The notes beneath the pieces were generated by a model, which saw only the letters and a list, made by a program, of their open reading frames with translations, had not been told where the DNA came from and did not search any database. From Candidatus Nezhaarchaeota archaeon WYZ-LMO8 (lineage in GTDB: Archaea; Thermoproteota; Methanomethylicia; Nezhaarchaeales; WYZ-LMO8): 37,089 nucleotides of DNA. The stretch is taken from NCBI GenBank assembly GCA_004347965.1, contig QNVF01000009.1, positions 1 to 37,089 of the forward strand, in the 5' to 3' direction. The position numbers were made by a program, and so were the translations under genes. This document shows, piece by piece, positions 1 to 37,089 of the stretch; positions within the stretch are counted from its first letter, which is position 1, and each line of letters opens with the position of its first letter.

Positions 1-491
1 GAGTCTCTCAGGATCTTTCCTCTCTCAGCTAAACCAATACCAGCAGTGCTTATAACTATCCTGTCCACCTTACCTCTAGGCATAACTTTAAAGTCTCCAT
101 GTATCACTGCAGCTCCGACCTCCTCAACAGTTTCATTCATCGACTTTATGATTCTCTCTAAATCATCGAGGGAAAATCCCTCTTCAACTATTATGGAGTC
201 CATTATTGCTAAAGGTCTCGCACCCATGACCGCCAAATCATTTATGGTACCAGCTGCTGCAAGCCTTCCAATATCTCCTCCAGGAAAGAATATGGGGTCA
301 ACGGTATGACCATCCATCGTCAAGACCACCTCATAATCTCCAAGAGGTATCGTAGCTCCATCATCCATAGCATCCAGGCCAATTCCATCAAATACCCTCC
401 TTTGACTTATGTTATTTATGATGACGTTTTTGATGAGCTCGACCATTATGGTTCCGCCTGCACCATGTGCTAGCAGGACTTCTCTGCTCAC
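1..491 (-). CDS. hypE: Hydrogenase maturation protein HypE (3' part runs off the window)
   Basis: Not in the ORF track. Manual translation from GTG at 491 gives MSREVLLAHGAGGTIMVELIK...DDGA...TMDGHTVDPIFFPGGDIGRLAAAGTINDLAVMGARP...GDFKVMPRG, which carries the HypE motifs. G-rich SD-like run upstream. Confidence 0.92.
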   Translation of the reverse strand, partial: MSREVLLAHGAGGTIMVELIKNVIINNISQRRVFDGIGLDAMDDGATIPLGDYEVVLTMDGHTVDPIFFPGGDIGRLAAAGTINDLAVMGARPLAIMDSIIVEEGFSLDDLERIIKSMNETVEEVGAAVIHGDFKVMPRGKVDRIVISTAGIGLAERGKILRD

Positions 492-510
492 AAAGCCCCC
501 CTCATCTGCA

Positions 511-523
511 TAAAGCTTATAAC
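511..523 (+). promoter_or_regulatory. Putative BRE/TATA promoter for rps8e-srp19
   Basis: AAAG-CTTATAAC in the short divergent gap between hypE and rps8e. Confidence 0.45.
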
Positions 524-578
524 CCCTTGTTTTTGAATTTTCCTCACTATACTTCAACAGTATGGAGTGGTCGAGTTA

Positions 579-962
579 ATGCCTCAATACCATGGCAGGG
601 ACCTAAGAAAACCAACAGGGGGTAAGATAAGACCTCATAGGAAGAAGAGGAAGTACGAGATGGGAGAGGATCCCATTGAGACCTTGCCTGCAGAGCAGGA
701 AAGTAGAATCAAGAAGAGAGTGAGAGGGGGAAACATAAAGATAAGCCTTAAGTATGCTGCATACGCCAATGTTCTAGACCCTGAGACCAATAAGGTCTAC
801 AAGCTTAAGATACTAAGGGTTAAGGAGAACCCTGCAAGCGTCGACTATTCTCGTCGAGGTGTGATAACTAGGGGGGCAGTAATTGAAACAGAGAAGGGGC
901 TTGCGAAAGTTACTTCTAGACCCGGCCAGGACGGCGTTGTAAACGCTGTATTACTTAAGTAA
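579..962 (+). CDS. rps8e: 30S ribosomal protein S8e
   Basis: RKPTGGK...RKKRKYEMG, RVRGGN, ENPAS..YSRRGVITRGAVIET..G.AKVTSRPGQDGVVNAVL. ATG at 579 preferred over GTG at 567. Confidence 0.96.
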   Translation: MPQYHGRDLRKPTGGKIRPHRKKRKYEMGEDPIETLPAEQESRIKKRVRGGNIKISLKYAAYANVLDPETNKVYKLKILRVKENPASVDYSRRGVITRGAVIETEKGLAKVTSRPGQDGVVNAVLLK

Positions 963-972
963 ATGAGAGAAG

Positions 973-1284
973 GTGAAGACCATAATAGGTGATAGAAGCC
1001 GGATATTGATTTACCCTTGCTACTTAGATATCAACAAAAGCGAGTCTCTTGGAAGAAAGGTCCCTAAGAAGTATGCAGTGCCATCACCAAAAATCGAGGA
1101 GATATTTAGAGCAGCTCAACAATTAAATCTAGACCCCATGATCGAAGAAAAGCCGCATTCTTCTTGGTGGTGGGAAGAAGCATCAAGAGTATCTGTTAGG
1201 AAAGTGGCATCAAAGAGAAGCATTCTTATAATGATAGCCCGGAAGATTATGGAAGAGAGAAGAATTAAGGTGGGGGAGAAATAG
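973..1284 (+). CDS. srp19: Signal recognition particle protein SRP19
   Basis: IYPCYLD..KSESLGRKVPKKYAVPSP...EI..AA..L.L motif; position after rps8e is typical. Confidence 0.9.
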   Translation: MKTIIGDRSRILIYPCYLDINKSESLGRKVPKKYAVPSPKIEEIFRAAQQLNLDPMIEEKPHSSWWWEEASRVSVRKVASKRSILIMIARKIMEERRIKVGEK

Positions 1285-1346
1285 GACTTTTGCACCTCTT
1301 ACGAGACCTTTTAAACCTAAATTAAGGAGCCCACATAGTTTCCTCA

Positions 1347-1361
1347 AGAAACCTTTATATT
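1347..1361 (+). promoter_or_regulatory. BRE/TATA promoter of a probably leaderless gar1-tfb transcript
   Basis: AGAAACC-TTTATATT about 27 nt upstream of the ATG at 1388; no SD before that ATG. Confidence 0.55.
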
Positions 1362-1387
1362 GAATTATTAAGAATATTCTCCCCGTC

Positions 1388-1657
1388 ATGAAGGAGACAA
1401 TAACTCTCCTAGGATCCGTACTTCACAAGTCAAAGAGCAATAAACTTGTGGTTAAAAGTTCTTCTAAGATCATCCCTAAGATAGGTGACCTAGTTTACGA
1501 CGACAAGGGCAGGATTGTAGGCTCAATATACGATGTGATAGGACTCGAGTCATCACCCTACATACTAATCAAGCCACTAAGTGAAGTAAGCCCGGATGAC
1601 TTAGAGCAAGTTAAAAAAGTTTATGTGATGTCTTCTTTCAAAGGTATTAGGAGATGA
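1388..1657 (+). CDS. gar1: H/ACA RNP protein Gar1
   Basis: LGSVLH...PKIGDLVYD..GRIVGSIYDVIG..SSPYILIKP; directly upstream of tfb as usual in archaea. Confidence 0.85.
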   Translation: MKETITLLGSVLHKSKSNKLVVKSSSKIIPKIGDLVYDDKGRIVGSIYDVIGLESSPYILIKPLSEVSPDDLEQVKKVYVMSSFKGIRR

Positions 1658-1661
1658 GGAG

Positions 1662-2591
1662 ATGAAGGATCAACTGATCGATGAATCCGAGTTTAAATGT
1701 CCTGAGTGTGGAAGCACAGAGTTTTTCAGGGACTACAATCGTGCTGAAATGGCTTGTGCTAAGTGCGGGCTTGTAATAAGTGAACGTCTCATGGATTTAG
1801 GTCCTGAGTGGAGAGCTTTTGATTCTGAGCAGCAGGATAAGAGAGCTAGAGCAGGAGCTCCGTTAACACTCACGATTCACGATAAGGGGCTTTCAACAGT
1901 CATAAATTGGCATGGTAACGATAAGGCTTCAAGAAATATTAGTCCAGCTAAGAGAATGCAAATATATAAGTTAAAGAAGTGGCAGCAAAGATCAAGAGTT
2001 TCAAATACCTTCGAAAGGAACTTAACCTATGCTCTATCAGAGTTAGACAGGATAGCGTCTCAATTAGGCCTTCCAAGAAATGTGAGGGAGACTGCAGCAA
2101 TCCTCTATAGAAGAATGATTGAGGCTAGGATGATAAGGGGGAGGTCCATCGAGAGCATGGTTGCTGCTGTTATCTATGCTGCGTGTAGACAGAGTAAGAT
2201 CCCAAGAACACTTGACGAAATATCTCAGGCTTCTAACGTAAAGAAGCGGGAAGTGGGGAAAAGCTATAGACTCCTCTTGAGAACTCTCTTAGCAAAGATC
2301 ACGCCTATGGTATCGATAAACTTCATACCCCGTCTCGTTAACAAACTGAACCTTTCACATGATGTTCAAAGACTTGCCATAACCATTTTGGAGAAAGCGA
2401 GAAACATGGGCCTAACTTCTGGTAGGGGCCCTATGAGCATCGCTGCAGCATCCATCTACATAGCTTGTGTACTTCAACAAGTTAAATGCACTCAAAGGGA
2501 TATAGCCTCCTCGGCTAACGTGACTGAGGTCACAATACGTAATAGATACCAAGAACTTATGCGAAAGCTTGAATTTATAGTAACAATATAA
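1662..2591 (+). CDS. tfb: Transcription initiation factor IIB (TFB)
   Basis: Zn ribbon CPECG...CAKCG, B-reader GPEWRAF, two cyclin repeats (RGRSIES, GRGP...AAASIY, TEVTIRNRY). Confidence 0.97.
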   Translation: MKDQLIDESEFKCPECGSTEFFRDYNRAEMACAKCGLVISERLMDLGPEWRAFDSEQQDKRARAGAPLTLTIHDKGLSTVINWHGNDKASRNISPAKRMQIYKLKKWQQRSRVSNTFERNLTYALSELDRIASQLGLPRNVRETAAILYRRMIEARMIRGRSIESMVAAVIYAACRQSKIPRTLDEISQASNVKKREVGKSYRLLLRTLLAKITPMVSINFIPRLVNKLNLSHDVQRLAITILEKARNMGLTSGRGPMSIAAASIYIACVLQQVKCTQRDIASSANVTEVTIRNRYQELMRKLEFIVTI

Positions 2592-2599
2592 CTCCTACT

Positions 2600-2962
2600 G
2601 TGAAGCAAGGTAAGAAGACGAGCGAGGACCTTTATGAAAAGGCTCTTGAGATAATAAGGAATGCGGGTCCTCAAGGAATTCTGCAGCGAGATCTATGGAA
2701 GGCTCTAAAAGTTAGTAGCCGTGAAGGCTCACGCATAGCTTCGACGTTAGAAAAAAGAAGCTTAATCATAAGGGAGCGCGTCCTTCAAGGGCGTTTCAAG
2801 ACCTTTAAGTTGATAGCTGTCTCCAACAATCTTAAAACAAGCTTAGAGGCGATAGGTGGCTGCCCCTGCTTTTCATGCACAAACTTGCTACGTTGTGGTA
2901 GTGGACAACAAATAAGCCCTGAGAACTGTGAGGACTTAACGGAGTGGTTATTGAAATCGTGA
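2600..2962 (+). CDS. Winged-helix + Cys4 cluster protein, TFE beta / RPC34(RPC39)-like
   Basis: N-terminal wHTH (GILQRDLWKAL..SSREGSRIASTLEKRSLIIRE) and C-terminal PCFSC-x5-C-x10-C..L.EWL typical of the [4Fe-4S] domain of TFE-beta. Confidence 0.75.
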   Translation: MKQGKKTSEDLYEKALEIIRNAGPQGILQRDLWKALKVSSREGSRIASTLEKRSLIIRERVLQGRFKTFKLIAVSNNLKTSLEAIGGCPCFSCTNLLRCGSGQQISPENCEDLTEWLLKS

Positions 2963-2976
2963 GTTATTGATGAACC

Positions 2977-3612
2977 ATGTCGAGACGATGGCGAGCTGAG
3001 AGGTCAAAAGACCATTTTCACAAGATGGCAAAGAAATTGGGTTTCAGATCTCGTGCAGCCTTTAAACTCTTGGAAATCAATAAAAAGTTCGGTATTTTAA
3101 AGAGGGGTTACGTGGTTCTAGATGTGGGAGCCTATCCTGGAGGATGGCTGCAAGTAGCATCCAAAATAGTTGGTTCTACAGGCTTAGTTATAGGCATAGA
3201 TTTAAGACCTATAAGCAAGATGAGTGCACCCAACGTTAAGACCGTAATTGGTGATGTATGTGATGAGAGCCTTCATGATAAACTTGCAAGCATGATATCT
3301 CGTAAGATTGATGTGATATTATCTGATGCAGCACCTAAACTAACAGGAGTATGGTCGACAGATATAGCTCGACACTCTCACATAATTTACTGTATCCTCA
3401 AACTTGCTAACAAACTACTCAGGAAGGGAGGTACAGCCGTAATAAAGGCTTTTCAAGGAGAAGAATTAAACGAACTACTAATGGATATACGAAGTCTCTT
3501 TGGTGATGTACGTCTCTTTAAACCTAAGGCTTCACGACAGAGGAGTAGGGAAGTTTACTTAATATGTACTAGCTTCCATGGAGGTAACGATATAAATAGA
3601 GATGCTGCATAG
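2977..3612 (+). CDS. rlmE: 23S rRNA 2'-O-methyltransferase RlmE/FtsJ
   Basis: GFRSRAAFKL, VLDVGAYPGGWLQ, SDAAP, K.FQG, KPKASR..SREVY. Confidence 0.95.
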   Translation: MSRRWRAERSKDHFHKMAKKLGFRSRAAFKLLEINKKFGILKRGYVVLDVGAYPGGWLQVASKIVGSTGLVIGIDLRPISKMSAPNVKTVIGDVCDESLHDKLASMISRKIDVILSDAAPKLTGVWSTDIARHSHIIYCILKLANKLLRKGGTAVIKAFQGEELNELLMDIRSLFGDVRLFKPKASRQRSREVYLICTSFHGGNDINRDAA

Positions 3613-3627
3613 AATGGATTACTGACC

Positions 3628-4812
3628 ATGTACATAAAGGTACCTCTTAAACTATTCTATGAAGGCAAGGTTAAGCTGCTATTACCCGATGACGAACTAC
3701 TAGGAGAGGAAGAAGCTAGAAGAATAGTCTTCTACAACCCCGTCATGTCCTTCTCCCGTGACTTCTCCATATGCATATTAAAGGCCTATGCAAAGTTGAA
3801 GGGGAAGAGGTATCTACGAATAGCTGAGCCATTGACTGCTAGTGGTGTTAGAGGTATTAGATATGCTAAGGAAGTTGAAGAAGTAGGTGAAGTGATAATC
3901 TCAGATGTTAACCCAATAGCCGTAAGGTTAGCGAGAATTAACGTCGTGTTGAACCAAGTACATGAGAAGATCGTTGTGAAGTTGTTCGATGCAAATACAT
4001 TGCTGTCTAGATATGGTGCTAGAGGTAAGAGGTTCGACTTCGTAGATATAGACCCCTTTGGCTCTCCATCTCCTTACGTAGATTCCGCTATAAGATCAAC
4101 TTCGATAGGAGGTGTTATAGCCTTAACGGCCACGGACATGCCTCCTCTTTGCGGTGTTTATCCTCACGTTGCTCTAAGACGTTATGGAGGTTTATCGTTA
4201 AGAACTGAGTACTGCCATGAACTCGCAGTAAGACTGGTACTAGGTCTTCTAGCTAGAGAAGCTGGTAAATACGAGCTCTCCATAAAACCTTTGATTGCTC
4301 ATAGCACGAGGCACTATATAAGGGTCTTCGTTGAGCTGTCCTCCTCGAAGAACGCCGCAACAAACATGGGCTACATATATCATTGTCACAAATGCTTGAA
4401 TAGACTTGTTGTTAGGTTTAAGGATTTATCTTCCACGAGAACTGAATGTGAAAGGTGTCATACGCAAATGGATGTTGCAGGTCCTCTATGGATAAGCTCA
4501 ATATTTGATAAGGCCTTCTGCGAAGAGACCCTCAAGATAGCTGAATCCTCAAATATGTCAAGCAAGAAGGAGCTTAGTAAGATTTTGAGATTGATAGTGA
4601 GTGAGGCTGATGGCCCTCCAACCTTCTATACGATCGATGCTATTTCTCATAAGTACAAGTTGAAGCAGCCCAAGATACAGCGCTTGATTGAGACTCTTCG
4701 CTCTCACGGCTTTTATGCTTCTCCAACACACTTTAACTTTAAAGGATTTAGATTCAATGGCGATATTGCTGAGCTAATCAAGATACTAGCTTGGCATGCT
4801 CGTCTTAACTAG
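3628..4812 (+). CDS. trm1: tRNA (guanine26-N2)-dimethyltransferase Trm1
   Basis: VFYNPVMSFSRD, ASGVRGIRYA, DIDPFGSP, TATD, HELAVR, HYIRVF, Zn-finger cysteines, GPLW. Confidence 0.95.
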   Translation: MYIKVPLKLFYEGKVKLLLPDDELLGEEEARRIVFYNPVMSFSRDFSICILKAYAKLKGKRYLRIAEPLTASGVRGIRYAKEVEEVGEVIISDVNPIAVRLARINVVLNQVHEKIVVKLFDANTLLSRYGARGKRFDFVDIDPFGSPSPYVDSAIRSTSIGGVIALTATDMPPLCGVYPHVALRRYGGLSLRTEYCHELAVRLVLGLLAREAGKYELSIKPLIAHSTRHYIRVFVELSSSKNAATNMGYIYHCHKCLNRLVVRFKDLSSTRTECERCHTQMDVAGPLWISSIFDKAFCEETLKIAESSNMSSKKELSKILRLIVSEADGPPTFYTIDAISHKYKLKQPKIQRLIETLRSHGFYASPTHFNFKGFRFNGDIAELIKILAWHARLN

Positions 4813-5775
4813 CTCATCAGGGTTAGTTATGCCTTCAAGATCTTGAGCGCTTATGATCCCTTCTTCGTGAAGGACTTTTCGTGTCACAATAAGACCTCCC
4901 ACCTTGGCAACCTCAGCCACATCCCTCAATACCTCTATCTCCTCTCTAAATCTATTACTAAGAGTCTCAATAGTCAAGATCAGTATGACTTTGCCCCTTT
5001 CACCATTCTTCTTAGCTATGAGATTGAAGGGAGCATCCTTAAATCTAAAAATGGAGAACCCAAGTCTCAATAGCTTTGAGGCCACCTCTTCTTGCAACCT
5101 CCACCTCCTACTTCTACTGATTATTGGCCTTCTCTCGCTTTCCTTAACTTCAGCTACCATGACGTCGCTTAAGATATCCACAGGTTTAAAAACCTTTAAT
5201 GCCTCTTCTTCACCCACGTACATGCTAAGGACTTCATAGAGCTTTGAGGCAACATCGATCGTCGCGTCTATCTCATCTTTCTCGTATTCGTAAATAGCTT
5301 TTCTTGAAACCCCTACAAGGTTAGCTAGATCTCCCAACGATAAGCCTATCTTTTCACGTTTTTCCCTCAACTTCTTACCATCAATCCTTACATACAATCT
5401 TCCACCTTTGTAGTAAACATAGTGTTTTTTCCCTTCAAAGTGTTCTCTGAGAGCATCAGGATGAACTATGTAAACTCCTTGTTTCTCATAAACTACCTCT
5501 CTATCTATATCGTGAGCCCCCTCTTTTTCTCCAACAATAAGTGGGGTAGCCCTTAAGGCATAACCCGCCCTCTTAATCTCCAAAGTACAACAACCTTTTA
5601 ATTCGTTGACGTCATTGAGGGCCTTAATCAAAACCAATGAGTCTCCACTCCTAGCAACAATGTTTATGGAGCTTCTCTCATTTGCATAAGGCTTTGAGGT
5701 TTCAAACCCACTTTCATGCAGTGCCTCAATAGTTTTAGCTAGGACTCTCTCTATGGGCACAGAGTTGCCCCTCAT
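4786..5775 (-). CDS. Archaeal XRE-type HTH transcriptional regulator (COG1395-like)
   Basis: Central HTH LREKREKIGLSLGDLANLVGVSRKAIYEYE preceded by GRLYVRIDG, flanked by two nuclease-like-fold domains (INIVAR, APFNLIAK). Confidence 0.8.
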   Translation of the reverse strand: MRGNSVPIERVLAKTIEALHESGFETSKPYANERSSINIVARSGDSLVLIKALNDVNELKGCCTLEIKRAGYALRATPLIVGEKEGAHDIDREVVYEKQGVYIVHPDALREHFEGKKHYVYYKGGRLYVRIDGKKLREKREKIGLSLGDLANLVGVSRKAIYEYEKDEIDATIDVASKLYEVLSMYVGEEEALKVFKPVDILSDVMVAEVKESERRPIISRSRRWRLQEEVASKLLRLGFSIFRFKDAPFNLIAKKNGERGKVILILTIETLSNRFREEIEVLRDVAEVAKVGGLIVTRKVLHEEGIISAQDLEGITNPDELVKTSMPS

Positions 5776-6236
5776 TCCATACTGGGGACAAAACCTATAA
5801 CAGTTGTGGTTCTCAATCTACTACGCAAAATAGCTACGTAAGGTTTGTATAGAAAAGCTTTACCGTCATGGCGGTACACTGCCTCTTGGCCTAGAACTTT
5901 ATCTATAACTTGAACCTCTAAGTCCCCTCCACATATCATGTAAACACCTTCTCCCATCTCTATCATGCGTAGTATAATGATAGGTAACCTCAACTTGCCG
6001 TGATGTTGAGCTGGTAATATGTTAGCTATCATTTCAAGCTCTCTCTTATCCATTATAAGTTCGTCACCGGATTTTGTTAAAACCTTTGGTTCATCCATCT
6101 CTAACAGTTCTTTCAAAGTTTTGCTATCTCTAGGTAAATGATCATTTATCTTCTCAATCTCTTTTGCTAATATTCTGCTTACTCTATCTATAAAGTCTCT
6201 CTTAAGGTCTCTCATATCAGTTAACAACGTGTTCAC
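5772..6236 (-). CDS. DUF61/UPF0216-family protein
   Basis: INDHLP...KTLKELL...P.V..K.G, LRLPIII, C-terminal LRTTTVIGF. Confidence 0.75.
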   Translation of the reverse strand: MNTLLTDMRDLKRDFIDRVSRILAKEIEKINDHLPRDSKTLKELLEMDEPKVLTKSGDELIMDKRELEMIANILPAQHHGKLRLPIIILRMIEMGEGVYMICGGDLEVQVIDKVLGQEAVYRHDGKAFLYKPYVAILRSRLRTTTVIGFVPSME

Positions 6237-6922
6237 GTCCTACGTGCCAGTATCATTGCATGATCAACGTCGTAAGGCTCTAAGTGCACTACATGGACTA
6301 TTTCAAACCCTCCATCCCTTAAAGTCTCCATCTCCCTCTTGTAAACCTCTGAGGGCTCTTTAGTGACATCAATGCTTCTAGCCTTTATCGCTAGGAAAGC
6401 CCAACCACCTTTTTTGAGGTAAAAATCAGCATTGTCCACAAGAATCTTGCCTTGATAAGGTTGTGCAACGTCTTGGTATATGACATCTACCTCCTCCACT
6501 AGATGAGCATACTCAGCTGGTAAGCGTGCATCTGCTAGTATAGGTATGACATTTCTTCGGTGCTTAGCTACTCTCTCAAGGAACTCTCTCATAACCCTAG
6601 GGGAGAACTCTACACCATACACGCGCCCCTCAATACCGATTATATCAGAAACGTGGGAACATGTAGTTCCTGATGCTACTCCTAAATATAGAACCTTAAC
6701 GCCCTCGTTTAGAGGAGAAGTCTTTAGTCCCTTCATGAATGCTGCTGCAAGCTTAGATCTATAAGCATCCCATAGCCTAAGCTCCACAATTCCATGCTGG
6801 ATAAGGGTCTCGCCATAAACTTTGATTCCAGGAGCTAGATTGCGAGTTGCTAATCTTATACTACCATCATCCATCTCGACAACGTACACTCCACTTATAC
6901 TTTCGTGAGCTCTCACCTTCAC
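6233..6922 (-). CDS. flpA: Fibrillarin-like rRNA/tRNA 2'-O-methyltransferase
   Basis: LATRNLAPG..VYGE, RSKLAAA, VLYLGVASGTT.SHVSD, DVAQP, IKARSIDVT, LEPY..DH. Confidence 0.97.
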   Translation of the reverse strand: MKVRAHESISGVYVVEMDDGSIRLATRNLAPGIKVYGETLIQHGIVELRLWDAYRSKLAAAFMKGLKTSPLNEGVKVLYLGVASGTTCSHVSDIIGIEGRVYGVEFSPRVMREFLERVAKHRRNVIPILADARLPAEYAHLVEEVDVIYQDVAQPYQGKILVDNADFYLKKGGWAFLAIKARSIDVTKEPSEVYKREMETLRDGGFEIVHVVHLEPYDVDHAMILARRT

Positions 6923-8133
6923 TTGCTCTTCCCCTCCTTCTTAGCTTTCTTTGGAACTTTCTTCTCTATGGTCTTCTTAGGTGGAGTCTTGTAAGCCTCC
7001 TTTATCTCTTTTATCCTATTCTTCAAGTCTTCCTTTAATTCGTCAGCCACATACTCTCCAGTAAAGAAGTCAACTCGAGCAGCTATTGCTATCTTTCCAG
7101 CCAATGCTCTAGCTATTTTACCCCTCTGCCACTTAGGTGATTTGTGTATTTCGGGGTACTGGAATATCACGCCATGCTTGGGAGGTTTACTTCCACTTCT
7201 TAGCGCTCTGAAGAGGGCTTTCTCAGCACCTAGCAATTGAATGGTGCTTGCAGGTAGTTTTGCTAATCTTTCTAATCCACCAGCAAGAGCTATGAGCCTA
7301 GCTCCCAAGACTGGACCGACTAGCTCCTTTAAGTTGGGGGCAACTTCGCCCATGACTTCATCTACGTATCTTCGTAGCCTCTCATTTACTTCGTAAAGTT
7401 TGAGGACTATGGAGGCAACGTCTCTTACAGCATCTACGTCTTTTTGTAGGATGTTGGCTCCAAGAGAGGTACCAGCCTCTAGGATCTTGGACATCTTGTC
7501 TCTTAGAGGGCCAAGCTTCTCTAAAACTTCCTTCTTCTTTATGCCATCTCTATGTCCTATGAGGATTAATGCCTTCACGAAATCTTCATGGTCTTTAATG
7601 GTGTTGCCAAGCTCAGGAAAGTGTACTCCATACCACTCTCTCAGCCTTGAAGCTAGTATGTTGAGCACCTTCTCGATTTCATCTATACAAGAGACTGCTT
7701 GAGCTACAAGCAGATCTCTTTTCTCAACAGCTTCAACTATTCTTCTAGCACTTAGATTGAAGGCTACTCTATGGAGAATTTTCAAAACTTTATCTTCACT
7801 TTCATCGTAACCAATCTTCACCGCAAGCTTAAACAATCGAGATCTTATAGATTTAGCCACCTTATTCGGAGCCTCTATTTTCACATTTTGAAAACCTGAA
7901 TTAACAAGAGCTTGTGCAACCTTAGGATCTTCGACTACAAGTTCATCAATGCCAAGCTTTTGAGCTTTCTCACATAACTCCTTGACTTCATCGATACCCT
8001 CCCCTTTACTTAGTAGGTAAAGTTTGTTCACCTGTTCTTCGTAGTCCTTCGGGAACAAGGCCTTTTCGAGCACCTCTCCTTCATCATTGCACAGTAGTAA
8101 GCCCATGAAGCTGCCTACAACGTAGCCCTTCAT
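6919..8133 (-). CDS. nop5: C/D box RNP protein Nop5 (Nop56/58)
   Basis: RLREWYGVHFPEL, APNL..LVGPVLGARLI, PASTIQLLGAEKALF, PPKHGVIFQ, RGKIARALA, Lys-rich tail. Confidence 0.97.
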   Translation of the reverse strand: MKGYVVGSFMGLLLCNDEGEVLEKALFPKDYEEQVNKLYLLSKGEGIDEVKELCEKAQKLGIDELVVEDPKVAQALVNSGFQNVKIEAPNKVAKSIRSRLFKLAVKIGYDESEDKVLKILHRVAFNLSARRIVEAVEKRDLLVAQAVSCIDEIEKVLNILASRLREWYGVHFPELGNTIKDHEDFVKALILIGHRDGIKKKEVLEKLGPLRDKMSKILEAGTSLGANILQKDVDAVRDVASIVLKLYEVNERLRRYVDEVMGEVAPNLKELVGPVLGARLIALAGGLERLAKLPASTIQLLGAEKALFRALRSGSKPPKHGVIFQYPEIHKSPKWQRGKIARALAGKIAIAARVDFFTGEYVADELKEDLKNRIKEIKEAYKTPPKKTIEKKVPKKAKKEGKSK

Positions 8134-8209
8134 ATCTTCTTCCTCTCTCTTTCCGACTTTAGTTAAATGGTTACCATGATAATATATAACTGTTTTCTAT
8201 TAAATTAAG

Positions 8210-9124
8210 GTGGTAATTGTGAGCCTGGAAGTAACAATAGCTTCACTTACTCTTCGGCATCCAATAATGTTGGCATCAGGGATACTGGGGACATCACCAT
8301 TCATGCTTATTAAAGCGTATAAAGCTGGAGCCTCGGCTGTAGTTACGAAGTCTCTCACTATAAATCCGAGAAATGGGTATCCGAACCCAGTAATAGTTGA
8401 GCTTCGCTTCGGCTTATTGAATGCAATAGGCCTTGCTAACCCTGGCGTGGAGAACTACCTTGCTGAGTGCCTTGAGATTAAAAACATGTTGACACGAATT
8501 CCCATAGTGTTTAGTATTGCGGGAACTAAAGTGGAGGAGTACGTGAGAGCAGCTCAACTAATATCTGAGACGAATTTGGGTAAAGCCTTAGAGCTAAACT
8601 TATCTTGTCCTCACGTTCAAGAAACAAGGTTCTTCACTGAAGACCCTAAACTAGCTGCTCAAGCAGTTAGATCTGTCTGTGACGTCACGTCACTGCCAGT
8701 ATTTGTGAAGTTGGGTTTATCCACAAATTTAATGGACGTCGCTGAAGCTGTTGTGAAGCACGGGGCATCAGCCATCACGGCCATAAATTCTATAAAAGCA
8801 ATGGTAATAGACATAAATGCCAAGAGACCTATACTTTCATCGATTTATGGAGGTCTCTCAGGACCAGCAATTAAGCCCATAGCTTTGAGAGTGATATATG
8901 AACTCTACGAGAACTTTAGCATACCCCTAATAGGGGTTGGCGGGATAACTAAGTGGCAGGACGTCGTAGAGTTCCTAGTGGCTGGAGCAACAGCAGTTCA
9001 AGTTGGCACTGCGATTTACAAGCGAGGCTTTAAAGTATTTAAAGAACTTGTAATAGGCTTGCAAAAATACATGGAGAATGAGGGCATTAAAGACGTTAGA
9101 GATTTGGTGGGGCTAGCTCACTGA
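8210..9124 (+). CDS. pyrD: Dihydroorotate dehydrogenase, catalytic subunit (class 1B)
   Basis: MLASG, VTKS, NAIGLANPG, ELNLSCPH, INS, GGLSGPAIKP, GVGGI, GATAVQVGTA. Confidence 0.96.
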   Translation: MVIVSLEVTIASLTLRHPIMLASGILGTSPFMLIKAYKAGASAVVTKSLTINPRNGYPNPVIVELRFGLLNAIGLANPGVENYLAECLEIKNMLTRIPIVFSIAGTKVEEYVRAAQLISETNLGKALELNLSCPHVQETRFFTEDPKLAAQAVRSVCDVTSLPVFVKLGLSTNLMDVAEAVVKHGASAITAINSIKAMVIDINAKRPILSSIYGGLSGPAIKPIALRVIYELYENFSIPLIGVGGITKWQDVVEFLVAGATAVQVGTAIYKRGFKVFKELVIGLQKYMENEGIKDVRDLVGLAH

Positions 9125-9125
9125 G

Positions 9126-9968
9126 GTGGTGGCTAGGTACTACGTTAAAGGCATCATAACAAGCAAGAAAAGGGAATCAGAAAACGTATTTTCTCACACT
9201 ATATATTTCGAAGATAGCAAGATGCTACGGAAACTAAAGCCTGGACGTTTCGTAATGGTGTGGCTTCCTGGATGTGATGAATTTCCTCTCTCCCCATCAT
9301 TTTACGACCACGTATCTTCAACTATGAGGCTTACATTTAGAATTGTGGGGCTAGGAACTAAGACATTAGCATCACTAAATCCTGGTCAAGCAATCTTTGT
9401 CAGGGGTCCTTACGGCAATGGCTTCATAATGCCACCCATTACTAAATCATCAAGCGAAAAATCAATTCTTGTAGTTGGTGGAGGTGTAGGAATTGCACCA
9501 CTAGTACCTTTAATCAGAGCTCTAACGAGTACCTCCCTGAATTTACATGTCATCTGCGGCTTTAAGAGCGCTATCGACACCTTCTTCGTTGATGAAATAT
9601 CTAAGTTTATAGGAGAAAATTTAACGGTGACAACGGATGATGGAAGCATGGGCATTAGAGGAACAGCTATTGACGCTGTCGAGGAACTTCTCAAGCAGAA
9701 GAACTTCTTTTACGCATTTGCTTGTGGTCCTGAACCAATGCTCTTCAAGCTCCATAAAATGCTATTGAATAAGGAAGTACCTCACCAAATGCTTCTCGAA
9801 AGATACGTAAAGTGTGCTTTAGGTGTTTGTGGCTCATGCACCATAGATGGTTTACGGTTATGCAAGGAAGGACCAGTCTTCAACGACACCATACTAAGAA
9901 GGTTGAGCGAATTTGGTCGCTTTAAACGTCTAGCATCTGGCATTAGGGAACTCATAATTGATAGCTAA
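9126..9968 (+). CDS. pyrK: Dihydroorotate dehydrogenase electron-transfer subunit
   Basis: RGPYGNGF, GGGVGIAP, TDDGS.G, CGPEPM, 2Fe-2S motif CALGVCGSC...CKEGPVF. Confidence 0.94.
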   Translation: MVARYYVKGIITSKKRESENVFSHTIYFEDSKMLRKLKPGRFVMVWLPGCDEFPLSPSFYDHVSSTMRLTFRIVGLGTKTLASLNPGQAIFVRGPYGNGFIMPPITKSSSEKSILVVGGGVGIAPLVPLIRALTSTSLNLHVICGFKSAIDTFFVDEISKFIGENLTVTTDDGSMGIRGTAIDAVEELLKQKNFFYAFACGPEPMLFKLHKMLLNKEVPHQMLLERYVKCALGVCGSCTIDGLRLCKEGPVFNDTILRRLSEFGRFKRLASGIRELIIDS

Positions 9969-10029
9969 AACCAGCACATTTATATTGGAGGCTTTTCTAG
10001 TAATGATGAAGAAGAGCCGGTGGTAGACT

Positions 10030-10194
10030 ATGCCCTCGCACGGCTCATTAACTAAAGCTGGAAAAGTAAGGTCTCAAACTCCTAAAATTCCTCCTAAGCC
10101 TAAGAGGAATCCTGTACCTCGAGTTAGAAATCACAAAGAGTACGTAAGGAGGTTCTTAGCAGTACCAAAGCAGAAAACACCTGCTTCTCCTTAA
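10030..10194 (+). CDS. rps30e: 30S ribosomal protein S30e (54 aa, below the ORF-track cutoff)
   Basis: Manual translation [61 protein letters not shown] upstream; TTTATATT at 9979-9986. Confidence 0.95.
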
Positions 10195-10300
10195 ATCCTT
10201 AAGCTCTACTTTACCTGCTAAGCTTTGTCCTAGAGGATATTGTAAGCTTATCTTTTTGGAAATACACTTTTCTTACGATACTCCATGATCCTGACAAGCG

Positions 10301-11617
10301 GTGATTAAATTGTCTGAAGGACTTGAGGTACCTCAGCCTCTAAAGTCCTTGAACTTAGAGCCTTACGATAGGGTTCGAGTAACTAAGGGTTCTATGGTGT
10401 ATGAAGGCCTATTAATGCCTAAGACAGAAGTGTTGGGAGACGAGTACGTGCTTATAAAGATGGATAATGGCTATAACGTAGGCTTTAAGCTCTCAGAGGT
10501 CAAGGTCGAACCTATATTGAAAAGCTATCTCACAGCTGTTGAAGGCAAGTCCCCCCTCGAATTGAGGGCAGGGCTACCTAAGGTCACGGTTATAGGGACT
10601 GGAGGTACTATTGCGAGTAAGGTGGAGTACAAGACTGGAGCTGTCTATCCATCACTTTCAGCAGAAGACCTTTATGAGTCCATACCAGAGTTAAGCGAGA
10701 TTGCTATCGTGACTACACGTACACTGCTCAACATCTTTAGTGAAGACATGAGACCTGAGCACTGGTCTATGATAGCCAAAGCAGTAGCGGAGGAAGTAAT
10801 GAAGAATGACGTTAGTGGTGTTGTTGTAGCGCATGGTACTGATACGATGGGGTACACCGCAGCAGCCCTCAGCTTTGCATTGCAGCAATTACCGGTACCT
10901 GTAGCTCTCGTGGGAGCTCAAAGATCATCGGACAGACCATCAAGCGATGCTGCTCTTAACATGTTGGGGGCCACGATAATAGCAGCTCGTGCACCCTTCG
11001 CCGAGGTAGTCGTGGTGATGCACGAGAATATAAGCGACGAGAACTTAATAGCAATACGTGGTACGAGGACCAGGAAGTGCCATACGAGTCGTAGAGATGC
11101 ATTTAAGCCAATAAACGATAGACCAGTGGCTAAAGTGATTAATGGAAGGGATGTATTGGTCTTAGCCAAGGACTTAAGACCTCGTAGTGATGACAGAAAG
11201 AACTTCAAGGTTTACGCCAACTTTGATAAGAGGGCTGCTTTAATCAAGGTCTATCCTGGGATACCCTCTGAAGCAATAGAGTGGACCCTTAACGCTGGCT
11301 ATAAAGGGCTCGTGATCGAGGGAACGGGGCTTGGACATGCTCCAAGTTACGTATTTTCGTCCATCAAAAAACTCATAGATCACGGAATGGTGGTCGCTAT
11401 GACCTCTCAGTGCTTGTGGGGAAGGATCAACATGAATGTCTACAGGACTGGTGTTGAGCTCCTCAGGATGGGTGTAATACCCTGTGAGGACATGCTTCCA
11501 GAAACAGCCCTTGTAAAGTTAATGTGGTGCTTAGCTAACTCCAAGGATGAGCAGGAAGTTAAGAGACTTATGTTAACCAACATAGCTGGAGAGATGAAGT
11601 CGAGAACCGAGCATTGA
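10301..11617 (+). CDS. gatD: Glu-tRNA(Gln) amidotransferase subunit D
   Basis: KMDNGYNVG N-domain, GTGGTIAS, HGTDTM, GAQRSSDRPSSD, HTSRRDAF, DMLPETA.VKLMW. Confidence 0.97.
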   Translation: MIKLSEGLEVPQPLKSLNLEPYDRVRVTKGSMVYEGLLMPKTEVLGDEYVLIKMDNGYNVGFKLSEVKVEPILKSYLTAVEGKSPLELRAGLPKVTVIGTGGTIASKVEYKTGAVYPSLSAEDLYESIPELSEIAIVTTRTLLNIFSEDMRPEHWSMIAKAVAEEVMKNDVSGVVVAHGTDTMGYTAAALSFALQQLPVPVALVGAQRSSDRPSSDAALNMLGATIIAARAPFAEVVVVMHENISDENLIAIRGTRTRKCHTSRRDAFKPINDRPVAKVINGRDVLVLAKDLRPRSDDRKNFKVYANFDKRAALIKVYPGIPSEAIEWTLNAGYKGLVIEGTGLGHAPSYVFSSIKKLIDHGMVVAMTSQCLWGRINMNVYRTGVELLRMGVIPCEDMLPETALVKLMWCLANSKDEQEVKRLMLTNIAGEMKSRTEH

Positions 11618-11628
11618 GGTTGTTACTA

Positions 11629-13551
11629 ATGGTTAGGTATGAAGAGCTAGGTCTAAAAGTTGGTCTTGAACTACATCAACAACTCAACACGAAATTTAAG
11701 CTCTTCTGCTCGTGTCCCACCGTGCTTAGAGATGATGAACCAGATGTAGTCTTCATTAGGAGACTTCGTCCAACACGTAGCGAGTTAGGGGCGGTGGATG
11801 AAGCAGCTTTGCTTGAATACGAGAAGGGGAAGACCTACGTATACCAAGCTTACAGCGATACAACATGTCTCGTCGAAATGGATGAAGAACCTCCTCACTC
11901 ATTAAATGAAGAAGCTTTGGACACAGCTCTACAAGTAGCACTGATGCTTAAAGCTCACGTACCAGACGTGATCCAAGTAATGAGGAAGGTCGTAATAGAT
12001 GGTTCAAACACCACGGGTTTCCAGCGAACAGCAATAATAGCTTTAGGTGGTCCAGAAAGTGTGATACAAGACCCAGATGGTCCCGTACACATCCAGGCTA
12101 TATGCCTTGAAGAAGATGCTGCACGCAAGATAGCAGAAACCGAAGATAAAGTCGTTTTTAGACTTGATAGGCTCGGCATACCTCTCATAGAAATCTCGAC
12201 TGCACCTGAAATAAAAACGCCTGAACAAGCTCAAAGAGTAGCTTTAAAGATTGGTCAGCTTCTTCGAATACTTGGAAAAGTAAAGCGTGGTCTCGGGACT
12301 ATAAGGCAAGACGTGAACATTTCACTAAAGGAAGGAGGGAAAATAGAGATAAAAGGGGTCCAAGACTTAGAGCTCATATCGAAGGTCATTGAATTCGAGG
12401 TTCAAAGGCAGCTTAAGCTGCTGGAGATAAGGGATAAGCTTAAGGAGCGAGGTGTGACTAATGTTGAGAGCGATATAATCGATGCTACTGATGTATTCAA
12501 GAATACTAAGAGCAAGATAATCCTACAAGGAGTGCAAAGAGGTCATAAGGTAATGGCCATAAGGCTTAAAGGCTTCTCAGGCCTATTAGGACTAGAAGTT
12601 CAACCAGATAGAAGATTTGGAACAGAGCTTAAGGACTATGCTATCGTATGGGGAGGGGTTAAAGGCATCTTCCATACAGATGAGATGCCAGCTTACGGGG
12701 TAACAGAAGCCGAGGTCAATGAGCTTAAGAGGAAGCTTAATTGTGGTCCAACCGACGCCGCTGTCTTCGTCGTCGATGAAGAGGAGAAGGCAGTAAAAGC
12801 TTTGCAAGCAGTGTTAAGACGATGTAAAGAAGCTTTGAATGGTATTCCGGATGAAACTAGAGCAGCAAATCCTGATGGCACTACGCGGTACATGAGGCCA
12901 AGACCTGGAGCTTCTCGTATGTACCCTGAGACTGATGTGAGACCTATAATAATAACTAGGGAGAGGTTAGAAAGGCTTTCAAGTTCATTACCAGAAATGC
13001 CCGAACAGAAGTTAAGAAGGTTTATCGAAGAGTATGGATTGAGCAAGGATCTAGCTTTGTTAATGATTAACTCGTATCGCTTAGATTTATTTGAAAAGAT
13101 AGTCTCAGCTGTCCCTCAAGTAAGCCCGACATTAGTTGCCACAACCTTGGAGTACACGTGGAAGAGCTTGAAGAGAGAAGGTGTTTCTTTAGATCAAATA
13201 GATGAATTCAAGTTACTCGAGCTCTTTAGGATTGTAGGGCAAGGCCTCATAGCTAAAGAGGCCATACCAGAAGTGCTTAGGGTTATAGCTGAAAATCCTA
13301 ATTTCTCCGTAGTAGAAGCGATAGAAAAGTTAGGATTCAAGGCCGTCTCGTTAGATGAAGTTCGAAGCCTAGTAGATCGTATAATAGAGGAGAACGCTGT
13401 TCTCATTGAGGGGAAGGGGGAGAGAGCCTTCAAATTAGTAATGGGTAAAGTGATGTCGATCTTAAGAGGCAAGATTGATGGAAAGCTCGTAAGTGATATA
13501 GTCAAGGAGAGAGTTGAGAACTTTATGCGATCGAGAGCTGAGACAAAGTGA
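11629..13551 (+). CDS. gatE: Glu-tRNA(Gln) amidotransferase subunit E
   Basis: GLKVGLELHQQL, DEEPPH, MRKVVIDGSNTTGFQRT, LDRLGIPLIEI, GTIRQDVN, RPRPGASRMYPETD. ATG at 11629 follows GAGGT (ORF track starts at 11614). Confidence 0.97.
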   Translation: MVRYEELGLKVGLELHQQLNTKFKLFCSCPTVLRDDEPDVVFIRRLRPTRSELGAVDEAALLEYEKGKTYVYQAYSDTTCLVEMDEEPPHSLNEEALDTALQVALMLKAHVPDVIQVMRKVVIDGSNTTGFQRTAIIALGGPESVIQDPDGPVHIQAICLEEDAARKIAETEDKVVFRLDRLGIPLIEISTAPEIKTPEQAQRVALKIGQLLRILGKVKRGLGTIRQDVNISLKEGGKIEIKGVQDLELISKVIEFEVQRQLKLLEIRDKLKERGVTNVESDIIDATDVFKNTKSKIILQGVQRGHKVMAIRLKGFSGLLGLEVQPDRRFGTELKDYAIVWGGVKGIFHTDEMPAYGVTEAEVNELKRKLNCGPTDAAVFVVDEEEKAVKALQAVLRRCKEALNGIPDETRAANPDGTTRYMRPRPGASRMYPETDVRPIIITRERLERLSSSLPEMPEQKLRRFIEEYGLSKDLALLMINSYRLDLFEKIVSAVPQVSPTLVATTLEYTWKSLKREGVSLDQIDEFKLLELFRIVGQGLIAKEAIPEVLRVIAENPNFSVVEAIEKLGFKAVSLDEVRSLVDRIIEENAVLIEGKGERAFKLVMGKVMSILRGKIDGKLVSDIVKERVENFMRSRAETK

Positions 13552-14231
13552 AGGTAGCTTGTCTATGGAGTGGAGGTAAGGACAGCGCGTATGCTTGTTA
13601 CTTAGCTTTGAATATGGGCTTCGAGGTTAAGAGAATCGTCACCTTCCTCCCTCAAGATCCTGAATCTAAGCTTTTCCACGTACCTAACATTAAATGGACC
13701 ACTCTACAGGCTGAATCAATTAAGCTTCCTCAAGATATTATAAGCGTCCCAAAGAATTCTGAACGCGAAACCCTACATCAAGCTCTTTTGTGGTTAAAGA
13801 GCATGTATGGACTTGAAGGCATAGTTACGGGTGTGATAGCAAGTAACTATCAGAGGAGAGTATTGCAAGAGGTTTGTGATGAAGTTGGCTTGCAATTGAT
13901 AACCCCAATATGGGGGTGTGATCAATTTGAGCTGGTCCATAACATTATTCGTGAGGGGTTTAAGGCGATGATAGTTGGCGTCTATGCTGAAGGTTTAACA
14001 CAACAATGGTTAGGTAGAGAGGTGGACGAGACTTTCCTTAGGTATTTAAGAGAACTTTCAAGTACTTGGAGTATAAATCCATGTGGTGAGGGAGGAGAAT
14101 ACGAGACCTTCGTGGTTGATGCCCCCTACTTCACGAGGAGAGTGAAGGTATTAGATTACAAGGTTATGTGGTACAGGAATTGGGGTGAATTAATAATCTT
14201 AAACGCTATGTTAACTGAGAAAGAGAGCTGA
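13548..14231 (+). CDS. Diphthine--ammonia ligase (Dph6) family PP-loop ATPase
   Basis: SGGKDS, FHVPN, G.IASNYQ, P.W, PCGEGGEYETFVVDAP.F. Confidence 0.9.
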   Translation: MKVACLWSGGKDSAYACYLALNMGFEVKRIVTFLPQDPESKLFHVPNIKWTTLQAESIKLPQDIISVPKNSERETLHQALLWLKSMYGLEGIVTGVIASNYQRRVLQEVCDEVGLQLITPIWGCDQFELVHNIIREGFKAMIVGVYAEGLTQQWLGREVDETFLRYLRELSSTWSINPCGEGGEYETFVVDAPYFTRRVKVLDYKVMWYRNWGELIILNAMLTEKES

Positions 14232-14237
14232 TGGTGA

Positions 14238-15110
14238 TTGTCGGTCGTAGCTTCATTAATGAAGGCGCTCAAGGATTACGATTTTAAAATCTTGTTAGCG
14301 ATGGAAAGGCTTCATTTAAGGTACGAGTACATTCCAGTTGACGTTTTAGCAAAGCAATTGAGGAAATCAGCTGAAATTCTCTTAGAGCATCTGGACAAGC
14401 TTCATAAGCTTGGTTTTGTGGGCCGTAGAAAGCAAGACTATTTGGGGTATACCTTAAGACAGTATGGTCGTGATGCGCTAGCCCTCAAGCACTTTGTTAA
14501 TCAAGGGGTTCTTGATGCCGTCGGCATAAAGTTAAGTGTGGGTAAGGAAGCTGACGTGTACGATGGTTTATCACCATCAGGATACAGAGTAGCCATAAAG
14601 TTTCATAGAGTTGGAAGGTCTAGCTTTAAGCAGACTAAAAGGTTGAGGACATATGGAGAAGTAACATCATGGTATAGACAGTCCTGCATTGCAGCTAAGA
14701 GGGAGTATGAAGCCCTTGAGACCTTATACCCCTTAGGAGTTAAGGTACCTAAACCAATAGCTTACAATAGACACGCAATCATAATGGACATAATAATCGG
14801 GGATCCTCTTTACGTAATTACAGATCTACCAGATCCTCAACATGTGTTCTACGAAATAATTGAAAATGTCAAAAAAGCTTACCAGGAAGCATCAATAATA
14901 CACGCTGATCTCAGCGAGTTCAACGTCATAGTAAAACCAGACTTCGACATTCTTATAATAGATTGGCCACAGTGGATCCCCAAGAATCATCCTAGAAGCT
15001 TTGAGTACCTCAAGCGTGATGTAGTCAACCTCTCACGCTTCTTTACTAGAAGGTTCGGCTTAAATGTGGAAGTCGATAAGGTGCTAAAGGATATTAGGAG
15101 CGAATCCTAG
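14238..15110 (+). CDS. rio2: RIO2-type serine/threonine kinase
   Basis: N-terminal wHTH, VGKEADVY, KFHRVGRSSF, VPKP...NRHAI, IHADLSEFN, IDWPQ, RDV.N...FF. Confidence 0.92.
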   Translation: MSVVASLMKALKDYDFKILLAMERLHLRYEYIPVDVLAKQLRKSAEILLEHLDKLHKLGFVGRRKQDYLGYTLRQYGRDALALKHFVNQGVLDAVGIKLSVGKEADVYDGLSPSGYRVAIKFHRVGRSSFKQTKRLRTYGEVTSWYRQSCIAAKREYEALETLYPLGVKVPKPIAYNRHAIIMDIIIGDPLYVITDLPDPQHVFYEIIENVKKAYQEASIIHADLSEFNVIVKPDFDILIIDWPQWIPKNHPRSFEYLKRDVVNLSRFFTRRFGLNVEVDKVLKDIRSES

Positions 15111-15172
15111 TTTATCTCACCACACCTCAATACCGAGACTCAGGTTATTGCGTAATGAGGTAGGAGGTCTTC

Positions 15173-17233
15173 GTGAATTCTCAAGAGTTACTTAATAGAC
15201 AACGCACAATAATGGGCCTAGATCTAGCGCCATCACTACAACGTACACGTGAGTATGCATTAGCAATTGTCGACGAGAAAGGTTTCGTGTTAGATCGTAG
15301 GGATAGAGTAGACTGGAGGACTATTCTTCACTTATTAAGGAAGTACCACGTAGATACGATAGCTGTAGACAACATCTATGAGATAGGTGAGTCCATAAAT
15401 GAAGTCAAGAAGCAGTTAAGCAAAGTGATAGATAGAGTAAGGCTTGTCGAAGTTACTAGAATCGGTGAGCATAATGTAAAGCTAACGGAACTAGCCTTTA
15501 AAGAGGGTCTTTTCAGCGAAAGAGTTTCACACTTCTCACCACTTCAAGCAGCTGAAGTGTCAGCTTTACTTGCCTTGAGAGGCATAGGTACGATCATACT
15601 TGAACCCTCAACAATCAGGACAGCGATAATCATATCGAGAGGAAGGAGCCTTGGCCCAGGCGGTATGAGCCAAGGGAGATATAGCCGCTCTCAGCTTTCA
15701 GCTGTAAGACAGGTGACTAGCCTATTACTTGATGAATTTAAGAAGCACATAAAGGCTGACGAAGTAGAGTACTATGTACAACGATCTAGATTCGGTTTTG
15801 AGAGAAGCATCATTTTACTTAACTTACCACCTTCGCAGGTCAAGAGGTTGTTAAAGCCCCTCAGAGATTTGATAAAGAAAAGTGGTGTTAACTTAAGGAT
15901 AGTGGCTAGGATCCCTACCTTCGATGAGAAGCGGATAGGCCATGAGAATCACGAAGAGCGGCCCATCATAGTTGGCTTAGACCCTGGAATAGTTACCGGT
16001 GTTGCAGTGATAGATCTGTGTGGTAACCTCTTATTTGTAGGTAGTGGGCTTGCTCTCGATAAAATGACAATAGTGGAGACGGTGACGAGATTTGGTAATC
16101 CAATTGTTATCGCCTCAGATGTGAGACGTGCACCCGTAATCGTAGAGAAGATAGCATCTCTTTTGGAATGTGCTATTTATTCTCCACCTAGAGACTTAAG
16201 TGTGGATGAGAAGAGACGCATGGTACAAGAGCACATAACTGACTTTAAGAATGTTATTAAGAACACACATCAAAGAGACGCCGTAGCAGCAGCACTTAAA
16301 GCCTACTTTAACTTTAAGAACAAGTTCATGCAGCTAGAAGCTAAGGCAAAGGAGCTAAACCTCACCCGTCCTCAAATAGAAAAAGCGAAAGCTCTCTTAA
16401 TCAAGGGATTAAAAATAAGGGAGGCCTTAGAGAAGGTCATGTCTACTGAAGAGCTCAATAAGAGCTCTACCTCTCTTCAAGTAGATCCAGAAGTTCAGAG
16501 ATTGAAGCAAGAGCTTTCTAAACTTAGAGATAAAATCGAGGAGCAAAGTAGATTAATAAGAGAGCTTGAAGAATCTCGTCTTCGACTATTTAATCAATTG
16601 AGAGAGAAGGAAGCAATGGTTGAGGAGCTTGAAGAGAAGCTTATGAAGTTATCTCTCAAAGTGCAGGAACCCTCGCAAGAGGATGAAACTATTAAGAGAA
16701 GGCTTGAAGTCTCCATAAAAACCGTAAGCGAGTTGAGGTCAAAGGTTGAAGATCTAGAGAGAGCACTTGAAGCATTAAAATGTTTGATTAAGAAGGTAGC
16801 TAAAGGCGACGTGGTGATAGTTAAAGAGGTGCGCACCATAACTAAGAGGTCCGTGGAAGAGGCTACAAAATATGAGGTCCTAAGTGGAGGAGAGATAGTC
16901 CTTATTCAAGATCCTTCATCCTCCAATGTCGAAGGATTTTATCAATTACTAAAAGTACAGCCTCAAGCTATCATAACTTCGACCAGTAAAGTGCCAGAAG
17001 AGGTACGAGGATTGCTTGAAGAGAATTGTATTCCTTTAATAGATGTGGAAGAGGTCAAGATAGAAAGGGTACTGGACTTCCTCTATACTTCCTCAGCAAT
17101 TAAGGATTTAATAAGGACTAGGAGAGATGAGCTGCTTTCTAAGAGAGATAGAAGCCTAAGGAAGAAGTTTATGGAGATGCTACAGAGGTATCGTGAAGAA
17201 AGAGCTAGAGAGTTAGTGAAGGAACGGATGTAA
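15173..17233 (+). CDS. DUF460 family protein (RNase H-like folds plus coiled coil)
   Basis: MGLDL, AVDNIYE, ISRGRSLGPGGMSQGRY, IVGLDPGIVTGVA, ASDV, HQRDA.AAA and a long coiled coil. Confidence 0.85.
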   Translation: MNSQELLNRQRTIMGLDLAPSLQRTREYALAIVDEKGFVLDRRDRVDWRTILHLLRKYHVDTIAVDNIYEIGESINEVKKQLSKVIDRVRLVEVTRIGEHNVKLTELAFKEGLFSERVSHFSPLQAAEVSALLALRGIGTIILEPSTIRTAIIISRGRSLGPGGMSQGRYSRSQLSAVRQVTSLLLDEFKKHIKADEVEYYVQRSRFGFERSIILLNLPPSQVKRLLKPLRDLIKKSGVNLRIVARIPTFDEKRIGHENHEERPIIVGLDPGIVTGVAVIDLCGNLLFVGSGLALDKMTIVETVTRFGNPIVIASDVRRAPVIVEKIASLLECAIYSPPRDLSVDEKRRMVQEHITDFKNVIKNTHQRDAVAAALKAYFNFKNKFMQLEAKAKELNLTRPQIEKAKALLIKGLKIREALEKVMSTEELNKSSTSLQVDPEVQRLKQELSKLRDKIEEQSRLIRELEESRLRLFNQLREKEAMVEELEEKLMKLSLKVQEPSQEDETIKRRLEVSIKTVSELRSKVEDLERALEALKCLIKKVAKGDVVIVKEVRTITKRSVEEATKYEVLSGGEIVLIQDPSSSNVEGFYQLLKVQPQAIITSTSKVPEEVRGLLEENCIPLIDVEEVKIERVLDFLYTSSAIKDLIRTRRDELLSKRDRSLRKKFMEMLQRYREERARELVKERM

Positions 17234-18467
17234 GATATTCGTCAAGATCTAGTGATGTTTTTAATAGTTGTTCTTTGATTTTAATCACGTTTTCAAGCTC
17301 TGCTTGAACAATGCTTTCAACCTCATATCTCATGAGCTCCACGTGAACTCCTTGTTGAGGTACAATCTTAACGTCTACTATTAGCGGCTTATTAATAGGA
17401 TGTCCTATGCGGCTTAGCATGTAGACGTAGACCTCCTTAACCTTACGCGTCTCTCTGTAAATCTTACTTGCTATGTTCGTTGACACTATGTTGTATATCT
17501 TGCCTACATGACTTACAGGGTTCTTTCCCGCAACAGCTTCTAACGACATGTACCTATTTGGTGTTATAAGCCCATTAGCCCTATTGCCTCTTCCGGTATT
17601 GCCATCATCACCTGCCTCTGCTGAAGTTCCAGTAACAGTCAAGTATATGAGCCCAAGTTCGGGCTTGTCAGCGACATTAACCTTCACGTCCACATCAACG
17701 TCATACTTGGATGCTATCTTTAGCGTGTCTTCCTTGACTTCCTCTTTAACCTTTAAGTAGTCATCAAGCGACTTTATGTAGAAGCTTATCATAGCACAAG
17801 CTATTGTAAGATCGACTTTTCTACCCCTTCTTAGCGCTAAAACCTTTATGTCTTCTCCAACAGCCGGATTCTTCTTTTTGTAATCTGGAGAGTTAAGCGT
17901 CTTCTCGACTTCTAGCACTAGCTTCTCAGTATCAGTTAGTGGAGCATATCCAACTCCAAATGAAGTGTCATTGGCAAGGGGCACGCTTCCTCCAAGCTCA
18001 AAGACCTTAACTAAATCAACGGATCCCTGTTTAATTTTGTAGTCCAAGATTATGTGAATATCAGGATCTAAATGCCTAAAGGTCTGCTTTATACGTTCTT
18101 TCATAGCTTTAAGCGCTATGGATCCTATGGGCACCATCTCTATACTATTCCCCTTCATTACGTGAGTTACAGCGCGCCCAGCAACTGCAATGTAAATAGG
18201 TTCGCATAGAACTCCACCACCATATCTTGGAATTGCTCTACCACCCACAACTAGTGCCTTATCAACGTTATGATGCAGGATGGTCCCGTAATTCTCTAAG
18301 TAATATTTGCATAGCTCTCTGCAAACAGCTTCAGATAGACTATCAGCCAGAGTGTCTGGATGACCTTTACCTTTTCTTTCAACTATCTCAACTTCCTGTT
18401 CGTAAACAGCTTTTTGAGCTAGCTCCTCTACAGTTATGAAGCTAGCTTCATGCCGCAAGACCATCAC
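17205..18467 (-). CDS. mat: Archaeal S-adenosylmethionine synthetase
   Basis: [72 protein letters not shown]. Confidence 0.97.
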
Positions 18468-18506
18468 TCATCCTTGATCCGTTTAATAGCACTTCTTTCT
18501 ATTCTT

Positions 18507-18737
18507 CTACTCTTTTAATTTTACAAATAAGATGTTGCTTCCTCTAATCAGTACTTTGCCGTACTTGGCTATTGGCCCCTCTTCCTCATTGATCTCCTCG
18601 GCATCATTTAAAAGAAGGTTCATACATTGATCGCATTTTTCAAGTATTCCACGACAACTCCTTCCGTCCTTAAGTCTTACTACAACCTCGCCATTAACGG
18701 CCTTCATCAACAACTTCAAGGGATCACTTTTAACCAT
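18507..18737 (-). CDS. Sm-like (LSm/SmAP) protein
   Basis: V.VRLKDGR...GIL...DQCMNLLL.DAEE...GKVLIRGSNILFV; lies upstream of mat, a crenarchaeal arrangement. Confidence 0.93.
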   Translation of the reverse strand: MVKSDPLKLLMKAVNGEVVVRLKDGRSCRGILEKCDQCMNLLLNDAEEINEEEGPIAKYGKVLIRGSNILFVKLKE

Positions 18738-18864
18738 GCCTTCTCACTTCTCCATCATACACTTTACCCCTTTACTACATATACTAAAAAACTTTATCGC
18801 TAGCAGCTAAGTGTGAGAAAGGTTTTAGACGTAAAATTCTCTTTATACTGCAGGTGCAACTTGA

Positions 18865-20190
18865 TTGACAATAATCGAAGCAGCTAGACGAGGAGTTGCC
18901 TTAGAGGAGTTCAGGATAGTCGCTTTAAAGGAAGACGTTGACGTTTCTTTTATAATTAGGGGAGTGGCTAGTGGTAGGATAGTAATACCGAAGAATGTAG
19001 CTAGAGACCATGTCGATCCCATAGGAATAGGTGAAGGACTTAGAGCTAAGGTCAATGCGAACGTTGGCTCCTCCATGGATTTCTCGGATGTTAACGTGGA
19101 GGTTGAAAAAGCTAAGTTAGCAGTTAAGTACGGAGCAGACACGATAATGGACCTCTCAACCTCAGATCAAATGGATGAGGTGCGTAGAGCCATCATAAAG
19201 AACATCAATACTCCGATAGGAACAGTTCCTATATACGAAGCTGCACACATGGCTTTAAGGAGATACGGCTCCATAGTTCACATGACCATCGACGACGTTA
19301 TGAAAGCCATAGAGCTGCATGCAAAGGATGGCGTAGACTTTATGACTATTCATGCAGGTGTTACCAAAGAAGCTGTAGACTTCCTAAAAAATCATCCAAG
19401 AGTAGCTGGTATAGTGAGTAGAGGTGGGGCCATCATAGCAGCATGGATGATACATAATGAACGCGAAAACCCTCTTCTCGAACACTACGACTTAATACTT
19501 GACTTAGCTAGAGAGTACGACTTCGCAATAAGCTTAGGTGATGGGCTTAGACCCGGTTGTCAAGCTGACGCTAACGATGTAGCTCAGATAACTGAGCTTC
19601 TCACAGTAAGCAAACTCGTTAAAAGAACGAGGGCAAAAAGTGTTCAGGTTATAGTTGAAGGTCCAGGACACATGCCTATAAATCAAATAGAACACCACAT
19701 AAAGCAAGCGAAGATACTGACAGATCACGCACCACTATACACTCTAGGGCCAATAGTAACGGACATAGCTCCAGGCTACGACCACATAACCTTAGCGATA
19801 GGAGGAGCACTAGCAGTAGCTGCTGGCGTAGACTATTTATGTGCTGTATACCCCTCCGAGCATCTGGGAATCCCACTACCTGAGGATGTGAAGCATGGCA
19901 TCATAGCGAGCAGGATAGCTGCACACGCTGGAGACATAGTTAGACTGGGCGAAAAGGCCCTTAAATGGGATTTAGAGCTTTCAAAAGCTAGGGCAGCGCT
20001 CAATTGGAAGACGCAGTTTAAACTGGCAATAGATCCTGAGACGGCCATGAAGATACATAGTAGAGTACCTTCTAAGAGTGGAGCATGCTCTGTGTGTGGT
20101 GAGTACTGTGTATACCTCATACTTTCCAGGTTCTTGGGTCAAAAAGTGAATCAAAGAAGCTTCACAGGGTCATGCTACTACATGTCGTGA
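18865..20190 (+). CDS. thiC: Phosphomethylpyrimidine synthase ThiC family radical-SAM enzyme
   Basis: KVNANVGSS, GADTIMDLST, GTVPIY, DFMTIHAG, SRGG, SLGDGLRPG, EGPGH, APGYDHI, C-terminal CSVCGEYC. Confidence 0.88.
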   Translation: MTIIEAARRGVALEEFRIVALKEDVDVSFIIRGVASGRIVIPKNVARDHVDPIGIGEGLRAKVNANVGSSMDFSDVNVEVEKAKLAVKYGADTIMDLSTSDQMDEVRRAIIKNINTPIGTVPIYEAAHMALRRYGSIVHMTIDDVMKAIELHAKDGVDFMTIHAGVTKEAVDFLKNHPRVAGIVSRGGAIIAAWMIHNERENPLLEHYDLILDLAREYDFAISLGDGLRPGCQADANDVAQITELLTVSKLVKRTRAKSVQVIVEGPGHMPINQIEHHIKQAKILTDHAPLYTLGPIVTDIAPGYDHITLAIGGALAVAAGVDYLCAVYPSEHLGIPLPEDVKHGIIASRIAAHAGDIVRLGEKALKWDLELSKARAALNWKTQFKLAIDPETAMKIHSRVPSKSGACSVCGEYCVYLILSRFLGQKVNQRSFTGSCYYMS

Positions 20191-20720
20191 CATGAAATCA
20201 TCTCTGCATAACCTCTACGTATAAGCTCCTTACCTGAAAGCCTCAAAGCTGATAGAGTCTCTAGCACCTTGCTGAGAACGTCTTTCATTCCGACTTCACT
20301 AGCGAGGACCTCTATTTCTAGGAACGAACCTAAACTCTCCACCTCATCTACATTTATTGTGCATTCACCAAGATGGAAGCTCCACCTCCTCTTTCTGACT
20401 ACTAAGCTCTCCTTGAATCCAAGATGTCTAAGAAGCTGTAAGAGGTTGTCCACATCTTCCTCTCTTATCCTCACTTCGAACTCCAAGCTTTCTTTAAGCT
20501 CCTTACTAGGCCTTTTATGTTTGAAGATTAGCTTGGCTTCCCCATCACTCTTCCTAAGCTTGAGCGTCTTGTCTATGCCAAGTGAAGGATCGTGTGTGCT
20601 TATGAAGAATACGTCCTCTTCCTCGCATATCTTCTCAGTAGAGCAAGTCTCTCTAAGTTTCTTTAAAACTTCTTGCTTCTCCTCTTCACTTAGAACTACC
20701 TTAACCTCAACCTCTATCAA
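20178..20720 (-). CDS. CYTH-domain protein (class IV adenylate cyclase / triphosphate tunnel enzyme)
   Basis: EVEVK, EEDVFF, LKLR, LGF....V.K.R, D.VE.LG.FLEIE, GY.E. Confidence 0.88.
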   Translation of the reverse strand: MIEVEVKVVLSEEEKQEVLKKLRETCSTEKICEEEDVFFISTHDPSLGIDKTLKLRKSDGEAKLIFKHKRPSKELKESLEFEVRIREEDVDNLLQLLRHLGFKESLVVRKRRWSFHLGECTINVDEVESLGSFLEIEVLASEVGMKDVLSKVLETLSALRLSGKELIRRGYAEMISCHDM

Positions 20721-20986
20721 CTTAATTTCTCCTCTAATTGATATAGCAAGGACAGTATGCTTTCAAGTTCTCCTCTCTTTTTCAATTTCTTTGAAAGTCT
20801 TCTAGCATCATCTCTCATGCCCGACTTATTGAGCATCCTCACTATTCTAGTTAAGGCTTTAACACCATCAGAGTTAAGCTCACCTCGACTACTCATACGA
20901 TCAAGCTTACTCATGAAATCTCTTATCGCTCTCTTAGCTTCAACTACATGTAAATTGGTATCCTCGTTCTTCCTCACACTTCCCAT
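20717..20986 (-). CDS. Hypothetical basic helical protein (89 aa)
   Basis: ATG ORF with GAGGG upstream; its stop overlaps the CYTH start by 4 nt; no recognisable motif. Confidence 0.6.
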   Translation of the reverse strand: MGSVRKNEDTNLHVVEAKRAIRDFMSKLDRMSSRGELNSDGVKALTRIVRMLNKSGMRDDARRLSKKLKKRGELESILSLLYQLEEKLS

Positions 20987-21069
20987 GAGCCCTCTTCCCA
21001 GCCGTTAGTTAAATCTATCTACCTCCATATAAGCAATATAATCAGCTTAGAGAGTTGTGGTGACTCTCG

Positions 21070-22887
21070 TTGTGCGGAATTTTCGGCTGTACGTCGTTGA
21101 AGGAAGGGGTGTCAAAGCTCATTTACTCCTCGCTTAAGAGGTTAGAATACAGAGGATACGATTCTGTAGGTTTAGCTACAATATGTAATGGACATATCTT
21201 CTTGAAGAAGGATCAAGGGAAGGTAGAGGAAGTAGAGAGAAGATTAAGTCTTAGTGCATTACCTGGAAGGTGTGGGATAGGACATACTCGCTGGGCCACG
21301 CATGGAGCTCCCTCCAAGGAGAATGCACATCCTCTGACGGACTGTGAAGGCAAGGTGGCTGTGGCTCATAACGGCATCATCGAGAACTATTTAGAGTTGC
21401 GTAGCAAGCTAGGGGATTCAGGGCATAAGTTACGTTCTAGAACTGATAGCGAAATAATAGCGCACTTAATTGAGGAACTCCTCAATAAAGGTCTTACACT
21501 AGAAGAGGCTGTTAGGCAAGCAACATTAACGTTAAGGGGGTCATACGCCTTTGCAGTCATCTCGCCACTATGTGAAGATAAGATCGTTTGCGTCAGAATG
21601 GAAAGCCCATTAGTCATAGGTCTCTCACGAGACTATACCTGTCTCTCATCCGATATACCAGCCCTTCCTCCAGATGTGGAGAGCATTATAGTGATGAATG
21701 ATGGGGAGCTTGCTGTACTTACTCCTCACTCCATCGTCATTAGGGACTTGGAGTCTAATCAACAGCTACCACTTAGGATAGTGGCTAAAGAGAGCGTGAC
21801 GTGCCTAGCCGATCGAGGCGGCTTTACTCACTACATGATCAAAGAGATATTTGAGCAACCTCAAGCAGCTCTTAACGTTATCAATGCTCCTCGCTACTAC
21901 ATAGTTAAATTAGCTGAAGAGCTTGTTAAGTCTGATAGGGTTTACTTAATTGGTTGTGGAACATCATATCATGCATGTTTATTTGGCTCCTACGTCCTAC
22001 GCTCAATAGCTGATATTGACGCTCAACCAGTCATCGCATCAGAATTTAGCGAAAGCCACGTCAAGTTGGGGAAGGATGTAGCCATCCTTGCTATATCACA
22101 ATCAGGAGAGACGGCTGATGTACTACAAGTCCTGAGATCTTACGTGAACAAAGATGTTAAACTTCTAGCACTAACCAACGTTATGGGGTCCTCGATAACA
22201 AGGCTTGTATCTTCGTATGTTGGACTCTATGCTGGTCCAGAAATAGGTGTAGCAGCCACTAAAACGTTTATTGCAGAACTTTTAATGCTCACCAGAATAA
22301 GCATAGAAGTAGCTAGAATTAAGGGTGTAAATGTTGATCTCATCTCAGGTGTCGAGAGTATCCTAAGGTCTTCACCAAAGCTGATAGAGAGATCTCTCAC
22401 GCTTAATGAGCCCTTAGCCAAGAGTTTATCCGTTTACTTATCCTTAAAGAATAGTGCCTTCTTCTTAGCAAGAGGAGTAAACATAGTTACAGCCCTTGAG
22501 GGAGCTTTAAAGCTAAAGGAGATAAGCTATATTCACGCTGAAGGCTATCCTGCAGGAGAATCAAAGCATGGGCCCATAGCTCTCGTTGAAGAAGGTTTTC
22601 CATGCATCTTCGTATGTCCTCATGATGAAACTTACTACAAAATACTAGGCAACGTAATGGAGATGAAGGCTAGAGGAGCCTTTGTAATTTCATGCGTCGA
22701 GGAAGGTGATAAAGAAGTTAGAGAGACATCAGATAGGATCTTCGTTCTTCCGAAGATCGAAACTAAGCTTTTAACACCTATACTGCACGTAGTACCGCTT
22801 CAGCTCCTCGCTTATTACACAGCTATTGCTCGAGGTTACGACCCCGATAAACCTCGAAACCTCGCCAAGTCCGTTACAGTCCCTTAG
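21070..22887 (+). CDS. glmS: Glucosamine--fructose-6-phosphate aminotransferase (isomerizing)
   Basis: N-terminal CGIFG, LEYRGYDS, GHTRWATHG, HNGIIEN, SQSGETAD, ATKT, KLKEISY, KHGP, DKPRNLAKSVTV. Confidence 0.97.
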   Translation: MCGIFGCTSLKEGVSKLIYSSLKRLEYRGYDSVGLATICNGHIFLKKDQGKVEEVERRLSLSALPGRCGIGHTRWATHGAPSKENAHPLTDCEGKVAVAHNGIIENYLELRSKLGDSGHKLRSRTDSEIIAHLIEELLNKGLTLEEAVRQATLTLRGSYAFAVISPLCEDKIVCVRMESPLVIGLSRDYTCLSSDIPALPPDVESIIVMNDGELAVLTPHSIVIRDLESNQQLPLRIVAKESVTCLADRGGFTHYMIKEIFEQPQAALNVINAPRYYIVKLAEELVKSDRVYLIGCGTSYHACLFGSYVLRSIADIDAQPVIASEFSESHVKLGKDVAILAISQSGETADVLQVLRSYVNKDVKLLALTNVMGSSITRLVSSYVGLYAGPEIGVAATKTFIAELLMLTRISIEVARIKGVNVDLISGVESILRSSPKLIERSLTLNEPLAKSLSVYLSLKNSAFFLARGVNIVTALEGALKLKEISYIHAEGYPAGESKHGPIALVEEGFPCIFVCPHDETYYKILGNVMEMKARGAFVISCVEEGDKEVRETSDRIFVLPKIETKLLTPILHVVPLQLLAYYTAIARGYDPDKPRNLAKSVTVP

Positions 22888-23901
22888 ATCTTCTAAGATC
22901 TATGGTATCGAAGATGTCAGGCCCCGTGCTTATTATCGTTACGGGCACCTTCAATGTATTCTCTATCTCCTCTATGAACTTCTTAGCTTCACGAGGTAGC
23001 TTATCGTAATCCCTAATCTTTGAAGCTGTAGGGAACAATGTATCTACCCTTGTAAGAGCTATTTGAGTTGCACTATTAGCTAGAACTGCTCTTCTGGCTA
23101 AATCAAAGTTGAAGGGCGCTACCCTTCTCCTTCTTCCAGTTACGGTAGCAACCTCTATAAGCCCTCGCTTTTCGGCCTCCTCCTCTGAGAGCTCACCGAG
23201 AAGCGGTCCTCCACCAACTCTAGTTACATAGGACTTGAAGACGACGATCACTTCATCAACCATCTTTGGCCCTATACCCACCTCGCTGCAGATAGCTGAT
23301 GCAGTCGTATCTCGACTGGTGACGTATGGATAAGTCCCATGATAAAGGGAGAGGTAGTATCCTTGAGTTCCTTCAAGTAATACGTTGTGACCTTGCTGAT
23401 ACGTGTTCCACAATATCATAAGGACGTCGTCTAAATATTCCTCTAACTCCTTCACATCACGAGCAAGCTTAGCCACTCTTCTCACTCTATCAGCCATAGC
23501 TGCTCCAACTCCTTGTCCTGTTGAGCCTATCTTAGAGATCAAGTAAGCATCTTCTCTCTCCTTCTTCACGTGCTCGTCTTCGATTATGGATGCTTGAGGA
23601 TCTATCTTAAGCCTGTCCTTGGCTTTCGTTAGCTCTATCTCTTTCATTAAGACGTCTATCCTAATATTGGCTCCAGCCGCTATGCAGAGTATCGCATTGG
23701 GGTTTACGAACCCGCAAGGTATCATCCTCAACTTGTACTCTACACCATTATAAGTTACAGTATGACCTGCATTGACTGATCCAGTTCTTACGGCTACTCG
23801 AACATCGTCTCTTAATGATAGGTAGGCACAAATTTTTCCTTTTAGGGGGCTAACACCTTTCCCTCGTCTCCAAAGAAGCCTCCAACAACTACTGTTAGCA
23901 A
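22874..23901 (-). CDS. purA: Adenylosuccinate synthetase, intron-split: join(complement 23859..23901, 22874..23841), 336 aa after splicing
   Basis: Exon 1 from TTG at 23901 reads MLTVVVGGFFGDEG. Exon 2, in another frame, reads KGKICAYLS...RTGSVNAGHTV...GSTGQG...EGTQG...GTYPYVTS...TVTGRRRR...STGP. Removing 17 nt gives 1011 nt, fitting the short archaeal PurA. The ORF track sees only 22874..23731. Confidence 0.93.
23842..23858 (-). other. 17-nt BHB/BHL-type intron in purA mRNA (AGGUGUUAGCCCCCUAA)
   Basis: mRNA folds as AGGG-AA|A-GGU(GUUA)GCC-CCCU-AA|A: 4-bp helix AGGG/CCCU, two AAA bulges, 3-bp inner hairpin. Canonical cuts restore GAG GGA AAA GGA AAA (E-G-K-G-K). Confidence 0.88.
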
Positions 23902-24992
23902 GCCTCTAACCCCCAATAGGGTTTTAGAACTTCTTCGCAGACCTCACTTATCACTCTTAATCCTTCTGCTCTCACTTTATTGGTTGAAGAGGTTTCGGCT
24001 TCCCTTATTAGCGGCATGTTCGTGAAGTAAGCAACGATATTGTGTACCCCTTGTGCAAGCCCTGGACCATAGCCTCCTTCAAGTACGAAGATAGCTTTTC
24101 TTGTCACGTCCTCTTCTTTCAACCTCTTAACCAACTCAGCTATCTCTAGGAAGGAGTTCAGCGATAGGTTCATGGATGTTATTGGGTCATCTTTATGTGC
24201 ATCAAAGCCTGCAGACAATAACAATATCTCTGGCTTATACTTTCTGAGAACCTTGCTTACTACTTTGTTTAACACCTCTTTATATAAGTCGTCAGCAGTG
24301 AATGGAGGCAATGGGATGTTTATGTTATATCCTACACCCTCTCCTTCACCTACCTCATTGATAAACCCTGTACCAGGGTAAGCAGTTCTTCCATCCTGGT
24401 GGGTGCTTATGTACAACACCGATTTGTCATCGTAGAATATTTCTTGAGTTCCATTTCCGTGATGACAATCAAAGTCGAATATTGCTATTCGCGTTAATCC
24501 AATCTCGTTCACTAGATATTTTGCTGCTATGGCAACGTTGTTAAATAAGCAAAAACCTAAGGTCGGTGCTCCTAGAGCTGCTCCCGACTTGCCTGCGTGA
24601 TGCCCAGGAGGTCTTTCTAAGATGAAGCACACATCGTAATCTTCCTCTAAAACCTTCTTACACCCCAAGATTGCTGATCCTGCAGCATAAAGTGCTACTT
24701 CAAAACTTTCCTTTGATACTTGCGTGTCTGGATCTAAGTACCTCTTACCACTTGTAATGGCTCGTTCCACGTACTTAACGTATTCTTCATCGTGAACTGC
24801 AAGTACATCATCTATCGACGCCTTGACGGCCTTCTCAACTTTAACCTTAGACAGCACATTACCCTCCTTCAGCACCCTCATCACGTCTATTAGCCTTTGA
24901 GGTCTCTCAGGATGGTAAGGATCAGTATTGTGCTTCAAGAACACATCATCATAAACTATGCAAAGTGAGGAGTTACTCATTTCAAGCACCAA
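23895..24992 (-). CDS. Histone deacetylase (class I/II)-family Zn-dependent deacetylase
   Basis: HPERPQR, RPPGHHA, GFCLFNN, DFDCHHGNGTQE, YPGTG, SAGFDAH..DP, LEGGY. Confidence 0.94.
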   Translation of the reverse strand: MVLEMSNSSLCIVYDDVFLKHNTDPYHPERPQRLIDVMRVLKEGNVLSKVKVEKAVKASIDDVLAVHDEEYVKYVERAITSGKRYLDPDTQVSKESFEVALYAAGSAILGCKKVLEEDYDVCFILERPPGHHAGKSGAALGAPTLGFCLFNNVAIAAKYLVNEIGLTRIAIFDFDCHHGNGTQEIFYDDKSVLYISTHQDGRTAYPGTGFINEVGEGEGVGYNINIPLPPFTADDLYKEVLNKVVSKVLRKYKPEILLLSAGFDAHKDDPITSMNLSLNSFLEIAELVKRLKEEDVTRKAIFVLEGGYGPGLAQGVHNIVAYFTNMPLIREAETSSTNKVRAEGLRVISEVCEEVLKPYWGLEAC

Positions 24993-25057
24993 TCATTTCT
25001 CCGGCTTTAAACTTTAAATAAGCTTCTTGTCTCCTTGAGAAGCTGGTGCGTAGGTAA

Positions 25058-25690
25058 TTGAGCTCTAGGGTTGAATTAAAGCCTACGCGGATGGAGTTAA
25101 TAAACTTACGTAGAAGAAAAAGGTTAGCAGAAAGAGGTCTTGCCCTTCTGAAAGAGAAGCGTGACGCGCTAGTCATGGAGCTACTTTCTCTAGCTAAAGA
25201 ATACCAAACAGTTATGCTTGAAGTTAGGGAGAAGATGGAGAATGCGATGAGCTATCTAGCATTAGCAAAAGCTGATTTAGGTATGTATAAGCTTAATGAG
25301 ATCGTAGCAAGCCTGAAACCTCAAGTAACCATAGATGTTAAGTTTCGAAGCATAATGGGTGTAGTAACGCCTATGTTCAAAGTCTTGCCATCGGTAGACG
25401 CGAACACACCACCATACAACTTAATTGGCACATCATCCTACCTTGATGAAGCCACTAAAGCGTTTAGAGATGCCTTCATGTCAGTTATAAGACTTGCTGA
25501 AATTCAAGCCGTTGCAAGAAGGATAGCTGAAGAAGTTGAGAAAGCTAAGAGGAGAGTTAATGCTCTCGAGAACGTTGTCATACCAACGATAGAAAGGAAT
25601 ATCAAATACATAGAGCTGTACTTGGATGAGCGAGCTCGCGAAGACATTTTTCGATTAAGGCTTTTAAAGAAGAAGCGTGTAAGGAAGTGA
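25058..25690 (+). CDS. atpD: A/V-type ATP synthase subunit D
   Basis: PTRMEL..L, LLKEKRDAL, SIMGV..P, KRRVNALENV.IP, LDE..RE..FRL. Confidence 0.95.
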   Translation: MSSRVELKPTRMELINLRRRKRLAERGLALLKEKRDALVMELLSLAKEYQTVMLEVREKMENAMSYLALAKADLGMYKLNEIVASLKPQVTIDVKFRSIMGVVTPMFKVLPSVDANTPPYNLIGTSSYLDEATKAFRDAFMSVIRLAEIQAVARRIAEEVEKAKRRVNALENVVIPTIERNIKYIELYLDERAREDIFRLRLLKKKRVRK

Positions 25691-25695
25691 TGCTT

Positions 25696-26049
25696 TTACA
25701 TACCTCTTAAGTAAAGGATTGCTCGGGCAAGATCGCCCTTAGTCGCCTTCAATGCTTTCCTAGCCTCTTCGAGGCTTACACCTGCTTGAGAGGCAACGAG
25801 CTGAACATCTTCCTCAGATATGCTTACCTCTTCTACGACTAAAGATCTCTCCTCAACCTCACCAGTTACTTGAAATATTGTTTGATTTCCAACCTTCATG
25901 CTGGTTACTTGAGGATTCCTAATTACTATTTCTTTATCTCGAAGCCTAAATACGACACTTTCAACTCCCTCAACTTGTTCAATTGAAAGCCCAGCTTTCT
26001 TAACTACATGTAACATCTTCTGCAGTTCTCTTGGGCTTATCCCTTTCAC
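25696..26049 (-). CDS. nac: Nascent polypeptide-associated complex protein (archaeal NAC)
   Basis: NAC domain followed by a UBA-like tail EEDVQLVASQAGVS.EEARKAL..TKGDLARAI. Confidence 0.93.
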   Translation of the reverse strand: MKGISPRELQKMLHVVKKAGLSIEQVEGVESVVFRLRDKEIVIRNPQVTSMKVGNQTIFQVTGEVEERSLVVEEVSISEEDVQLVASQAGVSLEEARKALKATKGDLARAILYLRGM

Positions 26050-26545
26050 TCTCTACTCCCCTCCTAACTTTCACGGCTACGCCCGAATTAAATGCTCGCA
26101 TTTCGTAGCTTGATAGCAGGGCTCGACCAACAGCGAGCAAGTTGTCTTCTTCGTCCACTACAAGAACCTCATCTCCACAGCGAATTTCAGGGTCTACATC
26201 AACTACGTGCTTTGCAAAGACACTCCTTCCTCGCTTTATGAAATCTCTAATCTCATTCTTAACTACCACTCTAAGCTTTGGCCTCTTGAAGTGTTTTTGC
26301 AATATTCTAGCTCCTTCAATCGTTAAAGCTAGAAAGCCATCATTCCACCTGATTGTTGCTAAAAGCCTTCCTTCAGAGTCATACACGTACCGTGGCTTTC
26401 CAGTTCTCCTCGATGTCTCTACCTTCAGCCCCCTTGAGACTAGTGCTTCTCCAGCACCAGCTCCAAACTGATAGTCAGCTCGTACCTTCACCAGTCTTGC
26501 CAGAAACTCCTCATTCAAGCCAGCCACAATACATTTTAACTTCAA
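26000..26545 (-). CDS. PUA-domain RNA-binding protein (archaeosine TGT C-terminal-like)
   Basis: ADYQFG.GAG, S.RTGK.R, DG.L.LT..GA, GRSVFAKHV...D..IR.GDEVLVVDE...LLAVG, GVAVKVR. True start may be slightly downstream. Confidence 0.85.
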   Translation of the reverse strand: MKLKCIVAGLNEEFLARLVKVRADYQFGAGAGEALVSRGLKVETSRRTGKPRYVYDSEGRLLATIRWNDGFLALTIEGARILQKHFKRPKLRVVVKNEIRDFIKRGRSVFAKHVVDVDPEIRCGDEVLVVDEEDNLLAVGRALLSSYEMRAFNSGVAVKVRRGVESERDKPKRTAEDVTCS

Positions 26546-26583
26546 TCTGTAAATTAATACCTAGTCCCTAGGGGGCTAAAGGG

Positions 26584-27045
26584 TTGATATGTGAGCTTTG
26601 CGGCAAGCCGATAATCGGAAAGCCGATAAAATCTTGGATTGAAGGTGCGCAATTAACTGTATGCCACCGATGCTCTCGCTATGGCTCTACCGTAAAACCC
26701 GCTACTCAACGAGCTACTCTTCAACAATTACCAAAGCGTAGGGAGGTGAGGACAGAACTGGAGAACATGGTCTTAGTGGGCAACTACAATGTCCTCATTC
26801 GTCAAGCTAGAGAAAGCATGGGTTTAACTCAAGAAGATTTAGCGAGGTTAATAGGCGAAAAGGAGTCTATAATCCGAAGATTAGAAAGTGGTCGCATGAC
26901 ACCAACGTTAGAGCTGGCTAAAAAGCTTGAGAGATTATTGAAGATAAAGCTTTATGAGGAGGTTCGTCAGGAGCAAGAAGTGCCTAGACCTCAAAACTTT
27001 GAGTTAACGTTGGGCGATGTTGCAGTAATAAGAGAACGCAAATAA
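26584..27045 (+). CDS. Multiprotein bridging factor aMBF1
   Basis: Zn ribbon CELCG...VCHRC..YG, HTH IRQARE.MGLTQEDLA...EKES.I.R.E.G, C-terminal TLGD. Confidence 0.92.
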   Translation: MICELCGKPIIGKPIKSWIEGAQLTVCHRCSRYGSTVKPATQRATLQQLPKRREVRTELENMVLVGNYNVLIRQARESMGLTQEDLARLIGEKESIIRRLESGRMTPTLELAKKLERLLKIKLYEEVRQEQEVPRPQNFELTLGDVAVIRERK

Positions 27046-27066
27046 TCAAGGAATAATCCTCTATCG

Positions 27067-28158
27067 CTAACTTGACTGCATACTCAATTTTTCGACTATC
27101 TTCTTTAAAAGAAAGTCTACATTGACGTTCTTCTTAGCGCTTATAGGCACTAAGTCGCAACTAGGTGCTAAGCTCTTTGCGAGCCTTACTGAGTTCTCAA
27201 GCCTTGAATCACCTATCAAGTCCATCTTATTAATCGCTATAATCAAGGGTTTGTCACCACCTATCTCCGATATTATTGATAAGGAGCCTTTGAGCTTTCT
27301 ATCTATGGTCGAGGGGGCATCAGATGCATCGATGAGTAGCACTATTAAATCAGCCAATCTTAACTCCACTAGCGTGGCATGAAACGCATCAAGTATTAAT
27401 TGCGGCATTTCATCAATAAACCCAAGAGAATCGACAACTATGAAGCTTCTGCCATGAGCGTTAACCCTTCTAGCACATGTCTCAAGTGTAGTGAACGGTC
27501 CAAGCCCCGTTACTTTGCCCTCCTTCGTTAGAAGGTTGAATAGTGTGGTTTTACCGGATTGTGTGTAGCCAGCCAAAGCAACTATGGGGAGGTTTATCTT
27601 CTTACGTTGAAATACTGTCTTCTCTTGCTTCTTCTTCATGCTCTCTAACTTCTCCTCTATTATTTTAATCCTTCGTCGAGCAAAAGATAGGTAAGCTTTG
27701 TATGGATAGCCTCCAAGCGATCCAAAACCCATTTTTTCACTACCAAAACCTTTCAATCTTACAAGTTCTCGTGCCCACGGCAAGGTGTACCTTAGTCTCG
27801 CAAGCTCTATCTGAAGCTTTGCTTCAGATGTTGAAGCTCTTTTGTCAAAGACATTTAAGATTAAGAGGACTCTATCTAAGATGTCTACTTCAAGGCCTAG
27901 ATCTCTCTGCAATCTAAAGTATTGCCCAGGCTTTAGCTCATTGGCAAAGATCACCGTTTTGATGCCATATTTTCTTAGACTATCTTTAAGCTCTTGAAGC
28001 TTTCCTGGTCCTATTAGGTAGCTTGTGTGGGGTGTCTTCCTTATTTGAATGACTTTATTGACTATCAGGTACCCACTATTTCTTGCCAACTCTTCAATCT
28101 CTTTAAGCCTGAAGTCGTCTTTCATTGAGAAAACTCCAACTATCACTGCCTTCTCCAC
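27067..28158 (-). CDS. hflX: Ribosome-associated GTPase HflX
   Basis: IG.GKL.E, DR..LIL..F..RA.T.EAKLQIELA.L.Y, G1 GYTQSGKTT, FTTL, DSLGFI, AF.ATL.E, NKMD, ISA. Confidence 0.9.
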   Translation of the reverse strand: MEKAVIVGVFSMKDDFRLKEIEELARNSGYLIVNKVIQIRKTPHTSYLIGPGKLQELKDSLRKYGIKTVIFANELKPGQYFRLQRDLGLEVDILDRVLLILNVFDKRASTSEAKLQIELARLRYTLPWARELVRLKGFGSEKMGFGSLGGYPYKAYLSFARRRIKIIEEKLESMKKKQEKTVFQRKKINLPIVALAGYTQSGKTTLFNLLTKEGKVTGLGPFTTLETCARRVNAHGRSFIVVDSLGFIDEMPQLILDAFHATLVELRLADLIVLLIDASDAPSTIDRKLKGSLSIISEIGGDKPLIIAINKMDLIGDSRLENSVRLAKSLAPSCDLVPISAKKNVNVDFLLKKIVEKLSMQSS

Positions 28159-28165
28159 AACGTCG

Positions 28166-28717
28166 TCACCTTAAGATCTTGACCCTCTTACCTCTGCAGC
28201 TAGGCTCAATCTCGATTTTACCTCCTTCAAACTTTAAACCAAATTCCTTACCTTCGTAAAGCCAATCTAAGAATACTGCTATGGCAGCTACTTCACTGTG
28301 AGGTTGATTGGTTATGGAGACGTTGTAGTCAGCTACTTCGTAGAAGTACTTGGGTACTTTTGGACCCCCTACAAGTATCAGTAGCTTATCCTTACCTCTA
28401 ATTTCTCCTATAACTTGAGGAAGAGGAATGCCGTACATGGTCAGGTGAACTATGCAGAAACCCTTCATCTTTAGCTCCTTTATCGTACTTGGAACATTTA
28501 CTCCTGTTTTCGCAGCAAAGCTTCCACCAAACGTCTTATTTACTTGATATATTTTCTTCTCTATGTTTTCATCCTTCTCGTCAAACCAGGCTTCATGGGC
28601 TCCAAAGGCTCGAGCTACTAGTGCTAAGTGAGTACTTATTCTCCTATCTCTTACAGGTCTATGACCGTATCTTAACACGATAATCTTTCTCACACTCGTT
28701 GTTAACTGAGTCAGCAT
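28166..28717 (-). CDS. trm56: tRNA (cytidine56-2'-O)-methyltransferase Trm56
   Basis: VLRYGHRPVRDRRISTHLALVARAFGA, VHLTMYG, VGGPKVP, ADYNVSITNQPHSEVAA. Confidence 0.95.
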   Translation of the reverse strand: MLTQLTTSVRKIIVLRYGHRPVRDRRISTHLALVARAFGAHEAWFDEKDENIEKKIYQVNKTFGGSFAAKTGVNVPSTIKELKMKGFCIVHLTMYGIPLPQVIGEIRGKDKLLILVGGPKVPKYFYEVADYNVSITNQPHSEVAAIAVFLDWLYEGKEFGLKFEGGKIEIEPSCRGKRVKILR

Positions 28718-28761
28718 TTTTAAACTTGTTAGATCAGTGTAACCTTAGGTGGTAGAACTTC

Positions 28762-29289
28762 ATGGCCTTCATAGCATCAGCGCAGTACAGCGAAGAGTCT
28801 GTAGACGTATTATTGAGACTTATTGCTGTTCTTTCTGGTGAAGATGCTGTTAAGGTAGTTAAGGTGCTTTTAAACGAAAAAGAGGTGAGCGATGAAGTTT
28901 TAGCTGAAAAAACTGGGATGAGACTTAATCAGGTTAGGCGTATTCTGTACGACTTACTGGATAAGCACATAGTTACATATCGAAGAGAAGCTAGTGAGAG
29001 AGGAGGTTACCACCTCTACATATGGTCTTTGAATGGAGAGGGTCTAAGGAGGATGGTGAAGGAAAGGAAGGGGCACGTCCTCAACAGGTTGCGTGAAAGA
29101 CTCCTATACGAACAGCAAAACATGTTTTTTGTGTGCCCTAATGGTTGTAACGGGAGAGTGACCTTTGATAAAGCTATGGATCATCAGTTTAAGTGCTCTA
29201 AGTGTGGTGCCATTCTACAAAGCTTTGATAACTCTAAAATCATTGAGAAGTTGAGGTTAAGAATAGAGTCTCTGGAGAAAGATCCTTGA
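28762..29289 (+). CDS. tfe: Transcription factor E alpha subunit
   Basis: wHTH SDE.LAEKTG..LN.VRRILY.L, Y.W, Zn ribbon F.CPNGC...F..A....FKCSKCG..L...DN. Confidence 0.93.
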   Translation: MAFIASAQYSEESVDVLLRLIAVLSGEDAVKVVKVLLNEKEVSDEVLAEKTGMRLNQVRRILYDLLDKHIVTYRREASERGGYHLYIWSLNGEGLRRMVKERKGHVLNRLRERLLYEQQNMFFVCPNGCNGRVTFDKAMDHQFKCSKCGAILQSFDNSKIIEKLRLRIESLEKDP

Positions 29290-29394
29290 AGTTAGCATTG
29301 AATATATGTACTTTAAGCTTAAGGTGGTAAGATGATCAGTTAAAATACGTAAGGTTTATCTCGCCTTAAAGATGTAACGCAATTGTGGATTTTT

Positions 29395-31082
29395 ATGAAG
29401 TATATCTTCATTACGGGGGGTGTTTTATCAAGCGTAGGTAAGGGAGCAGTAACAGCTTCTATAGGCAAGATGCTCCAAGTCAGAGGTTTCTCAGTAACAG
29501 CAATAAAAATAGACCCATAGGCCTTATGGCCGGGTAAACATAAACGTTGATGCTGGAACAATGAACCCATAGGCTCTAGGCATACGCTTAGAGCCGGGCA
29601 TATATGCATGGTGAGGTCTTTGTAACAGAAGATGGTGGTGAGGTAGATCTTGATCTCGGTCATTATGAGCGCTTTCTCGATATAGAACTATCGAGGGACA
29701 ACAACATCACAACTGGTCAAGTGTACATGGCGGTGGTGGAGGCTGAGAGGAAGGGTAAGTACCTTGGCAAGTGTGTACAAATAATACCTCACGTAACTGA
29801 TGAAGTGAAGAGGAGGATACGATCCGTTGCTCAAAGAAGCAATGTAGATGTAACACTTGTGGAGTGTGGAGGTACGACAGGAGACATCGAAGGGCTTCCC
29901 TTCCTTGAAGCTATAAGGCAGATGAGGCTTGAGGAAGGCTTTTCAAACACGCTTTTCGTGCATGTTGCGTTAGTACCAATACTTGAAGTGACTGGAGAGT
30001 TCAAGACAAAGCCCCTTCAACATAGCGTGCAAGAGCTAAGGCGCATCGGTATACAGCCAGACATTATAGTGGCAAGGTGTAAACAGCAGCTTGATGAAGA
30101 TTCAAAAAAGAAGATAGCGCTTTATAGTAACGTCCCCGAGGAAGCGGTTTTCACATCTTACGACGTCGAATGCATATATGAACTGCCAATAGTACTAGAC
30201 GAACAGGGAATGGGCGACTACATATGTAAACGGTTAATGCTAAATGCTTCTAAAGCGAATTGGTCCTCATGGAGAGAGATAGTTAGAAGGCACAAGTTCT
30301 TTAGGTATGAAGTTGATGTCTGCATGTGTGGGAAGTACACAAAGTTAAAGGACTCCTACATAAGCATAATAGAAGCTCTAAAGCATGCAGGAGCTTTCCT
30401 TGAAACAAAGGTCAACATGATTTGGCTCGAAGCTACACAGCTTGAATGCGATAAGGGAATGCCTGAGGAGTATCAGAAGACTCTGAGCTATTGTGATGGC
30501 ATAGTGGTTCTACCAGGTTTCGGTGCACGAGGAGCTCAAGGAAAGATGACCGTCATCGAGTATGCTAGGAAGAACAAGATCCCGTTCTTGGGAATATGCT
30601 TTGGAATGCAATTAGCCGTTGTAGAGTTCGCAAGGAATGTGGTGGGTCTCAAAGATGCAAATACCACTGAGCTTGACCCTTCTACAAACCACCCAGTAGT
30701 AGACCTGCTGCCGGAGCAACACTATGTTAAGGAAATGGGAGGTACGATGAGACTGGGTGCTCAAGCTACTGTTCTTGAACCAGGGACGAAGGTCTATGAG
30801 CTCTATGGAAGACCTATAATATTTGAGAGACATAGACACAGGTATGAAGTAAACCCTGCTTACTGGTCATTGCTTCAGAGCTATGGTATGATTTTCTCAG
30901 GTTATAGCGTTGATAAGCGAAGAGTAGAATTCATAGAGCTCAAGGATCATCCATTTTTCATAGCTACTCAGGCACATCCAGAATTTAAGTCGAGACCTAA
31001 TAGACCGTCGCCTCTATACTACGGCTTCTTAAAGGCTTGTCTAGAGTACAAGCTAAAGAAGTCGATGGCCTCTAATAGCTAA
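29395..31082 (+). CDS. pyrG: CTP synthase, intron-split: join(29395..29518, 29538..29570, 29602..31082), 545 aa after splicing
   Basis: Exon 1 [17 protein letters not shown]...AIKIDP; exon 2 [11 protein letters not shown]; exon 3 [25 protein letters not shown]...GGTTGDIE...KTKP.QHS...GICFGMQ...ERHRHRYE...HPEF. Joined length is 1638 nt. The ORF track sees only 29604..31082. Confidence 0.94.
29519..29537 (+). other. 19-nt BHB-type intron 1 in pyrG mRNA (AGGCCUUAUGGCCGGGUAA)
   Basis: G-ACCC-AU|A-GGCC(UUAU)GGCC-GGGU-AA|A-C: perfect 4-bp helix ACCC/GGGU, two 3-nt bulges, 4-bp GC hairpin. Splicing gives GAC CCA UAC AUA AAC (D-P-Y-I-N). Confidence 0.9.
29571..29601 (+). other. 31-nt BHB-type intron 2 in pyrG mRNA (AGGCUCUAGGCAUACGCUUAGAGCCGGGCAU)
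   Basis: ACCC-AU|A-GGCUCUAGGC(AUAC)GCUUAGAGCC-GGGC-AU|A: 10-bp hairpin, central helix ACCC/GGGC with one A-C mismatch, AUA bulges. Splicing gives AAC CCA UAU AUG CAU (N-P-Y-M-H). Confidence 0.87.
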
Positions 31083-33583
31083 TACGAACCCTTGAGAGAA
31101 GAGTAAGCTCTCTCTATCCTGGTTATAAATCTTCTAGCTGCTTCCTCAGGGTTTGACGATCTTGTTATCGCTGAGCCAACAATTACTATCTTGCAACCTC
31201 TCTTAACTAGTTCATCCACGTGTTCGAGCCTTACACCACCTGCTACGGCTACTGGAACCTTTACGCTGTTCACTATTTCCTCTAAGAGCTCCATTTTCTT
31301 TGTCACATCTCTCTCCCTCATCTGCACACTTATACCCATATGGACGCAAATTATGTCGCATCCAAGTCTCTCTACTTCCTTTGCTCTAGATACGGGGTCC
31401 GGCACATTTATGAGGTCGCACATGATCTTGACGTTGTACTTTCGAGCAGCACCAACAGCGTCCTTGATAGTATAGTCATCAGTGGCGCCTAGCACTGTAA
31501 CTATGTCCGCTCCAGCTTCAGCAGCTAACTCAACTTCAAGCCAGCCAGTGTCAAACGTCTTTAAGTCGGCAACTATAGTAGCGTAGGGAAACCTTCTTCT
31601 AAACTCCCTTACTGCCTCTAAGCCAGCAGACTTTATGAGTGGTGTTCCAACTTCAAGAATCTCAGCTCCTCCTTTGTAGCATGCTTCAGCTATGCTTAGA
31701 CCATCCTTCAAGTATCTTTCATCTATCGCTACTTGAAGCTTAGGTCCTTTGTAAAGTGGTTCTAAGCCTAATTGCTGAAGTTTCTTGTCCATAGGTATTC
31801 CATTATAGTTCCAGCCTCTAATCATGTAGTAAGCGTCGAGCAGCCTCGTTAAATCAACTATTTCTCCTTTTGCAGCTCCTTCCTTCAATCCCTCGCTTAA
31901 GAACCTAGGAGGTAGAGTGTCGTGTGATCTATTGAACCCCTCCCTAACGTTAAACAGCCTTTCTAAGTTGTATATTCTCTCTCCTATCTTATAGAACTCT
32001 TCTTCATCAACGTAGAAACCTGTCGCCGTTGTTAATAGCCTTGCGTAATGCGTTGCCTCATAGGCTAATGTCGAGAATAAGGCGAGCATGGTGTACTTGC
32101 ACACCACTAAAGAGTCTATTACAGCTGAGACATCTTGCAATCTCTTAACGAGCTCGGCTTTACCTTCATAGGAGAGGGGGTCTATGTACCTTGGTATGCC
32201 CAGTATCTCACTCATCACTATGTAAGCTCTCAAGTGGCATCCCCCTCTATTGGATGTTGCGTAAGCCAAGGCCATGCCCTTTGCCCCTCGAGGATCGTAA
32301 GCCGGCAGCTCCAATCCTTTCACGTGAGCAGCTATACCCTCAGCACCTATCATCTTCGCTATTCGATCAACTCCCTCACTTGCAATTCTTCCTAGACCCC
32401 TCTTGCAGGCTGTGTCAACGATAAGCTTTAACAGTACGTCAGCATTACCAAAGCTTAGCTTTAAATTTACATCGCCAAGCCCTCTTAAAAGCCCCTTCTC
32501 ATAGCACTCCATTAAGAATCCTATAGTGTTTCCAATTGATATGGTGTCGAGACCTAGCTTGTTGCATAAGTCATTTGCTCGTGCTATGACGTTTATATCT
32601 GATATACCACAGTTAGGTCCCAAGGCCCATACGCTTTCATACTCAGGCCCTGAAGATACTACTTCCTCCTCTCCAACCTTGTATTTTATTGAGCGAGCGC
32701 AAGCTATCGGACATCCATAGCATGCGGTTCTTCTTACCAGCATGGTTTCAGTAATTCTCTCCCCACAAACCTCCTCTGCTTTATCGAAGAAACCTCGTGT
32801 AAAGTTATAGGATGGAAGAACTCCTGCCTTATTCATCAAGTGAACCAGAAACGCTGTGCCATAGCGTCCAAGGCTATCTCCAGTAATTGGGTTCCCTCTT
32901 AAGACCTCAAGTGTCTTCTTAACCTCTTCATTGAATGCTCTCGGGTTTGCAACCTTCACTTCACCGGTGCCCTTGACTGCTATGGCCTTTAACTTTTTAG
33001 AGCCCATGACTGCGCCCAAGCCGCCTCTACCAGCTGCTCTATGCTTATTGCTTATTATGCAAGCCATTCTAACCTGGTTCTCTCCAGCAGGACCTATGCA
33101 ACACACCTCGACCTTCTCAAGCCCCAACTCTCTTCTTATAGCATCCTCTGTAGCATCGGTTTCAAGTCCCCATATCTTGCTTGCATCTCGAATCTCAGCT
33201 TTACCGTCGTCGACCACCAAGTATACTGGGCTAGAGCTTCTACCTCTGATGATTATGCCGTCAAACCCAGCCTTCTTCAGTTCAGGTCCCCAGGATCCTC
33301 CACAGTTAGAGTCGAAGATCGTGTTAGTCAATGGAGACTTCGATGACACAACGAATCTACCTGATGCTGGAGCTCTAGTCCCTGTGAGCGGGCCGGTCAT
33401 AAATATTAGCACGTTATCCTCGCTCAGTGGATCAATACCCGGCTTTAAAGCGTCAAAGAGAAGCTTTGCTGAATACCCTCTACCGCCTATAAACTTCATT
33501 GCTACGTTCCAGTCGAGATCTACGACCGCTACGTCGCCTTTACTCAAGTCTACCTCTAGTATCCTGCCACTGTAACCACTCAA
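31079..33583 (-). CDS. Fusion: W/Mo aldehyde:ferredoxin oxidoreductase (aa ~1-613) + 3-hexulose-6-phosphate synthase-like TIM barrel (aa ~614-834)
   Basis: AOR motifs [70 protein letters not shown]. Then [51 protein letters not shown] (HPS/KGPDC family). Confidence 0.9.
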
Positions 33584-33630
33584 ACCAGGTCCCTAGCGAC
33601 TTTTTATTTCTCCTTATTTTTAAAGTGTAA

Positions 33631-33936
33631 TTGAGGGTTTCTATCGTGAGGGTGAAAGTAGAGGTTTACGGGTCTCTGAGGAATGTGGTAGGCTGGAAGA
33701 GTGTGGAGATGGAGCTGAGCGAGGACTTTACGCTGGGACAACTACTTGATCTTCTTGTGGAGCAGAAGCCTGAGCTTAAGGAATTGATCTTTGAGGGCGA
33801 AAATTTAAGGGATTACTTAAAGGTGTTTGTAGATGGAAGAGATTGTAGGCTTTTAGGTGGTTTAAAAGCGAAACTTAAGGATGGCTCAACGATATCGATA
33901 TTTCCTCCAGCTGGTGGAGGCCTATTTGAAGCTTAG
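33631..33936 (+). CDS. MoaD/ThiS/SAMP ubiquitin-like sulfur carrier
   Basis: Beta-grasp pattern ending LKDG..ISIFPPAGGG-LFEA; divergent from the AOR gene. GTG at 33646 is a likely start. Confidence 0.9.
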   Translation: MRVSIVRVKVEVYGSLRNVVGWKSVEMELSEDFTLGQLLDLLVEQKPELKELIFEGENLRDYLKVFVDGRDCRLLGGLKAKLKDGSTISIFPPAGGGLFEA

Positions 33937-33941
33937 TTTAG

Positions 33942-34118
33942 TTATGGAATTCTCTCTTTTCTTCTTAAACTTAGGCATTGAGGATCAGGCTTCTCGCTAT
34001 GTCTCTTCGCATCACTTAAACCAACGAATATGGCTTCACAGTACTTGCACTTAAAAACTCTCCCAATGTTTCCCATGCGTATAAGGACTATATCTCTAGG
34101 TATGTCCTCACCGCCCAA
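33942..34118 (-). CDS. Small putative zinc-finger protein (58 aa, not in ORF track)
   Basis: Manual translation from TTG 34118: MGGEDIPRDIVLIRMGNIGRVFKCKYCEAIFVGLSDAKRHSEKPDPQCLSLRRKERIP*. Overlaps the tiaS stop and fills the gap to moaD. Confidence 0.65.
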   Translation of the reverse strand: MGGEDIPRDIVLIRMGNIGRVFKCKYCEAIFVGLSDAKRHSEKPDPQCLSLRRKERIP

Positions 34119-35454
34119 CCATTAGAACCCTCCTTAACTTCATCTCTTCGAGTTCGTAAACCCCCTTCTTCTCAAGACCGTACCTTCTAAAAGGCTTTGC
34201 TAGGTGTCTCATCGATCTTGGAGGAGGTAGGTATATTCCTTCGACTTCCTTCCTTGATATTCTTGAAGCAAGCTTAGTTGCTTCAGCAGTTTTAAATCCA
34301 CATCTGCTGCATTTATAGCCTCCTCCCCTTCCTAAGCTCTTCAATCTTTTTCGGCATCTAGGACACAACGGGTTCATCTCCATCACCTTCTCCCTTGCTC
34401 TCAGAATCATGAGCTTCTCAAGGTTTATGGAGAGGGCATCTAAGCCTAAGAGTCTTCTAGCTCCTCCATAGACCTCAACTTCATCGCCAACTTCAAGCTT
34501 CTCTGATGCTCGTCTCACATCACCTGATGGCTTGTATGCGACGCAGTACAGCTCCTCTACGCCATCAGATACTTTGAAGACCACGTGCCCCCCGCTTATG
34601 ACTTTAGGCTTCGATGCAACTTCACCCCTTAAGAGTATTGAGGAGTAGGGCTCTACCTCCCTTACTTTCTTAACTCTTAAGTAGTGGTAATCAGTGCCCT
34701 GATTGCTCCTAATAATCAAGTAGCCAATAGGCTTGCTGTACACCTTTAGGAGACTTGAAGCTTTGAGTAGAACTTGAGGGCTCTCTCCTCTTACGCCGTA
34801 GAGTACTGGATCAGGACCTCGAGGTGTTAGAAGTATTCTCCCAGTCTCTGGGTCGATGTTATTGAATGTGTAGGGCCAAGTCTCAAACTCCATGACCCAC
34901 ACGCTATTGTAGTCCAAGAGTCTCGTCTCCTCCTCACATCTGTAAGCTAAGATCTCGAAGGTGTAATCTCCCTCAGTGAGAGAACCTATAGCTGCTAGTG
35001 CACCTATGAGGCCCAGACCACTCCTGGTCTTAACTACTTTGACGTCGTGGCTTTGTGCTAGTTCTAAAGCTTCACGTAGGGCCACAACACGTCTCAAAGT
35101 TTTCTCATAGAAGTCTAAGAAGTCCTTGTGCAATTCTCCATGTAGTATGGCTATTGCTGGATCGCAGTCATGGTAACTTTGAGTATAGCTCTTAAGCATT
35201 AACGCTAGAAGTTCCTCGATCGATGAGATCACATTGCTTTGAGCCATTAACCTTAAGCACACAGCACCATTACCACGAGTCTTCCAAGGAATGTTGGGGT
35301 TCAACCTTGCTAGTATTGGATAGTCGAGTAACTTGACTTTATCATTAAAGCGCCTCATTATCTCCCTTAGAGCCTCAAACAAAAAGTGGGTTGTACATCC
35401 ACCACTTAAAGAGTCTACACTGTCAACACCTATGTGAAGTACATCGTAGGGCAA
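34108..35454 (-). CDS. tiaS: tRNA(Ile2) 2-agmatinylcytidine synthetase TiaS
   Basis: HIGVDS.DS..GGCTT, RLNPNIPWKTRGNGA, P.GPDPVLYGVRGE, SNQGTD.H, OB fold GGHV.F, Zn ribbon P.CP.C...KCSRCG, RHLAKP. Confidence 0.95.
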   Translation of the reverse strand: MPYDVLHIGVDSVDSLSGGCTTHFLFEALREIMRRFNDKVKLLDYPILARLNPNIPWKTRGNGAVCLRLMAQSNVISSIEELLALMLKSYTQSYHDCDPAIAILHGELHKDFLDFYEKTLRRVVALREALELAQSHDVKVVKTRSGLGLIGALAAIGSLTEGDYTFEILAYRCEEETRLLDYNSVWVMEFETWPYTFNNIDPETGRILLTPRGPDPVLYGVRGESPQVLLKASSLLKVYSKPIGYLIIRSNQGTDYHYLRVKKVREVEPYSSILLRGEVASKPKVISGGHVVFKVSDGVEELYCVAYKPSGDVRRASEKLEVGDEVEVYGGARRLLGLDALSINLEKLMILRAREKVMEMNPLCPRCRKRLKSLGRGGGYKCSRCGFKTAEATKLASRISRKEVEGIYLPPPRSMRHLAKPFRRYGLEKKGVYELEEMKLRRVLMVGR

Positions 35455-35490
35455 TTCTCAACCCCGAGCTCCTGGGGAACAAGTATATTC

Positions 35491-35502
35491 TAAGCTTAAA
35501 TA
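35491..35502 (+). promoter_or_regulatory. BRE/TATA promoter of RNase P RNA
   Basis: TAAG-CTTAAATA about 24 nt upstream of the predicted 5' end at 35526. Confidence 0.55.
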
Positions 35503-35525
35503 CCTGAAGTAGGTCCTCTTTATAC

Positions 35526-35831
35526 GAGGTGCCGGGAGAGGTCGGGTAACTCTCGGGTGCCTTAGCACCTGAGGAAAGTCCCCCTCCATCGGGGAGCGCG
35601 GCGCCGTAAGGTGTCAACCGAGAGGTTGGGGGTAAAGCCTAAGAAACGACACGTCCACTAGCACATGGCTATGATGGGCTTAAAACCTTGAGGACGCTAG
35701 TGGAATCGTTGAAACGTGGCGACCTCCGCGCGGAATAAGGCGTACCGTGATGAGGTCCCCGACGAGCGGTAAGCCGCATAGTCGAATGTTACCTAAACAG
35801 AAGGGGGATTACGAACCTCACCCGGCACCTC
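35526..35831 (+). ncRNA. rnpB: Archaeal RNase P RNA
   Basis: P1 GAGGTGCCGGG...CCCGGCACCTC; CR-I GAGGAAAGTCC (35571); AGAAAC and TGAAAC loops; CR-IV TAGTCGAATG; CR-V ACAGAAGGGGGATTA; K-turn-like TGATG/TGA elements. Confidence 0.95.
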
Positions 35832-35894
35832 ATTAGTTGTACATTGAACCTCTACGTTCTTCCTATTGAAGATACAGTCAACCTCATGTGACGT

Positions 35895-35906
35895 AAACAA
35901 TATATA
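35895..35906 (+). promoter_or_regulatory. Putative rRNA operon promoter
   Basis: AAAC-AATATATA about 23 nt before the GC-rich leader begins at ~35929. Confidence 0.55.
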
Positions 35907-35928
35907 GGGTCTAATCACTATTCCTTAT

Positions 35929-36129
35929 GCGCCACGGTGGCGGTGTCGAACGGACTATGAGGGGCTTCTCTCGCCCCTAGAATGAGAGTTCGACCTCCAG
36001 CCGTGGGATACTAGTGGGGATCCAAACAAACCGGGTTCCCTGTGGAGCTCGGATGTTTGGGTCCGACGTGGGGTGGCGAAGCCCGTCAGTAAAGATGAAC
36101 CCGCCATAAATCTTGCGGCCGTATCCTCG
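35929..36129 (+). other. Structured 5' external transcribed spacer of the rRNA operon
   Basis: Hairpins CGCCA/TGGCG, GTCGAAC...GTTCGAC enclosing GGGGC/GCCCC, GGGGATCC/GGGTTCCC and TCGGAT/GTCCGA. The partner strand of the 16S processing stem would lie outside the window. Confidence 0.6.

Positions 36130-37089
<960 letters not shown>

Follow-up and report, generated by a model that had tools for sequence, protein, structure and literature searches.

Putative BHB micro-introns interrupt the purA and pyrG genes of a Nezhaarchaeales archaeon

The window (the whole stretch of DNA analysed, 37,089 nt) belongs to the 1.35-Mb MAG, in 78 contigs, of Candidatus Nezhaarchaeota archaeon WYZ-LMO8 (Nezhaarchaeales), a hot-spring archaeon. 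It carries two essential enzyme genes, purA and pyrG, each found in one copy by a genome search, and both coding sequences are interrupted by short inserts, one in purA and two in pyrG. As the original prediction had proposed, the three inserts share one design, and their coordinates were reproduced. In each, a 4-nt exon strand ("H") is followed by a 3-nt bulge, a hairpin within the intron, a 4-nt intron strand (H′) and a second 3-nt bulge, which is the bulge-helix-bulge (BHB) geometry, mostly relaxed. Read as candidate introns, the inserts divide the two genes as follows:

22874..23841, minus strand: purA exon 2 (adenylosuccinate synthetase), including the stop codon; Pfam Adenylsucc_synt, E 2.7e-68
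23842..23858, minus strand: putative purA micro-intron, 17 nt; A + hairpin GGT-GTTA-GCC + H′ CCCT + AA
23859..23901, minus strand: purA exon 1; TTG start codon at 23901-23899, 14 codons + 1 nt, ending in GDEG-K; also holds H (AGGG, 23864-23861) and bulge nucleotides 1-2
29395..29518, plus strand: pyrG exon 1; MKYIF...IDP and nt 1 of a Tyr codon
29519..29537, plus strand: putative pyrG intron 1, 19 nt; A + hairpin GGCC-TTAT-GGCC + H′ GGGT + AA
29538..29570, plus strand: pyrG micro-exon 2, 33 nt; completes Y, then 10 residues and nt 1 of the next Tyr codon
29571..29601, plus strand: putative pyrG intron 2, 31 nt; A + 10-bp hairpin GGCTCTAGGC/GCTTAGAGCC + H′ GGGC + AT
29602..31082, plus strand: pyrG exon 3; completes Y, MHGEVF... 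to the stop codon; Pfam CTP_synth_N and GATase

On the minus strand, the purA motif runs from H through a bulge AAA (23860-23858), the hairpin and H′ (23847-23844) to a second bulge AAA (23843-23841). In pyrG, H is ACCC at both sites (29513-29516 and 29565-29568) and is followed by a bulge ATA, while the second bulge is AAA at the first site and ATA at the second. The H/H′ pairing is complete in purA and pyrG-1 and covers 3/4 positions in pyrG-2. The dinucleotide "AW" after H′, initially described as an element of its own, corresponds to the first two, intronic, nucleotides of the second bulge. Cutting in silico after bulge nucleotide 2 restores the frame and an invariant motif in 3/3 inserts, in agreement with the original prediction: GDEGK|GKI in purA, DPY|INVD and NPY|MHGEVF in pyrG. 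The junctions can slide by 1-2 nt along runs of A or TA. The split of pyrG is supported by the Pfam matches, since CTP_synth_N is covered at 1-40 by exon 1 and at 54-265 by exon 3; micro-exon 2 was recovered as a tblastn piece (q47-56) and is contiguous with its neighbours in homologues.

The same design also interrupts cbf5, aIF2-gamma, the gene of ribosomal protein S5 (rpS5) and hypD, bringing the total to at least seven introns in six genes over 1.35 Mb. The cbf5 intron (22 nt, contig C1:76635-76656, minus strand) provides a positive control: it lies between letters 1 and 2 of the catalytic Asp codon (G|AC), which is the site described for the BHB intron of crenarchaeal cbf5 (PMC2738675). 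In all seven introns, the 5′ strand carries a 3-nt bulge next to the 4-bp H/H′ helix. An outer helix closing the 3′ bulge is found in rpS5 only (3 bp) and is absent from the other six, including purA and both pyrG introns. By sequence, the rpS5 intron is classified as a canonical BHB and the other six as the relaxed HBh′ form, so that for these six the 3′ cut site is defined from one side only. With cuts after bulge nucleotide 2, in silico splicing recovers the conserved motifs and an unbroken Pfam match in purA, pyrG (at both sites), cbf5, aIF2-gamma, rpS5 and hypD. The hairpin ends GGY..GCC, first thought to be general, are a feature of the window, as the introns outside it begin with GCTC, TTGC, CCGC and CGGG. 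The suggestion that many mRNAs are spliced stands as far as these seven introns go, but a genome scan with a loose descriptor returned 3642 matches against 3718 in reversed and 3689 in shuffled controls, and thus no detectable excess of further candidates. The clustering of three introns in this 37-kb window is therefore due to luck. On its own the design is not a rare one, and the purA and pyrG sites rise above chance because they are conserved, variable in length and covarying in relatives.

Conservation was followed in purA and pyrG from related genomes. Both genes keep their inserts at the same nucleotide position in 10/10 family genomes examined. GDEGKGK is uninterrupted in 39/45 purA loci from other lineages, and the predicted junction is uninterrupted in 68/78 pyrG loci. 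In the other intron families too, intron-less orthologues read exactly across the predicted junction. The lengths span 16-35 nt over the seven introns and are often not multiples of three. In relatives, the purA intron measures 16-18 nt (10/10 family genomes), pyrG-1 19, 19, 20, 20, 21 and 27 nt, pyrG-2 30-33 nt (10 genomes), aIF2-gamma 31-35 nt, rpS5 22-34 nt and hypD 20-28 nt. In hypD, the intronic bulge nucleotides drift between AC, AT, AG and AA, which would yield T, I, S, N or K if translated, while the codon obtained after predicted splicing is always Thr, matching intron-less relatives.

Folding was examined on alignments and on single sequences. For rpS5, RNAalifold on 14 genomes yields a helix(3)-bulge(3)-helix(4)-bulge(3)-hairpin structure with compensatory changes in 8/16 pairs; 97.3% of the alignment cells are paired, against 15.9-42.6% when the partners are slid, and the covariation is reached by 0/500 shuffles. 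Its H/H′ strands are ACAG/CTGT in two genomes and ACGG/CCGT in 12, the change on the exon side falling on a synonymous position of a Thr codon. Alignments of hypD (compensatory changes in 4/12 pairs), aIF2-gamma (2/14 pairs) and pyrG-2 (2/14 pairs) likewise yield an H(4)-bulge(3)-hairpin structure. The purA stem has 3-4 bp and occurs as GGT/GCC, GGT/ACC or GGC/GCC in relatives; the window's own introns in purA and pyrG thus show little covariation. Single-sequence folds are no better than shuffles for the purA region (z +0.18) and weakly better for pyrG-1 (z -1.46), and the case for introns is a comparative one, not a thermodynamic one.

Taken as a whole, the three inserts are very probably micro-introns of the EndA/RtcB type in the pre-mRNAs of purA and pyrG. 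In the transcript, H, the last four nucleotides of exon 1 before the junction bulge, would base-pair with H′, a set of four intron nucleotides lying ahead of the 3′ junction, and the GC-rich hairpin of the intron would stack on this 4-bp helix at one end, leaving one 3-nt bulge per strand, four base pairs apart. A two-subunit EndA would then cut past bulge nucleotide 2 on both strands, and RtcB would ligate the exons. The removal of 17, 19 and 31 nt would put purA and pyrG back in frame, while unspliced RNA would lead to an immediate stop codon.

The same interruptions could in principle be handled by the ribosome, which would shift frame or hop over the insert on an uncut RNA, with the hairpin as stimulator. 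A precedent is the bypass in phage T4 gene 60, where a short untranslated gap in the coding sequence opens with a stop codon and a hairpin, the RNA stays intact, and matched take-off and landing codons are needed. Both pyrG inserts resemble it in having a stop right after the last sense codon (CCA TAG); with a +1 shift at the first TAG of pyrG, an open frame continues into INVD, and purA offers a Lys take-off codon AAG with a landing codon AAA. However, this AAG/AAA pair is the only possible codon match, pyrG-1 and pyrG-2 having none, so that the requirement of gene 60 does not fit pyrG. Hopping would also drop a conserved Tyr in pyrG, and the target frame that leads into exon 3 hits a TAG within intron 2. 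Among close relatives, the insert length shifts by 1-8 nt with an unchanged junction, and exon and intron nucleotides covary four base pairs from the junctions, a BHB trait that hopping does not need. Furthermore, the design is that of the cbf5 intron, reported as spliced in experiments (PMC2738675, PMC10485636). Recoding is accordingly an unlikely reading.

Slightly less plausible still are decaying pseudogenes, broken in a reduced genome by small palindromic insertions akin to MITE footprints. The inserts are indeed small inverted repeats that break the frame or add stops, the genome is small (1.35 Mb), and simple 1-2-nt frameshifts are present elsewhere in the assembly. Of the interrupted genes, however, purA, pyrG, aIF2-gamma, rpS5 and cbf5 are core genes, and for purA and pyrG the genome search turned up a single copy each, with no intact duplicate. 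The exon proteins are 73-93% identical over the 10 family genomes with mostly synonymous drift, and no second disabling lesion was seen in any exon examined. The inserts sit at the identical nucleotide in every family member, no target-site duplication is present whose removal would restore the frame, and the exon H strand covaries with the intron strand in rpS5.

The enzymes expected for such splicing are encoded in the genome. Two EndA homologues were found, and the EndA type, which it had been proposed to identify, is predicted by homology to be the two-subunit type suited to relaxed motifs. The alpha (catalytic) subunit has 3p1z_B, the catalytic subunit of A. pernix, as its nearest match (E 1e-49), and one of its lysines aligns with APE K44, the lysine of the Crenarchaea-specific loop described for A. 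pernix EndA (PMC5829648). In the beta subunit, the position of the catalytic His is replaced. RtcB is present as an open frame of 492 aa (PF01139, E 4.7e-181). The tRNA genes are intron-rich, with 16 of the tRNA calls listed by ARAGORN marked as intron-bearing. Geometry, cut positions, the presence of EndA and RtcB and the cbf5 control thus agree in supporting the BHB mechanism put forward in the original prediction, and we infer that cleavage and ligation take place in vivo with these two enzymes as agents. Excision at the RNA level by other machinery, such as another nuclease and ligase or a cut directed by a guide RNA, could be invoked on the grounds that the outer helix is missing from 6/7 motifs and that EndA is assigned by homology at the sequence level. 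Yet the specific-loop alpha subunit, the beta subunit, RtcB and the cut positions all fit EndA, and (alpha-beta)2 enzymes with this loop are reported to cut relaxed HBh′ substrates (PMC5829648), which makes a different machinery quite improbable. An assembly or sequencing artefact is hardly credible even for a 78-contig MAG, as the inserts, with sequence differences of their own, recur in MAGs of several independent records and in 10/10 family genomes. At the RNA level, no record from four runs spans the inserts. In the one metatranscriptome that covers parts of the region, no contig crosses any insert, spliced or unspliced; three raw-read runs gave 0, 0 and 3 reads. The sole nearby joint includes 7 foreign letters and belongs to a different organism.

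Several known systems resemble the candidate introns to different degrees. In eukaryotes, IRE1 excises a short intron from the HAC1/XBP1 mRNA at stem-loops, tRNA ligase or RtcB joins the ends, and the frame changes; this stress-regulated system differs in endonuclease and RNA motif, and its introns are not homologous to those described here. A close relative is the cbf5 intron of Aeropyrum, Sulfolobales and Desulfurococcales, which is likewise short, mostly of a relaxed BHB type, in a protein-coding gene, and described as cut by a hetero-oligomeric EndA between bulge nucleotides 2 and 3, as predicted here (PMC2738675). In contrast, the present hosts are purA, pyrG (interrupted twice, with a micro-exon of 11 codons in between), aIF2-gamma, rpS5 and hypD, in Nezhaarchaeales and neighbouring families instead of Sulfolobales and Desulfurococcales, and the introns are predicted from sequence. 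The HVO_1309 mRNA of Haloferax volcanii is also described as an archaeal mRNA substrate of the tRNA splicing endonuclease, with its spliced form seen by RNA-seq (PMC10485636), although this organism is a euryarchaeon with a homodimeric enzyme and the likeness is one of description. Non-canonical tRNA introns (HBh′, hBH, BHL) of TACK archaea share the relaxed motif and the enzyme type with the specific loop (PMC5829648), and the inserts fall within the size range given for tRNA introns, 11-175 nt (PMC2738675). Here, however, the introns lie in mRNAs, which offer no tRNA body to aid recognition, and their position is set by the codons of conserved protein motifs. The genes purA, pyrG, aIF2-gamma, rpS5 and hypD would therefore be new hosts of BHB mRNA introns, and tRNA-type splicing of archaeal mRNAs, a rare process, would extend beyond the two genes previously known. 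Beyond the family, a third pyrG intron site was found in other families of the class, and one record titled Bathyarchaeia also has the intron at pyrG site 1.

The stretch 23842-29601 begins with an insert in purA, on the minus strand, and ends with the later of two inserts in pyrG, on the plus strand. All three inserts follow one plan, in which a 4-nt exon helix strand (H) faces a 4-nt intron partner (H') and each of the two is followed by a 3-nt stretch.

23842-23858, minus strand: purA insert, 17 nt; the coding strand reads TTG start (23901-23899), LTVVVGGFFGDEGK, insert, GKICAYLS; H AGGG, bulge AAA, hairpin, H' CCCT, second stretch AAA
29519-29537, plus strand: pyrG insert 1, 19 nt, between MKYIF...AIKIDP and an 11-codon piece; H ACCC, bulge ATA, hairpin, H' GGGT, second stretch AAA
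29571-29601, plus strand: pyrG insert 2, 31 nt, between the 11-codon piece and MHGEVFVT; H ACCC, bulge ATA, hairpin, H' GGGC, second stretch ATA

If each 3-nt stretch is cut behind its second nucleotide, 17, 19, and 31 nt are lost and the products read GDEGK-GKI, DPY-INVD, and NPY-MHGEVF, respectively. The original prediction, which described three inserts of shared design whose removal restores the frame, proves right to the nucleotide when the sequence is re-read. Of the Pfam domain CTP_synth_N, pyrG exon 1 spans positions 1-40 and exon 3 spans 54-265, the micro-exon filling the gap.

A BHB, or bulge-helix-bulge, consists of two 3-nt bulges with a 4-bp helix between them, and the relaxed forms HBh', hBH, and BHL miss part of it, as outlined in PMC5829648. 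In the purA and pyrG inserts, H pairs with H' to make the 4-bp helix; the first bulge separates H from the intron hairpin, and the second follows H'. The cut rule described for cbf5 in PMC2738675, between the second and third bulge residues, is the same rule that restores the purA and pyrG frames. The outer helix is absent (0-1 bp) from the window's three introns, which are therefore of the HBh' type. In the ribosomal protein S5 (rpS5) intron, unguided RNAalifold over 14 genomes finds helix(3)-bulge(3)-helix(4)-bulge(3)-hairpin. Geometry and homology lead us to infer cleavage and ligation in vivo, with the tRNA splicing endonuclease EndA and the ligase RtcB as the putative enzymes.

Contig C78, the window, belongs to a genome of 1.35 Mb in 78 contigs, 93% complete and with 43.5% G+C. 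Judged by pyrG and purA, its closest named records are MAGs of Candidatus Nezhaarchaeota/Nezhaarchaeales, with protein identities of 80-88%. The genome encodes RtcB and two EndA homologues. The first, of 185 aa, is nearest to the Aeropyrum pernix catalytic subunit, part of a heterotetramer (3p1z_B, E 1e-49); their alignment spans the Crenarchaea-specific loop and places a lysine opposite APE K44, the loop residue reported in PMC5829648 as the source of a broad substrate range. The second, of 178 aa, has the catalytic-triad His substituted and matches structural subunits too. Among the tRNA calls that ARAGORN lists with its intron option, 16 have introns, not all of them at canonical positions; two calls whose introns measure 875 and 963 nt are apparently spurious.

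Further introns of this type occur elsewhere in the genome. A strict descriptor, requiring three G-C pairs in H and A-N-A bulges, gives 46 matches, five of them real, including two new inserts that restore conserved motifs (cbf5 and aIF2-gamma). At least one of the 46 is a false positive: in C2:16357-16384, the true motif is the unspliced reading AIARGGFAPARLL. A split-alignment census against one single-contig relative (G016), which uses no structural prior, recovered the cbf5, aIF2-gamma, and both pyrG introns and added those of rpS5 and hypD.

C1:76635-76656, minus strand: cbf5 intron, 22 nt; junction G|AC, in the catalytic Asp codon of GGTLDP
C77:23751-23782, plus strand: aIF2-gamma intron, 32 nt; splits DCPGHE|MLMATML
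C72:142-170, plus strand: rpS5 intron, 29 nt; full canonical BHB
C11:16109-16130, minus strand: hypD intron, 22 nt

The cbf5 junction coincides with the crenarchaeal intron position given in PMC2738675. In Pfam terms, the two aIF2-gamma pieces follow each other within a single domain (GTP_EFTU 4-80, then 85-187), and so do those of cbf5, where TruB_N picks up again at position 17. The total is at least seven introns in six genes. The census is blind to genes lacking a G016 homologue and to introns common to both genomes; it missed the purA intron because G016 has its own at the same site, and seven is thus a lower bound. One further candidate, C12:86179-86221, is an antisense ORF spanning a gene boundary. 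Plain frameshifts devoid of an insert are found at C77:4372-4378 (plus strand, -1 nt; in the Walker A motif of an ABC ATPase), C77:20654-20655 (minus strand, -2 nt), and C6:6017-6027 (minus strand, +1 nt). None is a BHB intron; each may reflect an error of assembly, a genuine pseudogene, or a site of recoding.

Occupancy was followed gene by gene in 30 related genomes of eight families (f1, that of the window, to f8).

Intron occupancy in the related genomes
purA: f1 10/10, f5 6/6; 0 in the 14 other genomes fetched
pyrG sites 1 and 2: f1 only, 10/10
pyrG site 3 (SVGK|GVV): f4, f7, f8
aIF2-gamma: f1 only, 10/10; the other 21 genomes have full-length open frames, contiguous in the 9 read
rpS5: f1 (10) and f3 (4)
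hypD: nine genomes of f1, and single genomes in f4 (1/4 assessed), f7 (1/2), and f8 (one)
cbf5: 21/30 genomes, in every family but f5 and f6

The comparison of purA and pyrG among relatives agrees with the predicted splicing: the inserts are kept in f1, and intron-less loci read the predicted junctions. Among public loci, 68/78 for pyrG and 39/45 for purA lack any interruption and carry the junction sequence as predicted. The third pyrG site has the design GGGG-AAA-hairpin-CCCY-ARA and is found in loci L006, L011, and L058 (at ~1070-1110 in each) and in genomes G015, G018, G021, G025, G023, G029, and G027; in these genomes, sites 1 and 2 are unoccupied, and some of the records are titled Methanomethylicia or Culexmicrobium. 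A record titled Bathyarchaeia (L070) carries an insert at pyrG site 1 only, just upstream of 1201 (ACCC-ATA-GGCTG-GAAA-CAGCC-GGGG-AAA). Its presence in a lineage far from f1 suggests an independent gain or an ancient origin. The f5 purA introns (G016:C1 near 1176575, locus L219; G019, G024, G026, G028, and G030) occupy the same GKGK site as in the window, but their hairpins are longer and unrelated; these genomes have no cbf5 intron.

Between close relatives, insert lengths vary by amounts not divisible by three, with exon proteins 73-93% identical. In the rpS5 stems, 8/16 pairs display a compensatory change; 97% of the alignment cells are paired, versus 16-43% with the partners slid, and the observed covariation is reached in 0/500 shuffles. 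On the exon strand of the rpS5 H, ACA changes to ACG at a synonymous Thr position, and the intron strand tracks it, from CTGT to CCGT. In the hypD 3' bulge, two intronic nucleotides vary freely, so that translation would yield T, I, S, N, or K; the spliced codon is Thr in every case. This exon-intron covariation in rpS5 and the bulge drift in hypD are especially telling.

Frameshifting and ribosome bypass, which would read across the inserts during translation, were assessed by hand and are rejected for pyrG: the exon-3 frame is out of reach because a TAG inside intron 2 closes it, and hopping would lack matching codons at either site. A model in which the pyrG inserts are flanked by CATA target-site duplications is also rejected, since removing the insert with one repeat leads to a stop codon. 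Decay into pseudogenes is ruled out by conserved exons and fixed insert positions in single-copy core genes, purA and pyrG each having one copy in the genome. An assembly artefact is ruled out, since the inserts recur in independent assemblies.

As for transcripts of these mRNA introns, four of the five RNA runs found were mapped over 22800-31100. Three reads came from run X4 and none from X2 or X3; the contigs of the metatranscriptome X1 provided 25 pieces, spanning none of the three inserts. An X1 joint from 29568 to 29607, with seven foreign letters and one side of 22 nt, reads as the uninterrupted pyrG of another organism. Another X1 contig, 29201-29514 (314 nt, 2 mismatches), ends four nt short of the 5' splice site predicted for pyrG intron 1, either by chance or, possibly, because the assembly graph branches there into a spliced and an unspliced form.

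The proposal that this lineage splices many mRNAs gains four introns outside the window, and loses by the lack of a genome-wide excess. A loose structure descriptor is not enriched in the genome (3642 matches versus 3718 and 3689 in controls). ORF-joining and codon-score filters likewise show no excess over shifted-cut controls (358 versus 315-348; 157 versus 131-145), with further filter counts of 6403 versus ~6240-6450, 13928 versus ~13600-14030, and 123 versus 119-129. Gene boundaries swamp the signal, so the total cannot be derived from such scans; since neither structure-based nor coding-based scans exceed controls, it is small: seven at the least, perhaps a few tens, and not in the hundreds. 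The three introns within one 37-kb window are a chance cluster.

In the full-text literature, subscription journals and supplements aside, spliced archaeal mRNAs comprise only cbf5 and HVO_1309, and nothing is found on introns in purA, pyrG, aIF2-gamma, rpS5, or hypD. The introns are therefore of a known type, in new host genes and new lineages. Older predictions, unconfirmed, surface only as two entries in the reference list of PMC2738675, a Sulfolobus book chapter and a paper on a rudivirus, and a 2023 review considers that more endonuclease-dependent archaeal mRNA splicing is likely to be found (PMC10485636). This class is now widened to at least seven introns in six core genes of one small genome, one gene having two introns around an 11-codon micro-exon, with other sites in related families. 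Gene callers will label such genes truncated, frameshifted, or pseudogenes, and reconstructions of uncultured Thermoproteota are distorted, with purine and pyrimidine synthesis, translation initiation, and hydrogenase maturation looking broken. Their presence and absence over eight families offers a compact system on intron gain and loss where tRNA splicing is the sole machinery.

Some exon hexamers recur at sites that are otherwise unrelated: ACCC-AT is common to pyrG sites 1 and 2, and GGGG/AGGG-AA to purA and pyrG site 3. These shared hexamers, with the occupancy differences between sister families, hint at repeated gain where sites can pair with the H' strand. That the micro-introns form a mobile, turning-over population, not static relics, seems unlikely. 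The distribution would be in keeping with introns that spread by reversal of the EndA/RtcB reaction into transcripts able to pair with their H', or alternatively by insertion at the RNA level followed by reverse transcription, and that persist preferentially where they interrupt a codon of an indispensable motif. In that case, archaeal protein genes would gain and lose introns in a cycle driven by the tRNA-splicing system.

Elsewhere in the window, the stop codon of a deacetylase-like gene upstream of purA overlaps the purA start (23895-23901, TTGCTAA, minus strand); because of this overlap, co-transcription and translational coupling of the two genes are probable. At 35534-35823 there is an archaeal RNase P RNA (180 bits), followed at 36130-37089 by a 16S rRNA gene, of which the 5' 937 model positions are present before the contig end cuts it.

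Follow-up and report, generated by a model that had tools for sequence, protein, structure and literature searches.

How can a hot-spring archaeon produce adenylosuccinate synthetase (PurA) from a gene that is interrupted within the codons of its GDEGKGK motif? The window, i.e., the whole 37,089-nt stretch of DNA that was analysed, carries the one purA copy found by a search of the genome (a MAG that is 93% complete). The initial annotation had described a 17-nt insert at 23858..23842 on the minus strand, lying within the purA GDEGKGK codons, and both its sequence and its coordinates are exactly as claimed. Predicted exon 1 (23859..23901, minus strand) comprises a TTG start at 23901-23899, 14 codons in all (MLTVVVGGFFGDEG), and the first base of a Lys codon. 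The insert itself, a candidate BHB/BHL mini-intron (AGGUGUUAGCCCCCUAA; 23842..23858, minus strand), splits purA between GDEGK and GK, and predicted exon 2 (22874..23841, minus strand) completes that Lys codon with two further bases and continues through 321 codons (GKICAYL...SKGL) to a stop at 22876-22874. The minus-strand text across the junction is TTG CTA ACA GTA GTT GTT GGA GGC TTC TTT GGA GAC GAG GGA A / AGGTGTTAGCCCCCTAA / AA GGA AAA ATT TGT GCC, where the slashes mark the insert borders. When read unspliced from the TTG at 23901, it encodes LLTVVVGGFFGDEGKVLAP, 19 residues, and then reaches the TAA at 23844-23842 inside the insert; this translation agrees with the annotated premature stop (UAA) after 19 codons. 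The rest of the gene had been called undamaged, and so it proved to be: the frame from 23839 to 22877 holds 321 open codons that correspond to Adenylsucc_synt (PF00709; E 2.7e-68 in a Pfam profile search). In an alignment to 2d7u_A, an archaeal PurA structure of 339 aa, residue 1 of exon 2 falls on residue 17. Exon 2 alone is thus short by ~16 N-terminal residues, the part that exon 1 encodes. The longest plain ORF at the locus, as seen by ordinary ORF calling, is a 285-aa piece (22874..23731). Homologous purA starts (TTG, ATG, or GTG) and the same exon 1 peptide are present in relatives.

The gene is tightly packed between its neighbours. Upstream lies a gene of the histone-deacetylase family (365 aa, PF00850; 23895..24992, minus strand), and the start of purA shares bases with its stop. 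A glmS-like gene with GATase and SIS Pfam domains (21070..22887, plus strand) is convergent to purA, and its 3' end overlaps the purA stop region by 14 nt (window 22874-22887). A tRNA search found no tRNA genes within the 37,089-nt window.

According to the excerpted text of a study of cbf5 introns (Yokobori, 2009; PMC2738675), the archaeal splice motif consists of two 3-nt bulges set 4 bp apart and is cleaved between residues 2 and 3 of each bulge. The purA insert was found to have this arrangement. On the minus strand, AGGG in exon 1 (23861..23864) forms the 5' strand of the central helix (H) and pairs with 23847-23844, the CCCU inside the intron (23844..23847) that forms its 3' strand. The 5' bulge is AAA at 23858..23860, with a predicted cut at 23859/23858, and the 3' bulge or loop is AAA at 23841..23843, with a predicted cut at 23842/23841. 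Between the bulges, an intronic hairpin (h'; 23848..23857) joins GGU (23857-23855) to GCC (23850-23848) across a GUUA loop. All of the pairings listed in the initial annotation, i.e., AGGG/CCCU flanked by AAA/AAA bulges and the GGU/GCC stem with its GUUA loop, do form. Applied to this structure, the cut rule gives 1 + 10 + 4 + 2 = 17 nt for the intron, exactly the piece whose loss restores the P-loop; cuts after bulge residue 2 remove 23858..23842 and leave GDEGKGK. With the exon sequence kept fixed, the same geometry in the frame-restoring register arose 170 times when the 17 nt were shuffled 200,000 times and 386 times among 200,000 random 17-mers.

The motif takes the relaxed (BHL) form, since its 3' site is a loop that no adjacent exon-exon helix closes. 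Of the elements of the strict hBHBh' motif, h' is present (3 bp in the window) and the adjacent exon-exon helix h is absent. Most cbf5 introns also fall within the relaxed class, according to the same excerpts (PMC2738675). The proposal of a more distant outer helix stood in part. The pairing of UUCUU (23877-23873) with AGGAA (23840-23836) exists in the sequence, with five pairs, one of them G.U, after 8 unpaired bases; nothing beyond this existence supports its importance, and it is not separable from plain coding sequence since the same codons occur in intron-less homologs. An unconstrained MFE fold of the 86-nt region recovered the GGU/GCC hairpin and was not unusually stable (z = 0.53), and helix H was missing from it.

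To place the insert in context, the purA junction was read in all 55 Methanomethylicia genomes with a purA match, from 62 searched. An insert occurs at the same site in 34 of these 55 loci, with lengths of 16, 17, 18, 22, 28, and 30 nt. It is present at all ten loci of the window's own family (f1; 16-18 nt) and at 24 of 26 loci in a second family (f5; 18, 22, 28, or 30 nt), and at none of 19 loci from seven other families. Every one of the 34 inserts fits an intron of 1 + hairpin + 4 + 2 nt with bulges AA/A and AN/A, and helix H has four standard pairs in 33 of them and three in the remaining one (L005, with one A.C). Splicing would yield GDEGKGK in all 34 interrupted homologs, and the PurA frame is kept unspliced in none. 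Where the insert length is divisible by three, an in-frame TAG interrupts the reading, and at the other lengths a stop falls in or just after the insert, apart from five 28-nt cases in one genus (g20), where it follows 19-27 codons later. The hairpin h' extends to as many as 9 contiguous pairs among these relatives.

The register of the motif differs between the two families. Family f1 has an AGGG/CCCU helix, with the cut in GGA A/AA, whereas f5 has GGGG/CCCC (CCCU in genus g16), with the cut in GGG AA/A; the whole motif has slid by one base, tracking the Gly codon, and the position of the insert at the DNA level is ambiguous within the run of A. Many f5 genomes (e.g., L033 and L041) also have a GGCGGC, the GG of VGGFF, that is complementary to a GCCGCC, the AA of KIAAY. 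Located 14 and 9 nt outside the BHB, these two strings could form a distant closing helix, judging by their complementarity. Two f5 species (L051 of G036 and L053 of G022) are precisely without the purA insert, a pattern that suggests either clean intron loss or gene replacement.

Covariation was assessed for nine pairs in an f5 alignment of 24 sequences (21 distinct). In this alignment 95.8% of cells were paired, compared with 82.2 ± 1.6 in shuffles, and none of 500 shuffles reached the observed value; the structure was derived from the same sequences, and the relatives are not independent. All five outer hairpin pairs vary on both sides within f5, giving variants such as GGC/GCC, GGGUU/AAUCC, AACAG/CUGUU, and GAUGG/CCAUC. 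As a control, the pairing partner was slid by 1-3 columns, and the paired fraction was then 45-71%. Helix H itself contributed little covariation because it scarcely varies: it is near-invariant within each family, and three of its four pairs never vary in the f5 test.

Beyond the class, a pattern for the interrupted junction was run against a 401-genome sample of the phylum, for which the f15 and f5 counts are lower bounds. In family f15, at least 5 of 14 genomes have a purA insert, 20-21 nt long and with a hairpin of the form ACCU../..GGGU; in family f47, both genomes have one, 22 nt long and with a GCCU/AGGC hairpin. Positions of these f15 and f47 matches were confirmed against purA places in 4 of the 7 genomes. 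Four further pattern matches (G152, G289, G173, and G136) are apparently due to chance. The insert was absent from all 39 readable purA junctions of other archaeal groups; one further locus (L077) is without upstream sequence.

An intron of this type calls for an endonuclease and a ligase, and candidates for both are encoded in the window genome (G000). A profile search of the genome returned two EndA paralogs (PF01974), 185 and 178 aa in length. One of them carries the His of what we take to be the catalytic motif, as read by eye, and the other does not. From these motifs, the pair would be of the heteromeric type, with one catalytic and one structural subunit. Only (alpha-beta)2 and epsilon2 endonucleases cut non-canonical introns, according to excerpts of PMC5829648, from which we infer a broad EndA specificity in this genome. 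The RtcB gene is intact. In addition, aragorn predicted introns in 16 of 40 tRNAs, some merely 11-13 nt in length and some dubious.

We also looked for further interrupted protein genes by a genome-wide scan for a BHB combined with joinable ORFs. The first filter gave 7,538 matches and was uninformative. With stems of at least 5 pairs, 289 ORF-joining matches had the 3/3-bulge geometry, compared with 281-345 in six wrong geometries, i.e., no enrichment; with stems of at least 8 pairs and at least 30 codons on both sides, there were 12 matches compared with 2-9. The scan as a whole is therefore not evidence, and the hand-checked candidates alone count. Among the strong-hairpin candidates, four of five were judged real: Pfam placed the two flanks of each in successive stretches of a single family, and conserved motifs reappeared once the intron was taken out. 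A TnpB/MatE candidate on contig C75 proved to be false when its flanks were checked against Pfam.

Five genes of the genome besides purA are predicted to contain such introns. In cbf5, a 22-nt intron (contig C1, ~76645-76666; L109:1633-1654; minus strand) has a CCCU/GGGG helix H and AG/A bulges on both sides, and it splits the codon of the catalytic Asp (GTL-D-PKVTG). The aIF2-gamma gene holds a 32-nt intron (contig C77, 23751-23782; L105:2952-2983; plus strand) at DCPGHE/MLMATML, with flanks that match GTP_EFTU 4-80 and 85-187 plus eIF2_C. On the same contig, an aIF5B/IF-2 GTPase gene has a 33-nt intron with a 12-bp hairpin (21331-21363; L105:532-564; plus strand) at ...GAM/TQHIGAS, between matches to GTP_EFTU 4-30 and 60-183. 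The ribosomal protein S5 gene has one of 29 nt (contig C72, 142-170; L106; plus strand) at QKQTD/AGE, its downstream piece beginning at Ribosomal_S5 position 17. Finally, an IF-2B-family gene has a 27-nt intron with a 9-bp palindromic hairpin (contig C35, 6124-6150; L107; plus strand) at THCN/AGALAT, between PF01008 2-114 and 117-280. The aIF2-gamma intron was present in all ten f1 genomes, with compensatory changes, and it was absent from the three other-family loci that were read (f3, f7, and f5). The remaining other-family aIF2-gamma matches have open frames of 413-435 aa, which point to absence there too.

Two regularities were seen among the six interrupted genes of this genome. In each the intron falls within a catalytic or nucleotide-binding motif of high conservation, and in each the first intron base, i.e., the third bulge base, is A. 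Both the location in motifs and the initial A may reflect an insertion preference or a detection bias.

Taken together, we consider the 17 nt to be a genuine spliced archaeal mRNA intron in purA, of the cbf5 type, with a probability of roughly 0.9. The initial annotation had named a BHB/BHL-type intron for the archaeal splicing endonuclease, and every sequence-level test that was run supported this assignment. Cleavage and ligation of the purA RNA are what the motif, its register, its conservation and covariation, the enzymes, and the sister introns jointly argue for. In the purA transcript, the exon AGGG would pair with the intron CCCU, and the GGU-GUUA-GCC hairpin would stack on this helix, so as to present two A-rich 3-nt bulges 4 bp apart in a relaxed bulge-helix-bulge (BHL). 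The heteromeric splicing endonuclease would then cut after the second base of each bulge, at 23859/23858 and 23842/23841, and RtcB would join the exons to give GAG GGA A-AA GGA AAA. The joined mRNA would encode a 336-aa PurA with an intact GTP-binding/catalytic P-loop, GDEGKGK; without splicing, a 19-residue peptide alone would result.

Translational bypassing could also, in principle, carry a ribosome over the insert: peptidyl-tRNA-Lys would leave the AAG at 23859-23857 and land on the AAA at 23842-23840, skipping 17 nt. The window and the rest of f1 do have Lys triplets at both the take-off and the landing position, with a hairpin and a stop in the gap between them. However, in f5 the landing triplet, just before the second Gly codon, is AAA at 3 of 24 loci; the other 21 have AGA, ACA, or ATA and thus no matched landing codon. 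Both the exon-intron helix, AGGG/CCCU in one family and GGGG/CCCC in the other, and the fixed 3-4-3 spacing follow from the BHB model, whereas hopping predicts neither; five other genes of the genome have the BHB build without matched codons. We therefore regard bypassing as very improbable.

A dead or dying gene deserves about as little credence. On this account a 17-nt insertion inactivated purA and the organism salvages purines; the plain purA ORF is indeed broken, and a second copy could have remained unassembled in a MAG that is 93% complete. A decaying gene is difficult to reconcile with an interruption that persists at a single site across two families (34 species) and recurs in two more. 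The 321 downstream codons are open and 55-91% identical, exon 1 retains its start and the GGFFGDEG codons, and insert length changes always by hairpin length, the hairpin always being paired.

Programmed ribosomal frameshifting across the insert fares worse still, and we give it almost no weight. An insert of 17 nt does displace the frame (-1/+2) and does contain a hairpin, but the lengths of 16, 17, 18, 22, 28, and 30 nt span all three residues modulo 3 and the 18- and 30-nt inserts hold an in-frame TAG. There is no conservation of a slippery site, and a frameshifted P-loop would keep extra residues.

Evidence from sequencing reads was sought in a relative with RNA runs, an oil-field f5 species (G019) whose purA locus (L102) has a homologous 28-nt intron at L102:383-410. 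One raw RNA run (X21) had 0 reads on this locus. Contigs of two other RNA runs (X6 and X7) contained no exon joint and have a coverage hole at L102:245-404, which takes in exon 1 and most of the intron. The match of the X7 contig ends exactly at L102:411, the predicted first base of exon 2, with 6 unaligned letters left over. The X6 contig is 98% identical to G019 in exon 2, and its match begins at L102:405, so that places 405-410 correspond to the last six bases of the insert; upstream of 405 it carries 25 letters that are unlike the G019 intron. This contig, in reaching into the insert, may represent unspliced RNA or DNA in the library, or it may come from a strain whose intron is different and longer, or be chimeric. 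A contig from a DNA run is colinear with the G019 insert, with 0 differences. An artefact of assembly or sequencing, like a strain-level indel in the MAG, can be dismissed for practical purposes: the origin of the window in a metagenome assembly is all that speaks for it, whereas the insert recurs in ten independently assembled f1 genomes and five Nezhaarchaeales MAG records, and its homolog in G019 is matched by the DNA-run contig.

If the purA insert is an intron of the kind proposed, its conservation with covariation across at least four families, along with at least five more interrupted protein genes, implies that tRNA-type splicing of mRNA is regular in these archaea. Standard gene callers would mis-annotate such essential genes, making them look broken or truncated, and so distort the metabolic reconstruction of uncultured relatives of methanogens. 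A wider and more tentative reading, which we hold to be possible rather than probable, is that purA is one visible case from a repertoire of BHB mini-introns, spread over Methanomethylicia and neighbouring Thermoproteota, which in essential genes favour the best-conserved codons for catalysis or nucleotide binding. The sites found are the purA P-loop, the catalytic Asp of cbf5, DCPGHE of aIF2-gamma, the G domain of aIF5B, S5, and THCN/AGALAT of the IF-2B family. Such a repertoire, if real, would imply an active spread of introns into mRNAs, e.g., by reverse splicing and retro-copying or by endonuclease-guided insertion at sites that can form the helix; alternatively, the output of translation and nucleotide synthesis would be coupled to tRNA-splicing capacity. 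Cultures seem to exist of members of f5, the family in which the insert is common, judging by the oil-field origin of the runs and excerpts of PMC12244365 (Methanosuratincola), and the question of splicing is therefore directly testable. Methanonezhaarchaeia, too, are reported to have been cultivated (PMC12700198).

Several known systems resemble the purA insert to different degrees. In T4 gene 60, translation bypasses a short stretch that lies between matched codons and holds both a hairpin and a stop. The purA genes of the window and f1, and these alone, have matched codons around a gap of that kind; most f5 homologs are without them, and hopping leaves the BHB geometry unexplained. Splicing of the eukaryotic HAC1/XBP1 mRNA by IRE1 and RtcB, which is stress-regulated, is alike in that a short mRNA intron is removed independently of the spliceosome by an endonuclease and an RtcB-type ligase, with a change of reading frame. 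It differs in that the IRE1 endonuclease and its recognition motif are unrelated and in being stress-regulated, a form of control of which purA shows no known sign.

The introns at non-canonical positions of archaeal tRNAs, for which the HBh'/BHL nomenclature is reportedly that of Marck and Grosjean (2003), are closer. They have the same recognition element, are comparably small, and would presumably be handled by the same enzymes. The host RNA of the purA insert differs from theirs in being an mRNA without a tRNA body, and its exon helix strand is constrained by codons (GAG GGA or GAG GGG).

The closest likeness is to the cbf5 pre-mRNA introns of Desulfurococcales and Sulfolobales, which are said to have been studied by Watanabe in 2002 and Yoshinari in 2006. 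As described in excerpts of PMC2738675, the cbf5 introns are likewise short inserts in a protein gene (from 16 nt) with a relaxed BHB and the same cut position, and their hosts have a hetero-oligomeric splicing endonuclease. They also resemble the purA insert in their patchy gain and loss among relatives and in lying at a catalytic-motif codon. In the excerpts of that study, cbf5 is the sole archaeal gene with confirmed mRNA splicing, introns in other protein genes being predicted only (PMC2738675). A search of the openly available full-text literature found, among the papers listed, neither an intron in purA (adenylosuccinate synthetase) nor mRNA introns in Methanomethylicia. For cbf5, both cDNA and cleavage in vitro have demonstrated splicing, whereas the purA intron is predicted from sequence. 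Furthermore, cbf5 encodes an RNA-modification enzyme and purA a metabolic one, and the purA insert occurs in Methanomethylicia, including Nezhaarchaeales, and in two further families. What is new here is the gene and the lineages; the kind, a cbf5-type intron, is already known.

Follow-up and report, generated by a model that had tools for sequence, protein, structure and literature searches.

The 19 nucleotides at positions 29519-29537 of the window, a stretch of 37,089 nucleotides of DNA from Candidatus Nezhaarchaeota archaeon WYZ-LMO8, are very probably a pre-mRNA intron of the EndA (BHB) type and the first of two such introns in pyrG, their splicing being predicted from sequence comparison. 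The host is an essential, single-copy metabolic gene and the sole CTP synthase gene in the genome: no other pyrG match was found in the assembly, which is 93% complete. The exons and introns of pyrG and BHB motif 1 lie on the plus strand.

The pyrG frame starts at ATG 29395 and reads to AIKIDP, where T29518 and the first two bases of the insert (A29519-G29520) form TAG. Exon 1 (29395-29518) consists of 41 codons and the first base (U) of a split Tyr codon; it holds the P-loop GKG and corresponds to positions 1-40 of Pfam CTP_synth_N (E 6.5e-15). Deletion of 29519-29537 joins U to AC, which restores the frame and yields the Tyr codon in KIDPYINVD. The preliminary description had placed the interruption in the Tyr codon (U|AC) of a conserved K-x-D-P-Y-x-N-V-D motif and had stated that retention of the insert turns this codon into UAG; both statements agree with the letters. 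A second in-frame TAG follows 33 bases past the first junction, inside the intron 2 site, and the same cut rule removes the 31 nt at 29571-29601. Between the two introns lies a micro-exon of 33 nt (exon 2, 29538-29570), made up of AC, 10 codons, and U, which fills Pfam positions 41-53. Exon 3 (29602-31082; AU, 492 codons, and the stop) carries the remaining part of the amidoligase domain (CTP_synth_N 54-265) and the glutamine amidotransferase domain (GATase). On its own, exon 3 reached 675.5 bits against the NCBIfam PyrG equivalog, the cut-off of which is 462.75, and it was also above the cut-off of PRK05380. The 13 Pfam positions absent from exons 1 and 3 (41-53) are exactly those supplied by the micro-exon with its two split codons.

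Joining 29395-29518, 29538-29570, and 29602-31082 gives a sequence of 1638 nt with 545 codons and a single terminal stop, in which both CTP synthase domains, the amidoligase and the class-I glutamine amidotransferase, are present at full length. The spliced product was compared with an uninterrupted orthologue of the same class, to which it is identical at 356 of 535 residues (67%), with four gap positions that are all located in the amidotransferase half. A third intron in pyrG of WYZ-LMO8 was considered and rejected, as the collinearity of the product with this orthologue over 535 residues, with only those four gap positions, leaves no room for one. Intron 1 had previously been called the most canonical of three. 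It is indeed more canonical than intron 2, the central helix of which contains an A.C mismatch in the WYZ-LMO8 genome, but the introns in pyrG number two and not three; a third position is occupied solely in sister families.

BHB motif 1 spans 29512-29539, as judged from its predicted fold and from the pairing across 18 distinct sequences. The central helix of 4 bp pairs ACCC (29513-29516) with GGGU (29532-29535) and is flanked by two bulges of 3 nt each on opposite strands, the 5' bulge AUA (29517-29519) and the 3' bulge AAA (29536-29538). An inner hairpin, GGCC-UUAU-GGCC (29520-29531), closes the 5' bulge, and one outer pair, G29512:C29539, is located at the other end, where the adjacent position is A.A. 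The helix, bulges, hairpin, and outer G-C pair had all been listed in the preliminary description, and each is present letter for letter. Their order (exon helix strand, bulge, inner hairpin, intron helix strand, bulge, outer pair) is the archaeal BHB topology. If each bulge were cut behind its second base, 29519-29537 would be released; removal of 29520-29538 would lead to the same product.

The minimum-energy fold of 29505-29550 comprises the ACCC/GGGU helix, the GGCC hairpin, and the 3-nt 5' bulge, at -12.7 kcal/mol (z -2.6; 0/200 shuffles as good). Folding of 29495-29560, which had been put forward as a check, resulted in -17.5 kcal/mol (z -3.1; 2/200 shuffles as good). The single outer G-C pair (29512:29539) is possible but is absent from both predicted folds. 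In the strict hBHBh' form, the 3' bulge is closed by an outer helix h of at least two pairs; intron 1 has one G-C pair at this place, invariant in 18 of 18 sequences. On its predicted structure the intron 1 site is therefore a relaxed BHB motif, which an (alpha-beta)2 enzyme would fit. A BHB site is given as a 4-bp helix between two 3-nt bulges that bear the splice sites (PMC4090602); relaxed motifs are reported to be accepted by (alpha-beta)2 and epsilon2 EndA enzymes (PMC5829648).

In the proposed mechanism, the transcript would fold such that the exon ACCC pairs with the intron GGGU, the AUA bulge being closed by the intron's own GGCC hairpin and the AAA bulge by one G-C pair. A heterotetrameric (alpha-beta)2 EndA would then cut after the second base of each bulge, and RtcB would join the exons, by which the Tyr codon U|AC would be recreated. 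Intron 2, 33 nt downstream, would be subject to the same cutting and joining. Only the doubly spliced mRNA would encode the 545-aa enzyme, while translation of the unspliced transcript would stop at the UAG formed with the first two intron bases. The cutting and joining, when they take place with respect to translation, and a possible role in regulation are all inferred.

Two tRNA_int_endo genes, one alpha-like and one beta-like, are present in the genome together with one RtcB gene. The alpha-like EndA gene is closest to 3p1z_B (E 1e-49), 3ajv_B, and 2zyz_B, which we take to be the catalytic B chains of solved crenarchaeal heterotetrameric EndA enzymes. The beta-like gene matches the first, EndA-like half of 5x89_A; the NCBI beta-subunit models were matched weakly. 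A separate observation concerns timing: intron 1 lies 124 nt from the start codon and, with coupled transcription and translation, splicing would have to outrun the first ribosome, which counts against the proposal.

The inserts might also be excised from the RNA by an agent that is not EndA/RtcB, or from the DNA in a part of the population, the more so as strict EndA substrates have a stronger outer helix. We regard this as improbable. An insert of 19 nt is too short for a group I or group II intron, a search of 28000-32000 against Rfam gave no family match, and the insert and its surroundings contain no tRNA; the site has BHB geometry, and (alpha-beta)2 enzymes are reported to accept non-canonical sites (PMC5829648). 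As to excision at the DNA level, DNA contigs from the runs of other studies span the region gap-free with the inserts in place; since these contigs keep them, the inserts are genomic and are not removed from the DNA.

Splicing by EndA is further supported by the distribution of the inserts. Both occur in the same two codons in all ten genomes of the family to which WYZ-LMO8 belongs, which represent four genera, and the split gene is the only pyrG copy in each of the other nine. In the rest of the order pyrG is uninterrupted: inserts were found in none of one genome of family f2 and none of four of family f3. Scanning metagenome contigs by pattern yielded another 17 loci, which brought the total with intron 1 to 27. 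These observations bear on the possibility that pyrG is a decaying pseudogene, or the product of an assembly or sequencing artefact, and that the inserts are meaningless sequence in a gene that has lost its function. A stretch of 90 nt with a frameshift and two in-frame TAG stops would ordinarily point to a pseudogene, but the gene is the only pyrG in the genome, and the same two inserts recur in 10/10 family genomes and in contigs of several studies. Moreover, the exons are under purifying selection, with changes in the micro-exon at third positions only and with the PyrG equivalog score of exon 3 given above, and the inserts retain a covarying structure. A dead or artefactual gene is thus extremely improbable.

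Among the 27 loci, intron 1 was found in 17 distinct variants with lengths of 19, 20, 21, 22, 27, 29, and 31 nt, that is, in all classes modulo 3. In spite of these differences in length, cuts according to the BHB rule yield the identical junction, in the same Tyr codon, in all 27 loci. All 17 variants have AUA as one bulge and A(A/G)A as the other, and the hairpin stem ranges from 3 to 9 pairs. An alignment of 18 distinct sequences of intron 1 had 96.1% of its cells paired, as compared to 90.6% in shuffles. Three of the ten pairs of the structure change on both sides, all of them among the five scored stem pairs; such double changes occupy 13 cells, and none of 500 shuffles reached this covariation score. 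Pair 2 of the hairpin, for example, is G-C in 14 sequences and A-U in 4, and at pair 4, C-G is seen in 15 and U-A in 2. When the partner was slid by one column, pairing fell to at most 50%. The central helix does not covary: three of its pairs are the same in every sequence, and the fourth, formed in 15 of the 18 sequences, is open in the remaining 3. Covariation is uninformative here because the exon strand is fixed by the Asp-Pro codons, and the helix is accordingly predicted purely from the complementarity of its two strands.

The lengths of the inserts are also relevant to translational recoding, in which the ribosome would bypass or hop over the 19 nt, or would read through the UAG and shift frame. 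Phage T4 gene 60 provides a precedent for ribosomal bypass, and a stop codon directly before a stable hairpin resembles a take-off site. A hop over whole codons, however, cannot rebuild a Tyr codon that is divided between U and AC, and ahead of the resumption point a match to the take-off codon CCA is lacking. Read-through loses the frame, given that the inserts vary in length across every class modulo 3. What is conserved, in addition, are the features of an EndA substrate: the 4-bp helix, the two 3-nt bulges, and the cut sites 4 bp apart. Recoding is consequently judged very unlikely.

Intron 2 (29571-29601) is composed of ACCC (29565-68), AUA, a hairpin of 10 bp, GGGC, and AUA; its boundary can be shifted by up to 3 nt further 5' with an unchanged product. 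Sixteen distinct versions, with lengths of 30-33 nt, were present in the 24 loci that have both introns, and compensatory changes were seen at 6 of the 10 hairpin pairs. The micro-exon occurs in 14 distinct sequences in the same 24 loci. Read in the spliced frame, all 7 sites that vary fall on third codon positions; the peptide is invariant, and the other two frames contain stops. The search patterns for the micro-exon permitted variation at third positions only; nevertheless, all 24 two-intron loci matched, and the 10 micro-exon sequences derived from genomes were gathered independently of the restrictive pattern. This variation argues that the micro-exon is under purifying selection in a frame that would be given only by splicing.

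The invariant peptide also speaks against a split gene, in which pieces of 41, 11, and 492 aa would be made separately or only the 492-aa ORF from ATG 29604 would be used. The third piece does open with ATG and stands as an ORF of its own, but the micro-exon, the peptide of which does not vary, is without a start codon. The Met at 29604 is the residue that follows the Tyr and is present in uninterrupted orthologues as well (YMHGE), and a protein starting at 29604 would be without the P-loop and the KIDPYxNVD motif. Production of pyrG in pieces is on these grounds scarcely conceivable. Splicing by EndA, as put forward in the preliminary description, thus finds its support in the single copy of the gene, the occurrence in 10/10 family genomes, the insert lengths that take no account of the frame, the covariation, the selection on the micro-exon, and the enzymes encoded in the genome.

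In one metatranscriptome run, 0.21 of the sampled words were present. One contig of this run covers 29201-29514 and ends 4 nt before the 5' splice site. Among the pieces listed, none bridges 29515-29601 and none displays an omission of 19 or 31 nt. The one joint near the site, from 29568 to 29607, was rejected as a candidate for the spliced form: 7 other letters stand between its two sides, 22 letters make up its short side, the likeness is 90%, and it looks like the uninterrupted pyrG of another organism.

The BHB shape alone is not beyond chance, and the case for the introns rests on comparison. A loose BHB pattern yielded 26,256 hits in the genome, and a copy with its letters shuffled still gave 24,538. 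In a genome-wide census that combined BHB shape with the rescue of an ORF, 440 rescued cases were obtained; moving the 3' cut by 1 or 2 nt gave 399-465, so that there was no excess, and under stricter GC filters the census candidates were still not separated from the shifted-cut controls. When the cut rule was applied to the tRNA introns called by ARAGORN, which places boundaries without regard to BHB, all four central pairs were formed in 2 of 15 and at least three in 10 of 15, a weak and noisy agreement. In pyrG, chance is exceeded by the precision with which the frame and Pfam positions 41-53 are restored, together with conservation and covariation.

Strong BHB cases were also picked by hand throughout the WYZ-LMO8 genome and checked by means of Pfam. 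The same cut rule joins contiguous profile halves in three genes: cbf5, in which DKCLD is followed by TruB_N from position 17 (intron at C1:76635-76656); a gene of the IF-2B family (profile positions 2-114 and 117-280); and aIF2-gamma (GTP_EFTU 4-80 and 85-187). The genes for aIF5B, hypD, and uS5 are probably split likewise. In total, at least five further genes of this genome would be split in the manner of pyrG, those for aIF5B, hypD, and uS5 only probably so. Another candidate, C75, proved to consist of two adjacent genes and is not a split gene.

Introns in pyrG are not confined to the family of WYZ-LMO8. In a search of the class, comprising 56 genomes that are at least 70% complete, pyrG was interrupted in 18, namely in 8 family members with both introns and in 10 others. 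A different, near-perfect BHB intron is located in the Lys codon of the P-loop GKG in 10/10 genomes of three other families, including Candidatus Culexmicrobium profundum. This P-loop intron has the make-up GGGG / AAA / hairpin / CCC(C/U) / A(G/A)A and a length of 21-27 nt. The DP|Y position of intron 1 is occupied, without intron 2, in a divergent lineage known from metagenomes (L048, L050, and L052), and also in a genome titled Bathyarchaeia (L145), which is far from the family on the exon-3 tree. The NP|Y position of intron 2 is used in Nezhaarchaeales only. A survey of pyrG throughout the phylum included 301 genomes, with interrupted cases known solely among the matches listed. Five low-scoring genomes of this survey were re-examined: three were truncated at contig ends, one had an uninterrupted gene, and one (G150, a genome outside the class) carried a new intron at a fourth position, in the Val codon just before GKG. 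In a quick FastTree protein tree of exon 3, built from 48 sequences with an arbitrary root and used without its support values, every intron state formed a single clade, and the families with the P-loop intron grouped in one clade.

Introns 1 and 2 have several features in common. Both are preceded at the cut by exon ACCCAU and followed by A(C/U)AU, and both have the intron ends AGGC...GCCGGGUA; in most genomes, the spliced junction reads ACCCAU|ACAU at both sites. The shared exon bases are explained by the coding repeats for Pro-Tyr-(Ile/Met), and the shared GGGU is explained by pairing. Neither coding nor pairing accounts for the first three hairpin pairs that the two introns share, and for this reason intron 2 may be a copy of intron 1 that was inserted at a look-alike site, the chances of which are about even. 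Intron transposition has been proposed for the tRNAs of Thermoproteales (PMC4090602, citing Fujishima 2010), and intron 2, if it is such a copy, would be an instance of it in a protein gene. On a broader view, the first 55 codons of pyrG could be a hotspot of repeated gain of BHB introns in Thermoproteota, with four positions in use and with introns 1 and 2 as paralogues; belief and doubt in this proposal are equally balanced. The pyrG introns are most likely selfish or neutral passengers, which would be retained because the gene is essential.

If the introns are processed as proposed, an essential single-copy metabolic gene would depend on two splicing events only 33 nt apart. Sister lineages would have gained introns at other codons of pyrG independently. 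Should the hotspot proposal and the further split genes hold true, the splicing of mRNA by EndA would belong to everyday gene expression in this lineage and would not be a curiosity of cbf5. The pyrG introns would offer a compact natural system to follow the origin and spread of BHB introns in coding DNA. They also prompt one to ask in what order splicing and coupled translation take place, and they allow a regulatory use of splicing to be tested. A practical consequence is that gene callers will call these pyrG genes truncated or pseudogenes, by which metabolic reconstructions would be distorted. In a literature search with subscription journals and supplements outside its scope, no paper was found that deals with BHB introns of pyrG or with any intron of Nezhaarchaeota. 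The intron pair is conserved and apparently undescribed, and of a kind known from the cbf5-type pre-mRNA intron.

Early work on the cbf5 pre-mRNA intron was reportedly carried out by Watanabe in 2002 and by Yoshinari in 2006. This intron occurs in Desulfurococcales and Sulfolobales, and its splicing has been demonstrated experimentally (Yokobori 2009, PMC2738675). Like those of pyrG, the cbf5 intron interrupts a conserved codon of the catalytic region, and WYZ-LMO8 possesses the cbf5 intron too. The present case differs from it in the host gene, pyrG, and in the lineage, in the presence of two introns in one mRNA with a micro-exon of 33 nt between them, and in that splicing is here predicted. 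A second archaeal messenger, the HVO_1309 mRNA of Haloferax volcanii, is cut at a BHB by EndA, as two sources describe (PMC7714728; PMC10485636). Both this mRNA and that of pyrG are substrates, or candidate substrates, of the archaeal splicing endonuclease that are neither tRNA nor rRNA. Haloferax, however, is a euryarchaeon with a homodimeric enzyme, and HVO_1309 is not described there as a core metabolic gene with two introns in its coding frame. A review from 2023 names cbf5 and HVO_1309 as the only two archaeal mRNAs for which splicing by the tRNA endonuclease is established, and it anticipates further cases (PMC10485636).

The BHB introns of archaeal tRNAs share the motif and the enzymes with the pyrG introns. 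Multiple introns per tRNA gene occur in Thermoproteales, and similar introns at several sites suggest that they spread by copying (PMC4090602). In pyrG, by contrast, the host is a messenger, the cuts must preserve the reading frame, and it is codons, not tRNA structure, that constrain the exon strand of the helix. A further likeness is found in the unconventional splicing of HAC1 and XBP1 in eukaryotes, where two small stem-loops of the mRNA are cut by a protein endonuclease, the ends are sealed by a tRNA ligase, which in animals is RtcB, and the frame is changed (PMC4090602). There, the nuclease is IRE1 instead of EndA, and splicing is regulated by stress.

The 19-nt intron 1 of the CTP synthase gene pyrG, which occupies window 29519-29537 and falls in the Tyr codon of the DP|Y junction, is followed after 33 nt by a second bulge-helix-bulge (BHB) intron of 31 nt (window 29571-29601). 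Intron 2 interrupts another Pro-Tyr junction and has the same ACCC/AUA start as intron 1. It is kept in 24 loci, in which compensatory changes are present. Its central helix carries an A.C mismatch in this genome; among the 16 distinct variants, three show this mismatch.

More distant pyrG lineages (L048, L050, and L052, all from metagenomes, and L145, from a genome titled Bathyarchaeia) also have an intron at the DP|Y position while lacking intron 2. The frame of these introns, ACCC/AUA...GGG(U/C/G)/A(A/G)A, is that of intron 1, and their hairpins are different. This distribution reflects either an older origin of the DP|Y intron or its repeated gain at one site.

In three further families of the class to which this genome belongs, a different pyrG intron splits the Lys codon of GKG, the P-loop motif. 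It forms a near-perfect BHB (GGGG / AAA / hairpin / CCCC or CCCU / AGA or AAA) with a length of 21-27 nt and is present in all ten genomes of those families (G015, G018, G021, G023, G025, G027, G029, G031, G033, and G037; loci L020, L022, and L024-L031), which make up one clade on the tree of exon-3 proteins. A fourth position, one codon before GKG, is occupied in locus L041 of a genome from another class of the phylum (G150); this intron, 23 nt long when the sequence was read by eye, has the arrangement GCUC / AGA / 5-bp hairpin / GAGC / AUU.

Elsewhere in the window, a GC-rich, BHB-shaped candidate of 31 nt (7278-7308, minus strand; CCAG / UCU / hairpin / CUGG / UGG) was noted, the excision of which would lengthen an ORF by joining 16 codons upstream to 119 downstream.

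An 834-aa ORF at window 31079-33583 (minus strand) encodes a complete aldehyde:ferredoxin oxidoreductase (AFOR_N and AFOR_C) followed by a C-terminal barrel of the OMPdecase/HUMPS family. This is an unusual fusion, by which the oxidation of aldehydes might be linked to a reaction of the hexulose-phosphate type.

Strong BHB inserts split further coding genes of this genome, and their removal joins the Pfam halves. Such inserts are located, by contig, at C1:76635-76656(-) in cbf5 and at C35:6124-6150(+), C77:23751-23782(+), C77:21331-21363(+), C11:16109-16130(-), and C72:142-170(+). On sequence grounds, cbf5, an IF-2B-family gene, and the aIF2-gamma gene are clear predicted cases and the genes for aIF5B, hypD, and ribosomal protein uS5 probable ones. 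Two further candidate inserts, C4:12377 in Nre and C9:26891 in SepRS, are of ambiguous status. With respect to tRNA genes, ARAGORN called introns in 15 of 39, which fits an intron-rich lineage, though some of these calls (for example those with lengths of 2, 5, and 875 nt) are clearly spurious.

Follow-up and report, generated by a model that had tools for sequence, protein, structure and literature searches.

In this study, we found that the CTP synthase gene pyrG of Candidatus Nezhaarchaeota archaeon WYZ-LMO8 is interrupted at two sites near its 5' end. The feature was confirmed as a real one, a CTP synthase gene interrupted by two introns of the tRNA-splicing type, and this known kind of archaeal intron thereby gains pyrG, with its two introns, as a new host gene. 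Both inserts are very probably pre-mRNA introns with a relaxed BHB motif, which are presumably removed in the cell and have not been mobile recently. The window, i.e., the whole 37,089-nt stretch of DNA that was analyzed, makes up contig C78 of a 1.35-Mb genome (78 contigs, 93% complete). All genomes compared in this study are metagenome-assembled.

The gene lies on the forward strand with its start codon at 29395-29397. Exon 1 (29395..29518) comprises 41 codons and one further base, which begins a Tyr codon; this exon holds the P-loop, ends in Asp-Pro-Tyr codons, and corresponds to positions 3-43 of the NCBIfam CTP synthase profile. Intron 1 (29519..29537, 19 nt; 19-27 nt across relatives) is followed by the 33-nt exon 2 (29538..29570), whose length is the same in all 14 distinct variants of the two-intron gene described below. 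Intron 2 (29571..29601, 31 nt; 30-33 nt across relatives) is followed by exon 3 (29602..31082), which extends to the stop codon at 31080-31082 (ORF 29604..31082). The exon 3 frame covers profile positions 57-532 of 534 and is the sole pyrG match in the 93% complete genome, and the profile gap between the exon 1 and exon 3 matches is filled by exon 2. Two UAG codons interrupt the reading frame, each directly after a Pro codon and each arising at a 5' exon-intron junction. The unspliced frame stops after 41 aa, and the frame with intron 1 alone removed stops after 52 aa. Removal of both introns in silico gives an open frame of 545 aa, which aligns without gaps at both junctions with the intronless homolog L029 (351 of 546 positions identical). 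In the 14 variants, the intron lengths are mostly not multiples of three. A sequence-only reading that preceded this work had stated that both introns must go to make CTP synthase, in agreement with a frame that opens only when both are removed.

Both introns follow ACCCAU within the same heptamer ACCCAUA and in the same codon phase, and they share one layout: exon ACCC, a 3-nt bulge, the intron hairpin, GGGY, and a second 3-nt bulge. The last base of the 5' bulge AUA is the first intron base, while the last base of the 3' bulge is the first base of the following exon. Motif 1 (29513..29538) was delimited, like motif 2, from the fold, the parse of the 14 variants, and pair counts. Its central helix pairs 29513-29516 (ACCC) with 29532-29535 (GGGU), the 5' bulge at 29517-29519 has a predicted cut after 29518, the 3' bulge at 29536-29538 has a predicted cut after 29537, and the inner hairpin at 29520-29531 consists of GGCC/GGCC and a 4-nt loop. 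Motif 2 (29565..29602) has its central helix at 29565-29568 (ACCC) and 29596-29599 (GGGC), with an A-C mismatch in this genome, a 5' bulge at 29569-29571 (predicted cut after 29570), a 3' bulge at 29600-29602 (predicted cut after 29601), and an inner hairpin at 29572-29595 with a 10-bp stem and a 4-nt loop. All motifs are on the forward strand. The sequence-only reading had described these inserts accurately in their ACCCAU|A sites, their AGGC start and GCC-GGGY-A-W end, the inner hairpins of 4 bp (intron 1) and 10 bp (intron 2), which agree with the window sequence and the fold, and the A-C mismatch (ACCC against GGGC) in the central helix of intron 2.

Two 3-nt bulges (AUA; ARA/AKA) around a 4-bp ACCC/GGGY helix were found for both introns in 14 of 14 variants, and the inner helix ranges from 4 to 8 bp in intron 1 and from 9 to 11 bp in intron 2. 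In the same 14-variant alignment, the outer exon-exon helix, which belongs to the strict hBHBh' form, amounts to only 0-2 bp. Therefore, the pyrG motifs are of the relaxed BHB form, and their cleavage would depend on a broad-specificity enzyme. A 131-nt pyrG stretch folded with z = -3.62, and none of 200 shuffles folded as well. Each folded on its own, intron 1 gave z = -2.33 (2/200 shuffles) and intron 2 gave z = -1.77 (8/200 shuffles), and centroid folds recovered the central and inner helices of both motifs.

The strongest argument against a chance origin of the motifs is comparative, i.e., the pairing and covariation among relatives. We scored a 23-pair structure on a 14-row alignment of the distinct variants (322 pair cells), in which 97.5% of the cells hold standard pairs; sliding the partners by one to three columns as a control left no more than 52.8% paired. 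Six of the 23 pairs are altered on both sides, a count reached by none of 500 shuffles. This shuffle count is not a probability, the variants being related, and the slid controls, which keep the relatedness, also fail. In the intron 1 hairpin, 12 variants have G-C as the second pair and two have A-U, and the intron 2 hairpin shows compensatory changes at four pairs. The pair adjoining the 3' bulge is A-U in 13/14 variants for intron 1 and 12/14 for intron 2, and the remainder have an A-C mismatch; thus, the mismatch in the window is a tolerated derived state. The exons show a corresponding pattern. ACCCAUA is invariant at both sites in all 14 intron-bearing variants, with variation at nearby third codon positions, while of 138 distinct intronless pyrG sequences only 23 have it at site 1 and only 15 have it at site 2, and the Pro and Asp/Asn codons at both sites vary freely. 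Because the heptamer is frozen with the introns and variable without them, the exon half of each motif is held by RNA structure and is under RNA-level constraint at synonymous sites.

The genome encodes two proteins of the endonuclease family, and RtcB (601 bits). One EndA-family protein (185 aa) matches the catalytic C-terminal half of two-repeat endonuclease models, and the other (178 aa) matches the N-terminal (structural) half and, weakly, beta-subunit models. Judged from these matches, the two genes, on contigs C12 and C2, fit the heterotetrameric (alpha-beta)2 type; both an endonuclease of the broad-specificity type and the ligase are encoded. A recent review ties the heterotetrameric endonuclease to relaxed motifs and to the splicing of cbf5 (PMC10485636). 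We propose that exon ACCC in the pyrG transcript would pair with the GGGY near the 3' end of each intron, leaving a 3-nt bulge on each side of the 4-bp helix, with the intron's own hairpin as the inner helix. The (alpha-beta)2-type endonuclease would cut after the second base of each bulge, and RtcB would then ligate the pyrG exons. Ligation would restore two split Tyr codons and give the 545-aa CTP synthase, while an unspliced message would terminate at the UAG formed at the 5' junction. What we observed is the motif structure with its conservation and covariation, a reading frame that is restored exactly, and genes for the enzymes; that the pyrG RNA is cleaved and ligated in the cell is inferred.

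The contrary reading is that the inserts stay in the RNA because pyrG is a pseudogene, the assembly is in error, or ribosomes bypass the inserts or shift frame; we regard it as very unlikely. The UAG followed by a hairpin speaks for it, an arrangement that we take to be reminiscent of the T4 gene 60 bypass. So does the yield of the RNA data compared with positions 29250-30000, i.e., one metatranscriptome as contigs (X1) and three as raw reads (X2-X4), where no read of spliced pyrG was seen and the introns, exon 2, and the junctions were not covered by sequence of this organism. The reads on the pyrG region numbered 0 in X2, 0 in X3, and 1 in X4, too few for a test. In X1, one contig (99% identical) stops at 29514 and another (96% identical) begins at 29599, and neither reaches the introns, exon 2, or the junctions. 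A joint in X1 from 29568 to 29607 with seven other letters between was rejected as splicing evidence, since that contig diverges again at 29641 and reads like the intronless pyrG of another organism. Against a pseudogene or an assembly error, the same two interruptions are present in 14 independently assembled variants in which the rest of the protein is 80-93% identical, and the genome, which is 93% complete, has no pyrG besides the interrupted one. Bypassing and frameshifting are rejected because the Tyr codons are physically split and could be decoded by neither a hop nor a frameshift; in addition, the 3' ends of the introns offer no matching landing codon.

The exon 3 protein was searched in 41 related genomes including this one; 39 gave a match, and the upstream DNA was read at 30 loci. 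All ten genomes of the home family (f1, Nezhaarchaeales), which span four genera, carry both introns at the same two sites, with exon 3 protein identities of 80-93%. Families f2, f3, and f5 have no pyrG introns. In families f4, f7, and f8, a different insert of 21-28 nt is located in the P-loop codons. It is a clean BHB (GGGG, AA|A, hairpin, CCCY, AR|A) and is present in 10/10 sequenced members of these families. The class sample comprised 62 genomes, including records titled Methanomethylicia and Culexmicrobium. Loci were scored with an anchor-distance script, which measures the spacing between four conserved peptide motifs. Among loci L001-L110, both introns were present in 16 (the ten family genomes and six duplicate records), the P-loop intron in 13, and an insert at the first site alone in one (L098), with no excess at any interval in 59. 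The other 21 were unscorable because an anchor motif differs; 19 of them, read by eye, are all intronless, and two lack the N-terminus on the contig. Among loci L111-L192, 80 were scorable: nine with both introns, 66 with none, one with the P-loop intron, one that is the L098 contig again, and three partial. The 25 two-intron loci in total reduce to 14 distinct variants, all with both introns at the same sites, and every lineage with the pair has the short hairpin in intron 1 and the long hairpin in intron 2. Intron 2 alone was found in no genome or contig surveyed, and no single-intron member of family f1 was found among the ten genomes and the metagenome variants. An exon 3 protein tree, built by a quick maximum-likelihood run (73 rows, SH-aLRT support; a careful search was unfinished), places the two-intron rows in a single clade (support 100) and the P-loop rows in a separate one (support 94).

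L098 belongs to a genome of Bathyarchaeia (G403), and its BHB insert, 21 nt long, is confined to the Asp-Pro-Tyr site. The splice register of this insert is as in family f1, and its hairpin opens with GGC and closes with GCC. A second genome of Bathyarchaeia, G433 (L232), has a 30-nt insert at the same site, with the helix register shifted by one base and an unrelated 10-bp hairpin. Both genomes fall inside a Bathyarchaeia clade (support 96), far from family f1 on the tree; the remaining 29 of 30 relatives of G403 have no insert where the region is readable. Thus, the Asp-Pro-Tyr codons were filled in at least two independent events, probably in three, which favors a hot spot or a target-specific process over pure chance.

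Wider screens of the first 75 residues in the class Bathyarchaeia (401 genomes, 359 with a match) revealed no further frame-breaking insert; this screen is blind to inserts whose length is a multiple of three, and even G403 had a score within the normal range. Scores weaker than 1e-29 were obtained for ten genomes, among them G433 with its already known intron. The other weak scorers that were read closely were rejected as intron carriers: G468, G591, G657, G639, and G540 are contig ends, G549 has a run of N, and G465 has a 1-nt frameshift, while G588 and G525 were left out of the closer reading. In a sample of the phylum (401 genomes, 386 with a match), the matches outside the home class, read for the best 150 of about 400 places, start at query residue 1-3 and have no internal stops, apart from one contig end, for which G160 was rejected as a carrier.

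A BHB scan of the genome suggests that pyrG is not alone. The scan looked for motifs that, once removed, leave two open frames joined, and both halves were then used in family searches. It returned 41,079 raw motifs, of which 1,017 restore an open frame and 101 pass a stricter filter; 20 of these were picked by eye, and 16 were tested with Pfam halves. At least five other genes of this genome have predicted BHB introns according to profile matches. cbf5 has a 22-nt intron (C1:76635-76656), with the downstream half starting at TruB_N profile position 17. The other four were placed by NCBIfam profiles that continue across the insert: aIF2-gamma (32 nt, C77:23751-23782; profile 2-96, then 97-353), aIF5B (33 nt, C77:21331-21363; 4-44, then 45-303), uS5 (29 nt, C72:142-170; 21-66, then 67-208), and an MtnA-like isomerase (27 nt, C35:6124-6150; 2-155, then 157-336). 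Two weaker candidates, in which the upstream half has no match, are HypD (22 nt, C11:16109-16130; downstream half from profile position 43) and an ArsP/SaoE-type permease (19 nt, C16:15571-15589; downstream half from position 55-65). Nine of the 16 tested candidates are adjacent genes and not introns (C8, C63, C4, C3 twice, C14, C56, C10, and C7). Three candidates outside the Pfam test (C77:13529, C42, and C7:6766) were taken for adjacent genes solely on the basis of their flanking peptides, and C12 was left out. By an open-frame proxy, the aIF2-gamma interruption is distributed like the pyrG pair; it is present in 10/10 genomes of family f1 and in 0/51 other class genomes with a match.

How the pair arose is a separate question. 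The sequence-only reading took the twin sites as a sign of recent mobility and suggested surveying orthologs and looking for possible donor copies. These comparisons contradict it, as both introns are fixed in the ten family genomes and the 14 variants, always together and never singly, and no donor copy was found in the genome. A search by the shared-end pattern gave five matches, of which only the two in pyrG are introns, and BLAST at a short word size, run on each intron both bare and flanked, gave nothing below E = 0.6 except the introns themselves. Recent mobility is not supported, because the family has no one-intron member and the genome has no other copy; neither near-identical copies elsewhere nor a patchy presence within family f1, which would mark a mobile intron, were observed. 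A recent local hop of a still mobile intron would account for the identical target heptamers and the similar intron ends, yet no relative in family f1 has the first site filled and the second empty, and we consider such a hop highly improbable. The introns are instead old and fixed. Their size (19-33 nt) excludes a homing endonuclease ORF, and no long insert at either site was seen in the genomes searched; split pyrG matches in G171, G215, G252, G338, and G138, considered as long or endonuclease-bearing ancestors, are contig ends or partial paralogs.

A local copy is one of the two live explanations for the pair. An ancient intragenic copy is possible because both introns share AGGC...GCCGGGY: one intron would have been copied from the other in the stem lineage of the family, into the second ACCCAUA 33 nt away, after which the hairpins diverged. 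The same heptamer and codon phase at both sites favor this explanation, the identity reaching ACCCAU|ACAU in 7/14 variants, as do the common beginning AGGC and end GCCGGGY-A. Outside the forced positions (GGGY, the first A, and the 3' bulge A), what the introns have in common is three outer hairpin pairs, GGC/GCC, and the opening GGC is absent from six other mRNA intron candidates (the five confirmed genes and HypD) and from ten P-loop introns. Furthermore, a copy of intron 1 would be workable only at a site that offers ACCC. Such a copy may have arisen at the RNA level, by reverse splicing and then reverse transcription with recombination, or at the DNA level, by template switching on the 6-nt and 4-nt flanking microhomologies; template switching would account for a local copy no less well than reverse splicing. 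There is a precedent in the transposition of tRNA introns in Thermoproteales, whose mechanism is unknown according to the cited summary (Fujishima 2010, cited in PMC4090602). According to that summary, those introns also turn up at new places that allow a BHB, and the need for a BHB may define the targets; in contrast, their copies are highly similar and numerous, whereas the pyrG pair shares only 4 + 8 terminal bases and has no other copy in the genome. The case for copying is weakened in that only three base pairs are common beyond the positions forced by the BHB and the exons, and BLAST finds no similarity between the two introns. The hairpin lengths are also distinct and stable in all 14 variants, and family f1 holds no one-intron intermediate. 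Finally, the unrelated intron at the same Asp-Pro-Tyr site in G433 indicates that this site can attract introns without copying. On this evidence, an ancient copy remains a tentative explanation, of appreciable weight but less probable than its absence.

The other explanation is that the two introns were gained independently at a hot spot in which the conserved Pro-Tyr codons, like other motifs, are favored, so that their likeness reflects convergence from the exon context. We give it close to an even chance, falling just short of that. Its support comes from the recurrence of gains. The Asp-Pro-Tyr site is filled at three separate places on the pyrG tree (family f1, G403 with 21 nt, and G433 with 30 nt), a third site in pyrG, the P-loop codons, is filled in the sequenced members of families f4, f7, and f8, and the confinement of the aIF2-gamma intron to family f1 fits a burst of gains on one branch. 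Convergence leaves unexplained why intron 1, intron 2, and the G403 intron all open with GGC and close with GCC, and the heptamer occurs 175 times on both strands of the genome (165 expected) while only the two pyrG copies are occupied. Sequence-specific siting of the pyrG introns, which the sequence-only reading also proposed, is reasonable. A bolder and rather doubtful reading is that a single mini-intron lineage (AGGC...GCCGGGK-AA), inserting wherever an mRNA offers ACCCAUA and thereby lets the BHB be completed, was copied to give introns 1 and 2 as well as the intron of G403, with a burst of gains in the stem lineage into motifs of housekeeping genes (pyrG twice, aIF2-gamma, aIF5B, uS5, and MtnA). 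If true, it would be the first case in which BHB introns spread through protein genes, and would offer a natural system in which the mechanism of intron gain in archaea, still unknown, could be found.

Among the closest known systems is the cbf5 pre-mRNA intron of Sulfolobales and Desulfurococcales (Watanabe 2002; Yoshinari 2006; Yokobori 2009). Like that intron, which this genome carries too, the pyrG introns are short, have a relaxed BHB in a protein gene, are linked to an (alpha-beta)2 endonuclease, split a codon in a conserved motif, and show lineage-specific gain and loss. They differ in that the host is a metabolic enzyme, CTP synthase, with two introns 33 nt apart at identical heptamers, and in that further independent pyrG introns exist at the same and another site in other lineages; splicing has been experimentally shown for cbf5, whereas for pyrG we infer it. 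Gain and loss of the cbf5 intron have been described, and putative introns in other protein genes are mentioned there as predicted, in Yokobori 2009 (PMC2738675). The HVO_1309 mRNA of Haloferax volcanii is a BHB substrate of the splicing endonuclease (PMC7714728; as summarized in PMC10485636), as pyrG mRNA is predicted to be; by that summary, the enzyme acting on HVO_1309 is of the alpha2 type, while in pyrG the coding frame itself depends on excision. As far as its accessible part goes, the same 2023 review names only cbf5 and HVO_1309 as archaeal mRNA substrates of the tRNA splicing endonuclease and expects more (PMC10485636). Full-text literature searches, with most subscription journals outside their scope, gave, among the matches listed, no report of BHB introns in pyrG or CTP synthase or of introns in Nezhaarchaeota.

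pyrG joins the very few protein genes of archaea for which RNA splicing is considered necessary, with at least four further housekeeping genes of the same genome added alongside it. Gene callers will show such genes as truncated or split in Nezhaarchaeales, relatives in Methanomethylicia, and some Bathyarchaeia. With the Asp-Pro-Tyr codons filled in unrelated lineages, twin heptamers in one gene, and frozen synonymous exon sites, intron gain becomes open to comparative and biochemical tests. As for the tRNA genes of this genome, Aragorn predicted 39, of which 15 have an anticodon-loop intron.

In the WYZ-LMO8 genome, BHB introns outside pyrG were located in the genes for aIF2-gamma (contig C77, positions 23751-23782), aIF5B (C77:21331-21363), ribosomal protein uS5 (C72:142-170), an MtnA-like isomerase (C35:6124-6150), and cbf5 (C1:76635-76656), along with weaker candidates in the genes for HypD (C11:16109-16130) and a permease (C16:15571-15589). 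These genes and candidates correspond to loci L198-L206. In aIF2-gamma, aIF5B, uS5, and the MtnA-like isomerase, the two halves match adjoining stretches of the family profile, and in cbf5 the downstream half begins at position 17 of the TruB_N profile. Every one of these introns, including the HypD and permease candidates, is hosted by a conserved motif. Aragorn identified 39 tRNA genes in the same genome, 15 of which contain an intron in the anticodon loop, and the genome is therefore rich in substrates of the splicing endonuclease.

The aIF2-gamma interruption was followed in a class-wide search, using positions 1333-2109 of L205 as the query and open-frame length as the readout. All 10 genomes of the window's family have an interrupted gene (open frames of 306-381 aa), and the remaining 51 genomes of the class with a match have it at full length (413-510 aa). 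This distribution suggests that mRNA introns were gained in a burst on the stem branch of the family.

The DNA upstream of the pyrG match in the sister families f4, f7, and f8 (loci L012, L014, L016, L017, L020, L021, L022, L024, L025, and L026) revealed a further pyrG intron, the third, which is 21-28 nt long and lies within the Gly-Lys-Gly codons of the P-loop. It folds as a clean BHB (GGGG, AA|A, hairpin, CCCY, AR|A) and is present in 10 of the 10 members read, which form a single clade in the pyrG tree. Neither Pro-Tyr site of pyrG carries an insert in these 10 members. A BHB insert confined to the Asp-Pro-Tyr site, the position of intron 1, is present in two Bathyarchaeia-type genomes: G403 (L098/L191; 21 nt, hairpin GGC...GCC) and G433 (L232; 30 nt), the latter with its register one base off and an unrelated 10-bp hairpin. 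No insert was seen in 29 sampled relatives of these two genomes wherever the pyrG region was readable. Another Bathyarchaeia genome (G465, contig C11, L243) has one surplus base between the codons following the second Gly-Lys motif of the pyrG N-terminus, which shifts the frame; this is not an intron, and either a sequencing error or a genuine frameshift may account for it.

Convergent with the 3' end of pyrG in the window is an open frame of 834 aa (31079-33583, minus strand), possibly a fusion: its N-terminal part presumably resembles aldehyde:ferredoxin oxidoreductase, and we take its C-terminal ~200 aa to resemble a separate barrel domain. The G+C-rich stretch at about 36200-36940 (minus strand), at the window's end, looks like a partial ribosomal RNA gene, and many chance BHB-like matches fell there in the genome scan.

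Follow-up and report, generated by a model that had tools for sequence, protein, structure and literature searches.

The window analysed here, a stretch of 37,089 nucleotides from Candidatus Nezhaarchaeota archaeon WYZ-LMO8, encodes in one frame an aldehyde:ferredoxin oxidoreductase (AOR) joined to an HPS (3-hexulose-6-phosphate synthase). We consider it probable (about 0.6) that this AOR-HPS protein serves pentose synthesis by the ribulose monophosphate (RuMP) pathway run in reverse and oxidizes the formaldehyde to formate in situ, with reduction of ferredoxin. The architecture, catalytic residues, conservation, genomic context, and phyletic pattern on which this reading is based were observed, whereas we infer what the AOR module acts on, which way the flux runs, and whether there is channelling. 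The features referred to below are as follows.

31079..33583, minus strand: whole AOR-HPS gene, a single open reading frame of 834 codons plus stop, with a TTG start
31751..33583, minus strand: AOR module, residues 1-611, predicted AOR sensu stricto-type aldehyde:ferredoxin oxidoreductase (tungstopterin/[4Fe-4S])
32699..32722, minus strand: Cys288-x2-Cys291-x3-Cys295, three of the four [4Fe-4S] ligands, invariant in 91/91
32060..32077, minus strand: six-residue insertion F503-Y508, shortly after Cys495 and characteristic of the fused clade
31742..31750, minus strand: junction K612-G613-P614, the gap between AOR-aligned and HPS-aligned residues
31082..31741, minus strand: HPS module, residues 615-834, a 3-hexulose-6-phosphate synthase barrel of the OMPDC suprafamily
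33631..33936, plus strand: small ThiS/MoaD-family ubiquitin-like protein, a divergent neighbour (Pfam ThiS, 6.6e-13)

The open reading frame listing bears out the unbroken 834-residue frame described in an earlier, sequence-only reading of this DNA. The start is correct, because residue 2 pairs with residue 2 of the Pyrococcus furiosus AOR chain 1aor and the closest relative among the matches listed, a protein of 833 aa at 94% identity, spans 100% of the query. Three DNA runs, each of a different study, gave contigs that read through the junction with 0 differences (spans over the gene: X9, 31079-32675; X10, 31527-32505; X14, 31515-31879), and a single fused frame is also present in closed or near-closed genomes of relatives. 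In genomes G008 and G350, each fused gene is one frame (910 and 929 aa, respectively); the in-frame TGA reported for these genomes falls outside it. A stop at the junction, which the sequence-only reading had named as evidence against a fusion, was sought and is absent from the open reading frame, the cross-study contigs, and the relatives' frames. In one metatranscriptome run (X13), contigs of a 90-99% alike strain cover parts of both halves, and none of them spans the junction cleanly; they are not taken as evidence of expression, since DNA can occur in an RNA library. A promoter and terminator scan of a bacterial type, ill-suited to an archaeon, found nothing above shuffled sequences.

The N-terminal half is a complete member of the AOR family, as had been claimed. 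Both Pfam domains are full length and above their gathering scores (AFOR_N, residues 6-206, 1.7e-83, 279.7 bits, profile positions 1-199 of 199; AFOR_C, residues 221-607, 3.2e-144, 481.2 bits, profile positions 3-385 of 385), and the alignment runs through the final residue of 1aor. Judged by bit scores against characterized members, the oxidoreductase is AOR sensu stricto-like and not FOR-like: it scores 566.7 bits to 9mqx_D and 557.9 to 1aor_A versus 362.7 to the P. furiosus formaldehyde oxidoreductase (FOR) 1b25, with 244 bits to the WOR5 structure and 46 bits to the GAPOR_Arch model, whose cut-off is 1300. The placement among FOR, AOR, and WOR types that the sequence-only reading had left to be made thus falls to AOR, and a formaldehyde-oxidase (FOR) type is not borne out. 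The predicted structure has a TM-score of 0.97 to 9mqx, 1aor, and 9g7j (normalized to the target). The comparison of the genome's AOR paralogues with solved structures covered three of the five (all but C2 and C5); an unfused FOR-type paralogue elsewhere in the genome scores 580 bits to 1b25.

Six residues of this module (C288, C291, C295, C495, E316, and H450) are invariant in all 91 fused proteins, and Y315 is kept in at least 90% of them. The cysteines C288, C291, and C295 correspond to the motif of 1aor and, with Cys495 as the fourth, are presumably the ligands of the [4Fe-4S] cluster, as in the AOR structure literature; E316 and H450 (E313 and H448 in 1aor, where Y315 is Y312) we take to be the active-site Glu and His. 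The insertion F503-Y508 occurs in 35/35 fused AOR modules examined versus 0/11 unfused sister AORs and is a six-residue gap in both 1aor and 9mqx. Residues specific to the fused clade are F503, T505, and E509, and also K435. From its residues, the module looks catalytically complete and active.

The barrel that follows is, by its similarity scores and conserved residues, a genuine HPS with its catalytic residues intact. Pfam places OMPdecase/HUMPS at residues 614-819 (2.6e-34), and TIGR03128 (RuMP_HxlA) scores 210.6 and 214.7 bits versus a cut-off of 200, whereas KGPDC models reach 68-90 bits versus cut-offs of 250-294. Among solved chains, the module scores 211 bits to the HPS/PHI 9lj9 and 124 to the Mycobacterium gastri HPS 3ajx, with KGPDC chains at 58-67. 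The KGPDC variant E112D/R139V/T169A outscores the wild type against the module (66.6 versus 60.9 bits); at the positions equivalent to KGPDC 112, 139, and 169, the module carries Asp, Ile, and Ala. In the tree, it lies among HPS-PHI, HPS-RraA-like, and stand-alone HPS proteins. Whether the barrel grouped with KGPDC or OMPDC instead had been the sequence-only reading's own reservation, and TIGR03128, the solved-chain scores, and the tree all settle on HPS. E644, D673, K675, D678, and H748 (KGPDC E33, D62, K64, D67, and H136) are invariant in 91/91 fused proteins, and for these we assume the catalytic roles of the suprafamily, namely, metal-binding Glu and Asp, Lys, an Asp given in trans by a dimer partner, and His. 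This module, too, appears from sequence to be complete and active.

The two modules abut almost directly. The AOR half aligns up to residue 611 (605 of 1aor), and the HPS half opens at residue 615 (residue 2 of 3ajx), so that the linker is really about three residues long; the very short linker reported earlier stands as to its shortness, with its length revised by these two alignments. A barrel start near 31744 is confirmed by the Pfam domain, whose first residue, 614, maps to that position. The spacing is the same in 24 of the 30 aligned short fused forms. The full-length structure predicted from a 91-sequence alignment has a pLDDT of 94.2 and a pTM of 0.93, and residues 601-620 over the junction are at pLDDT 94-95; the predicted junction is thus tight and confidently modelled.

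Both domains occur together in at least 108 of the 120 protein clusters listed, and AOR-HPS is found in 40 of the 62 genomes of the source genome's class, so the prospect that relatives always keep separate genes, which the sequence-only reading had raised against itself, does not hold. By source-given names, the fusion extends over Nezhaarchaeales, Methanomethylicia (including Methanosuratincola), Bathyarchaeia, Thermoplasmata, and Asgard lineages; database labels for the protein are inconsistent (AOR, HPS, or OMP decarboxylase). In the AOR tree, the 35 fused modules all group together (SH-aLRT 89), separate from unfused AORs, and the HPS tree places 27/30 short and 5/5 long fused modules in one clade with matching subclades. 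These trees indicate that the two halves evolved as a unit. The HPS modules of P0106, P0108, and P0109 fall outside the main fused clade, beside Fae-HPS, with a warning of long branches. A second, independent fusion in these three is unsupported: their AOR modules carry the six-residue insertion and group within the one fused clade.

Within the class, AOR-HPS and Fae-HPS are mutually exclusive. Fae-HPS is present in 0/40 genomes with AOR-HPS versus 8/22 without it, a complementary pattern that comes from a small number of clades of related genomes and not from independent events. The earlier suggestion of a functional analogue of Fae-HPS gains support from this distribution. Neither fusion is present in 13 of the 22 genomes that lack AOR-HPS; therefore, HPS can function without a fused partner. 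Fae was found in 0/32 f4 genomes, 0/4 f2 genomes, and 0/5 more distant carriers.

A gene for a ThiS/MoaD-like protein adjoins the fused gene in 11/11 loci of relatives, and the product has a Gly-Gly end in 9/11. Three ThiS-like genes are present in the source genome, and only the one at 33631..33936 adjoins an AOR. A passage in PMC11323500 describes the same proximity in Thermococcus kodakarensis, in which the MoaD-type Ubl gene tk1065 adjoins the AOR gene tk1066. The neighbour is likely a sulfur carrier for synthesis of the tungsten cofactor, and its conservation is an indirect hint of tungstopterin binding and aldehyde oxidation by the AOR module.

Backward operation of the RuMP pathway for pentose synthesis in archaea releases one formaldehyde per pentose. 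The source genome has no HPS besides the fused one, and the same is true of the closed genomes G008 and G016 and of 4/5 more distant carriers; several Nezhaarchaeales relatives additionally encode an HPS-RraA-like protein of 431-438 aa as a second HPS. Neither transketolase nor transaldolase was found in the source genome (93% completeness). PHI is present in 35/35 high-quality class genomes. A search of the source genome for phi and fae, as the sequence-only reading had proposed, located an unfused PHI gene on another contig and a stand-alone Fae. Since this Fae exists, the fusion is not simply a substitute for a missing one. It and the unfused FOR-type paralogue are other candidate sinks for formaldehyde, and candidate sinks for formate are a pair of PurP-like genes together with an FdhA-like gene that has ferredoxin-like and HdrA-like neighbours.

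Under the reading that we prefer, the separate PHI would convert fructose 6-phosphate (F6P) to 3-hexulose 6-phosphate, which the C-terminal HPS barrel would cleave to ribulose 5-phosphate (Ru5P) and formaldehyde. The N-terminal tungsten-type AOR, joined nearly without a linker, would oxidize the released formaldehyde to formate and hand ferredoxin two electrons via its [4Fe-4S] cluster. The sum, F6P to Ru5P + formate + 2 reduced ferredoxin, would be the ferredoxin-linked equivalent of the oxidative branch of the pentose phosphate pathway, and removal of formaldehyde would both spare the cell from poisoning and pull the cleavage forward. AORs are recorded as acting on formaldehyde: Table 2 of PMC10816221 gives a Km of about 93 uM and a Vmax of 25 U/mg for the Thermoanaerobacter X514 enzyme, and Table 3 of PMC6365974 gives 4.1 U/mg for that of Aromatoleum aromaticum. 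Passages in PMC9723716 and PMC8065059 already propose separate AORs as oxidizers of RuMP formaldehyde, so that what is new here is the fusion. The impression that this architecture was uncharacterized is upheld by the literature searched (supplements outside its scope), in which no description of the fusion was found.

A more elaborate and only tentative version adds substrate channelling, making AOR-HPS a ferredoxin-linked "oxidative RuMP shunt" whose formate feeds PurP-type purine enzymes. Formaldehyde would then stay within the protein throughout, and the route from one active site to the other would be formed by the junction, taken as zero-length, and the clade-specific insertion beside the [4Fe-4S] cluster. 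Working with PHI, AOR-HPS would yield Ru5P, formate, and two low-potential electrons from F6P, so that in archaea without Fae or H4MPT the ribose of purine nucleotides and their C1 units would come from a single enzyme.

The setting also bears on other functions. It is rather unlikely that AOR-HPS is a general formaldehyde detoxification node, with HPS fixing formaldehyde and AOR oxidizing the excess from any source, the fusion giving only co-localization and fixed stoichiometry. According to passages in PMC8065059, RuMP is widely regarded as a detoxification route, and AORs are proposed as formaldehyde oxidizers in genome papers. However, the two modules would compete for one substrate, which does not clearly explain why a rigid fusion would persist across phyla, and the fused HPS is the only one in genomes without other pentose routes.

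Quite unlikely is the reverse direction, in which AOR would reduce formate with low-potential ferredoxin and HPS would at once condense the formaldehyde with Ru5P, so that the condensation pulls the unfavourable reduction and C1 carbon enters sugar phosphates. Condensation is the favourable direction of HPS, which counts for this view, and a zero-length fusion would help most where the intermediate is scarce. Also in its favour, AORs are reversible and reduce nonactivated acids with low-potential donors, according to the abstract of PMC9295118. Transketolase_N occurs in 19/32 f4 genomes, mostly fusion carriers; therefore, pentose supply need not rely on AOR-HPS everywhere, and many f4 carriers may not need the cleavage direction. 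On the other hand, reduction of formate demands a very low potential. No other pentose route was found in the source genome or its order, so that cleavage is needed there, and the distribution that mirrors Fae-HPS fits formaldehyde disposal.

An absence of metabolic coupling, with AOR acting on other aldehydes (for example, from amino acid fermentation) and the fusion a neutral or regulatory accident, is likewise improbable. The module is of the AOR type, whose characterized relatives prefer C2 and larger aldehydes in the data tables of PMC6365974 and PMC10816221, and a separate FOR-type paralogue is available in the genome. Against this stand the persistence of the fusion in no fewer than 108 clusters from several archaeal phyla (source-given names), the codivergence of the halves, the clade-specific insertion, the near-fixed spacing, and the exclusivity with Fae-HPS. 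An assembly or gene-calling artefact that joined two adjoining genes, in favour of which nothing was found, is dismissed as extremely improbable, given the unchanged junction in contigs of three independent studies, the single frames of closed genomes, and the 108 fused clusters.

Overall, this widely conserved AOR-HPS pairing probably destroys formaldehyde on the spot. Outside the Fae/H4MPT route, the fate of this toxic by-product is only guessed at in genome papers (PMC9723716, PMC8065059); the conserved fusion names a concrete enzyme for its disposal and opens the question to direct testing. Confirmation would make AOR-HPS a third type of HPS fusion, give AOR-type tungstoenzymes a physiological role not known before, and add a route from sugar phosphate to reduced ferredoxin.

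Among known systems, Fae-HPS of methanogens and relatives (NF009833) likewise joins HPS to a formaldehyde-consuming partner and is present in the same archaeal class, in genomes without AOR-HPS. Its partner is an N-terminal Fae, which catalyzes the nonredox condensation of formaldehyde with H4MPT, whereas that of AOR-HPS is a 611-residue tungsten-type oxidoreductase with formate and reduced ferredoxin as predicted products. A Pfam search found no match to the Fae domain (PF08714) in the fused protein, and NF009833 reaches 160 bits versus a cut-off of 274, on the HPS part only. AOR-HPS is thus not a member of Fae-HPS and is possibly its functional analogue. HPS-PHI of Thermococcales (NF041755; structure 9lj9) has an HPS domain about 52-54% identical and belongs to the same reverse RuMP pathway, but there HPS is joined to a C-terminal SIS-domain isomerase, which catalyzes the step before it in the pathway, whereas the partner in AOR-HPS would act on the by-product and PHI is separate; the fused protein has no SIS match and scores 208 bits to NF041755 versus a cut-off of 500. 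The P. furiosus AOR 1aor and other AOR sensu stricto enzymes (9mqx, 9g7j) are 45-46% identical to the AOR module with the same Cys, Glu, and His residues, and the AOR of T. kodakarensis shares the MoaD-type neighbour. From plain AORs, AOR-HPS differs in its extra C-terminal HPS barrel, the six-residue insertion, and the clade-specific K435 and E509. Finally, P. furiosus FOR 1b25 is of the same family and fold (TM-score 0.92), and its name-giving reaction is the one proposed for AOR-HPS, but it matches the module at 363 bits and 36% identity, and the true FOR-type gene of this genome is the unfused paralogue.

The AOR-HPS gene and its domains lie as follows (positions in the window for the gene, residues for the domains):

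31079..33583, minus strand: AOR-HPS gene, a single unbroken ORF of 834 aa with a TTG start
Residues 6-206: AFOR_N (Pfam), full-length
Residues 221-607: AFOR_C (Pfam), full-length
Residues 614-819: OMPdecase/HUMPS (Pfam), full-length

The ORF and its full-length domains bear out the sequence-only reading of one uninterrupted 834-aa frame carrying both AOR and HPS. The linker is very short, as proposed there, but it is not LGLEPLYKG: by alignment it amounts to about three residues (K-G-P), because the AOR half stops at query residue 611, opposite the last residue of P. furiosus AOR (605), and the HPS half resumes at query residue 615, at residue 2 of M. gastri HPS. This spacing is the same in 24 of 30 aligned short fused forms, the layout of the window's protein. 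An AlphaFold2 model from a 91-row alignment is confident throughout, including the junction (pLDDT 94.2, pTM 0.93), and a structure search found no solved chain spanning both halves.

By sequence, the oxidoreductase half resembles AOR sensu stricto, with scores of 567 bits to 9mqx, 558 to P. furiosus AOR (1aor), and 524 to 9g7j, versus 363 to P. furiosus FOR (1b25) and 244 to WOR5. The assignment to a complete AOR-family enzyme thus stands, with the refinement that it is nearer AOR sensu stricto (558 to 567 bits) than FOR. The model superposes on AOR structures with a TM-score of 0.97, normalised to the target. Four cluster cysteines, together with the Glu and His aligned with 1aor E313 and H448, are invariant in 91 fused proteins (the window's protein and 90 from the remaining 107 clusters with both domains, leaving out partial sequences and forms of ~990 aa); we take the roles of these residues to be those described for AOR. 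Five unfused AOR paralogues are encoded elsewhere in the genome; two are distant AOR-like proteins, and another is of the FOR type:

G000:C44:6245-7390 (locus L009:826-2700): FOR-type unfused paralogue, matching P. furiosus FOR (1b25) at 580 bits

The barrel is, on sequence evidence, a genuine HPS. It passes the NCBIfam HPS domain model TIGR03128 (210.6 bits, and 214.7 in the genome search, versus a cut-off of 200) and falls far below the cut-offs of the models for KGPDC, OMPDC, Fae-HPS, and HPS-PHI, which upholds the earlier reading of it as HPS-like and speaks against KGPDC or OMPDC. Among unfused proteins, those nearest to it are stand-alone HPS (66-72% identity), HPS-RraA-like proteins (52-56%), and Thermococcales HPS-PHI (~54%). 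Residues aligned with KGPDC E33, D62, K64, D67, and H136 are kept. At KGPDC positions 112, 139, and 169, which entry titles give as those altered in the E112D/R139V/T169A variant, the barrel has Asp, Ile, and Ala, and this variant matches the query at a higher score than does the wild type. Both halves appear catalytically intact.

The profile search of the window's genome (1.35 Mb, 93% complete) gave only one HPS above cut-off, the fused gene, and neither Transketolase_N nor transaldolase was found. PHI and Fae, which were to be looked for elsewhere in the genome, are both present as separate genes, along with two PurP-like genes and an FdhA-like molybdopterin protein with ferredoxin-like and HdrA-like neighbours. 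Of the 62 class genomes, 57 have PHI, among them all 35 of high quality. Fae presence divides the class cleanly among these 62 genomes, related members of which are non-independent samples: a stand-alone Fae is present in 8/10 genomes of the window's family and was found in none of the genomes of families f4 (0/32) and f2 (0/4). Fae-HPS fusions occur in eight genomes (G158; G266, G320, G374, G398, G402; G338, G380), none of which has AOR-HPS (0/8). Among five more distant AOR-HPS carriers, whose completeness is not known, Fae was not found, and the fused HPS is the only HPS in four. Transketolase_N is present in 19/32 f4 genomes, 13 genomes of the class have neither fusion, and several Nezhaarchaeales carry a second, HPS-RraA-like HPS; these three observations count against a simple story. 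The second HPS (G151, G254, G362, G356, G368, G179, G242, G248, G088, G120) lies in a frame of 432-455 aa, the C-terminal domain of which is RraA-like (PF03737) in annotated cases; in G186, G224, G302, and the window's genome, no gene of this kind was found.

The best-supported reading, to which we give a probability of roughly 0.6, is that PHI would produce hexulose-6-phosphate, which the HPS module would split into Ru5P and formaldehyde, and that the adjoining AOR module would oxidise this formaldehyde to formate with reduction of ferredoxin. We infer the direction of flux, the true substrate of the AOR module, and any channelling. Formaldehyde is accepted by a Thermoanaerobacter AOR-type enzyme with a Km of about 93 uM (PMC10816221, Table 2) and by A. 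aromaticum AOR at 4.1 U/mg (PMC6365974, Table 3); it is not the best substrate of either characterised enzyme. That the fused enzyme serves as a general detoxification node is unlikely, and its operation in reverse, for formate assimilation, seems improbable.

A fusion whose halves are uncoupled is likewise improbable. Trees were built from the window's protein, 29 further short fused forms picked for spread, and all five long forms obtained. The AOR-domain tree (51 rows, quick search, LG+G4) groups all 35 fused proteins together in a single clade (SH-aLRT 89, not starred), the sister of which is 11 unfused Bathyarchaeia-type AORs, with the genome's own paralogues outside. In the tree of HPS domains (84 rows, quick search), 27/30 short and 5/5 long forms lie inside one starred clade (97), together with five stand-alone HPS and two unfused proteins with tandem HPS. 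The fused subclades within it agree with those of the AOR tree, which suggests that the two halves evolved as a unit. The fused clade is marked by a six-residue insertion immediately after the fourth cluster cysteine, present in 35/35 fused AORs and 0/11 sister AORs and absent in 1aor and 9mqx; it is accompanied by the clade-specific K435, F503, T505, and E509. The HPS domains of P0106, P0108, and P0109 are placed elsewhere, on a long branch. A second fusion origin for these proteins is unsupported, because their AOR modules share the fused-clade signature.

The long forms, of ~990 aa (P0058, P0060, P0063, P0072, P0093; locus L107:443-3418), have an extra truncated HPS-like module of ~170 aa exactly at the AOR/HPS junction, which keeps the Asp-x-Lys-x-x-Asp motif and is missing the N-terminal Gln-Val-Ala-x-Asp motif. 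D678 is invariant across 91 short forms and no longer so with long forms added; together these patterns would fit an intramolecular pseudo-dimer. The unfused P0130 and P0132 (393-395 aa) have the same tandem layout of degenerate HPS plus HPS and group with the long forms in the HPS tree, and P0241 (968 aa) combines a SIS domain with three HPS-like stretches. The 234-aa P0123, a stand-alone HPS sharing 68% identity with the fused domain, is nested in the fused-HPS clade; its genome may hold both a fused copy (locus L045) and a split-off or duplicated one.

An artefact is extremely improbable: contigs of three DNA runs from three separate studies cross the junction with 0 differences and without a stop. 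The fusion is real and conserved. Relatives carry it rather than always having separate genes: AOR and OMPdecase domains occur together in 108 of the best 120 protein clusters, with source names spanning Nezhaarchaeales, Methanomethylicaceae, Thermoprotei, Thermoplasmata, Promethearchaeota, Hodarchaeota, Heimdallarchaeota, and Thorarchaeota. Of 401 sampled genomes of the phylum, at least 48 have a match over both halves among the 150 matches listed, beyond which are 465 weaker ones. Within the class, 40/62 genomes have an HPS match in a frame of at least 795 aa, one of which (G230) is interrupted by a contig end; a further genome, G302, has the two halves at contig ends. The full fusion is also found in species-representative MAGs named Methanosuratincola, Methanomethylicota, Hecatellales, Bathyarchaeia, and Hodarchaeota, among others, and the long form in a MAG labelled 'Nanohalarchaeota'. 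An in-frame TGA in the matches of two relatives was rejected, as it lies outside the gene.

The gene is surrounded by housekeeping genes (pyrG, which is convergent, TiaS, TFE, and Trm56) and by a small divergent gene:

33631-33936, plus strand: ThiS/MoaD-family gene, 47 bp upstream of AOR-HPS
About 29520-29538 and 29572-29602, plus strand: two inserts in pyrG, each directly after the same short motif, located at a Pro-Tyr codon pair

A ThiS/MoaD-family gene lies beside the fused gene in 11/11 relatives' loci, to as low as 38% identity, and its product ends in Gly-Gly in 9/11. The genome has three such genes, and only this one adjoins an AOR. In T. kodakarensis, an AOR gene is adjoined by a MoaD-type Ubl gene, and Ubls of that organism function in tungsten-cofactor synthesis (PMC11323500). 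The window's protein has five residues beyond the Gly-Gly and that of one relative (L017) three, which may mean that the protein is made as a precursor to be processed at its C-terminus, or that a stop was recently lost.

The inserts in pyrG (CTP synthase; 29395-31082, plus strand) are 19 and 31 nt long and lie near its 5' end; without both, exactly the 53 codons absent from the Pfam match are regained. They occur at the same sites in 6/6 family relatives with a located gene start; that of a seventh, L117, was not located. The inserts vary in length by amounts not divisible by three, the stems show compensatory changes, and the exon peptides are conserved though in different frames. The layout fits a motif of bulge-helix-bulge (BHB) type (4-bp helix, two 3-nt bulges, inner hairpin), folding scores by themselves are weak (z -1.5 and -2.1), and two genes for splicing-endonuclease subunits are present in the genome. 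The inserts are candidate BHB introns of a protein-coding gene, for which cbf5 is the known precedent (PMC2738675); a full-text search found no literature linking such introns to CTP synthase.

Separate AORs have already been proposed in genome papers as oxidisers of RuMP formaldehyde (PMC9723716, PMC8065059, PMC11291895). A full-text search that covered main texts, with few subscription journals, found no description of an AOR-HPS fusion. HPS-PHI and Fae-HPS are established HPS fusions with NCBIfam models of their own; AOR-HPS is a third type of HPS fusion.
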